Of a stretch of 64,000 bases of DNA, positions 1 through 64,000 are shown in pieces; the first letter of the stretch is position 1; the number at the start of each line of letters is the position of its first letter. Source of the DNA: Glaucostegus cemiculus. Its lineage: Eukaryota. The DNA lies in contig CDPCPM010000016.1 of the NCBI GenBank assembly GCA_976551045.1, forward strand, positions 8,060,001 to 8,124,000. Direction: 5' to 3'. The notes below the pieces were generated by a model, which worked only from the letters and a program-made list of their open reading frames with translations, was not told the origin of the DNA and searched no databases. The translations under genes were made by a program, and so were the position numbers.

Positions 1-937
1 GTCATTAAAGGATGATCTGATGATTCAAGGATTTGATTATTACATGGAGAACAAGAGGGCAATACCTTATTATGAGGAACAAACCATGCAGAGCAGATGT
101 CAGGAAAGCTACCTTCCAACAAATAGTGTCAAAATTTGGAAATCTTCTTCTCACCCTCTTCCCCCTCCTTTGCTTCCTTTGCTCCTCCCAAACCTAAAGT
201 AGGATCAAAACATTGAGGGGAATAAAATCAAAAAATGGCATTGATTTTGTTAAATAAGGGTATCAAAAGTTAAGAAGATGGGTAAAAATAGAATTAGGCC
301 ATGAGCTAATTGAATAGGATCATTCCAAGATGACCATTCCATCATGGGAAGTCAACCTTCAAACTAAAGATGACGCATCTGCCAGGAACTTTAACTGAAG
401 AAAATAACCTAAAATACAAACCTAATTACATGCAAGAGAGTAATAAATATTTCAATTTTTGCAAATGTAGGTGTGTTTGTAAATAAAATTCTGGGCAGAT
501 TATAGATGGAAACCAATCATTTCATTTTAAATAGGTTTGAAATAAGCTGCAATCTCTTAGATCTGGGCTGTGTTTTGTAGCAGGATGATGGAGACCAGAG
601 GTGAAGAGAAAAATGTTAAGCAGATGAGTAAATCTCCAAGTGAGCTATACGTTGTTATTTTGGTTACATCGAATTGGTGTGTCGTTTCCTGTATGTAAAT
701 AAGAATCCTCAAATGGAGTAGAGAAGAAATGCTGGGAACAATTCCTTGATGCAGAAAAAAATCATATTCCAGAAGCAACGAAAATACATTTAAAATAGTA
801 AAATTAAATAATTTACATTTTTAATGCCAGAGGTAAAATATAGACCTCAATGTTTTCACTTTATATTCTAATTATAATCAGGTTTTATGCTTGCCAGAAT
901 AAAGAAAATCCATCAAAATGAATGAACTCTTTTGCAG

Positions 938-1022
938 GTAATTCATTCCAAAAACCTCCTGCGAAGTGGAACATTGGTAGGAATGTTCAAGCTTGATATA
1001 GGAACTATCTATTCCCAACCAG
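938..1022 (+). CDS. OTOF: OTOF window exon 1 (85 nt), C2B C-terminal part
   Basis: tttgcag|GTA...CCAG|gtaat; encodes [28 protein letters not shown]. Confidence 0.95.
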
Positions 1023-1526
1023 GTAATCATACTGAATTACATGCAATCTACAACACATAAATATGCTGACTGCCCCCACTGGTTTATATTAGTATTTATA
1101 TAGTACTCTGAACAAGCTTTCTCCTAACCCTTTTCCCATATTCCTTTATTCTGCCGGCTTTTATCTATCCTGACATTTTATTTGTAAATCCTATCTCTCA
1201 CCATCATTTAGTTATTCTTTCCATCAGATCCTTCTAAGGGATCTTCTACGTAGTGGTGAGATAATTAATATTTACTGAACAATGCTGTGAACTTGCAGAA
1301 AATTGATGACACTTGGACTCATATCAACAAGGAATCCTCTTTGTTTCCAAACTAATAGCACTATCTTTAGGTGGCTGAACTGCCATAATAATTTTTAATC
1401 ATTTTTACAAATAAAAGACACATTACAATGAATTAATATTTTATTTGCAATCAGCATCAATCCTTTAAGGTGGTCAAAATTTGAATCTCCAGGTATGCAA
1501 CCTTCCTATAAATTTCTCTTGTTTAA

Positions 1527-1691
<165 letters not shown>

Positions 1692-2550
1692 TAAGAAATT
1701 AATTTTCTACTTAAGAATTTGAAAGATTTTCAGTGCTTCTATTTAAGATGACTTGAAATTGATTTTAAAATGTTTCTGATTTTTCTCTAATAAAAAAATA
1801 AAAATGAATGTGTTGTACGTATAAGCTGTAGTTAAATATTAAAAAGTGATTTCTAACAATTTGGAGATTGTCAAACAAGATAGACAACTGGAAATATTCA
1901 GCAGGCCAGAAAGCACACAATCCACATGATTTCCTCTGCAGCACTCGTTCTATTCAAGGAAGAATGGAATTCTAGTCTGATCACATTACTTCTGTTTGAT
2001 TTTTGAAAAATATTTGCATGCCAAATGCTATGTGCGAGATTTATACAGAGAGAATATTATTAAGAATATAATTATGGGGAAGATTTTCTTTGACTATGTA
2101 TGGCACAGCAGAATACAAAATAATTCTCTGTTACTGTCTTAATGTCATTTTAAATGTTAGATTAAAGTCAATTTTTGCCATCAGAAACTCTTGTGATAAG
2201 TGCTAAATTTTAATATTATACAGTCTTCATAAAAATTGTTCAGTACACCCATTTTTAATTTGTTTTAAACACATGATTTAAAAACAGTCAATGGCATTGA
2301 AGTGTTTCATAGTGCCTTTTGTAAGTGACCTTAATGTCATAAAATGGATGGTGATTTTGCTTCATTCCCAGTATTATTTTTGCCAGTATATTTCCCTCAA
2401 CAATCCTCAAAAATTACAATCTACTGTTAGTTGGAACATTCTGGCAAGGAAATCATGCCTTGTCAGGCTGGAACTATGGTCTTTAAAGTGAAATAACCTA
2501 AATAAAATATTATTTATTCATTTCTAGATTTAATGATGAAGCCAAAATAG

Positions 2551-2814
<264 letters not shown>

Positions 2815-3817
2815 TAAACCAGTATACTCAATTAATAGCCATTTATTTTACAGAAATGTCTACATAAAGAAACAATTATATTTACGTTTTTAGTTCTTTT
2901 TCTCATTTACTTTCCACTACAGCAAGTCATTTGCCTAACATATCCTTTGAATATAATCTAAAAGTAAATTACTGCAGATAGTGTTTTGCTCTAACGCAGA
3001 AAATATTGGAGTCACTTAACAGGTCAAATAGCATCTGCAAAGAAAGAAACAGCATTACTATTTTAGACTGATGAATTTTCTTCAGAACAATCCTTATAAA
3101 GATCAGTAACCAAAAAGTTTGACCGACAGATTTGTCTACACCATTTTTGTGCTGTTAAACTGGCATTCCATTATTTCCCTGTTGCTACTTTAAGAAGCTC
3201 AAAAGACCACAATATTCAACAGAACACTTTTAGAAGCAATGGTCACACACCTTCATGTAATACCACACTGTTTCAGAAACAGCAGATGTTACTGAAAATC
3301 TCTAAACTGAATTTCTGTCAGTTGCTGGCACTGAGTTACGACATGAATCAGCCCTTATAGGTATCAATGCACGACGCCAGCAGCAGTCTTCCAGCTAATG
3401 GAGAGTGCTGGCTTCACCACTGATCCCTGAGAGCAGGGAGCATGCAGTGGACCACATCATTCATTGAAGCCCTCCAAGGCCAGGTAGACCTGGCAGAAAA
3501 TGCTACAGAGATCTCTGTAAAACATGGTTTTTAAATGCTAACTAATGTATAATTTACTACAACAATTGATCACTATATGATAGTGTATTAATGTCCAATT
3601 CACTCCTAGAAAATAAGTGTTTGAGAATGTTTCAGGAGAGTTTAGCAACTTCTGCAACTTTAATGTAATGTACACACCTTATTTAAAAAAAAACACTTCT
3701 CATTTTCTATTAGTTTGTGTCAAACTACTAAAACCCCATATCCCATATAAGCCCCGGGTGACATAAAATCAGGTGCAAAATTAGATGGTCAAAATCAAAA
3801 AAAAATTAAAATAAAAA

Positions 3818-4145
3818 GGGCAGCATAGCAGTACAGTTTGTAGAGTCGCTGCCTCACAGAATCAGAGATCCAGGTTCATTCCTGGTCTTGGGTGTTGGTT
3901 GTGTGGAATTTGTACATTCTGCTTGACTGTGTGGGTTTCCCCTGGATGCTTTGGTCTTCTCCCACATACCAACCTTGTATTGTCTCTACTGTGTAGGTGA
4001 GCGCTAGAATCTAGGGGGAGTTGGTGAGTATGTGGGGAGAATAAAAAAGTGGGATTAAATTAGGGTCAGTGTAAATGAGTAGTTGATGGTAGGCATAGAA
4101 ATGGTGGGCCAAAGGGCCTGTGCTGTATCTCCTTATGACTCTGTG
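3818..4145 (+). mobile_element. tRNA-derived V-SINE (HE1-like), decayed
   Basis: tRNA-like head with B-box-like GGTTCATTCC; V-domain-like GTGTGGGTTTCCCCTGGATGCTTTGGTCTTCTCCCACAT; CR1-type tail GGGCCAAAGGGCCTGTGCTGTAT...ATGACTCT. Family assignment from recall. Confidence 0.7.
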
Positions 4146-5435
4146 AATGCCATCAGTGGCAGCAAACATCTGTGGTTGGCCCACCTATTAGTGTGGGTTT
4201 ATGTAATGCAGATGGTGTCTGGTCAATGACCTCTCTAACGCAGCAGCAATTAGCAAACTGATATGTGACCTGTATCAACAGGTGTGGGCAGGAATGGTTC
4301 TAGACTAGTATGTTGAAAGTGAGGGTGAGTCTGACTGACCGTGAGAGCAAAGCAGGCATGTGTAAGGTTTAATAAAGGCACATGTGAGTGGGGACAACCT
4401 TGAGGAAGCTTAGCTTGCATGAATGTTGCTCCTCTGTGGCATAAATAAGAGGGTGGAACCCTATGATGCATGGGTGGATAAGACACCAAGCCCTTGTTTA
4501 CCTCTTGCAACAATTCTCCAAAGGTTTCTATGGTGCTTGAGAGTTCTGCATGGTTCACTCAATTTCCACGAAGAGGAGTATTGAGTAAAAACACGAGCTT
4601 GTAAAACCATTGGAACACAAAATCAGAAGCAGGAGAAGAGCATCCTGTCCTTGGAGCCTCCGCCATTCATCAAGATCATGGCTGATTGTTCTACCTCAGA
4701 CACATTTTCCTGCACTGACCCCATGTTCTTTGATTCCTTCAATATCCAGAAATCTATCGAATAGGCATTCAGAGTTAATTTTGGCCACAGTGTACTTTTG
4801 AAATTGAAAGGAAAGATTAGTTTTCTGTGTGAGCTGTGTGCAGGGTAAGCTCAGAGTGGGCAGAGTAATCTGCAGCAGTGTTGCTATGAATGCAGGTTTA
4901 ATATGAATGGCCCTTTAAGTAACATTGTTTCTGAGCTTTCAGTGTAGGTTAAAACTTCAGCTGTCCTTTCTCAGACCAATGTCAATGAAAATTTTGCTAC
5001 TGATGAATTTTGGGCATGATACTACTATCAATGTTGTTAGGGCAAGTTGAATGAACGAGAAACAATTTGAAATTCTCAGACACATTGACAATAAACAAAT
5101 AATGCTATTGGTTTGTGCTGAAGCAGCAGAAACATCTGAAAAATTCCTTCACTTCGTGTTAATGTAATATTCAATTTTACAACACCTTTTACTTAGTTAC
5201 ACCCAGATGAATTTCTAGTCTGTTGACTCTGTTTCTCTCTCCACAAGTACCACCTGTTTTATTCCTGTTCATGTCGTATTCAAAGTATTCATTGGAGTCC
5301 TGGAAGCATCACAGGATATGCATATTTAAAAACCAATATATTATGCATGCAGAAAGTGGTTATATTTAATGATCTGATTTCTTACTGTTTGGAAAATGAT
5401 AAACAAAATCTGTCAATGAAATGATGACTATCCAA

Positions 5436-5830
5436 ACTTTGAAAATATTCAGCAGGTCAGCCAGAAAATGTGGAGAGAGAAACGGTTAACATTTCACAGC
5501 AATTGAAAGTCCAAAAAGCTGCAGATGCTGGAAATCTGAAACAAGAACAGAAAATGCTAGAAGCCCTCAGCAGGTCAGACCTCATTTGTGGGAAGAGAAG
5601 CAGAGCAAGCACTTCAGGTTGAAGATATTGTTTCTCTTCCCACAGATGTGGCCTGATCTTCTGAGTATTTCCAGCATTTTCTGTTTTTGTTCTAGATTTC
5701 ACAACAATTACTTTTCGTCAGGTCATTGACTGTTTCTCCCCTCGCAGATGTTGCCTGACCTTCTGAGTATTTCTGGTATCTGCTGTTTTATTCTAGATTT
5801 CTAGTACCCACGGTATTTTGCTTTTGTAGC
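5436..5830. mobile_element. Two nested palindromic Penelope-derived elements
   Basis: Inner inverted pair (~5510-5700, e.g. CAGAAAATGCTAGAAG vs ATTTCCAGCATTTTCTG) sits between the left and right arms of an outer copy; flanked by ATTTCACAGCAATT (5491-5504) and ATTTCACAACAATT (5696-5709). Confidence 0.7.
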
Positions 5831-6514
5831 TTGCAATCTTTCTTTAGTTGCCTCCTGCCTTCTGTTGCACATTTCCTCTGACAGAAAGAGGAAAAAATTG
5901 TTCCCCTCTGACAAAATCGTTCCCCTCCTGTCACTGGTCACATCTATTTATAAGGCAAGAGATGCAAGAACACATCCAATCTAATAAGCATCTGCATCCA
6001 TGTGCTTCTACTAAAGATAGGTTCCTGGTGTGTTGCTCATTTTCAGATGTTATAGACTTTAACTCTTGGCTATTGTTGAGCTGTGGTGTCAGCTGGGTCA
6101 GTTTCCTTGGTCAGTGTTTGCATATATATTTTAGTATATTGTAAAACATTAGCACTAATGTTGAGGAGATTCTTAATCTAAATTCACTTTATCAATTTAC
6201 GTATGGTGTAAGCTGAAAGCAGTGTTGTTTCCTTGCATGTTCTACTCCAGACCAAGCTACAATCCCAATGAGATTCACAGTTTTTTGTTCAATCAATGTA
6301 AATTACTGCATTTTGAATACAAAATCATGGTTGGAGATAGATTTTTTCCAAATAATGATCATTCCACCTCTTATTTTCCAAAAACTGTAATGATATCAAA
6401 GACCTATCAAGTGTTGTTTACTGAAAGTCATAGTTTCTAAACATAGTTAAGTCAGCCTGATCTTTAATATTAATCACATTCATGTTAACTCTCACACCAC
6501 AAAACCGGAACAAT

Positions 6515-6593
6515 ACCCAAAACGTCAACTGTTTATTTCCCTCCATAGATGCTTCCTGACCTGCTGAGTTCCTCCAGCACTTTGTGTGTTGCT
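6515..6593 (+). mobile_element. Single arm of the Penelope-derived palindromic element
   Basis: AAACGTCAACTG...TTTCCCTCCATAGATGCTTCCTGACCTGCTGAGTTCCTCCAGCACTTTGTGTGTTGCT is very similar to the arms at 28860-28930 and 44000-44070. Confidence 0.75.
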
Positions 6594-6664
6594 AATAATC
6601 CGCTTTCTTGTTTAACCCTGATAACACTAACCTGCTGACAACCAGTCTTTTCATTTCTTGCTAG

Positions 6665-6874
<210 letters not shown>

Positions 6875-7024
6875 TAAGTTTTCTCATTGTCTACAACAAC
6901 ATCTCAAGGTAAATACAAAGGATCCTTTCAATTTCTTCCATTAGATATCTTATGTGTAATTCTAGTGCCTCAGCTGATATAATTTTATCTAAGTCAAGAG
7001 ATGGTCACAGTTTGTTTTTTATAG

Positions 7025-7248
7025 GGTTTCTGCCCACTTTTGGTCCTTCCTGGGTGAATATGTATGGCTCCACTCGTAACTACACTTTAATGGATGAGCA
7101 TCAGGATTTAAATGAAGGTCTTGGTGAGGGTGTATCCTTCAGAGCTCGATTACTTATCAGTATTGGTATGGAAATCTTGGACACAACCTCAACAGAAATA
7201 ATGAGCTCCACTGAAGTTCAAGTTGAATCAATACCACAGTTATCAGAT
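7025..7248 (+). CDS. OTOF: OTOF window exon 5 (224 nt)
   Basis: ttatag|GG...GAT|gtaag; encodes [75 protein letters not shown]. Confidence 0.96.
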
Positions 7249-7974
7249 GTAAGTATTATTATCTGTGAAACTGAGGGCCACATCATCCTACTATTGTTCA
7301 TAAAGAAGGCAGAATTACAAGTATTACACTGAAAAATTGAAAATCCTGCCTGCAATGGAACTGTACAGAGAAATAATTAATTTCATTCAAGGTCTTCCCT
7401 TATTCATGGAGATACCTTCCCACGTGAAATAAACAGATTAATATCTTCAATATTCAATACCATTTGCCAAACCAGCTTCTACGTGTAGGCAGGTTAAGGT
7501 TGGGAGACAAGCACTGGTTCTTGTGATATTTTTTGTGTCACCACAAATTGCATCAATAAAGATGTCCTCAATGGTTCACAGAAGATATTTCATTAGCCCA
7601 GATCCCCCTCCACATCTCCTCAATAATGGACCACTGTGACTAGAGTTATGCAGCCTTACCTGTAAAATCTTGTTGGCTATATCTTATTGGTCAGTACAAA
7701 TTGTTCAGTATTAGGTCCCTTTTATTAAGGGCTTAATTATGCTGGATCGGCTTTGCTGCTGAGAATCACCTTTCGCAGTCCTCATGTACCTGCATTTACC
7801 TGGACCTGATATAGTGGGCTCATGTTGCTGGTTCTACAAAACCCCTAACTCAGTATCGAGGTTCAAACAGTGATTCAGCTGTGGGCAGTGCAGAACTTGC
7901 AGGAAATCAACCCTAATTAAACAAAGAATACAATAGGAATCAGGAGCCGAAAAGTGTCAAGTAACAAAAATACT

Positions 7975-8680
7975 AGGCAATGCTCACCAGTTCCAACAAC
8001 AGTGAGTCTAACCATCTACCTTTGACATTCAGTGGCATGACCATCGCCATGACCCCAGTTTCAACAATCTGGGGGCCACTATTGACCAGGAACACAACTG
8101 GACCAGCCCCATAAAGACCATGGCAAAAAGAGCAAGTCAGAGGATGGATATCCTGTAGAGATTGACTCACCTCCTGACATCCCCAAAGCCTTTCCATCAT
8201 CTGCAAGGCATATCAAAACTGTGACTAAATACTCTCCTCTTGCCTGGATGACTGCAGTTCTCAAGAAACTTAACCTGTACCCTGCCCCAAAACATTAATT
8301 CCTTCTACCACTGGTGTACAGTGGTTGAAGTGTGTATCATTTACCAAACACACTGCAGTTCTCCCATAGGTTACTCCAAACAGCATCTCCTAAACCTGCT
8401 GCCTCCACCACCAAGAAGGCCAAGTGCATCAGGAACATCACCATCTGCAGATTTCCCACCATCATATGCCATCCTGACTTGGAACTATGTCACCATTCTT
8501 CATTTCCACTGGGTCTAATTCCTGGGATTCCCTCTCCAACCATGCTGTGTGAGTACCATCATCTGAAGGGCTACAGCAGTTCAAGAAGTCAGCTCACCAC
8601 CAACTTCCCAAGAGTTGAGATGGGCAATAAATTCTGGCCTTGCCAGTGATGCTCAGATCACAAAAAATGAATAAATAAAA
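7975..8680 (+). mobile_element. Non-LTR retrotransposon 3' portion (CR1/L2-group), decayed
   Basis: RT C-terminal-like coding remnants (LPLTFSG...TIDQEHNWT) and a 3' end GCAATAAATTCTGGCCTTGCCAGTGATGC...ATGAATAAATAAAA; a similar tail recurs at ~33180-33225 and ~35505-35560. Confidence 0.65.
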
Positions 8681-8721
8681 CAGGAGTTAAAATGGCCTTA
8701 GATAAAACCTTTCTTCTATTG

Positions 8722-8947
8722 AGTAAGTTTTTTACTCAGAGAGTGGTGAGTGCGTGGAATGGGCTGCCAGAAGCATTGGTGGAGGCAGATACGATAGGGT
8801 CTTCCAAGAGACTGTTAGATAGGTACATGGAGATAAGTAAAATAGAGGGCTATGGGAATGCCCAGTAATTTCCAGTGTAGGGACGTGTTCAGCACAGCTT
8901 TGTGGGCCAAAGGCCCTGAATTGTGCTGTAGTTTTTCTATGTTTCTG
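8722..8947 (+). mobile_element. CR1/HER1 LINE 3' fragment
   Basis: FFTQRVVSAWNGLPEALVEADTIGSSKRLLDRYM, the typical CR1 ORF2 C-terminus, followed by a GGGCCAAAGGCCC...TGTGCTGTAG tail. Confidence 0.85.
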
Positions 8948-9282
8948 TTGCTAAAAACATTTTATGAAATGATAGGCCACTAAGTTACTAAATACAGTGT
9001 AAATGTGAACCTGTGCTACAGAAAGGCAGCTGTTAATTTCATGCACTTAACCCACCACCCCAAACAACTACCCCAGCCCCCCAGGGGTAGATGTAGTTCC
9101 TTTGGGGTTCAGGAACTCTACTTTGAGAATATTTCATGAACAGATATTTGCTTCTCAGCATTGTATAGTTTAGGAATTAAGCTGTCATGAATTCTTTAAA
9201 AATAAGCTAATAATAACATTAGAGGATTACTTTCTGAACTGAGGACAATGCTGTATTAATATCTTTTAATTTTTAATTGTAG

Positions 9283-9426
<144 letters not shown>

Positions 9427-10619
9427 TAACAAGGTTAATTTACTATTTTGGTGCTCCTTTGAGAGCAAACATTGTGAAATTGTTCATGTCCAACCCATTA
9501 TTAAAATGAGTGGGTAAAATATTATGCCATTTCACAGTGTGTTGTCAGGTAGGCACAGGCAGGGGCATCTTCTAAATTTCCCACATTGGTACTTGCATTG
9601 ATCATAGTGAATGAATATTAACCCCAATATTTTGTAGAGGATAAATAAAATGGATAGAATCACAGGTGCAACTAATGCTGAGTGAACATGAACTCAAAAT
9701 TCCACTCTGCCAATATAATATAACATATCAGCATTGCTTATTATGTTTATTATACATCACCATGGTAAAAACATAATAATCTCAATTTGTCCAATTGTCA
9801 TAAAATTCACAGTGCAGTCACTGTGTTTAGCGTTTTGGGAAAAAAAGGAACAACCAATTAGACAGTAATCTAACAACAACTCCTGAAATAAAACAATTTT
9901 TTAAATGCCTTTACCTTTGGAATCTAAGGCCTTTCCAATAACTGCAAAAGAATGCGATATTCCAAAATATAATAAAGAAGTATTTTAATATGTCTCGTGG
10001 TCATGCAATGAATTATGTTTGCATTTTTTTATTCTAATGAGGCCAATTTGCTCTTCATTAATTCCAGCAAACAATAAGATGTCCAGCTAGTCAATCTCTT
10101 GTGAGATTCAGCCTGATAATCAATGGATCTATGTTGTTTGGACTGGAGTTGGTTGGGTGGATCGTCTTGCACTGTCAGAGAAATCTTCCAACACAGTAAT
10201 TTCCCCACACCAACCTTTAAGTGCCATTAATTTTGTGTTCAGGACTTTTCTCTAAAATTTGAAAAATTAATAGCACCTGTACTAAATCCAAATGATCTCA
10301 TAAGAGGGCTTAATTTATGCCATTATTGAGGTGGTGCTGCATTAATATCCAAACACAGTGAAACATAAATTCAGATCAATAATAAGAAGATAATCACCCT
10401 TTATTTTTTTGTGAATTAAATTCAGAGGGCCTGTTTCTGTGCTGTATAATTCTATGACTTTATGGAATCCGTGGAAGAAAATCTCACATAGAAGTGTTGC
10501 AATCCAATTTATATAAGCAATTAAGTTGTGAATGGTTGTCCACATTAACAGCTGTGGTTCTAATGTTTCACTTATAATCATCTGCAGCAAAGAAGTTTAA
10601 CCTCTCCCCTTCTTCCTAG

Positions 10620-10803
10620 GTAACTATGGAAACCAAATCGATGGAATAAGCAAGCCAACAATTCGTAGGAAAAAAGGTGGAGGGGATGGTGACGAGGAGG
10701 AGTCAGAGCTTCTCCAGAACTCGAGTGAAGATGAAGCAAATGATGATGGGGACCTAGTTTCTGTGTCCTGCACTCCACCAATGAAACCTGTGATTACTGA
10801 CAG
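10620..10803 (+). CDS. OTOF: OTOF window exon 7 (184 nt)
   Basis: cctag|GT...GACAG|gtttg; encodes GNYGNQIDGISKPTIRRKKGGGDGDEEESELLQNSSEDEANDDGDLVSVSCTPPMKPVITD(R). Confidence 0.95.
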
Positions 10804-12854
10804 GTTTGTGTTCCATAAAGGAGGCTATCATCAAACTGTTCACTTGTCTTTCAGATAAAGAACTGTGTGACTTTAAGCACACAACTCTATTGTGCAGTCT
10901 CGGTTTCCTTTCATGAACAAAGGAGCTCTGCTAATGCCCATGTGAGAACAATTTACTCAGGAGTTTCTGAATGGCATCTAAATATGGCACCTTAATATCA
11001 GATGTGAAGCATCAAGAGTCTCCTCTCCATTAATCTGACAATATTACAGTTGTATTGTACTTGGTGTGAAGTACAATTAATGCAAATTGCTAACTTCTGG
11101 AATTGATTTTCCTTCCTTTGATCAAAAGCAGACTTGTGTGAGAACAAGTTTAAACACTATCTCAAAGCCTCAGTAGTTTAGATGAAGCTCCACCCCGACC
11201 ATGCCTCAATCAAAAGCTTTTTGGGGCTTTCTGGAGGAGGGGAGGGGTCTCAATAGTCTGAGGCCTACTTGCCACAGAGACCTCACCACAACTTACTGGA
11301 GGCCTCTGTGTGTGGTGAGTCCAGGTGATAAGCCATGGTCTGAGTGAATGTGGGAAGAAATTGAGCTATGATCTGTTTACGATGGTTCTGCCTCAAACTA
11401 TTCCACAGATCTTTTATTCTTAATTGGATGAATGGTGTAAATCAGTGAGACTAGTAAGATCTCTATGAACAAAGCAAAATTTATTTCCCTGCATTTGCTC
11501 CGCGTCAACATAGGAAGAAAAGCAAGGTGCAATTGCTGTCAGGCATTGTTGAAAGCCTTGAGGTTGATCTAAATTAGGCAGTTAGGATGTACTCTGAAAT
11601 ATTAAAAGTGACCACTGTTTGGAATGCTTCAGGTGGACTTCCAGTCTCCTCATTCACAAATTATTTTCTTTGTTTCGACCCCACCTGAAGCCAGCTGCCA
11701 ACTGCACTGTGTCATATTTCCAGTAGCACTCTGAAGTAGTAAGAAGGGATAGAGTGAGGAAGTAACTCGCACGCCGCTTATCAGACAGAGTGGACCCAAG
11801 AATAATTCAGAATAAAGACGAGCGGCAAAAATAGAAAATCAGCTGATAGTTTGTCAACAAGGAAACTGTGTTCATGCCAATGGTCATAATCTTTTGTAAA
11901 TCTGATGTACTTTCCCAGTAATGCTTCTAAGCTACAATTTTGAACAGTATAATTGGAAGAGATACTCAAGGCCTCATCTATTAGAAGCAATGGTCATATT
12001 TAAGCACATTTAAGTGCATTTGGGTCTTGCAGAAATTTTAACGAAAATGAAATTGGATTGCATTGAGTTCTATTATACTGCTTCAGATAGGCCATCTCAG
12101 AATAGATTGGGAATCACCCAATTTATGATTGATTAATGATTACTCTGGATGTCTCTTGGGATTCTTCCATGTACCGAAATCCCAAAGAAGCTTAAATGCC
12201 CTTGAAGTTTTGAATAAATCCAAGCAATTGATTTAATTTCTCTGTTTTCCAAGAAAAAGTACAGCACATGCACCATTCCTCACCCAGAGAGTTAGAAATA
12301 TTATGTTACTTGTGCATGCCCGTGTTTGCTGTGAGAGTGCACTGTCTTGTAATGGAATGAAGTCAGCAATGTGCCATCACTGCTGCATTAAGAGACGTAG
12401 ATGTCTGCTGCGTTGTTTTGTTTGCTGACATTTAAAGAAGACAAATTTTAATCAAGTGTTTTAAATGCCTATGTATTAAGCTATTTTGGTCCACAATAAT
12501 GCATGCACCAATAATGGTGATTCCCTTAAAAATTAGATTTCATGACATCAGTCTGTAAGGCCTGGTTGTCAGAGTACGACATGCAATAGGTAGAAGATAT
12601 GTTACGAAGGATTAATTTTACATCTGTATTGCTACTTATTTTTAATGCGAAATATCAATGTTGAGAGTACGAAAATAACACTACTATAAGTAGAACAAAT
12701 AAAGTACTTTTATTAGACAAATATTAATACTTTTGAAAAGTGAAGGATTATATTAGGTTTGTGTAACTGATGATACTTTCAGCAACATTCTGATAGTCTA
12801 TCAGTGAACGGCATCCAGAAGAAAACAATGTGCATAATAGGAAAAGCCTATTGA

Positions 12855-13025
<171 letters not shown>

Positions 13026-14209
13026 TGATATTCTTTTTCTAAACTATCTACTTGAACAGGGTCTTTCCCACTGGCACATTACACTGAAATGAAAAAAAAC
13101 CCTTTGAGTGCTGAATGGCAAAAAATTGAGGCAAGCAGCATGACATTTAACTGAACCCTGCAATTCAATTTCAATAAGAAATCAATTGTCAGGGAAAGTT
13201 TGGATTAAAATAAACTAGTTCCATAAAGTCTGCAATTTGCTTCCCAGCTGCTCCATACTATAGAAGCTCTAATGCATGGAGGAGCTAAACTTGCACAGGC
13301 TGTCAAGCATACTTGGTACAAATTACCTGATTTGTGAGCATGCAACAGAGTCGGTGGGAAGTTCAAGCCGCTCATACAGAAGCCCGGCTTCACAACATTC
13401 CTTCTCCAGTTTTTGGGTACTTGCATGTCCCAACAACCCATATCCTGTTGTATGACCATCATGATCAGGAGTCTATCCCTCACCCCCACTCTTACCTTCA
13501 GCTCAATTTTTGCCACTGTCCCCACACCTCCAATGGCCCACACTCCCAACCCCACTCCACTCCACCAACCCAAATCACACACCTTTTTGATCGTCAGGCT
13601 GACCCCTACAAAAGGTCCTAATCCACTCTAGCTGATGTCCCAACTCTCCTAGCACCCTGCACTCCCATTTCCCCAATATCAGCCAGATCCAGATTTGACG
13701 CCAAACCAGTTTTTTGGTGTTCCACTTATTCATCGTCCAGCCCCTTGAATTTTGCTGCAGCGGGGCCTTGGATCATGTGCTGTTAGCCCTCCACACATAT
13801 CCCATTTAATGTAGCTTGGCAGATGCCATATCATTTCAAGTCATTTGTAAGCTGCCAAAAAATTAATTTTCTTTTCGATTTTCCAACACTTATGCATGGG
13901 ATTTTTTTACTGGATCTGTCAATTGACACAAATTAACCTGATTGCAAATAACTACATTAATTTTTTAAATATGTGATAGTCACCAATGAAAATGCTAATT
14001 GTACTGCGGTGTTCATAGTTTTCAAAAAATACAAATGAAGCATACTCTGATACTTTATTCTCCCAACTATTGCTTGAACCAAGAACATTTCCTCCCCTCC
14101 CTGCACTGTATCTCAGATATTAGGCTCCCCTCCCAAATCACCCCTGGCTGCCTCCAGGCACCAGACACCCCAGCCGACTCAGTAACACAAAGTTAATCAT
14201 GCTGTATAG

Positions 14210-15466
14210 GAGTGAAGATAGCAACATGAGATCCATTATTGAGAAGGTAAGACCAGAACATTTAGAAAATTGCATGACAATCAAGCAGAATCAACATGGT
14301 TTCATGAAAGAGAGATTGTTTGGCAAACTTGCTTGAGTTGCTTGAGGATGTTACAAATGCAGTGGATAAACAATTAATAAGTGTAGTGCTCTGGATTTCC
14401 AGAAGGCATTCCAAAAAGTGCCACATAAAAGGTTACTGCAAAAGTCAAGGACACATGGGTTGGAGGTAATGTATTGGAATGGACAAGGGACTGGCTACCC
14501 AATAGGAAACAGAGAGTCACTTATAATCCATATTGATGACCTGGATGAGTACACTATAGTAAAATATGCTGATGATACAAGACAGTTGAATTAGTAATGT
14601 GTGAGGATGAAGGGATATAGATAGATTCAGTGAGTGGGCAAGAATTGGTGGATGGAGGAGGATGTAGGAAAATATGAGCTAATCCACTTTGGAACGAAGA
14701 ATGAGAAACAAATTATTATTTAAACTGAAACTACAAAATGCTGTGGCACAAAGGGATCTGAAGATCCTGGTCCATTAACAGCAAAAAGTTAGCATCCTAA
14801 AGCAGTCATAATTAGGAAGATTATTGGAATGTTGGTTTTTATTATAAGATACATGGGGTTTAAAAGTAGGGATGCTTTGGTGCAGCTTTGCAATACAATG
14901 GTAAGACTGCACCTGGGGTACTGTGTAGTTTTGGTCTCTACATAACAAAGGATGTGCTATTTTTAGAGGCAGTGCAGGAAAGTTTCACTCGGTTGAAGGT
15001 TCCTACAATGAAGCCACTGACATGTAAAGAAAGATTGAACAGGTTGAGCTGCTACTCATTGGAGTTTAGAAGACTGAGAGGTGATCTTATCAAAACATAA
15101 AAGACTCAGTGGGGGCGGGGGGGTGCAGTGCGGAAGAGATGTCAGAGTGGATACTGAGAGAATGTTCTGTTCCCTGTTTCTAGAACTGTGGGTAAGAACA
15201 AGGGGTCACCCAATTCAGCTGGAGATGAGGAAGAAATTCTTGGATTTTGGAATTCTCTGTTCCAGAGGGCTGTGGAGGCAGAGCAATTGAATATAATTCC
15301 AGGTGGACATTAAGAGACCTTCAAACCACAAAGAAGCCAAATGATATGGGGACAGCTGGGAAGTGCTGTTGAGGCCAAGATTGGATCAGCCATGATCTTA
15401 TTTAATGGTGGATAAGGTTGAAGGAGCAACTAACATCCTGGTGCTCTTTTCTCTTGGGTTCTTATG
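14210..15466 (+). mobile_element. CR1 LINE, 5'-truncated and degenerate
   Basis: Frameshifted RT remnants QHGFMK, LDFQKAFQKVPH, KYADDT and ERLNRLSCYSLEFRRLRGDLIKT; CR1-type 3' end TTCTTATG. Confidence 0.85.
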
Positions 15467-15585
15467 TGAATGCTTCCACCCTAACCTGCACGTAGTGAGT
15501 AAGGAGGACTGCAGGTCAACAGCTGACACAATCATTGCAGCATCTGTTTGCAGTTACATTTTGTGGGCAACTTTGACTTTTAGAG

Positions 15586-15810
15586 AGAGGAGGGGCGGAA
15601 AGAGAAAGAGAAGACTGGGGTGCAGAGAGAGAAAGGGGGCCATGGATAAAAAGGGGGGAGTATGGAGAAAGAGAGAGAAGAATAGGGCAGGGAGAGGGAG
15701 GAAAGGGCAGGGAGAAAGAGGGACCAGTGGGAAAGAAAATGGAGGATAGACTGTAGAGAGAGAAGAAAGTGAGGGAGAAGAAAGCAACACAAGGAAAAAG
15801 AGTAAATGAT
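15586..15810 (+). repeat. Purine-rich (GA) low-complexity tract
   Basis: About 220 nt almost entirely A/G; source of spurious ORFs on both strands. Confidence 0.8.
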
Positions 15811-16164
15811 GTTCAAAGGGAAGGGAACATGTAGCAAAAGCCTATTTCTCCTGGACACAGCTCAGGGAGACACAGCTGATTCAATGTCTCAGATTGAAAG
15901 CTATGCTCAGTTTGGTTCATCACCTGCTCCAAACACTATTTGGAGCTATTCCCCAGCACCACAACTAATGGAGAAGACCTTCACTCAGGTTTTGCAGATC
16001 TGCCCAAACCGAATCCAGATCCAGTGATGACTCATTCTCCCATTGCTCTGAAAATGACTCTGGTTTAGTTAAGTTTGGCTCAATCACCTCTGCCCAGAGT
16101 GAGTGAAGATCAGGAGGCATGAAACCCAGACTGACTGACCAGGAGTCTTTTCTCACCTCCCCTT

Positions 16165-16635
16165 ACAGTAATGAGAATAAGGGAGGTGCAGGTGAATCTG
16201 TGTCACCTGAAAGGACTGTTTGAGTCCCTGGTGGGAGGTGGTGTAGGGGCAAGTGCTGCACCTATGGTGGGGGCAGTGGAAAGTTCCCAGGGTGGGAGCA
16301 GAATGGGTGTGGTGGGGAGGAGTGCCTCTTTTCTCAACCCCCCTTTTTTCCTCCTTACCTTGATCCCCCCCCCGTGTATCTGCTCTCCTCTCCTCCCCCA
16401 CACCTGCCTATCAATATCTCTTTCCTGCATCTACCTATCACCACCTTGTGCCCACCCTCCCTCCCCTCTTTTATCCACCTATCACTGCTCTGCTCTTCCC
16501 TCCTATATATTGGGCTTCCCCTTTTCCTATCTTCAGCCCTGACGAAGGGTCCTGACCCAAAATGTTGACCGCCGGCTTTACTCCATGGATGCTGCCTAGC
16601 CTGCTAAATTCCTCCAGCATCATCGTGTTTTTCAT
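16165..16635. mobile_element. Penelope-like element remnant with inverted structure and hammerhead-like motif
   Basis: Minus strand 16165-16300 encodes GTFHCPHHRCSTCPYTTSHQGLKQSFQV, resembling the Cys-rich linker before a PLE GIY-YIG nuclease. Plus strand 16330-16635 is a pyrimidine-rich tail followed by CTGACGA-A-GGGT-CCTG-ACCC-AAAA and the common arm sequence. Confidence 0.7.
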
Positions 16636-17256
16636 TCAGTTTATTGCAGGAGTTTGTTTACCACTTGCAATCTCATCGCTTTGATATGTTGACGCCTCAA
16701 TGTGCAACATGAGGACCATTCAATATTAGGCCTGCAATTCGTGCTTCTGACTCTCTGGGTTTCAAGTTATTTATTTTAGCTGTAGCTTCTCCACATTCTC
16801 GGGCAGCAAGTCACCCCCACAGTGCCCTCACACATCCCCAAGTGACCAGATGAAGAGTGTTTACAAAATTGTATTTGAAGATGCAAGATAAAGATGGAAA
16901 ATAAATAAAACTAGGAAATGTTAGTAAGAACATTTAATATATATAAATGACTTCCAGTATATAAAGTGTATTGTAGTAAAACTCTGGTAATCTGGCACCT
17001 GAGGAACTCTGGTGGTGTCAGGCAGGGAGATTTTTTTGATTGTCAGTGGTTGCTCCAATTGATACTCCAACACACTTTTAATTCATTTTGTTATATGGAG
17101 TATTATAAATTTTCCAGCTAGCTTGTGAAGTTGAGAGGAAGTGTAGAAATGAGTCAATGGTGAGTTTCAAGGGAGAGTGGGAAGGAGTAGGGCAAATGGG
17201 GCTCATTTTCTTCAGTTTTGTCATTGTGTGTAATATCCTCTAATTTTTGACAATAG

Positions 17257-17357
17257 GAGGAAGGTTTAAATGATGTTCAGGAAATCATGAAGACAGAAAA
17301 GCCACACCCAGAGCGACGGCTCAGAGGCGTCTTGGAGGAGTTGAGCAATGGATGCAA
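17257..17357 (+). CDS. OTOF: OTOF window exon 9 (101 nt), FerA
   Basis: caatag|GAG...TGCAA|gtggg; encodes [33 protein letters not shown](N). Confidence 0.95.
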
Positions 17358-18172
17358 GTGGGTATAAATACAAGTCTCCTGGCTCTAAAATGATTCCAAT
17401 ACTGCTTTAGTCACATGGATCACGTTTATCAATACAAAGTCATTAATTAGTTAATGAAGGCGAAGGTGATTTCTTGTAATATATTCTGTGAAAGAAGGCT
17501 AAATAGATTCATGTTGAAAACATTTATTATCTTAAGGACATAACACATTATATTCCTTTTTAATACTTTCCTCTTTCAATTTATGTTTTTATTTTAAGCT
17601 GCATTGTTTTACATCCTGACTCTAATTTTTGATGAATCACTATTCCTTTCTCGCCCTGCTCCTTCGAAATATGTTCACTGTTAGCCAGGTTAACTTGGTA
17701 ACACTCTTATCTCTGGGTTCTAAAGTGTGTGTTTAGTTTGGCGTTAAGGGACTGCTGCATTGTTACAGCTTCACATGTGTGACATCTACGTCTGTTCATC
17801 CTGTATCAGGTGAATGTTAGAGCTCATGACACTTTTGGAAGGAATAAGCATTTCTCTTCTAGTAGTACCAAAAACAGATCAAATACTCATTTTTCTCATC
17901 ACACAAAATGTTCTGATATTCAAGAATATGATACAGCAACTATATCATATACAGCACAACAAACATCATACATCAAATGCACAATTGACTAGAAGATGCT
18001 TTGATATATTCCAAGACCAGAAAATAAAAGTATTTATAAATTTTGAAACTAAGAATGAAATGTATGTCTTGTATCACTAGAATAATTAAGCTTTTGTTCC
18101 ATTTCATATGAAAATACTTTCTGAAGAAAGGAACTTTGTATCTGAACTTTTACCTCTGTGTTCTCTCAACAG

Positions 18173-18263
18173 CCGTTTTGTGTCACTGGGAAATAAAGAC
18201 CAAAATGCATTAGGGAGGACAAAGCTGGACAGAGAGCGGCTGAAGACCTGCATAAGGGAGATG
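18173..18263 (+). CDS. OTOF: OTOF window exon 10 (91 nt), FerA
   Basis: caacag|C...ATG|gtaca; encodes RFVSLGNKDQNALGRTKLDRERLKTCIREM. Confidence 0.95.
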
Positions 18264-18451
18264 GTACATTAAATGTTCCTCATCTCTTGCAAATCAGTTA
18301 CATGAAGAAACATTGCTGAGAAACCAAGGGCCTGCATGCTCACGCAAATATTGCATTAGATCTTCATCATTGGCATTACAGTTTGCACAGGAGGCAATAT
18401 CTTGTAATATTATCCCTATTTAACTCATTCTGATCTACACTGATCTACAAT

Positions 18452-18725
18452 TGGGGGTCATAGTCTCAGGTGAAGTTAGCCTTTTAAGATAGGGATGAGA
18501 AGAAATGCCTTTACTCAGAAATTTATGAACTTTCAGTATTTCAAAGCACTTTATGTTCAGTTGATGAAAATATTTAAGACATAGGTTCATAGAAACTTAG
18601 ACAGTGAGGGAATTGAAAGATATGTAGATTTGAAGGGTTGAGATTGAGGATCAGCTGTGAAGCACAGGCTTCAGTTCAATGGCCTTACACCTTTACTCCT
18701 GTTCCTGTTTCCTATGTTCTTATAG
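18452..18725 (+). mobile_element. CR1 LINE 3' fragment
   Basis: GGGGTCATAGTCTCAGG...GATGAGAAGAAATGCCTTTACTCAGA...CTCCTGTTCCTGTTTCCTATGTTCTT, a CR1-type tail. Confidence 0.65.
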
Positions 18726-19199
18726 TCGTTCTTCTGAGAAGGTTTTAAATGTCCTATTTCTATACTGTTGATCAATTTATGGTTTATTGAATACTCTTCA
18801 TAGCTCTTAGAATCCCCACCCCTATTTCAATTTAACATCATTTAGGATCATGCCTCCCTATTCTCATAACATGCAGCTAGGTGTCAGATGGCTGCACTGT
18901 TTACATATGGTTCCTGTGAAGAAACACTTGCCTGATATTTTCAAAATCATTCAGTGTAGAGAAAATTGCTTTAATGATACCATTAGATGATCTGTGCTGC
19001 TTTCATAAATGATAGCTGTCAATGACCAATACTAATTTTATGTACTTAAGGGAATTGCTATTAGATTCAAGATAAAAATGCAATACCCAACATAGAAAGT
19101 GTAAATTTCAAAATATTAATCCTCTTTTTAAAGACAAAATGTACAGAAGGTCAAGTTGTAATCTTTATACTAAATACTGGTATACCTGTCTGACTTCAG

Positions 19200-19316
19200 G
19201 AGAACATGGCACAACAAGCAAAGACAATGCGAACCCAGGTGAAGAAAAACACATTCAAGGATAAACTGAAGCAGGTTCAGAGCTTTCTACATAAACTCCG
19301 CTTTATGGCTGATGAG
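19200..19316 (+). CDS. OTOF: OTOF window exon 11 (117 nt), FerA
   Basis: ttcag|GAG...GAG|gtaag; encodes [39 protein letters not shown]. Confidence 0.95.
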
Positions 19317-19499
19317 GTAAGAGATATGTCTGAATATAGAATATAAGAAATATATTCTACTGTGCCAAGAATTCAGAAGAATACTACAGAATTTAATTTT
19401 AAATTGATGATTTCCTCATGGTTCTGTTAAGAAATAAATGTAGAAAATAAGTATGGTTAACTTTTATTTGTTTTCCAATTAATGTGCTAATATTATTTC

Positions 19500-19803
19500 N
19501 NNNNNNNNNNNNNNNNNNNNNNNNNNNNNNNNNNNNNNNNNNNNNNNNNNNNNNNNNNNNNNNNNNNNNNNNNNNNNNNNNNNNNNNNNNNNNNNNNNNN
19601 NNNNNNNNNNNNNNNNNNNNNNNNNNNNNNNNNNNNNNNNNNNNNNNNNNNNNNNNNNNNNNNNNNNNNNNNNNNNNNNNNNNNNNNNNNNNNNNNNNNN
19701 NNNNNNNNNNNNNNNNNNNNNNNNNNNNNNNNNNNNNNNNNNNNNNNNNNNNNNNNNNNNNNNNNNNNNNNNNNNNNNNNNNNNNNNNNNNNNNNNNNNN
19801 NNN
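19500..19803. other. Assembly gap (304 N)
   Basis: Run of N in the intron after window exon 11; a minus-strand CR1 fragment (WYGLPEEDAEIGTITMFKRHLDRYM) abuts its right edge. Confidence 0.99.
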
Positions 19804-20489
19804 AAAACCATTTCTTCCATGTACCTGTCTAAATGTCTTTTAAACATTGTGATTGTACCTATCTCTGCATCTTCCTCTGGCAGCCCATACCAACTACCCA
19901 TCACCGTCGATGTGAAGGAGGTCATCACAATTAACTATTAAGATATCCAAAGGTTACTCTGATGCCAATATTTCTACTGGTTAATCAAGTACCCAAACCC
20001 CGACACAAAGATATGGTCACCAACTGGAGCTCCCTCCAATTGCCCCAGTAAATATCCAGTGGCTCAAGGTCAAAGACTGAATTTGTTTACTTCCATTCAG
20101 TGTGATTCAGTGACTCAGTTTGTGAACTTAGTCACTCTGACTTAAGAGCCCCAGATACCCTGAGTGTTGAGTTATAATAGACCATTCTATTGGTTAAAAT
20201 CTGTATGCTACATTTTATAACAGCTTCATTGGTTAAGATACTGAAGATAGATTATGTTAAATAAAAAATACACTTTGTTAAACAAAAGGACTTTCAGAGA
20301 CAGAGAGGAAGAGTCTTTTTCTGTTTCCAGAGAGAAACATGCAATTTCCATAATATTTGTCTCAGGCATATTGTCCATATTGAACCTATGTGATTCTCTG
20401 ATTCTTTAATGTATTTTAAGAATTCTCTGCTCACTTTTCTTCAATTCAGAATTTACTTCCTCCACAGTACCTTCCACTGTCATGCATAT

Positions 20490-20668
20490 TAAATCAAAGC
20501 ATAAAACAGAAAATGCCAGAAATACTCAGTAGGCTGTACAGCGTCAACACAGAGAGAAAAATCAAAGTTAATGCATCAGGTTGCATCAGAAAGTTGAGGT
20601 GCTGCCTGTCCTCCTGAGCATTCCCAGCATTTTCTGATTTTAGTTCACATTCCTGTATCTGCTGTACT
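20490..20668. mobile_element. Decayed palindromic Penelope-derived element
   Basis: CAGAAAATGCCAGAAATACTCAG (left arm) vs CTGAGCATTCCCAGCATTTTCTG (right arm). Confidence 0.6.
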
Positions 20669-20804
20669 TGTATGGTTGTATCCTGCTAACTTCTGTAACT
20701 TACAATTCTCTCTTTGGGACTCTTATCTTCAAAAAGGTAAAAACAAAAATCTTCCATTATTCGTGTATCTGTAATGATGTAGCTTCTAGCATTTTCCTTA
20801 CTAA

Positions 20805-21062
<258 letters not shown>

Positions 21063-21369
21063 TGAAAATCTGCAAAGTAGGCTTTGGCCAGTGTTATAAC
21101 CTGGGTTTCCTTTGCATTCTGCTAGCCATATGACAGAATAAATACAAACAGACCAAGAGCCAATCCAGTGACACCTGGGCGGGGGAAACTGGACGCATTT
21201 ATTGATTGTGGTATATGTAGACAGCCCAGGGAAGCAGAGACCCAAACTTTACTTGTGGGGCTTGGAGGATGACTGATTGCAGCATGGTGATGGGTTCAAG
21301 TTCCATGTTGTATACTGATGAGCCCAGCTTAGAGCCTCAGGATCTGAAGCTCAGAACAGATGGGTTGCA

Positions 21370-21735
21370 CTGAAATTCAGAAGTTATGGGACAGATTTTC
21401 CCAGAACATGACCTCAAAATGTCAGCTGACAATACTGAGGTGGGTGACATCTTAAAATGAAAATATATTTTGAGGTAAATGTAAGAAAAAAGATCCCATG
21501 GCAGTATTTTGAAGAAGAGCAGGAGAACTACCCTCTGTATTTTGATCAATATTTAACTAATAACCAACATCGAAATGACAGATTATTTGATCCTCATCAC
21601 ACTACTGTTTGTGGGAGCTTGTTGTGTGCAAATTGGCTGATGCTTTTCTTACATTAAGCCCATAATTCAAAATATTTCATTGCCTTTAAAACGCTTTGGT
21701 ACAATTTGAGATTTATGAATGGAAGATCTTTTTAA
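21370..21735 (+). mobile_element. DeuSINE (SacSINE1/AmnSINE-related), decayed
   Basis: Deu-domain-like AAGATCCCATGGCAGTATTTTGAAGAAGAGCAGG and CTGTTTGTGGGAGCTTGTTGTGTGCAAATTGGCTG...AAACGCTTTGG; recalled consensus. Confidence 0.65.
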
Positions 21736-21835
21736 TTCTACTGTGAAGTGCATCAAAACATTCTACTGTTGTGAATGGGTTAGATAAATGAAAATCTTCT
21801 CTGTATCCCTTAACCCACTGAGGCTCAATATAGTG

Positions 21836-23400
21836 TCATAGAGCAATACAGCAGAAATACAGGCCTTTCAGCCCAACAAGTCCATGCTGACCACGTTGTC
21901 CTCCTAGCTTATCCCAACTTCCTGTATTTGGCCCATATCCCTCCAAGTCCCTCTCCTCCAGGTATCTATCCAAGTGCTTCTTAAATGATACTATCGTACC
22001 CGCCTCAACCACTTCCTCTGGCAGCTCGTTCGATATACTCCCCACTACGTGAAAAAGTTGCCCCTCAGGTCCCTTTTAAATCTTTCCCCTTTCACCCTAA
22101 ATCTATGCCCCCGGTTTTGGACTCCCCTACCCTGGGGAAAAGACTTTTACTGTCCACCTTATCCCTGCCTCTCATAATTTTAAACATTTAAATAAGGTCA
22201 CCCCTCATTCTCCTACATTTCAAAGAAAAAAGACCTAAGCTGACCAACCTCTCCCTATAACTAAGGCTCTTCAGTCCTGGCAACATCCTCATAAATTTTT
22301 GCTGCACTCTTCCCAGCTTAACCACATCTTTCTGATAACAGGGTGATCAAAACTGTATACAGTACTCCAAGTGCAGCTGCACAAACAATTTGTACAACTG
22401 CAACATAATGTCCCATCTCCTATACTCAGTGCCCTGACTGATGAAGGCCAGCGTGCTAAACGGCTTTTTCACCACCCTGACTACCTGTAACATTGCTTTC
22501 AACAAACTATGCACTTATACTCCTAGGCCCCACTGTTCCATTACACTCCCTAGTGCCCTACCATTCATAGTACAAGTCCTGCGCTGGTTTGACTTTCCTC
22601 ACATTATCTGCGTTGAAATCCACTTGCCACTCCTCAGCCCAATTCCCTAAATGATCAAGATACCCCTGTAATCTACAATAACCTTCTTCACTATCAGGAA
22701 CACCTCCTAATTTTGTGTCATCTGCAAACTTGCTGATCAAGCCTGTGTATTCACATCCAAATCATTTATATAAATAGCGAATAACAAGGTCCCAACACTG
22801 ACCCCTGGAGCACACCGCTAGTCACCGGTCTCCATTCCGAGAAATAAACTTCAACCACCTCCCTCTGCTTCCTACCTCTGAACAAATTTTAAATCCAGCC
22901 AACTAGCTCTCCCTGGATTCCATGGGACCTAACTTTGTAGACCAGCCTGCCATGCGGGACCTTGTCAAAGGCCTTGCTAAAGTCCAAGTAGACAACATCC
23001 ACTGCCCTACCCTCAGCTGCATTTTTGGTTACTTCTTCAATTAAAAACTCTAACAAAAAAATCATCAAACGCAACTTTCCATACACAAAGCCATGCTGAC
23101 TCCTCCTAATCAGACTGTCTATCCAAATGCTGGTAGATTCTGTCCCTCAGAATTCCTCCAGTAACTTCCCCACCACTGATGTCAGGCTGACTGGCCTATA
23201 GTTCCCTAGCTTGTCCTTGTTACCCTTCTTAAATAACGGAATGACATTAGCTACCTTCCAGTCCTTGGGAACTTCACCAGGGGCTAACAATAAAGCAAAT
23301 ATTTTTGCAAAGGCTCCTGCCATCTCTTCTCTAGCCTCCTACCATCTCTTCTCTAGCCTCCTACAAAGTCCAAGGATGTACTCTGTCAGGACCTTTTAAT
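21836..23400 (-). mobile_element. CR1/HER1 LINE, 5'-truncated (~1.5 kb)
   Basis: Minus-strand RT fragments AVDVVYLDFSKAFDKVPHGRLVYKVRSHGIQGELVGWI, MISKFADDTKLGG and ELPEEVVEAGTIVSFKKHLDRYL; 3' tail at ~21836-21890. Confidence 0.92.
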
Positions 23401-24339
23401 GCGCTGTAGGAGAAGATTTAGGAAAAATGTATTCTCCACTTGAAGCACATTATCCCCACATTAAAGTGATTAAATATTTTTGAAAGAAACTGCTAAAGGA
23501 AGTGGCAGGGAGCAGGGACTAAGCTGATAAATGAGCTGCACTCAACATTGTGCATTGTAAAGCCTTCTCCAGACTGTCAACTTCTTTCATTGTATAATTC
23601 CTCCTGAAACCCACTTACTGTTAAAGCATGCTGTTGTTACCAGTGCCAGTCAGCCTTTGAGTGATCACCTTTTGTTTCCTTTCATTTTGCACAGGAGCAT
23701 TTATAAGCAGTGTGAAGATAACTTGTGGAAGGAGTTGTCAGGCTGGGATTTGGATCTCCAGCTTCCTGTTTTGCATTCACCATTCAGGACTCTGGACTCC
23801 TGATCATTAGGCAAATAGAATCATAAAGTCATACAAAACAAAACTAAGTCCTTTGGCCCAATTGGTCCATGCTGACCAAGATGCCCATCTAAGCTAGTCC
23901 CATTTACTAGTCCCAATTATTGTACTTTTGGCAATGTGGTGATATACCCTTTGTAAATGATAGTGGTCAACTAGGATGAAAGAATGTCTGACAATGCTGA
24001 TTAATATTCGCAGAGGTAGTCTTTGGGCACCTTTGTTTTATGAAGCACATTCCTCACTAGAGTTTCCATTGTGCAAAATCTGTGATCAGCAATTGTTTTC
24101 TATATTCCATGTTTCTGTATTTCCTCAGGACTGAGGAGGCTATTCAACCCATTGAATGTGCCAGCTCACAGAGCAATCCCAGCCCCACTAGTTTTCTTTG
24201 TAACCTAATCTTCCCATGTTCCTATCAATTTTACTTCCAACCAAAGCTGAGGGAAATCTTTACGTTGGCCAATTGGTACACTACTGTGCATTTATTTAAA
24301 CCAATCAAAGAAACTTACTTACATTTATCTTCTCCACAG

Positions 24340-24529
24340 CTACCTGGAAAGAGAGGCTTTGGCACTGCAGGTTGGACAGTCCAGTCCAAAATAGAGGTTT
24401 ACTTTTGGCTGGGGTTGAATAAGCAGCGGAAGGATTTCCTCAGTGGCCTTCCCAATGGATATGAAGAGAACAAAGCAGTAAAGGGTCCAGGAATGCAGTC
24501 AATCCCTCCTATAAGTCTGACCTATATCA
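24340..24529 (+). CDS. OTOF: OTOF window exon 13 (190 nt), FerB
   Basis: ccacag|CTA...ATCA|gtaag; encodes [63 protein letters not shown]. Confidence 0.96.
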
Positions 24530-25464
24530 GTAAGTACCAGTTTTGAATGTAAATGATTAAACTGTTCAGTATCTAGATCTTAATGAGCACACTGAATAAA
24601 AAGGATATTTGCAGGAAATATTCAGCTGGTCAGGCAGCATCTGTAGAACTCATGAGCCAAACCACGTTTTATTCAACTCACCTCCCTAACTTACTCTCCC
24701 CAAGACTCTTTTAACATGGTAAGGAGATATGGTTCTAATCATCAGCCTCCTCATCCTGGAGACAGGTAGCAGGGCCTGAAGAGCAACTAAACTGCAGCCA
24801 GCATACTGCTGAGGCCTCGCCCCAGAAAGCCTTCAATAGTTTTTTGACCTTAAATGTCTCTGGTAGTCTCAGTAGATTTAAGCAACACATAACATTAAAC
24901 AGTTGAAAATGAATTAAACAAATCATTAAAAACATGAAATTATTCAGACACTTAACTTTCTCCACAGGGAGGGTGACCCATTCTTATAAATGGGACAACA
25001 GTCTTCAATGGCATAAAGCTGAGCCTTGGATTCACTGTATATCCACCCCCTCTTCTCATTATGTGCTCCACCATTAGGTTCATTGTGGAGACCACTGGCA
25101 GACTGGGTTTAACCTCCAACTTGTCTCAGACTTGCACACATTCATACACTTGAATAGAGATCTGAGACATGTTGAACATCAAGAGGCCAAAGATTCCCTG
25201 CAGAGACGTTGCCTACTAGTAAACAGGATTCCTCCCAATGACTTTGGAGGAAAGGAATTAAAGGTCTGCCAAAAGTTATACAGTCCAAAAATGGCTTGTG
25301 CTGAACACAAGTGGATGAAAATATCATTGCTTCAATCAATTCTTGAACAGAGGGAACCTAATAATTACATCAAAACAAACTGTCGGCCATAATGTTTGCC
25401 AGATTATTCAGTGAAATTTGGAATTAAGTTTGCTTGCGTAAATTCATTGTGTAATTTGTCATAA

Positions 25465-25626
<162 letters not shown>

Positions 25627-25833
25627 TAATTGAAAGGGCTTGCTTTTATGAAAGAAATTCTCCAACATAAAAACTTGCCAGTTATCCACAGTCCTATATG
25701 TTTTTCACAAGTACCACCCTTTCTCAGGGAAAAGGCACTAAGTATAAGCAGACTATTCCTGCACAGGGAGAACCGAGAAAAAGCTGCCAGGTGGTGATGC
25801 AGAACAGAAAGAGTAATTAGTTGAAGGCAAAGT

Positions 25834-25913
25834 AAGATCTTTGTGCTTGTTTGACAGCTCTGGTGAAGAGGCATTCTGCCAAACAACTTTGACAGTCAGC
25901 TTGGGAAACCACC
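25834..25913 (-). repeat. 80-nt inverted duplicate of 26641-26720
   Basis: Reverse complement matches 26641-26720 at 79/80 positions (hand alignment). Confidence 0.95.
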
Positions 25914-26469
25914 AGTTTCACCAGTTTACCACTCTGCACCTTGGAGGGTGTCAGCTGCACAACCATCATTTCTCTGTGCCAAAGCTCCTCACCTGGCATC
26001 CGGCTTGAGTGCATGACAACGAATATTGGGTTCACAGGCTGCCCAGTGTTGGCATTACCACCACACAGAAGGCACATGGAGACAATGCAGTCTAGTTAAC
26101 ACAAACTGGAATACATCAAGATGGAGCTGCTTGGTTTTAGATGATTAAATTCTCAATGTTGCTGTACTTGATGCAGTTAAGGACCAAACCCCACAATCAT
26201 GTTATACCGATCACCCAAGACCATCTCCATTTAATCTGGAGCTCAAAACTGGATGCAGCTTGCAGAACCCCAATGCACAAACCTCCAGAAAAAGAGGCAA
26301 ATATGTACCCAATGCGACTCTCATTTTGATGGTTGTGTGTGTCTTCATCAAGCTGCATGTAGATCCTGAGTATATAAACACCAAGTGTCACTACATGCCA
26401 AGGTCATAGAGTTATATAGCATGGAAATGGGCCCTTCATCTCACATGTCTTTGCCAGCTTTCAAGTACA

Positions 26470-27150
26470 CGTTGTCCCCAGTGTTGCCTTGGAACTTTCC
26501 ATTCAGTTAGACCATGCTGCATCACTTGACCCTCTTAGAACGCTTTACCCAAAATAATGCTTCTGATGACGTCGGTCAGGCAGTGGTTTATGTGAAGTGT
26601 CATCATAGCTGTGCAGGGAAAAACACAGTGGATCCAATGGGGTGGTTTCCCAAGCTGACTGTCAAAGTTGTTTGGCAGAATGCCTCTTCACCAGAGCTGT
26701 CAAACAAGCACAAAGACCTTCAGCTGTCAGTGACAAGGCCATCCTTTAAGATTGTTCATGTATGGCTGGAATATCAGCGTTTATGACAGCTGCACTGGAA
26801 GTGAGACCATTGCCTGTCTCCTTCTGAATGTGCTTTGTCACAAAGCTCTGGGAAGATATAAACAGTGAGCGAGTTGGTGGGATTGTCGAGATTTGGCCCT
26901 AACAGCTGAATACCACAACAATTTATGCTGTGCAGTCTGCTGCTGGGGACACACACTACAAATATCAACTGCTCAGTGCAGTGAAAGACATCCTCTTGTC
27001 TGCCCAAATCTCACTTTTCTTCTAGAGCTCAAAGTTGTCCATGATCAAGTGCTGCAAACTTGCACAGTCCAAGATCCAGAACCATGTCCTCAGGGATGTG
27101 CTGAAGACACTGCAAAGTGTGCAATTTAAGACCTTCCCGCCATTGCATAC
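26470..27150 (+). mobile_element. Tx1/L1-clade LINE ORF2 C-terminal remnant
   Basis: KNTVDPMGWFPKLTVKVVWQNASSPELSNKHKDL and a downstream CCKLAQSKIQNHVLRD-like segment resemble the zf-RVT region of fish Tx1-like elements (recall). Confidence 0.55.
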
Positions 27151-27484
27151 TGAGTGGCTGGAATCTGTGTGAAAACTATGAACTGTTTACTCAAGGGACA
27201 TATACAAATCATAACTGAAGTTATCTATAGTTTAGTAATTTGAATAACATGACTTGTAATGAACACATTGACATAAATATTTTGTATTATATACACCTAA
27301 GATCTCTGGGTTTAGGTAAGTGAAATGTGCTCTAAATGAGTAAATAAACATCCTACATCAGTTCAAGATAAGCACCAGTAGAGCCATGGAAACATCAGCC
27401 TACCTTCTCAAATGACTTATGCTAAAGAAAGAAATATCCTATTTACTTAGCAAAAACTTGACACATCTCTGATTTTACCTTAGA

Positions 27485-27885
27485 TCTATAATCTTTGAAG
27501 TTTAGAAGAATGAGGGATGACCTTACAGAAACATTTAAGATCCTCAAGGGGCATGACATGTTAGTTGTCAAGATGTTTGCACCAGTGGGAGAATCTTGAA
27601 CAAGGAGAAATAGTTATAAGATTAGTGGGCTGTCATTTAAAACAGAGGTACACAGGGTAACTTCTCACAGAGGACAGTGAATCTCTAGGGTTCTCTACCC
27701 CAGAGTTTTGTAGAGGCTGTATCATTTGGAGTATTTAAAGAGGAAGTAGATATTTTTTAAAAGAATTGAGGGCTATGGAGAACTGACAAAGAAGAGGAGA
27801 TGACACCTGTGGCAGATTGGCCATAATCACAGATTTGAGGGGTCGAGTGGCCAACTCCTGCTCCTATTTTCTTATGTTCTTTCAT
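27485..27885 (+). mobile_element. CR1 LINE 3' fragment
   Basis: SLKFRRMRDDLTETFKILKGHD remnant; tail CTCCTGCTCCTATTTTCTTATGTTCTT. Confidence 0.8.
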
Positions 27886-28226
27886 ACCATTTTTAGTTCA
27901 TGATAAATTAAGGGTGAAAAGTCCTGTCCAATGCAATGCTCAGCGAATTATACTATAATTTTGACAATAAGATGTTCTGCCTCTAATTTAAACCTCACTG
28001 ATTAAATTTTCTTTTTCTAGACTGTGCTGTCACACTTTATTACATGTATTATCTTAGGTTACTCCAAGGGCAAAATGCATGGGATCATATCTCTTGCATT
28101 AACTTTAGCTAAGGGGGGCGATGGAGAGGTGAAAAGTACAGAATGGTTGCAAGAATGAAATCATAAATATGTAACTTCGGTATTGTCAGGTTTCCAATTT
28201 CATCTTCATCGTTTTGTCTTCTATAG

Positions 28227-28361
28227 GTTTTACAGGAGACACTTTGCCCTACTTGGGACCAGTTGCTGGTGTTTGACAACATTGAGCTGTATGGTGAAGC
28301 ACAGGAACTAAGAGATGACCCTCCCATTGTGGTCATTGAAATTTATGACCAGGATACTGTG
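28227..28361 (+). CDS. OTOF: OTOF window exon 15 (135 nt), C2D
   Basis: ctatag|GTT...GTG|gtaag; encodes [45 protein letters not shown]. Confidence 0.96.
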
Positions 28362-28710
28362 GTAAGGAGCCCAGATACCTTTTGTTAAACAAAAAGTTGG
28401 ACATTCTAATTCCATAAAAAGTTTTAATATTGTAAACCACTGTGAAAATAGGTCATAAGTTCTCTCAATTAAATGAGAGTGTAATTCAGTACATGCATTT
28501 AAAGATTAGCATATACAATATCTGTTAGAATTCCCAAAGGTTCCCAGGAATTTGCTGCATGAACAGGAAAATGTCTTTCAACCAATGAAGTCTTTACTTC
28601 ACTGACATTATGGTATTTGATCTGTCTTAAATTCCACCCATGACCACTGAAGTGTACCCAATCTTATTTCATGCATTATTCATTCTTTAATCAGTTAGCC
28701 TCATTACTAT

Positions 28711-28936
28711 GAAGACACAAGAAAGACTGCAGATGCTGGAAATCTGGAGAAACACACAAAATGCTGGGGGAACTCAGCTGGTCAGGTAGCACCTAGGAGG
28801 GAAGTGGACAGTCAACATTTTGGGTCGAGACCTGCGTCCTGATGAAGGGCCTCGACTCGAAACTTCAACTATCCATTTCCCTCCATAGATGCTGCCAGAC
28901 CCATTGAGTTCCTCCAGCATTTTGTGTGATGCCTCC
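28711..28936. mobile_element. Palindromic Penelope-derived element with central minimal hammerhead motif
   Basis: ~80-nt inverted arms (28753-28832 / 28848-28928); centre GTC-CTGATGA-A-GGGC-CTCG-ACTC-GAAAC at 28836-28863. Confidence 0.85.
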
Positions 28937-29610
28937 TTAATATAATACTTCAATGATTTCAGAAACCAGGAATGACAAAAGAACTCAGCCATCACTCTGT
29001 GCTCTTTATCTTTGAAGCTCTTGACTCTATTCCTAATTAGGCATTCAGCCATTTTTTAAAGTAATGTCACTGCAGTATTAGCAAAGTGAAATTTGTTTCA
29101 GTAGTAGTTTCATTTATTTTCAATGTGAATTAGTGAATGAAAGTTGAAGATGATGCAAAATGAATAACCGTTTGCTCTTGCCCATTGGTGCCCTTCCCAA
29201 AGATCTTCACATCATGTTCCTTCTATGCCTCTTTACTTGCAGAACAGCTGATTCAAGCAGACCGCTTCTCAGAGGCAATCTTAATAAACCCAGGGCATGG
29301 TTTTGAGGCAGATAAATGTCCCTTTCATATCCATGATATTCCTTGCACTCTAACATTGATTGGACACTATTGCTATGGTCTTTTCCTTCCCCATCATTAT
29401 TTTGAATCTTTCCTTCAAGACATAAACACATTTATGTTTCTGTTCCAATGTTGCATTTACACTCATATACATCCACTATTCTATAAACCATTCTTTGAAC
29501 TCAGTCAGATTTTGGTGCCTGCTGTCATCTTATGTCCATGGGGATCCATGCAAGGGATATATACAATAATGTGGTTCATTTAAGAACAGTACACCAACCA
29601 ACCAAAATGA

Positions 29611-30423
29611 TGTCAGAACCATCCTGTTACAGTCTACTGACCATTGTGACTATGACTAAGCCACATGGAGAATGAAAATGGTAAAGGTAAAAGGTCTTTA
29701 TTCATCACAACAAGCAGGCGTTCTCTTGGAGACATTCTCAGTAGAGTCTCTCCAAACTCAAAGTACATCGTTTTTTTATACTCTTAAGAACAAAGATAAA
29801 CAGCAGGTAATTCAATAAAATTTCAATAGCTACAATGACATTGTTTACTTCAATATTTTATGTCCAATAAATAGTTCCATTGAAGTACATAATACCAATG
29901 GGACCACAGTTTAAATAACAAAGCACCTCTGAATGTTCAACACACCTTTCCTGAGGCAAAGAAATTCACATGGATGGTCCAGGAGCTTCTGAGGACCCAA
30001 ACACCCAAAATTAGTGTTGTGGAGGCTCTCTCTCTGGGTACACAGTCATCCCAATTATTGATAGAACAAATATGCCTATGACCATGTTTGATGTGCTAAG
30101 TGACAAAATAAGTCTGATCTGGAACCACCTTTAATGTCAGTCACAATGATGCAAGATAACTTAACTGAAGGTGTCTGAAGCCTGGTTTTGATATAGGCCA
30201 ATTTCTTATACCCCCATTGTCTTACATTTGGCTGGTGCATATGATAATATCTCAGGGTAATGTCAGTTTGCAAACCAGATTTGCTGTGGGCAGAGCTGTG
30301 CTGTGTAAAGAGTACTGTTTGTTTACAAAGCTATCCATTTAATTTCAAAACTGATTGCTGCTTATTGGTTTAGATTTGTAGAGTTTTTTTAAAGACAAGT
30401 TCTCATTTCTATTAATGCCTACA
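29611..30423 (-). mobile_element. Possible solo LTR (ERV-like), antisense to OTOF
   Basis: TG...CA bounds; on the minus strand CCAAT (30368-30364), TATAAAA (29780-29774), a hairpin, then AATAAA (29702-29697) in U3-R-U5 order; no convincing target-site duplication. Confidence 0.4.
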
Positions 30424-31499
30424 AACTACATAATTCCTGGAGGATAATCTTTGTCTAACAATCTTCAATATGGACCAATGGAATAAAAAAAGGACTATAT
30501 AGTACATTCCATCATGAAAATAAAACAACTTAACTATGTTAAATAATATATTAGGATAGATGACCTTGGATTGTGCATTTTGAGATGAGAATGATATACC
30601 ATATTATCACTTTGGTTCAACATTTACTATCTTCCTGATAAGACCCTTGTAAGCTTTGATTTCCATGTACTGATATTAATAAATAAGGGCTGATTATATG
30701 TTTTTGCTTTTTTTTTCTCTCTTATTCACTCTATTGCTGGATGCCTTGTGCACCATGGGCTAAGTAGAGTTTGCATTGTTCAGGTTTGCTGTAGTTTGAA
30801 TAGCATTAGAAAAGATTTTCATTAGATTAGGTAGCTCACTGTAAAATGATGCAACAACCAGAATTTCTGTCTGTTATGTTCCTACTATAATTCAAGTGAA
30901 AACAGTATTGCACCTTTAAGTCCATAGCTATATATTTTGTGCAGTAAAAACATGTATACTAGTGCTAAACAAATATTAAGAGTGTTACATGCTGCTTTAA
31001 CATGATATTCCTGTCAAGCACATTCTGCTTTATTTTCATCTAATTTTCAAATTGAATTTCATTCAATATTTAAATCACCAATACATTATATTTTTGATTG
31101 ATTTCTCATGACTTCTGCTGTGCTCAGTGGAACAGGAGGCAAATCCAGCAGCCAAACATTTAGCACCTATGAGTGATATAACTAGCCTAGATTATTTTGT
31201 GGGTTAATTGTTTACACCACAATCTATATATTCCTTGTTGTACCATCACCACCAAGCCTGACATAGATATGGCTGCTAAGAGCAGCATGTGATGTTTTTA
31301 GTCTGGGGCTATCAATGCTGTGAAACTGCCTGACAAAGCTATCTACATGGCAAGCAACATACAGTATACATAGATGTATGTAGACCTATGGCTAAACAAG
31401 TAGACTCTATAACTGTTCTATGTGCAAAACTCAAGGTGCTTCCCAATTTTTCTTCCAAATGTCCCAGCTCCAACTTAAGGATCAAGTCCTCCTGTTCTG

Positions 31500-33000
31500 A
31501 ATTCCCCCCCCCACCCCCCACCAGAAGGAATATCTTTTTTCTACATAAATACTATTGAATCCTTTTATCATTTGAAACACCTCATGCATCAACCTTCTGA
31601 ACTGAAGGGGATACCAGCCATATTTATGCATTCTATCCTCTTATCATAACCTTTTAGACATACCTCTAGTAAATATTTGTGCTCTTTCCTGTCAAGGCCA
31701 ATATAACTAACCTAAGATTTGGAGTCCACAAAAATACATATATTCTGAAAGGGAAATGAACAAAGTTCTATGCAACTGAAACGTCACATCCTACATTGAG
31801 TTCTAACTCCCTTAAGGAAAAGACCAATATTCCATTATGATTATTTATTTTACTTGACTGCTAGCTTTGGTGGTTTGCGTACATGACATCTAAATGCCTT
31901 TGGTCTTCCAGAATTCCTGGCTTCCTTCCATTAGAGAAGTTCATTATTGTGATATCTACAGTGGATGAATGAAGTCCATCTGCTATACCTTTGTCTACTT
32001 ACCTAATCTATTTTCCTTTGGAACTTATCGACACAACTCACTGTGCTTCCTAACATTGTGTCCACTGAAAACCAACTTGTACAATCATACAAATTAGCAG
32101 CAGAACACCATTTGGCCCTTTTACCCCCTTTCAAGAATCTTTCTACTTCTGCATTATAAAATATTCAACGATTCAGCTTCCTTCACATTTGAGGAAGAGT
32201 ATTCCAAAGACTCTCAACCCACTGAGAGAAAAATCGTCACCTCATCTCTGCCTTAAATGGGCAGCCCTTTATTTTTGAACAGTGTCCTCTCATTTTAGAT
32301 TCACAAACAAGAGGAAATGCCCTATCCAGTCCATCCTATCAATGACCCTTGGGGTCTTATCAATTTGCCTCTGCTAAACACCAGCAAATACAACCCTGTC
32401 TATTCTACCTTGCCTCAGACAACCTGCCCATTCCAGGAGTGTTTAGTAAATCATCTCCAAACTGCAACACATTTGCATCCTTCCTTAAATAAGGAAATCA
32501 GTACTGTATATTGTACTCCTGATGTGGTCCTACAGTGCTTTACATATCTTAAGCATAACCTCCCTGCTTTGTATATTCTACTGCCCCAGCAATAAATAAA
32601 ACATTGTTCACTGCATCTTCATCTTAGCCTTTTGTGACTCATGCACCAGGACATCTATATCATTATGAACGTCAGACCTCTGCAATTGATACCATTTGAG
32701 TAACGTGCTTGTGTTTTATTTTTCCTAGCAAAGTGCACAGTTTCACCTTTTCACACATAATGTTCCCTTTGGCACACCTTTGACCACCCATTAAATCTGT
32801 CTACATCTCTGTATTTGCGAGATTGCTTATGTTTAATTCATAACTACCGTTCCAATCTATCTTTGTACCATCAACAAATTTAGCAACCATACATCTGGTG
32901 CCATCTTCTTTTCCTACCTCCCAGTCAATGGAGTTTACGATTTACATTGAGGCCTCAGAAAAGATCTTGATGGAACACCACATCCTGCCGATCAAAAGAC
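31500..33000 (-). mobile_element. Old CR1 LINE fragments (probably two)
   Basis: Typical CR1 antisense motifs such as GAAGAGTATTCCAAAGACTCTCAACCCACTGAGAGAAAAAT, CTTTGTACCATCAACAAATTTAGC and TCCTTAAATAAGGAAATCAGTACTGTATA. Confidence 0.6.
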
Positions 33001-33290
33001 AAATCTCAATTCTGTCACCTCCCTTCTAACTAATTACTGACCCCTGCCTCAAGGTTTCCTCCAGGAGTGACATCCTTTGTCATTGTGACTGGATCATTAC
33101 TCTGGAATTCCAGACATAACATTACTTTGGCGATACAAATCACCACAAGCAATGTAGCAGAGTAAAGGACAGGCATATGGGCAACTAAGGTATGCAATAA
33201 ATATAGCCTTGCCAGCATCACCCAACTGATGAGATCAATTGCGAATATCCAAAATGGTTGATGGAAATATCACAAAAGCCTTTGGCTGTA

Positions 33291-33543
33291 ATTTATTTAT
33301 TTATTATTTATTTACAGCGTGGTAACAGGCCCTTTCGGCCCAACGAGTCCGCGCTGCCCATTTTAAACCCCCAAATTAACCTACCCATACGTCTTTCAGA
33401 ATGTGGGAGGAAACCAGGGCACCTGGAGGAAACCCACACAGACACGGGAGAACGTACAAACTCCTTACAGTCAGCGACAGGAATCGAACCCCGATCACTG
33501 GCGCTGTAACAGCGTCGCACTAACCGCTACGCTATTGTGCTGC
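33291..33543 (-). mobile_element. Young tRNA-derived V-SINE
   Basis: Minus strand has A-box TAGCGTAGCGG, B-box GGTTCGATTCC, V-domain GTGTGGGTTTCCTCCAGGTGCCCTGGTTTCCTCCCACATTC and tail GGGCCGAAAGGGCCTG...(TAAA)n; many CpGs retained. Confidence 0.85.
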
Positions 33544-34202
33544 AAGCTTCCTACTATGTAGTTTCACTATTTTTATCCATGCTGAGCAATCCATGCTGAT
33601 GTTTTATTTTCATGTGAAGGCAGATTCCAGATCAAATATGATGCTCCCTTCATGTTGCTCGTGATTGTTTAGTTATCTAGAAATAGGTGATTGAATCAGT
33701 CACTAGACTGTGCAGAGAGTTGACAGATGCATGGAAGGAAGACCAGGGGTAAAATGGGGAAAAAATGGATTAAAACAAAGCAATTTGTTTCTTTTTCTTC
33801 TGAGGAGTATCACGTTAAAGACTGGTTAACGGTTCTTAAGTTAAATAACATTTTCTGTAGCAATCATAACTTTAATTTGTCAACTGTTAGTTTACCTCTG
33901 CAACAATATTTTCTGTTCTGCATGTCATCAGGATAGACTTGAATCTCTCAAAAAGAGTATTCCATTGATGACGTTACAAATCTTTAAAATGAGTGTTCTC
34001 ACAAAATCTTTACTAGCTGTGAGCATTTGCTCACACCATGAAAATCTGTCTTCTTTTGAAGATTCCCAGTATTATTTGAAAACTCCATATTAGCTACATG
34101 ATCTCTCCAGTCAATCTGTATTGTAAATAATTATTTAACATTTACCAAACAAAACAGATGAAGTGCCCAATGTCCATCTAACCAGTTGCAACACAATGAC
34201 AT

Positions 34203-34430
34203 TGCAGTTATGTTACTGGACCAACAACCCAAATAAGAAGTCAGGCACATATTGGCAACTGGAGAACTTAAAATCAGTTAATAAAATAAATCTGAAATAA
34301 AATGCTCATGTAATGAAACTACTTGATAGTCATAAATATATCTGTCTAGTTTACTTGTGTCCTTTAGAGATTGAAACCTGCCATTGTACTGTGACTTCAG
34401 ACCAGTAGTAATATGGTTGAGTTTTGACAA
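34203..34430 (+). mobile_element. Decayed SINE, possibly MetaSINE-type
   Basis: TCTAGTTTACTTGTGTCCTTTAGAGATTGAAACCTGCC...GTGACTTCAGACC...ATATGGTTGAG resembles the recalled core GGTTCACTAATGTCCTTTAGGGAAGGAAATCTGCC. Confidence 0.4.
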
Positions 34431-34499
34431 GGCAGGCAATTACTCTGCTCCAATATGGCATCGGATTCCAAGATGTCCCATACTCAGTTAGCACCTGGC

Positions 34500-34625
34500 A
34501 AAAGTAGAATACTGCAGCTGCTATAATTCTGAACTAAAAATAGAGAATGCTGGAAATACTCAGTAGATCAGCCAACACTTTCAGAGAAAGAAACAGGAGC
34601 TTGTGTTTCAAATCCATGACCTTTT
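34500..34625 (-). mobile_element. Single arm of the Penelope-derived palindromic family
   Basis: ACTGCAGCTGCTATAATTCTGAACTAAAAATAGAGAATGCTGGAAATACTCAG matches the left arms at ~5520 and ~61180. Confidence 0.55.
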
Positions 34626-34639
34626 ATCCTTTATTATCA

Positions 34640-35560
34640 TCACCATCACCAACCCTGTGCACATCCTGTCAAACGGTGATAGAGAGGAACCATAGTAGTA
34701 CACAGTCATGGAACTTGTCAAGGTTCACTCCCAGGCTCAGGAAGTTCTATGTCATCAACTCAAAGGTGGTTCCGGTTATCACCTGCAGCCCACTAATGAA
34801 TCAGCACTACCCAATTTTGAACATTATTTGGAAGAAGTGGTGAGAGCAAACAGTGGGATATTCAACCTGGCCAGCTCAGCCTTAAAGGACACCACCCCTA
34901 GAATGGATCTGCAGCACGTGGAGATAGAAACAACAGAAGGAACCAATCTACCTGTTCCAGATCCATTTCTCCATGACAGGATTGGCAGGAATAAAAAAAC
35001 ATTGCACAGTCATTGTGAAGATGACACCCCATCTTCATAATAAGGAGACCTTCCATCAGCATCTCTGCTGTGCTGGATGGGTCTGTCAGCTGATTCTAAA
35101 AATCCATTAAATGCTGTGAACTGTCAGTAGCAGAGGGACTATTGTCTATCACAATCTTTTATTTTATGGCCCACCTTGCTCTTCCCTCAATCAATGCATT
35201 TGTTGGTAAGCACCATTGATCACCTACACATTCACTTACTCGTTCAACATCTTGCCTGGGCTTCTTTTACAATACTTCCCATACCTAGTGACCTCAGTCA
35301 CCTCAAAGGGCAAAGGCAGCGAGCAGAATGGATTTCCACCACCTCCAGATTTCTTTCCTAGGCATTCTTGGTTTAGAAAACAAAACACATTTCCTTCATT
35401 GCCAGTTCTTAATTATCCTACTGTTCAAGTTCCTGGGACCACTCATGTGCATCTTCACCACGTGAACTGCAGTAGCCCAAGATGGCAGCTGACCATTGAA
35501 GGATTGGTAACAAATGTTGACCTTGCCACTGACATCAATATCCTGTGAATGAATTTTAAA
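34640..35560 (+). mobile_element. Internally deleted LINE (endonuclease remnant joined to 3' end), same family as 7975-8680
   Basis: ORF 34708-35040 (ESALPNFEHYLEEVVR...TNLPVPDPFLHDRIGR) resembles an APE-endonuclease region; 3' tail CAAATGTTGACCTTGCCACTGAC...GAATGAAT. Confidence 0.5.
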
Positions 35561-36096
35561 ATGTCAAGGCTTGTTTGTTACTTTGAGGCAGTTTGCAAGA
35601 CTAATATAAATAAAACTTAGGCCAATGATGCAAGGAACAAATTGTTATGGTAATTCAGTAAAAGTAAACCAATGGAATAATTATTTTTGAGAAAATTCAG
35701 AGTGTTTGAGTTTCTGAGTTTTAAAGGACTTTAGACAATCTGTAGATACGGATCATTTTACAGAACATTATGACTTTGGTTAACCCTGCCACTAACTTTT
35801 CCATCTTATGAACACAATGAAATGCCAAACAAAACAGCCTTCAAAGTTTGACATAGACCCGGTAAGAACAATTTTAAAATTAATATTTGATGTTTACAGT
35901 AGTCATATAGTAGAGTGGTAGAAGAAATAGACAATAGAAATATTTCTATAATATAACAGATGTTACAGACAAGGATTCCCAGAACAATTGTAAAAATCAA
36001 AAACAGTAATCTAATGTGTTCTGAAAACAAACTATAACATCCAAGTTCCTGTTAACCCCTGTGGACCATGTTGTAGGGCATTCAGCCCTCTCTTGA

Positions 36097-36456
<360 letters not shown>

Positions 36457-37754
36457 TAGGGCAGAGTTTCTTTGTAATTTTCCTCTCTAACTAAATATTT
36501 TTGTGATAGGCTATGGTGCAGGAGGAAACAATAGCTTAAGCAATAGATTTCAACCAGATCTTTGTCAGTGCATCATCATAACTGTCTCCAAGATGATATC
36601 TTGCTGCAATGAATCAAAATCAAAGTTACTTTGTTCTGCCAGCCTCGAGGAGAAGACCAGTTACATTGCTGGTGGCCTCTTTTGGCTGAGCACTTGAGAG
36701 TAAAGCTTCCAGATGTTGCAGCTCTCCATTTCATTGTCAAACTTAGGATTCGTGCCACGTTCTGGGAAAACAAAGGCCCAGCAATTGCACTAACCCACTA
36801 GAGCCACGCTATGTGTTTGATGCATAGGGAAAATCAATGATCACGGCTTCAGACATGACTGAATTTGCATAATAGATTTCCCTTCCCACAGTGGGAAGTG
36901 CATAAGAGGAAGATGCACTGAGATCCCTGCTGACTGATTCCTTTGCTGATTTCCATAAAACTATTGTTTCTAGTTACCAACCCTCCAGTAGTGGAAACGC
37001 TTTCACTTAATTTACCTACTCGGAAGTTTTCATGCTATTGCGTGCCTCTGTGAACCGATGTGTGAGGTTGGATGGTTCTTGTAGGATCTAGGATTAGTTC
37101 CGTTACTGAAGTGCTGTTAAGGATAAACCATACTATTTTTAACTTGCAGTCTACCTGCAGAAGTAAAGGACGGGTCATACTGGCCAATGACATCATTTCT
37201 CATCTGAACTGTCATAAAAACAGGGATGGAAGCAGTAGAAAGAACTAAAATAGATAATGGTTGAAGAATAGAGTACCAAATTTGAATAACTTTAGCAACA
37301 GAGTAGGCAAAACCTGATGGCACACCTGTTCTTGCATCAGGCAATCCTCCCAGAGATTGATACTGAAATTAGAATCATGAAAATGATTTGTCTATGATTT
37401 GTCTACCATTGGTTTGTCAACCTCCCTATTTGAAAGGCATTGCCTTGTATTCTGTGGAACATGTTATCATGCACCTCTGAGAGGCTCCAGTTTACTGAAA
37501 CAGGAAGGGGATTTCAGTAATATTGCAAATATTCATTTATTTAATAAGTAGTTTTGAATGAAAGACAGGAATGTAGGAGATGCAACCTGAAACATTCATG
37601 TAATTTAAAATTGCCAGATAAAGCACTTTACATTCAGAAGGCTAAATATGTCATTCAGTGATTTTGCCAGTCTGGAGTGTGATGCAGAATCTGAGATGCA
37701 GCAGTTCTTCTTTATTTAGCTCAGACTGTATTCTCAGATCTTCATTTTTGCTGA

Positions 37755-37919
<165 letters not shown>

Positions 37920-38584
37920 TAGGAGTTTGTCATTGTCAGAACAACATATTAAATGGACAATCATATCACAGTCTGATGAGCATTTAGGTTCCAGCCCTTT
38001 TGTCCTGAGAGCATGAAAGGTCAACCACGTTGTAGGATAGACAGGATGCAAATGCCAGATGTTAGTGAAGCATGTTAGCCTTCCAGTTAGGATTTTCATA
38101 GAAACACAGAAATATACAGAACAGAAGGAAGCCATTCAGCCCATTGCGTCCATGCAGGTCAAGAATGAGCAACCTGATCTAATTTTGCTTCCCAGATCTA
38201 ATAAACCAGCAATTTTCAGCACAAAATCAGATACAAGGGGAATGACATTTATACGATTTAGCAGGAGCTCGTGAGGTAGGACAGAGAAGTGGACAATGTT
38301 ATATGTGCATTAGCACAAACCGAACCATTGTCCTGATGCCACTGGGAAGAATACGATGTGCTATTGCACACAAAGAGAGAATGTGAGCTTGTTCCGACAG
38401 TTCTATTTTCAAACTCGAGTGGACTGTTCCAGGAAAAAGACTTGAGCAATTCTCCAGTGGGAGGAACTGAAAGCTGGAAATGAATCAGACGTCTCTCGCT
38501 AAAGCAGGAACGTCATCTCTCTGGTCTCCCTGGGGAGAAATGTATGCGCACCAAATTATGTAATGAACAAAGGGCCTACTTTAA

Positions 38585-38672
38585 CATCAATCTGAAACAT
38601 TAATTCTGTTTCTCCCTCCACAGATGCAGCCTAACTTGTTGAGTACCTGGAGCATTTTCTGCCTTTATTTCC
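38585..38672 (+). mobile_element. Single arm of the Penelope-derived palindromic family
   Basis: CTGAAACATTAATTCTGTTTCTCCCTCCACAGATGCAGCCTAACTTGTTGAGTACCTGGAGCATTTTCTG. Confidence 0.65.
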
Positions 38673-38930
38673 TGCTTTATCTTTGATCTTCAATAACTAT
38701 TGGTTCCAGGTGATGAAATGCACATTTGACCTCCCTGAATAAATAAAATGGCTACAATAGAAGCCTGAAGTCTAATTGGTCAAGTGCATTGAACACAGCC
38801 TCATCTAAACCATCCTGCAAGAAGAGCTCCAATCTTCAAGGACATTTTTCTCTGTTTTCACAAAACTCTAAATATTGCTTTTGTTGATGGACATATAGAT
38901 GAAGTAATTTTCCTCTTTTATTCCCTGCAG

Positions 38931-39092
38931 ATTCTCTTCTGGGGTCTGAGAGATCTCAAGCGTGTGAACCTGGCACAAGTTGACAGACCGCGAGTTGACA
39001 TTGAATGTGCTGGAAAGGGTGTGCAGTCTGCGCTCATTCAAAACTACAAGAAAAATCCAAATTTCAGCACATTAGTCAAGTATTTTGAAGTG
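38931..39092 (+). CDS. OTOF: OTOF window exon 18 (162 nt), C2de
   Basis: ctgcag|ATT...GTG|gtgag; encodes [54 protein letters not shown]. Confidence 0.96.
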
Positions 39093-40994
39093 GTGAGGAC
39101 TGACTATTGCAGTTGTGCATGCTTTAAGTATGGGTAGTATCATCAGCTGTAATGGCAGCTGCATAATATGTACCATCTTCCCAATTTAGTTCCATCCACT
39201 TTATTAGAGCTGAATTTCAGAAACAGGGTACAACATGCCACCATTCCCACGTTGTATTTTGTTTAAACAGACTGCAGATAATGGTCATTTACAGGTTTAA
39301 AATGAAGCAACAATATAAGCCATGAAAGTTGATTTTTCCCATGATTTTGCACTTAACTGTAGAAATTTGAGAAGATGGATAAATAAGTCTGTTAGCTCTG
39401 TCTTTGCCATGTTAGATGGTCACCGGTACTTCCTCTGCATCAGTCAGTGGAGCTAATTTACAGGGAAGACAAGATTGCAGCAAAACTGAGAGCAATTTCA
39501 GGAGAAACACTTGGAATTTTCTCACCAATTTACTCAAGCAAACTGAAAGGTACTGTGGTTACCCAGATGCATCACCAGGGCTTGCAATCTATCAGAAAAT
39601 CACTGGTGTATTGCTTGCAGTTTTTGCAGATGATGACCACAGGGTAACACAAAACTCAGCCTTGATTTCGTAGGTGTAGTGGAAATTCACCAAATTTCAT
39701 TGACAGAAAATTTGCCAACTCAAAATAAGTATGTTGGCAGAGCGAGCTACAAAATCCAGCAGAGATCCATAATTGAAATCCACCAAACTCATCAAGTGCG
39801 CAGTCAGAATGAATATTGTTTTGTCAATTGATTTTGAGATGAATCTTCCTTGAACCTTTGAGTTACAAGAATCTTTATTTTAGCGGAATTTTAAATCTTT
39901 CATTGTAATTGGAAAAAGTTAGTGGCCTGAAAAATCATCAGCATCTGCAGACATGGGTTAAACATTTGTTGCAATGTAGGCTGAATCAGGTTTCCTGACA
40001 AAGATCTGCCACTGCAAAACTCTACTGCACACAAGGCCCAAAGCCTCAGGTGCATTAGGATAGACCTGGTGCTTAATGGTCTTTCATTTACTCTTCCATA
40101 ATGGAGTGAGCAGAGAAAACCAGGGAGGTCATGAGTTTTAGGTTGATGGCTGCGGGTTGAGGTCCATTAGGGGGAGGGGGGAGAGTTGGTCATGAGATGG
40201 GCAAGAAAATTGGAAAAGCAGTGAGTGTGACCTGTCATTAGGTTTCAGTTTTAGATAGAATCATTTGGAGGATGGTGGTATTGGTTCTTGGGGGTTAAGA
40301 CGAAACACTGTCGGTGGGAAAAATCATGATCAACTTCAGCGGGGTAGTCAGCAAAATAATCAGGTTAGAATGTTCAGTTTGAGATTTGGCAGATTGAGGT
40401 GGCTTGAACAAAGTTGCATTTTTTCGAGGGGGAAATTTGGGGCTTGAGACAGTGTGATTCATTACAAGGGGCATCCACCTGCATCCATTTCCCAGAACAT
40501 AGCTCTATAGTTTGGGACCTGCTTAGGCAGGTTCCCATTAAGTATCACCGAAGCAGGACCCACATTGGTTTGCGTCTCTACTGACCATCAAGCACAAATT
40601 TACATTAATTCTACACTAATCCCATTTTATTCTCCCCACATTCCCATGAACTTATCTCCAGATTCCACTGTCAGCTGCATAGTACGAGCAATTTACCGTG
40701 GCCAATCAACCTGTCAACCTGCATGACTTTGGGGTACTATTGGGAACATACTGTGTATTGATGGTATTCGATCCATTGGGTGCTTCTGAATTGTCTCATC
40801 ATCCTTGAGAAGACCAGCACAGATGCCCCAGCCCACCTCAGTTTCAAAGAGAACTGCGGTTTAAACTAACTACATTGGTTTTCAGTGAAAATTGTGATGT
40901 TTGCATTAGTGTAACCATATGATACCTGCATTTTATTCTCTGGTATGGCAGCTGCACTGTTGTTCTTAATAATTATCTGTTCTGTTGCTTATAG

Positions 40995-41225
<231 letters not shown>

Positions 41226-43233
41226 TAATAGATGATCTCCGCCTGCTCATTGGAAGCACATCCCTTATGTGTAGATCACATCATTCGCTGACCCAGATAA
41301 ACTAGACTAAGAGGCTTCAGGAAACCTCTGACTTGCAATTTTATCTAATACAACATTTTTCAGTCCAAAATTTAGTAGGGAATTTAAAAAATCTGTTCTT
41401 GCTGTAGCTGTAACCAGGATTTCCTCTCTTAGTCTTGACAACTGTTCTTCTGAACAATCTACTACATTTTCTCAACATAGAGAAATGCACCACATTTCTT
41501 TTATCTGTAAAGCCACCTGTTAACAACCAAAATTTAATGCACAGAAATTGACCTGTGGGAAATTTAATGATTTTTGTTATACAAAAGGAAAGGATTTGAT
41601 TTTTTTTATTTTTGGAACTGGTTTAAACATACTGTAAATGAGATTCTACATGAGCACCAGAATCAAGGGGCAATTTAATCAGTCTTGTACACGAGGCAGG
41701 AAATCACACTGAAAGGATCAGAGAAATAGGAAATATTATAGCAATAATTCTTCTAGTCATTGCTCTTCTGGAGAATGTCTCCATGCTGGAAGTAGAGGAT
41801 TGGTGACTTTTTCAAGCCAAATGAAGGGCACGTCACATTACTTGAACTCAACACCTCTCTGAGGGGGAGAATCACATAATTATGCTCTAGCCAATTGTAA
41901 ATTAAATGTTGAATGCGTAGACTGTGCAAGCTCACTTTGTGGCTATTGAAGGGAGAGGGAGATTCATATCAAAGCAGAAGCTGTCAGAAATAACAAAACC
42001 TAGCCTTGCGTATTAGTAGACTGCCAATGGACTTTTTCTGTTACCCACCAATGTATTGCTCAGAAGTTTGAGATGGTCTAACCCTGAGATCTTTTTCACA
42101 TTAACACCAGAGATCACTAACTTAAGATGTAAATATTTCTCTGAATTTAATGCAATCTCCCAAATTTAGCAGTCCTCAGGGATTTCCAAAACCTCTAGAA
42201 CTTGTAATGTAGTGTAGGAAGATAGGCAGGAAACCCCAGAATATACAATATTATTTATATATATTTACAATATTATAAACCTAGTCAGAGATGTCTAAAA
42301 CAGTGGGTAAGCTTGTGAAAACCAGTGGAGTGGGAGCAAGGTGCTGAGTGGGAGCCATCATCACCCATTCTTGACCACCTTGAGCTATGTGAGAATATCT
42401 CATGGTGACCTTGCCTTTGAAGGGAAGCTTCATGGAATGATAAACTTGAATTTGCAAAAAAAAGTTGGTGTCACTATGCTGCTGTGACATATAGATAATT
42501 ATTGAGAAATAAAATGTTGTTCTTAGATAATGTTGTGGAGATGTGCTGATTTCTTGTGTAAGTGGTTATAAGCTATGTTCAATGGATGATAACAATAGAT
42601 CCAATGTGGCACTTAAGTCATTAAAAATGCTGAATATCATGCAATAAATATATCATTATTGCTCCCGGCAGGATTCCCATGTGATTCCAGCTTTTTAAGT
42701 TTTATTTCTGGTCTCCAACATTTGAAGTTTTGCCATTTATTCCATTGAAGAAAGTGTGCTCTGTGATTGTAGGTAGGATTGTATTTCAGTCTTCCCAATC
42801 CCATTCAAAAGCACAACTCCTCAAAGGAACAGTCCACAAACATCTCAAACAATTGATTGAGTGCAAGAAACTTTGATCCTTAGTCAACATGGGTAGGAGT
42901 CATGGTAGGCTTGGAGAGAACATTATAAGGCAATACAGCAATTTCAAAGCATAGCTTTGGCCAAGTTCAGGTTTCATCTTTCAGTATTTTATGTTATAGG
43001 AATATGAAGTTCCAAATGATTTACTTGACTATTCTACTCTTATCAATAAAACTGCTTCCTTCCTTGTCAGTATATGTTTGATCACATGTCAATAAGGTCT
43101 TACTTTCCTTTTTTTTTCCTTCCCTTTCATCTTTAAAGTTTTCCTGTCCATATTCTCATACTTTTTACTCCTTGTTCTATCCTTGCCTTTTCTTGTGTAT
43201 CTCTCTCCTGGATTCCACTGGGTTTCTGTTCAG

Positions 43234-43364
43234 CTACATTGATGAATGGATACTTGGCATTGGCAAATGGGGGCCCAATCTCTCATCCTGCAGGCGATAT
43301 CAACATTAACATGGAAACAGAAATTCCAGTGAAGAAAATAGAGACTGTTGTCAAGCTGGATGCT
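43234..43364 (+). CDS. OTOF: OTOF window exon 20 (131 nt long form; 71 nt from the alternative acceptor at 43294)
   Basis: gttcag|CT...GCT|gtaag; encodes (A)TLMNGYLALANGGPISHPAGDININMETEIPVKKIETVVKLDA; second in-frame acceptor cctgcag|GC lies 60 nt downstream. Confidence 0.9.
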
Positions 43365-43920
43365 GTAAGTATGACCTTTATTTTATCCCTTTTGTGACCT
43401 TTACTGTAACCAGGAGCTTTTAGAAATTGAAATGCAGAGATCACAATTCCATTGGACCAAATGACAGTGGATCTCAAGGTCTTAACTTCATTAAATAAAG
43501 CTCCTGCTATGTAACTGACAGTCCAGTTTGAAGTTAACATGTGATGTGTGGGTCTCCCAAGGATCAGAAAACTCAGCGATAAAGTGGACACTAGAACTGT
43601 AGGTTCTACAAGATAATTGACTGTTGCTGCACTTCACCTGAGGCAGGGGAGCCTCTCCAGACCCCTTCATTAGTCACTGCCTCTCTAGACTAAGGCTCTC
43701 GCAATCACATGGGATGTGCTAGTGAGGTTAGCAAATTTGGCAGGGGGATTGCTCCCACTGTCAAGTAGATCGAGTGCTTGAATTGAGCCCTTCAGACCAG
43801 GAAACTTGCAGCTCGCTTGTTTGATCTCTGCTGAGCTAGTTCCCTTCAACTGGGTCAGTAGTGAGGTCATGGCAAGCAGCTTCCCTGTGTGAAGAAGATA
43901 AACAGATAACAAACAAGATT

Positions 43921-44104
43921 CTGGTCAGGCAGCATCTGTGGAGGGAAATGGACAGTCGACGTTTCAGGTGGAGATCTTCAACAGATAAGGGCCTTGACCC
44001 GAAACATCACCTGTTTCCCTCCATGGATGCTGCCTGACCCGCTGAGTTCCTCCAGCAGCTTATGGTTGCTCCAGATTCCAGCATCTGCAGTCTCTTGTGT
44101 CTCC
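43921..44104. mobile_element. Palindromic Penelope-derived element with hammerhead-like motifs on both strands
   Basis: GGTCAGGCAGCATCTGTGGAGGGAAA vs TTTCCCTCCATGGATGCTGCCTGACC; the minus strand reads CTGTTGAAG...ACCT-GAAACGTC-GACTG (43984-43953). Confidence 0.85.
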
Positions 44105-44871
44105 AATCAATCAGATAAATTGCAGTGGCTGATCCCAGCCAGACATGTCAAAGAGGATGGGGCAGGAAACTCGAAAGAACAAGAGAGTGCTGGCATTGGT
44201 AAAGAAAGGAATTAGCAGGTACTTGTATAACTGGGACAGGAGGGGTCAGTTCTTGCAATCCTGAATGATGTTGTTCTAGCACTGGCAAAGGTATCAGGGT
44301 GGAGTGTGAATTAGACAGATAATCTTGAGCACCTCCTCCTTCTGGTATCAACTGTATTGCAAGTTTGTTTCTGTAATGAATGGTATTTCTCTGGCAGCAG
44401 TTAGGGGAATGGACCTTCATGAAAGGATTGGAAGAATAAAAATGACAATGTTGATCAACAGCAGTGAGGTGATATGAGATGTGTTGGTCCATCTATTACT
44501 CCAGTCTGACAAAACTCTTCAGGTGAAGCTGCTGTTTTGATCTGAGATTTAATTCTATTGAGTCCATGGATACATACAGGAAACTTTCTAACTGACTGTT
44601 CAGGTGGAGCTGTAGAGTTTCAATTTGCTGGTAATTCATGTCCACAAACTTGTTTTTTATTTCAAATTTTAATTATTTTTTAACAATGTTTTGAGTTTTC
44701 ATACTATCCAAACATATAGAAATGTTTATATTATCCATGTGAATCTGTGTTCCATTCTTGTTGTCTTTGTCTATTTATAATTAAGATGGAGAGAAAATTA
44801 ATTTGATAAATGTGCTACCAATTTTGTGTTGTTGACATCATCTCATTTTGTCTGTTTCCATTTGATGACAG

Positions 44872-44901
44872 AACTCTGATGCTGTTGTCAAACTTGATGC
44901 G
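44872..44901 (+). CDS. OTOF: OTOF window exon 21, 30-nt microexon
   Basis: tgacag|AAC TCT GAT GCT GTT GTC AAA CTT GAT GCG|gtaag; encodes NSDAVVKLDA (human, recalled: TSEAVVKVDV). Confidence 0.9.
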
Positions 44902-46704
44902 GTAAGTTTAAAAGAGCACTGATAAATTCTCACATGTCAAAGTACTTGTCACAACTTCATTAACTCTTAATTCCCTGTAGTCCCCTCATACACAAACAGT
45001 AGTCCATTATCTGAGGAGTGTGTCTCAACAAATGTTCATTTGATAAATAACAACCTTACAACCTTATTTTGTGTTTTGCATTTCTTACTATCTCCTACAC
45101 ACTACTATCCTGTTCTAAGCTTTCCTCCTTTGTGCTTTTTGATCTCCACATGCTAATATATATGCCACCATCTTTACCACCTAAGCATAATGAAGGCAAA
45201 AATCATTTCAAGTCTCCTACTCCAGGACCTTGCATTCCAACCTTTAAGCTGCCAAAGACCAAGCAAGAACATCACCAACATGTTACTCTTCATTTCTCTT
45301 TTTTGAATTGATTAATTGCTTCCAGCCATAGTGGTGTCCTGCTACAGCATTGATATTAGTTTCTCCATTAGAATACCAGACTAAGAATGTACCCTGATGC
45401 TTTGTGCAAATTTGGGCGCAGTTATGAATAGATCTCAAAGCTTCAGTGGATCAAGTTGTGTGATATATTGGAGCTAAGTGACTGATTTTCACGAATCTAA
45501 GAGGTGGAGTTCTAACAGTTCCAATGAAAAAATGCTACATGAGATTTGAATGTTTTGACAGTGTTTGGCCCTCCCCTGAATAAATGCAGGTGTCTGTTGG
45601 TCAAAATGTTTTACCTCCACTGAAACTCTCATGGAGCCTTGCTATGATTTAAATGTGTTTCTGTGTTTACTGTAAAATGTGATTTCACCCCACTCCTGTC
45701 ACATGTTTCTCTCGACAAGTTGAGTGCAATGTCATGGTTGCTATTAAACAGATGAATCATGGTATTGGTTATTCCTCGGCCATTTCCCATTAGCACTTAC
45801 AAATAAGTTAAATGAACTATGGAACTCTAACTCGATGTACTAGAGATGACTAGTGACACATGGAATCAAGGTGATGTTAGCTGCTGCTGCTATTCTAGTC
45901 TCAGATCTTTAAGGATACAATTTCTCAGATGGCATAGTTACTAGGGCTATATCTGAACAATTATATCAAGTTGTAAAGGTCTTCAGCAAAAAAAAAACAC
46001 ACCTCTAAAAGTTGTATCCACAAAGTGCCCAAGTCATTGATTTACTTGAAGATAATCAGAACAGAAAGGATGTACTAATGTGTATGGACTCCACATGAGT
46101 TTGGGCTTTATCCAGGATCCCACCAAAAGAGAAACTACCTCTTGCAGTCAGGGTAGGATTGTCATACACAGCCAATGAAGCCATTATGATAATAAGGCAT
46201 AAAAGTCATCATATTTGTCAGACTTCTAAATTATACTTCCTTCCAAAGGGTTACCAGGACTGCAGCATACAATGATTGAGCAGAAGATAATAAAACCTTT
46301 CCTCTTTGCCCCAGCTGAAGAAGAGGTTTAAAAAAAACTACCCGATGGGAGATTGGTAGAAAGATACCAAGACATGTTTTTAAAATGCAACTAATTTACC
46401 AAACAATCAGACTAGAAAGTATATTTCAGATTTAGAAGTGGGCAACACCAAATTCCCCAGTGAGACCAGAAACCAATGAACTTTGCAAACATTTTCAATG
46501 CCTGGTTTTACTTGCAACAAAATATTTTAGAAACAAAATAGCATTGGTGAAAACAAAAATAGCATCCAAATAGATCTTAAAAAATTGCTGTCTCTACCAC
46601 CAACTCATTATGGACGTTGAAAACCGGAGTATAGACACAGGAAAGCCTTCGTTTGTTCCAAGTGATTGTTACCTTCCTCAATTTGTGTGTTTTCATATCT
46701 ATAG

Positions 46705-46830
46705 AATGAAGATGAGAAATCTAAAAAGAAGAAGAAAAAGAAAGGAGAGGAAATAGAAGAGGAGGAGCCAGATGAAAGCATGTTGGACTGGTGGTCAAAA
46801 TATTTTGCCTCCATTGAAACTCTCATGGAG
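46705..46830 (+). CDS. OTOF: OTOF window exon 22 (126 nt), charged linker
   Basis: ctatag|AAT...GAG|gtatg; encodes [42 protein letters not shown]. Confidence 0.95.
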
Positions 46831-47834
46831 GTATGCCCTGCTTTAAAAGTGTGCTTTGATGTCTGTTGTAAAATGTGACCTTAAGACTGAATGAGAGAAT
46901 ATACTTACCAGCAAGTAATGCAAGGAACAACATCCCAAGGCAGCCTTTCACCATAAATGTATTACATATGAATATGAAACATTGCACCATCTAGTGTTCT
47001 TGAAATAGGTGCCACAACATTAGCAAAAGGATTAATAGGACACACCTTTTATGCTAAGCAGGGACCAATCATAGTGCACCACTCCCTCAATATTATAAAG
47101 AAAGGTGACATTTACTTCTGCACTGAAGTGCTGTACTGGGTTTAATCTAACTTCCTTGATTTCTAATAAGATTGCTGGACTCCTACAAAATGGTCCTTGA
47201 AATGGTTCCCAATAACATTCTTTTGAAAAGCACTGCATTTTTATTTGCTAGTTGCTGGCATCTGATATGGCAGTACCAAAACCCTCATATATTCCCAGAG
47301 CTGCTGTGGAGTCTACTTCATTCAGGCTTTGGCTCACTTTGCGGGATTCCTGTGGCAATGTTCAGAGGTCACATTTTAATATAGCAATCAGAGTGTATAC
47401 AGCTCTAATGATGCATTAAAGACAAGTTTTCTCAATTTTGAGATTTTTGTTGATGAGGTGTCAGGGACAAAAGCATCAAATGTTTGGCACACCAGCTCAG
47501 ACTGAAACCCAACATTCAGACAACTTCTTATTGTGGATCTTCTAGAATGCAGGACCTATTTAGGGACACTCTTCATTACTTAGTGGCAGCCACCTGGAGG
47601 AGTTTTTGACCAAGTTATAATGTTGAGTGGGAATTCCCTGCAGGCTGGAGTCAATCTGTTCTCACACTCCACCTCTTCTTGCTGCACAGCAACATTGATG
47701 GCCTCAGTTCAGGACAAATTGAAAAAGTCCCTTTGAATAGGAAACCCACAAGAAAAATGAGGAGTTGTGTTATCCTTTCATTTGTTATGTGGCTTTTGAA
47801 ATTCAGCAGGGTGATCTTGTGAATTTCTTTCCAG

Positions 47835-47904
47835 CAACTCCGACAGCAGGAAGCAGCTGCAGCCGAGGCAGAGGAGAAAGAGGATATGGAGATTGCAGCA
47901 GAGG
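47835..47904 (+). CDS. OTOF: OTOF window exon 23 (70 nt)
   Basis: ttccag|CAA...GAGG|gtaaa; encodes QLRQQEAAAAEAEEKEDMEIAAE. Confidence 0.9.
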
Positions 47905-48164
47905 GTAAATAGTGGGGGACAAAAACTTAATTCTCTCTCATGGAAAGGGAATGAGGAAATTCTGAGATCCCGTGCATGTGCATGTTGTTAAGTGGGCATG
48001 GGTTATTGCTTTGTAGAGAAAATTCAACTATCTGTGAGCATATTAATTATTGGGGGTGTCTTAATGAATTGATGCTAATAGCTGGCTGCATGCTAATGGC
48101 TAAATTGCATAGATAGCTGGGAATGTGTTAACAACAACAGTATTTTTTCTGTATATGGTACCAT

Positions 48165-48720
48165 TACTGCAGCAAAGATACTTTGCCTCAGTGTTATCCA
48201 GCTGAAATTGACACTGAGTCACAGTAGAAGACAGCAGGGCACAAACAAACAGTTCATTTAATTGAGTAGATTACATGTTCTAAAAGAGGAGGGAAGTCAA
48301 AAGCTGAGGGCCATGTCAACTGAAAGGAATGGATGGCAATGTTGAAGTAACAAAAATCAGGGAAGCTCATGGAGGAAACTGAGGAACGTAGAGATCTCTG
48401 AAAGTTATGGGTGTGAAGGACATCACGAGATTGGGATGGGTAAGACCAGGAAGGATTTAAAACACAATCAACTGGTTTACATGACAGCATTGGGCCAGGA
48501 ACTGTTAATTTTGGTCAAAAATCAAGGGGCAACAACTGAAGTGGACAGCGTGAGTTGTGGTGAGAGGATGAGGTTTATGCAGGGTAAAGAATGGGAGGCC
48601 CACAAGGAGGACAATGGGATAGGTGGGCGAGAGGTAACTAAGTGAGGCAGTCAGCAGCAGCTGAGCTGGAATGGGCAGAGACAGCTGATATTGTGGAAAT
48701 GCAAGTAGCTGATATCTTGT
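48165..48720 (-). mobile_element. L2-like LINE fragment, highly decayed
   Basis: GAGAGGTAACTAAG...TCAGCAGCAGCTGAGCTGGAATGGGCAGAGACAGCTGATATTGTGGAAATGCAAGTAGCTG resembles antisense L2 RT C-terminal sequence (recall). Confidence 0.45.
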
Positions 48721-50647
48721 ATTTTAATTTACGTCCTTGTGTTTATGGATGTGGCTGGATGTTAGCATGGATTCATGTCTTTGGTCTTATTACAATATCC
48801 TATAAGTTTACATTAAGTCATGCAAATCCTACTGAATTCATGACCTTTCTGTGTGATTTGTGCTATCATCCATAAGTATCCTCTTTGGATGAGGTAGGAT
48901 TTTTAATAGAAGAAGCTATAGGATATTTTGTAAGGATGATCTGCAGAGATGATTTTTTTGAATGATCAGCATTATATTTGGACTGGTCATGTGTAAATTT
49001 CATCTGTTAATGAAAATTGTGTGCTTCTGCTTACTGTGCGTGTTTTGCTTTGCCTGGTCACCTTCCATTTTTTATCATGACAAAATCTGTCACTCATCCA
49101 CATTACTAAGCCATCATGAAAGTTGGCACGAACTAGACATAAGTGTTATCACTGAGAACAGAACACCCAGCCGAAAGGCCAGGCAGAGATAGCTGCAGCT
49201 GCTTACTACAGGAAAAGTGACCAGGAATGGGAGGAGTGATTCACAGTTCCAGGCAATTACTGCCACTGACACTCAGCTTTTCTTCAGAGCCTTTGTTCAC
49301 AAAGTTTTTGTAAAAGAACTTGTTGAAAGTTGAGTAACTTGTGTAATAAAACGGCCTTAGCACGATTTGTGTTTAGGACTTCTACAGTGGGATTAACCTG
49401 CAGTGGTGTTTGTGCCTGATGGTTAAAATTAAAATTTGTTGAAGTGGGCTCAAATGATATTACCTTTGAAATCTTCAGCAATGTAGTTCTTCATTCTAGT
49501 TGCTGAAAACTTCCAATCCCAGTTTAATTGTTTCTTTAATTAAGGTTAATTAGCTTCACTGTTTTTGTAAATACACATTTCTGTTTGATAGCTGGCATCA
49601 ACACATGGTAATGTTACTAATCACATCCTCTCTCTCTCTCCCTCTCTCATTGTGTGCACATACATGAAGATAGCCTCACTGGCTCTTTAATAAAACTTTT
49701 CTATAAAATTGAACACAAACTATCAGATGAAAGTTGCTGAGAAATTGCAAAAGAAAAAAAGTAATGCAGGTTGCTGAACTGCACCAATGCATCCTGGGAA
49801 ATAAGGCACAATGCAAACATTCAAATCAGATACTCCAACTTAAGCTGATCAAATCACAGCTTCAGGAAAGTTAAAGATTAAATGAGAGGAACTGAGGCCA
49901 TCAAATGGAAAGTTCAATAGCTGCATTAAAATTCTGAATCAGTTGATCTATAATATAAATGAATGTTGATAGCTTTCAGAAATATGTATTTCTTTAACTA
50001 ACTATGGAAACATTTTAGATGTTTGAAATTTCAGGTCTCAAGGGCAGAAGTAGTGACTGAAAAATTGACCAGAAAGCATTTTGAGTGTTAAATGAGAGTC
50101 GGTGTCCAGATTGTCCAATTTCAGGCTAAAGTGCACCCTATAAGAAGTAAAAGTCACTCAGAGTAACATGCAAAGTCTTGAACTCGCCTATAACAGCACC
50201 ATCCACAGGATCAGCACAGACAGCAGGCATTTGTGAAGGATTTTCCATTAAACAAATTGCCCAAAATGACAAATTTAACAGAAAATAGATTCCATTGTCA
50301 GTTCACTAAACTAAGGTAAAAAGTGTTCCAGCCTATAAAGTATATAAGTCTTAGTAATTTGTTACCATCTGCTTGTCCTGCATTGGATTGGTGATATATT
50401 TTTGTTTGTTTGGAGGTTCATTGTTCATCTATCCTTTGTTGGAACCTAGTGTTCAAAATAGTCCAATTGTCTTCAAATTCAGTAGTTTTCATAGTGACCT
50501 GTTTTTCCTTCTAGCATTAGTGGTTTACATTAGAACATAGCTCCCGTTTGGGTAGTTTCCATCCTAGCCTAGCAGAAGTCAAAGTGTCAACTTTCATGCC
50601 ATTCATGTTTGAGTGTTTTGTGCCCATCCTCCCTCCTCCACATTCAG

Positions 50648-50790
50648 AGATCAAAATTGATGACTCTCCCATGAAAGGCACAAAACCATCCAAGGGTAAA
50701 GAAAAGGCCAAAGGACAGGAGAAAGAGAAGAAGAAAAAGCAGCTGGAAGTGGTTGAAAAGAAGGACAAAGTGAAAATTGATGAATTACGT
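50648..50790 (+). CDS. OTOF: OTOF window exon 24 (143 nt; exact acceptor less certain)
   Basis: Strong pyrimidine tract, cattcag|AG...CGT|gtgag; encodes (E)IKIDDSPMKGTKPSKGKEKAKGQEKEKKKKQLEVVEKKDKVKIDELR. Confidence 0.85.
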
Positions 50791-51529
50791 GTGAGTACTG
50801 ATGCATTTAAATACACTTGGTTCCAAATTGTCGCTCTAAAAATTCTGAACAACTAAAAGAAAATTGTTAGCTTTTTACTGCAGGAGGATACATGGAGCGA
50901 TTGACTTGAATCACATTCAAGACAACCTGTGCCTTAAGTAAGCCTCCACATTATTCCATGGCCTCAATTATCCTTCCTGACTGTGTGGATTCCAGATGAC
51001 CCTGAGGCTCCACTGATGGACTCCCTGGTGGCTTTTCATAATCAAAGGCCTTCTCCACTAATGATCACAGACATTTGGAAACAGTGAAAATTGATTTAAT
51101 AGTGGGCAAAGCATATAAAAACTAATTGAAAATAAAAATGTAGTTAAAATGCTTTAAACTTAAAATAAATATGAAATAATAAAAGTAAAATCTTAAATTT
51201 CACTTTCTAATGATGGTCAGTGATCTCTATCCCAATGAATGGGGTAGCCTAGATGGGTCAGCAATGGCAGGTGTAAACCTGAGGGACTGGATACAAACTG
51301 CATCTGACCCCTGAGTCCTGATCAAACAGGAACCACCTTTGGGCAGGGTACAGCAAGGGTTTGGTGCCTTCCGTATTTCTGTGTTACAATACACAGAAAC
51401 AGAAGGTATGGAAGAGTTGACCTGCAAAGAAGTCTTCTCACCAATGGTTCTCTTCTGAATTGCTAGCAAAAGGTAAGTATGATTTGGTCCATCATCTTCT
51501 GTCAAGGAATGATTAAATCAAAGAAACAC

Positions 51530-51800
51530 AGAGGCATAGAAATTAGGACCAAGAATAGATCAGCCACTCAATATGAGAACAGATGATCTTCCAAATTCAG
51601 TGCCCTGTGCCTGTCCTCTCCCCACATTTTTTAATCTCATTTAATATAGTTAATGATTTGGCTTCAGCTGCCTTCTGTGGTAGAGAATTCCACAGGTTTA
51701 CCAGTTTTTGTTTAAAGAAGTATCTCCGCATCTCACTCCAAAATGGCCTACCCTGTATCCTTTCACTGTGAACCTTGTTCTGGACTTGCCCCTCACTATG
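51530..51800 (-). mobile_element. CR1 LINE 3' fragment
   Basis: GGCTTCAGCTGCCTTCTGTGGTAGAGAATTCCACAGGTTT is the antisense of the VNLWNSLPQKAAEA motif. Confidence 0.75.
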
Positions 51801-52536
51801 CCTAGTCCAGCTGATCTACTACAAGGCTCAGATCCCAGGAAGTTCCTAACTGACAAAAGAAATTTCAGATATTACAGTAAACTATCCATACCACTGAAAA
51901 GCTGGAGTTGATATGTAGTAAATTCCCAGCTGATGGAGGTCAAGAAGGGTTGAAACGCAGGGCTAAGGTTTCAGAATTCCCTTTCCTGGATGGTTCCCTG
52001 TATGAAGATTGAGTCAGGCTAAGTTTGGTTGCTGTTGTGATATTCCCATTGCCTTTAGAGCTCCTTTATGGGTATGTTAAGATGGATAGGGTTCAAGACA
52101 AAAACAGGAATTGAGTACTAGATATATTCTACCTACAGAATGTGCAGTGTGCACCTCAAAATAAAATCCACCATCTGTCTGTTAAAGCACGCCAAAAGTG
52201 TCATGTAGTTCTAAATGTATTTGCATTAAAAGATACTCACCTCCAGTATAAATTCCACAGAATTTACAGTAATTTAGTTTTGAAGGATTTATTATCTTAC
52301 TTGAAAACAGTTATGTCACAAAATTTCAGATATCATATGACTGTTTTTATAATAATAATTGAAACTATTTGAATTGTAATAGATTTTGAATAATATCAGT
52401 ATCTATCAAAGGGGAGTAACCATGAGGATATTATGCTCATCCACTAGGACCACAGATAGCAGGCAAGGCTCCCATGAGTGATTAAACAGCATTTTCAAAG
52501 GAAAATTGCATAACAGCCTTCCATCCCAATGCACAG

Positions 52537-52671
52537 GTTTACCACAAGGAATTGGAAACTGAGTTTGGAAACTTTGAAGACTGGCTACACACATTTAATC
52601 TTTATCGAGGTAAAATCGGAGATGACGACGACAGTACAACAGACGATGAACGAATTGTTGGGCGCTTTAAA
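52537..52671 (+). CDS. OTOF: OTOF window exon 25 (135 nt)
   Basis: gcacag|GTT...AAA|gtgag; encodes [45 protein letters not shown]. Confidence 0.96.
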
Positions 52672-52767
52672 GTGAGTAAATACTCCAAGAATTTTAAAAG
52701 TTGATGACATCCATTTAAATAGACTTGGATAGCTGCTTGTGAGGAATAATTTTGGGCAATGGAGAAA

Positions 52768-53053
52768 AGATATCTTTATTAGTATATCGAAATACACAGT
52801 GAAATGCATCATTGTGTAGAGTGTTCTGGGGGCAGCCTGCAAGTGTCGCCATGCTTCCAGCACCAACATAGCGTGCCCACAACTTCCTAACCCGTACGTC
52901 TTTGGAATGTGGGAAGAAACCAGAGCACCCAGAGGAAACCCACGCAGACACAGGGAGGATGTATAAACTCCTTATAGACAGCGGCCTGAATTGAACCCGA
53001 GTCGCTGCTGCTATAATAGCGTTATTCTAACCACTACACTGCTGGGTCTGCCC
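52768..53053 (-). mobile_element. tRNA-derived V-SINE with a non-CR1 tail
   Basis: Same head and V-domain as 33291-33543, but the 3' part reads ...GCATTTCACTGTGTATTTCGATATACTAATAAAGATATCT. Confidence 0.8.
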
Positions 53054-53595
53054 TAAAAGGTGGAGAATTGGAACTGACTGAATTGCCCAACTAAGCTGGC
53101 AGACACTTGATAGGTCAGATGTTGTCCTGGATTGTACCAATTCTGTGATTCAATAAATATATTTTAAGATTATTGTCTTGCTGATGAGAGGAGTTAGTTG
53201 GAAAAAAACAGCAGCAAGGAAAATATTAACTTATTTGAATTTTGTTGAGTATTCAAATAGTCAAAACCTAAAATTGAAATTGAACCTCCTTTTACATCTG
53301 GGTGCAGCTGTTTTCAGCCAAGGTTTAGATAATCAAAAGCTAAACTTATTTACATGTAGTTCAGTTTTGGTAACTAAAAGCAATAATACCGGACCTTAAC
53401 ATAAGTCCGTTCAATACAAATGTTATATTGAAAAAGAAGTTAAAATTACATTAAGTCATGAAGAGAGTTCAAAAGCTGTGCCCTTTACATATATTTTCAC
53501 TAATTACACTTTGCATTAATCTTACAGGTAGGGCAATTGACAAAATTGCTTAAGCAGTAAAATGTTTCAAATAAGAAATAAAGAAACTTCAACAG

Positions 53596-54520
53596 TAGTT
53601 AAATTTATTGTCAAATGCACAAGTACATGGATGTACAGGTGCAGCAAAAAACTTACAGCAGCATCACAGGCACATGGCACCATATAAGCAGCATCCATAA
53701 GAAAAACATCAATTAAACATAAATTATACCCAGTTCTTACAAGGAAGAACACAATTAGAACAAAACAAAACATGGTCCATTTATGTACAAAGTGGTCATA
53801 GTGTTGTATAGTTATTCCAATTGGTTCAAGAACTGAATGGTTGAAGGGAAGTAGCTGTACTTGAATCTGGTGGTGTGGGGATTCAGGCCTCTGTACTTCC
53901 TGCTCGATGGTAGCTGTGAAAAGATGGCATGGCCTAGATGCTGGGGATCTTTGATGATGGACGTTGCCTTCATGAGGCAGCACCTCCTGTAGATGGTGGG
54001 GAGGGATGTGCCTGTGATGTATTGGGCTGAGTCCACTACTCTCTGCAACTTCTTGCATTCCTGCACATTCAAATTGCCGTACCAGACCATGATGCAACTA
54101 GTCAGGATACCTTCAACCGTTCATACGTAGAAATTTTTTAGAGTGTTTGGTGACAAACTGAACCTCCTTCATGTCTTAAGAAAGTAAATTTTCACCCCCA
54201 CGTTCACCTCCTTCCCCTTCCTGAAGTTAACAATCAGCTCTTTAGTTTTACTGACGTTGAGCAAGAGGTTGTTGTTTTGGCACCACTCAACCAGGTGTCC
54301 TACCTCACTCCTGTACGCTGACCCATCACCGCCTGTTATTCGCCTAACAATAGTGGTGTCATCAGCAAATTTATATATGGCGTTGGAGCTGTACTTACCC
54401 ACACAATTTTGTGTATATACAGAGTAGAGCAGGGGGCTAAGCACGCAGCCTTGAGGTTCACCTGTGTTCATGGTCAGCGAGGAGAAGATGTTGTTACTAA
54501 TCCTCACTAATTGGGGTCAA
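53596..54520 (-). mobile_element. Rex1/Babar LINE, 5'-truncated with internal deletion
   Basis: RT motifs TGEPQGCVLSPLLYSVYT, YKFADDTTIV and WCQNNNLLLNVSKTKELIVNFRK; C-terminal WYGN...LQRVVDSAQYITGTSLP...TTRFKYSYFP typical of Rex1/Babar. Confidence 0.88.
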
Positions 54521-55551
54521 CTAAACTCTATTCAACTAAAGATGTTTGATAGAGTATTCTGATAAAGTTAGTTTTAGTTCCCACATAAAATCAGGATCTA
54601 GTGGAAATTATTAACAGTTTATGAACTAACAGAGAAATAGTGGTTTTGGATAGCATGATATGGGTATAATAAGAAGTGTATATAAATCAATGCGCTGTAG
54701 CTGGTACTGGCAGAAAGAAACCGTGTTCATCAAGATCATCACTGGAAAAGACCCGCATAAATTACGCCCAAGTAGTTTAAGGCTACATCAAGCAAATATT
54801 TTGTGTATATGAGCAGCTTTGAACATTTGTGTCAGTGAAATAATGCCCTCCAACATTCTCTAAAACACTATAAGTCTGGATGATGCACTTGGTGGAAATA
54901 TTGCTTTCTGAGAACTAAATCTTAATTTAACAAGTGACATCCAAACTTTCCAACAAATACATAAATGTGCGAGGAAGGAGCAGACCAGCTGATTCATCAA
55001 GCCAGTCCCATTCAATTCATTACTGGGGCAAAGGGATAAAGACTATATAACCTGTGGGAGAGGTATTAAATTCTCCATTGTTAAATGTAAGATGATTCAA
55101 TATTTAGTTATTTGAAAGGAAAATAGTTGCTTGTACAGTTCATCATTTGATGTGACCCCATTTTTATGGTGGAATTTTAAATCACAACAGAAAAAGTGTA
55201 CAGAAATACTCCCCCTTGACATTTGAGATTATCAAAGACTATGTAGAGTTCATGAAGCATGCACAAACTATTTCCATCTCTTACAGCACTGTGGCCATCA
55301 GGTTCATTTGAAATACCTAACTGCCTGCACTCTGTTTGGGAATAGTGTTCTGATTATGTGCAGTCTTAAATAAATTTTCACTTTAGCTAATTTTGCAAAT
55401 AAAATTGCTTGAAGCAGCCATCTCAAAAAACTAGGCTTATATGGCCTTGATGGATAAATTAATGTAGATTTTTATATATTTATTTACATATGTGACATTT
55501 CTTGGCGTATTGTCATCTTTCACTTCCTTATTTTTTTAAAAATGCATGCAG

Positions 55552-55689
55552 GGCTCTGTCTGCGTGTACAAGGTACCTCTACCAGATGATATCGCTCGGG
55601 AAGCAGGTTATGAACCCACATTTGGAATGTTCCAGGGTATCCCGAGCAATGATCTCATCAATGTTTTGGTCAGAGTGTACGTAGTAAGG
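55552..55689 (+). CDS. OTOF: OTOF window exon 26 (138 nt), C2E start
   Basis: atgcag|GGC...AGG|gtaag; encodes [46 protein letters not shown]. Confidence 0.96.
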
Positions 55690-56539
55690 GTAAGTGGTAA
55701 CCAAACAAATCTCAGCAAAGCTAGTGAGTTTCACTTTTGTAGCTGTAGATAAAACATGAACATGTTCTGCTTATCAAACAGCTTGGTAATGTGTTTGTCC
55801 GGATTAAAGTCAGCCTTCTATCCCATTTTAATCAATTCATTGAATTGAATTAACTGGCATCAAATGAACTTTTGTTGAATGTGAAAGGTCCATAAAGAGC
55901 TCCCAAAATCAGCAGGTTTGGTGATCCTGCCAGAGGTCTTGCCTCCAGCCCAAGTGCCAGTCTGAATTCCACCTATTCAAAGCATTGCCGCAAGGTGGCG
56001 CCAGCTTCACAGACAGGCATGAGGGACAGTTGAGGGTCAGTCCATGAAAATGACTCTCAGGGCAATTTTAGCCTTCATATGATGGTGGCCCAGAATTGTC
56101 CTGGGGTTCTCATCAATCAAATCAGCCAGCCAGAGATATAATGAGATGAGGCAACTTACAATGGTGAGTTGGTGTACCTCACAATCAAGAAAACTGAAAT
56201 TATCTTGTAACTCTGTTTTTATGTAAGAGGTCATTCACAATGATTTGAAGAAATTAGTGAATTACTTACTCCACCAAAACTCAAGGTCTGACCTGTGAAC
56301 ACAAAGTGCAGTGAACTGAAATGTGGGGAGAAGAATATTCAAGGGATGCCATCTGCCATACTGTCAGGACAACTCATAGAAAACATTCACGACCAGCTAC
56401 TTACACCATTACTCTGCAATCTTTTTCATAAATTGAGAATGTACATTTTCATTCTTGATCCTTCACCAAATTTTGTTTGGGTGAATTTTCTTGGATCTGT
56501 TGATTCTCAGTTTTATCATTGTTTAATCTGTTCTCTTAG

Positions 56540-56668
<129 letters not shown>

Positions 56669-56885
56669 TAAGTCCTGTCGATGAGTCCAGAAAATCCAGA
56701 AAATTGTTTTCTATGTTTTAAACAACCAAACCTTAAACCAATGTATTTTATGTAAGTCTGCTATTTCTCTGCTGCCATTTCAAGAAGAAATAATTACCTT
56801 TTGGAGTGACATTATAAGATAGCTTCTTCAAAGATTCATAACAGGCCAGTGGGCCATGTAGGCCCCCCCCCCCCTTTTTTGCTGA

Positions 56886-57254
<369 letters not shown>

Positions 57255-58029
57255 TAAGTAAATGAACACTGTTTAATTTAATAAAGTTACATGAAATCAC
57301 CATCAGATTGAGTTGTATAATGGATGTTAATGTTCATGGCTACTGAAGAGAGCCTTCAAGTTGATTCCTGTTGTTCTGTTTAACGTGACATTCAAAGAAA
57401 GCACAGCTCAACCTCCGCATGAATGCAAAACGACTGCAGAGTTCTTGTATTTGCTATACTGAAAGGAATGGGGGTGGGTGTTGAACTACTGGCTAGGAAC
57501 CCATTAGGACACAAACCTGCCAAGGGGATTGTTCCCACATAAAATCTGATGCATCAGCAGTCTATGACCCAAGTGCTTGGCCAAAGTGAACATTCAGAAG
57601 TAGCTTGTTTTTTTTTTGGGCCTGCAAAGATCAATGGGCCAAAGAAGCAAGTAAGTCACTGATACAACCAGGAGAAGTGAGGGATCCACTCAGGCAAAGC
57701 AGAACTCTGCAGCTGCCTTATATTCATCAGAGGTTGAGCCACCCATAGTAACATCTTCATGGGATTTCCAATATACAGAAACAAAGTGTGGGACCAAGGC
57801 TAGAATTCATACTGCTTCAGGTTTCCGGCACCAGGAGTGTTTTGTTCTTGTTTGGAAATTATGATGTCTCTCATGAGCTGGTCAGGGGAACAGGGTCAGG
57901 AAGTGAAGAGGTGGGATGGGGTCATGTGTGACAATGTGCAAGTTGACAGGAGTGGAAGAGGATTGTAGTTTTTATATAGAAATTTGGGCCTGTGTTCAAT
58001 GCCATTTCCAGTACTGTTTTTGTTTGTTT

Positions 58030-58335
58030 CTGTTTGGAATAGACAAATTACAGGGCAAGTTAATAGAAGTGTGAAAGGTCATGAATGGATTGGACAAGTG
58101 AGACACAAGCAGGCAGTAGTGTCGGGTTATGGGCTGAGGAGTATTAGAGATACTGAATTAAATGTCGGAATGTTGGAAAGGTTGGCAGGCAAACTCTCTT
58201 CTGACGGGAGTGTGTGGCAGTGAAAGCAATTTCCAGGATAGGTGGTTGAGGCAGAAGCTACACCAATATTATATTGGATAAGTGGATGGAGGAAGAAAGG
58301 TTGATAGGATACGAGAAAAGAGCAAAGCAATGTGA
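58030..58335 (+). mobile_element. CR1 LINE 3' fragment, decayed
   Basis: GTGAAAGGTCATGAATGG...GCAATTTCCAGGATAGGTGGTTGAGGCAG...TTGGATAAGTGGATGGAGGAAGAAAGG. Confidence 0.5.
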
Positions 58336-58911
58336 TTAAAACAACTTACACAGGTAAACTTTCAATGCCAGCATGCGGGGGAAATTCACCCTCCAAAGAG
58401 TGCAAACTACAGAGTGATCAATGAGCAACAACCAGGCCTCAGTTGGTGGAACCTAGGTTCCTTCTCCAGGTCACCCTCATAGCCATTTAATGATGAAAAA
58501 TTATCATTAAATTTAATGATGAAAAATCATTAGTATCAATTGAAATTGACCAAGAAACTTACCTTTGACTCACTCTTCCATCCAGATTGGCAGCTCCCCA
58601 CTACTGGTTGTGAAACCTGTGAAATGGTCAAGGTCTTTCAAGCAAGAGCCCCACTATGGGCTGGATCATGCTGAACCCACCAGTACCTTACAATTGCCTC
58701 CCACCACATCACACCTGGTGTAAAGTTTTTATGCATTAAAAATACCCATTGTAAAGATTGCAATATAAACCAAAGTGCTTTAGAGAGTTCATAAAGGGTA
58801 CCACAACATTATTGAGGTCAGATTAGCAAAGGACTACGTCTCGGGTTTGTTGCATTTCACTGTTGGTCATCAAGCCTCTAATGTGTACCAATGTGTTCTT
58901 CCTGTACACAG

Positions 58912-59072
58912 TCATGGATACAATGTCTGGAGAGATCCAATGAAACCTACACAAATATTGACAAAACTTTGCAAAGAAGGCAAAGTAGATGGGCCTCACT
59001 TCGGACCTGGAGGAAGAGTAAAGGTCGCCAATAGAGTCTTTACAGGTCCAACAGAGATCGAAGATGAAAATG
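58912..59072 (+). CDS. OTOF: OTOF window exon 29 (161 nt)
   Basis: acacag|T...AATG|gtatg; encodes [53 protein letters not shown]. Confidence 0.96.
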
Positions 59073-59363
59073 GTATGAAGTAATAGTTAATCACTTCTGC
59101 TCCCTATCCTCTTAAAATCTGATAGCTACAGGAATCTGAGAAAGTACAAGTCCTGGACCTTGAAAATACTTTATTTTCTTAATGACAAATGTTTACATTT
59201 GGGAAATTTTACTGTTTTATTTTACCTGAAGGAATAGGTTGGCACATACTGACTTGTTATGAGATCCGCAGCTGCTAACAACACAACCTCATAAACTTAT
59301 CCCTGAAGAATATTCAGAACCAGTCCTTCAGGTTGACCGATTGCTTTCATTTCTCCTCTCCAG

Positions 59364-59506
59364 GGGTGAAGAAGGAGACCGACGAACACCTGTCCCTGAT
59401 TGTTCTACAGCACTGGGAGCAGATACCACGAGTCGGCTGCAAAATGGTTCCAGAACATGTGGAAACCAGGCCTCTGCTAAACCCTGAGAAACCAGGCATT
59501 GAGCAG
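59364..59506 (+). CDS. OTOF: OTOF window exon 30 (143 nt)
   Basis: ctccag|GG...CAG|gtaca; encodes [48 protein letters not shown]. Confidence 0.96.
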
Positions 59507-59756
59507 GTACAGTAAACTAAAGAGAAAAGAGCTATTGGAAAAGATCATACAAGGTAATCTTACAAGAGTGCTTCCAGCAGGAGTCTTGTCCACCACAAGT
59601 ATATTGAAGTATCAACAATTATGACTTTCAGATCAGAATGAACCTGGAAAATAATGATCAGTGTACCGTGAGATTTCAGATATGTACTCCCAGCAAGTAC
59701 AGCACTCCACCAAGACCATAGATGGCCAAATTATCATATTTTAGTGTAGATAAGCG

Positions 59757-59965
59757 CAAAGCACTACAGAAGCTGGAAATTTTGAATGACGTAGCAAACT
59801 GCTGAAAATATTCAACAGGCAACCTCAGTGGAGAGAGAAACAAAGTAATGTTTCATTAGTTCTGATGAAAGGTTATTGACCCGAAATGTTAATTCTGTTG
59901 CTTTCTCCACAGATCCCACCTGAGCTGCTGAACATTTCCAGCACTTTCCACTTTATTTCTGATTC
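59757..59965. mobile_element. Palindromic Penelope-derived element (second subfamily) with hammerhead motif
   Basis: Inverted arms around AGTT-CTGATGA-A-AGGTTATTGACCC-GAAATGTT-AATT (core at 59862-59868). Confidence 0.75.
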
Positions 59966-61155
59966 CTCTTCATACCTTAGAGTCTATTTGGTCATTGAGA
60001 AATCTAAGCCTATCATAGAGTCTGCCTTGGTATTATACTTTAGGTCAGATTTCTTGAAGGTAAAAATGGCTTTCCAAGAAACCCTAAGCAGAATTCAAGG
60101 CTGATCATTTGTGAACCAAATAATCCCAGAGAAGAAGCCAGACCATGGACCAAAAGACCAGTCTTTGTGGCAGAAAGAACTGTACAATTGTCCATGCCAA
60201 TTAGTGGACACGATCATCAAAGGTCACTTTCCATCTGATTAAATATTGGCCTGGAATCCCTGGTAAGATGCTCAGCAACCGGGGTCACCAATGATATAGC
60301 TGCTCCAACCTGGAGTAAGTGTCTCTGCATGCATCTCCACAAAGGAGCTGGCTCCAACCTGGTCAGCCATACGCCATCCCACTGAAGTGCTTTGAAAGCC
60401 AATTAAGCCACACTGCAAAGTTGCAGCAGCTGTCAAAGATTATATAACAACATAAAGAACAATTAAAATGCTGAAAGGCAAGTATACCTAAGTTAATGGA
60501 AATTATAAAACTCTAAATAGCCTTGAATCTATTTCTCTCTCAGTCATTCCTCTCCATTAGGATGAGTGCAGTTTCTGGGTCCAGTGGCATGTTTTCCAGT
60601 GTATCTGCCTGGAAATCTCTACATGCTCCAGCTGCACTGTTGATCTCCATGAGGAATCCAGCACATAAACACAGTCGTCCTGTCAGCGGTCATCAGCCAA
60701 GGTGGAAGTTCACAATTTCTGAGTTCATGCCTGGTCGCACAGGAGTCCTGAGTTTCCACGCTTAGAAAGCACAAAAAGCTGGCTGTTCCACATGGAGTTT
60801 CTGGCTTTTTGGTAGAAAATGTCTGCAGTAAGAGGCTATATATTTATATCGTCCAGAAAAATGACCTGTAACAATATACTGTGGGTGTGATACTTCTATT
60901 ACATTATTTGCTTTTATTAGGCTGGCTTGTTACATCAGATTGGTAACATAAAGGCTCAGACCAAAGTAAAAGAAAAAAATTTCAGAAAGTACGGAGCACT
61001 GGCCATTACAAGTGTGTTAAGTATCTGCTGAATTATTCTGACTCCAGCCTGGACCTACTTCACGTTCTTCCAGTCGATCTATGGAAAACTGATACCAGAT
61101 ACAAAAGACCCAGCTACCATAGGTCTCCCTATATGGAAGATACTTCCAGAGAATG

Positions 61156-61392
61156 AAAATAAAATCAAAATCCAAAAACTGCATATGCTGGAAATCTGAA
61201 ATAAAATCAGAAAATGTGCAAGCACTCAGCAGGTCAAACACCATCTGTGGAAGGAGAAACAGCATTAATGTTTGAGGTCAAAGACCCTTTCATTTTGACA
61301 AAGGGTCTTCAAGCAGAAACATTATTCTCTTTCCTTTTTCACAGATGGTGTCTGACTTGCTCGATGTTTCTGCATTTGTTTTATTTTAAATT
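61156..61392. mobile_element. Palindromic Penelope-derived element, decayed
   Basis: AAGACCCTTT...AAAGGGTCTT at the centre (~61281-61309); ACACCATCTGTG vs CACAGATGGTGT in the arms. Confidence 0.75.
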
Positions 61393-62083
61393 TTAAAAAC
61401 ATCCATCCTGGTTTTTAACTATCTGTCATTAATGAATTCCACTCCCCTGTTATCTTGCCAAGTCGATCCCTCCACTCAAATTTGCACTCCAGGAAAATCT
61501 GATGCATTATTTGCACCTGATGCCATCAAATTTATTTGTTGTTTTTTTTTTCTCATGGATAGAAATACTATACTATTTGTAGAAAAATGTTTGATAAAAG
61601 AAATCACTTCAGTATAACAATTGGGAAATGATAATTCTCATACCAGCTAACTCAAGAGCGATCACTTTTGTTACTTACCTGGTGGAAAATTACTTGAAGT
61701 TCTATAATTTAACCTTCTACACTGAAAAAGTGGGATCCTTTATTATTTATGCATCAGGACCCATGGTGTCTTTGGAATATTTACTAATGGCTGGAGCCTA
61801 GAATTCGCTGAGACTTTCCTTAGAGGTGCAAAAAATAACTTGAGGCCAGAGAAAAACATAATTAATGTCTTACTTTCCAAAGGGATTAGGAGACGAAAGG
61901 AACTGATTTGAGGCCAGCAAAGTAAACTTCAGCCTCTGCTACTGCAAAAAAAAACCATGGCCCATGAGTTGTGAACTGGACTCCAGAGCTAATGCTATCT
62001 CTGGGCATTGTAGAAAGCATTTTGCAAATCAGCATGGTGCTATGAATAACTAACTTGGAAGTTGCTTTCTGTGCAATTTTTAG

Positions 62084-62173
<90 letters not shown>

Positions 62174-63314
62174 TAAAGTATTCTCGTATTACTAGAGGTG
62201 TCAAGTGTAATATCTTTGATTCAGCATAATTGTTCTTTTTATGCCTATTAAAATCTTCTGAGGGAATGTTATTGTTTCTTAAGTTCCTGATATTTTTCTC
62301 CTGAAGAGGACAGGTTGACAATTGGAGAGAGAGCCTGTCGTTTGGCATTTCTAAATGACAAAAAGATATTTCATTTCAATTTATTAATATTGTTGTGTTG
62401 CAGCTGCTCTATGAGCTATATTTTAGCCTCAGCTTGAAAAGGACAAATCTCTTGTAATTTTTAGTCACCAATAACATCCTTTTACTTATGTGAAATACTC
62501 ACCTTAAAGCTTCTTTTCCCATCAAGAAAGAGACATTAGTTTATATTATTTGGGAATACTAACAGCTCCTGGTGTCAGTCCACGTCATAACTTTGAATCA
62601 CCTGGTCAGTAATGTCATATTTTATGGCAGGTATTATCAACCTGTAGGTCTGCCAATTTCTTCTCTGCAGTTGACACACAAAGGCCTCAGACTAGATCTT
62701 ATTTCTAAAAATGGTAGCAAAAGACCAAAATCATCAAGATTATTTTTCAAGTCGTATGAAGGACCCTTGTTCTCTAAACACAGGGGAATATTCAATAGAT
62801 TTTAATAGTGGTTCATTGACTTTGTTCACTCATCTTATAGTTCAACTAGACAGGGTGCTCAGTCACTTTTCTATTTATTGATTTTCTTCAACAACTGCTC
62901 AACAAGATTTAAAGGTAAATTACCATCCAAATCAGTAAATCTATTTTTTTTTTTAACAGGTCATGACTTCTCCCTATGCTTTCATGTTTGAGGTTTACTT
63001 CTGTCATGCTAGAGGCTAATTAGCAAGATTTAAACTTAACTAAACAATTATTGCCATGTTCATTCTGACATTGTCATATTTCTTCAGCCTTGGGGTCCCT
63101 ATGTGAACCTTTGCCCATTGGAGCGTATATTGAAAATCAAGCAGCAGGTTCATTCCAGTTTCTGGTTAATTGACTAAATGTAAAATCTTGTAGCCAAGGC
63201 CCTCCATGAAAATCAGAACAGTTTCCTACATGTATCATATGTGCCTCAAAAGCTCAATTATAGAGATAATATTTATCACTACTAACACCATCCCACAATG
63301 TAACATGGTAAATT

Positions 63315-63780
63315 AGAAACATGAGAACATATAATCAGTAGTAGAATATTTAATCCTTCCAGCCTGAGTTTGAGTTCAGAGAGATTATGAGTGATGTGAC
63401 CTCACTTCTCCTTATATACCTTTGGTTTAAAAGTGGCAACTGACAGAGCATCAGTTGCTATTTGTAAAAGAGAGCTTCAAATTTCCACTATGCTCAGTGT
63501 GCAGAGATGACGTTTAACTTCAGTCCTGAAAGGCCTGGCTTGAATATTCAGACTAACCTCTGGAGCCCTCAATCAGTGGATGGAATTATCCTTATTTTCT
63601 TGAAAACTTCAATCAAATTCCCTTGCATTTCTAAATTCTAGGCATCACAATGTTGGTTTGTTTTATCTCTCATTGTAAAACAATGATTTGTATAATTCCT
63701 AAATTATGATTTCTTGAACTGCCTCTGGTGTACTACAGATGTGATCTAACCATATCTTTGTTTTATGGTTAATCGTTTCA
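63315..63780 (-). mobile_element. Old CR1 LINE fragment
   Basis: AGAGAGCTTCAAATTTCCACTATGCTCAGTGTGCAGAG...CTTCAGTCCTGAAAGGCCTGGCT, a CR1 antisense pattern. Confidence 0.5.
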
Positions 63781-64000
63781 GAGAGATTTGAGTGTAAGTG
63801 TTTTTGTTGCATTTCTCCATGAAGTATTTGTGAATATATGCTTGGAATCCTACTATGCTGAGAGGAGACATTGGTACTGGATTACCATAAATGTTGACAC
63901 TTTATTGCCTCACTTGGGGACATCCTCTAATGCTCTAAAAGAGTTATCCCCAAGATATTTTGTTTCAGTTTTCCTTCCTTCAGTTATTTATTCTTGATTA

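Follow-up and report, generated by a model that had tools for sequence, protein, structure and literature searches.

A hairpin in an otoferlin intron as a likely fossil insertion of a Penelope-like element, carrying a decayed hammerhead ribozyme predicted to be inactive

Insertions of EN+ Penelope-like elements (PLEs) show a signature described in the available portions of two papers (PMC8557442, PMC3846280): an inverted, 5'-truncated copy of the terminal sequence (pLTR) with a tail of 30-40 bp on one end. Minimal hammerhead ribozymes occur in metazoan PLE pLTRs, mostly in solo copies (Cervera and de la Pena, 2014; PMC4209133), and the same source, in its available text, describes hammerhead pairs on opposite strands, 100-700 bp apart, in Schistosoma. 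Cleavage by hammerhead dimers is credited to Luense et al. in the accessible text of PMC6765202. For the green anole, PMC11167929 describes a Poseidon protein that in vitro cleaves the two strands of the target and extends each of them, and whose reverse transcription starts internally at two sites downstream of the hammerhead, one on either side of the tail. Animal non-LTR retrozymes, of which the accessible text of a preprint mentions one chondrichthyan host among those sampled (bioRxiv 10.64898/2026.07.22.740005), form a further related group. The locus analysed here shares with EN+ PLE pLTRs, as far as the available portions of PMC8557442, PMC3846280 and PMC2377424 go, the head-to-head layout, the tail on one end, the lack of a fixed target site duplication (TSD) and the existence of solo pLTRs. 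Ordinary PLE insertions have already been published with such an inverted pair and its one-sided tail; here the two halves are short enough for the whole insert to be a hairpin of 190-240 nt without an open reading frame, and the window has about one locus per 4 kb. With retrozymes (same preprint; PMC7229834, available text) the hairpins share a non-coding, PLE-related sequence and a type I hammerhead; retrozymes, however, are head-to-tail tandems with one ribozyme per unit on one strand, whereas all paired copies found here are inverted and have variable junctions.

The window, that is, the whole stretch of 64,000 nt that was analysed, is part of the otoferlin gene on the plus strand: the exon at 36244-36405 matched solved otoferlin (E 5e-25) and was 100% identical to the otoferlins of sawshark, sawfish and electric ray, which identifies the host as an elasmobranch. 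The flanking exons allowed us to infer the GT donor and AG acceptor of a plus-strand intron at 28362..36243, and the element lies 350 nt from its start. Other features of the window were recorded as well. An assembly gap of 304 N occupies 19500-19803. Two inverted arms of 80 nt (25834-25913 and 26641-26720), 99% complementary and 727 nt apart, look like a young DNA-transposon-type or fold-back insert separate from the hairpin family. A further repeat has three copies (3924-3967, 33399-33448 and 52905-52954) and presumably resembles the tail of shark SINE/L2 elements, and degraded reverse transcriptase frames at 53567-54516 (minus strand) are LINE-like and, we assume, probably of L2/CR1 type.

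Positions 28711 to about 28932 folded as a single long hairpin of -121.9 kcal/mol (z -11.8), a stability reached by none of 200 shuffled sequences. This agreed with the original prediction, made from the letters alone, of inverted arms enclosing a hammerhead core, which was found where it had been placed (28839-28862). The expected long double-stranded stem in the otoferlin pre-mRNA was also supported: a stem of about 75 bp is predicted in the sense strand of the intron. The minus strand folded at -118.1 kcal/mol, and comparison of the two energies gave no sign of selection for a sense stem. Read outward, each arm of the family consists of the hammerhead, about 74 nt and an optional extension of about 30 nt. 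The left arm (28711..28832, minus strand; profile E 3.6e-24) is a PLE 3' end that runs from inside helix II out to the tail end, and the right arm (28836..28932, plus strand; E 2.9e-19) is an untailed PLE 3' end that starts 30 nt before the predicted cut. The tail of about 30 nt (28711..28739, minus strand) was detected in the left arm (p 0.002 against random window stretches) and not in the right one (p 0.99); folding predicts a small stem-loop whose loop contains the untailed end. Between the arms, three nucleotides (28833..28835) fit neither of them and form the head-to-head junction, with loose contig ends at 28832 and 28836.

To determine the distribution of the family, a profile was built from the window arms and searched against the window, with the reversed window as control (best E 1.2). 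Fifteen loci were obtained, comprising all 13 places of the original list of about a dozen copies plus those at 1879 and 42682; most arms scored E 4e-11 or better, and three hits of E 0.8-2.3 were discarded as noise. With boundaries drawn by the analysts, these loci cover about 3.8% of the window. Eight of them are single arms or fragments: the arm at 2970..3081 (minus strand), with a CUGAAGA core, and those at 1879, 5217, 6506, 24585, 34500, 38584 and 42682. Seven copies are two-armed, and in every one the pair is inverted. Apart from the 28711 copy they lie at 43915..44106 (same subfamily as 28711, one arm tailed), 5433..5830, 5514-5702 (nested at the centre of the preceding copy), 20484..20680, 59755..59968 (with an intact CUGAUGA at 59862) and 61156..61404, the last three belonging to a second subfamily. 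A tree of 19 arms, from which arms shorter than 55 nt were omitted and, as from the profile, the row at 13.3-13.6 kb, separated the two subfamilies (split 91/98). Wherever both arms of a hairpin could be placed they fell in the same subfamily. The two partners of a hairpin mostly did not resemble each other more than they resembled other copies; those of the 28711 copy are 80% alike mutually and 85% alike to the 6515 copy.

The abundance of the family was also apparent in four public DNA runs, one of which (X1) may come from the source species. Contigs mapping to 28100-29600 at 80% likeness numbered 10,071, 24,244, 26,546 and 19,817, figures that count contigs and not copies, and their depth piled up on the element, with flanks near single-contig depth. 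Pattern scans of metagenome contigs and of viral contigs gave no matches. The right boundary of the 28711 copy was bridged by contigs of two organisms (B and C) and the left one by a contig of a third (D), over 34-39 letters and with flanks 5-8% different. Since the position is common to related species with flanks diverged to this extent, the insertion is old and predates several of them. The locus is an ordinary one, an old and decayed retroelement stub.

The clearest regularity of the family is the one-sided tail. Exactly one arm was tailed in all seven two-armed copies (p<0.05, one of them marginal at 0.047; p at least 0.49 for the other arm), which would have a chance of 0.008 if arms were tailed independently at 0.5, and the loose ends in the four runs fell into the same two classes, tailed and untailed. 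No fixed TSD, either TA or 8 bp, was found in the seven copies at their approximate boundaries; such duplications were what the original prediction had named as evidence against itself. These results bear on the possibility that the hairpins are miniature inverted-repeat elements (MITEs) of a DNA transposon and that the hammerhead-like core is a chance likeness. Short, palindromic and abundant copies are what a MITE would give, and neither the core pattern by itself nor covariation rose above chance (see below). MITEs have equal terminal inverted repeats and a TSD of fixed length, whereas here the ends are unequal by about 30 nt in 7/7 copies, the TSD is lacking, arms extend inward into longer unique sequence and CUGANGA recurs at constant spacing in four copies of two subfamilies. 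We consider this explanation highly improbable. Almost as little weight is given to two separate insertions, in which a later arm would have entered the hammerhead region of an earlier one in opposite orientation. PLEs have a tendency to land on copies already present (PMC6765202), and the copy 5514-5702 within the hammerhead region of 5433..5830 suggests an insertion into the element's own sequence; nevertheless, the presence of exactly one tail in 7/7 copies and of same-subfamily arms points to single events.

The junctions were then compared. Taking the cut site as 0, the inner ends read by eye in six copies (the outer nested copy was unreadable) were -18/-30, -25/-27, -24/-28, -8/-31, -16/+2 and +22/-30, so that the central junction differed in all six. 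Of the 15 listed joints (from a total of 182), those that span the centre within one strand all differed and were supported by at most two contigs per run; no dominant alternative junction was present among these 15, although contigs tend to break at hairpins and a common junction could therefore be hidden. Joints between opposite strands were better supported and reflect arms that continue into the tail. In run X2, one contig links the end of an arm (28927) head to tail to a hammerhead start (28873), and the three letters that precede its core are those found at the junction of the 28711 copy (28833-28838). These two cases, the only ones, could be a hint of a tandem or circular unit of about 100 nt.

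The variability of the junctions told against the central idea of the original prediction, in which two inverted PLE ends were assembled a single time into a non-autonomous hairpin retroelement that PLE proteins then multiplied as a whole. Its merits are that short copies are very abundant and coding sequence is almost absent from the window, that mobilisation in trans is possible for pLTR sequences by themselves (PMC3846280), and that 7/12 readable inner ends lie between -24 and -31, a grouping that could alternatively represent deletions from one master hairpin. A unit copied as such would hardly be expected to show six junctions in six readable copies without a dominant joint among the 15 of 182 listed, 8/15 loci that are single arms or fragments, arms mostly no closer mutually than to other copies, and a core buried by the stem, and we regard this origin as unlikely. 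Where the inner ends cluster, the family carries a short TCAG/CTGA inverted repeat (-33 to -24); this repeat, a transcription start or a splice acceptor there are candidate explanations of the cluster. The repeat would also suit a PLE origin by self-priming, in which the strand folds back at the quasi-palindrome at the hammerhead front and is copied back, and the endonuclease trims one end, a process proposed for head-to-head pLTR junctions with palindromes (PMC3846280, available text). Several junctions lie far from the inverted repeat (-8, -16, +2 and +22), and a fold-back yields equal ends unless trimmed, whereas two reverse transcription starts directly explain the one-sided tail. Although self-priming is in our opinion an improbable origin, it remains a fair rival to double priming.

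The arms look like the 3' ends (pLTRs) of a PLE. An inverted, 5'-truncated terminal copy tailed on one end was present in all seven two-armed copies, and the minimal hammerhead lies upstream of the tail, in the pLTR position, as judged by core and spacing in four window copies; the proposal that Penelope-like termini make up the hairpin thereby gained support. Many of the loose ends showed arms continuing into a pyrimidine-rich upstream region similar to that of a longer family member at 16330..16648 (plus strand), which consists of this region (about 200 nt), a core (16539-62) and an arm. Upstream of its core there are a TATA-like motif (16504-10, plus strand; single copy) and, 31 nt further on, an initiator-like motif (16533-39, plus strand) that coincides with the helix I 5' strand. 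TATA plus initiator motifs have likewise been noted in a pLTR among rotifer PLEs (pLTR papers cited above). The stretch 16504-16539 also resembles a splice acceptor, with a pyrimidine tract plus CAG, and a splice acceptor is reported at the corresponding site of a Drosophila virilis element (PMC4209133, available text).

Beside this copy, an inverted and frameshifted fragment of 57 degraded codons (16156..16326, minus strand) contains a CX4CxxC motif (about 16250-16280) followed by FTC. This combination was found a single time in the window, next to the longest copy, against 0.275 expected per window, in a test whose FTC part was added post hoc. A CX2-5CxxC motif upstream of GIY-YIG marks Neptune, Nematis and Naiad elements (PMC8557442, available text), and from its letters the fragment is probably a Neptune-type PLE linker with the start of the endonuclease. 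The anole element, which is active, belongs to the Poseidon clade, and this linker is absent from Penelope/Poseidon according to the available sources. Word search, Pfam, phmmer and ESM Atlas gave no support to the PLE-like peptide: phmmer returned three unrelated repetitive proteins, and ESM Atlas one match at 0.75. No reverse transcriptase of a PLE was found in the window, so that of the linked reverse transcriptase and GIY-YIG frame just this degraded fragment beside one copy is present. The structural link to PLEs is stronger than the one through the CX4CxxC fragment. Three further candidates were rejected: a purine-rich tract at 15.5-15.8 kb as left arm of the 16.3-16.6 kb copy (25/200 shuffles scored equally), a C-rich stretch at 13.3-13.6 kb as second PLE end (no Pfam match, no arm match), and the single blastn match of 16100-16640 to phages, judged to be chance.

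The hammerhead of the 28711 copy (28836..28871, plus strand), delimited by reading the sequence and comparing copies, is a decayed one of minimal type I. It comprises a helix I 5' remnant (28836-38), CUGAUGA (28839-28845), an unpaired A (28846), helix II (28847-28858), GAAA (28859-28862), a mutated helix III and cut site (28863-66) and the helix I 3' strand (28867-71), all on the plus strand. The CUGANGA/GAAA core between helices I and II is intact, and in this respect the original description of the copy was correct; the letters it had assigned to the family around the core did not hold here, where ACUUC and CAAC stand in place of the family ACGUC and CGAC. A ribozyme motif on either strand, also expected, was not found: the minus-strand arm ends inside helix II without CUGANGA, and the full core is present on one strand only. 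The proposed CAGUC 5' strand of helix I was upheld by the loose contig ends, which in 4/4 runs finish in CA just before 28836.

Rfam reported no hammerhead at the gathering score across the window and none at E<=10 locally, where there were sub-threshold matches to miRNA hairpins and lncRNAs alone. The exact core pattern had one match in the window, and at least one match was obtained in 12/100 shuffles, which is within chance. Since Rfam is silent and the bare pattern is within chance, the reading as a hammerhead draws on where the motif lies and on its recurrence: four window copies of two subfamilies retain CUGANGA with constant spacing, its position 7 being U, C, U and A, a variation as expected of a free position, and the loose ends restore the CA of helix I in 4/4 runs. 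Covariation among the five usable old window copies did not rise above shuffles (score reached by 369/500); where the subfamilies have A-U versus G-C in helix II, the change was not taken as compensatory, since decay of CpG yields the same letters.

Hammerheads of metazoan PLEs (PMC4209133, available text) share with those described here the type I core, an unpaired base between 9 and 10.1, the pair G10.1-C11.1 and a palindromic 15.2-16.2; helix II has 4-5 bp here versus 7-8 there, and no shark or ray example was seen in the available part of that source. In the 28711 copy the palindrome (dimer helix III) is lost and the NUH cut site mutated, the sequence reading ACUU; ACGU is retained in the 6515 and 43921 copies. 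The first pair of helix I is also broken, leaving this helix partly disrupted, helix II is down to three pairs, and the stem sequesters the core, so that a core-compatible fold costs 19.7 kcal/mol. Given the loss of ACGU, the lost helix I pair and this cost of opening the core, the 28711 copy is predicted from the modelled folds to be catalytically dead, as the earlier doubts about present-day activity had anticipated. The comparison supported the view that helix III of this minimal type I hammerhead can form only between two copies, and the inverted arms of a hairpin cannot make it together, since only one of them is sense-oriented in any transcript. The sole likely present-day effect of the 28711 copy is its stem in the otoferlin pre-mRNA.

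Majority letters of the loose ends gave CAGAUGA instead of CUGAUGA at 28832 (runs X1 and X2) and at 28868 (X1). This change of U4 to A was read in groups of 85-261 contigs, numbers that mapping bias may inflate. These contigs possibly come from a large subfamily whose core is variant or dead; a standard core may have been absent from part of the family from the outset, and their frequency among the loose ends suggests a feature that sets the family apart from the hammerheads in the available text of PMC4209133.

Since junctions are variable, no joint dominated among those listed and no fixed target duplication was found, de novo formation of the hairpins at every PLE insertion is more likely than their copying as a retrozyme or MITE unit. 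We consider it likely that the 28711 hairpin is a fossil PLE insertion, probably of Neptune type, and that it arose by head-to-head joining of two cDNAs of the end of the element, both short and 5'-truncated. The PLE endonuclease would nick both target strands, and reverse transcription would start inside the element RNA at either of two positions separated by about 30 nt, whose distances downstream of the hammerhead cut are roughly 74 and 103 nt, giving one untailed and one tailed arm. Synthesis of both cDNAs would cease at lengths of 80-140 nt, often where the hammerhead begins, and repair would join them, leaving each hairpin with its own junction. The hammerhead would be a passenger of the pLTR that acts only as a dimer in tandem PLE transcripts; with the arms of the inverted product on opposite strands, they would form a long stem and no mutual helix III. 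The anatomy, one-sided tail, variable junctions, abundance, shared position and mutations were observed; the steps themselves are our inference, with double priming borrowed from the in vitro study of the lizard Poseidon-clade element. With that system (PMC11167929) the hairpins share an untailed end in a stem-loop and, as proposed, two reverse transcription starts bracketing the tail; the distance from the cut site is about 74 nt in the hairpins versus about 85-92 nt in the anole, as subtracted from the published numbers. The TATA- and initiator-like motifs at the first hammerhead base of the 16.5 kb copy led us to a more tentative version, possible but doubtful, in which the hairpins are paired run-off ("strong-stop"-like) cDNAs: reverse transcription would begin internally near the transcript 5' end, both strands would be primed from the two start sites, and synthesis would run off at a transcription start located at the first base of the hammerhead. 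The fly promoter is TATA-less (PMC2377424, available text), which tempers an explanation by transcription start.

A literature search returned no paper on this elasmobranch hairpin family; shark motifs may appear in supplementary material to PMC4209133 or to the preprint cited above, and Dfam, Repbase and subscription journals lay outside the scope of the search. Ordinary as the 28711 locus is, the family constitutes a very large natural data set on how PLEs finish integration, a completion described as not yet validated in the available text of PMC11167929, and genome-wide statistics of junctions and tails could separate double priming from self-priming. The intronic hairpins are also candidate ADAR substrates; heavy editing has been described for Penelope in a lizard and for a palindromic repeat in a frog (PMC5625713, available text). 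If the run-off reading were true, the genomes of sharks and rays would preserve natural snapshots, tens of thousands in number, of the still unsolved later half of Penelope integration; they would also supply intronic dsRNA on a large scale and might harbour a CAGAUGA variant of the hammerhead core that is both natural and common.
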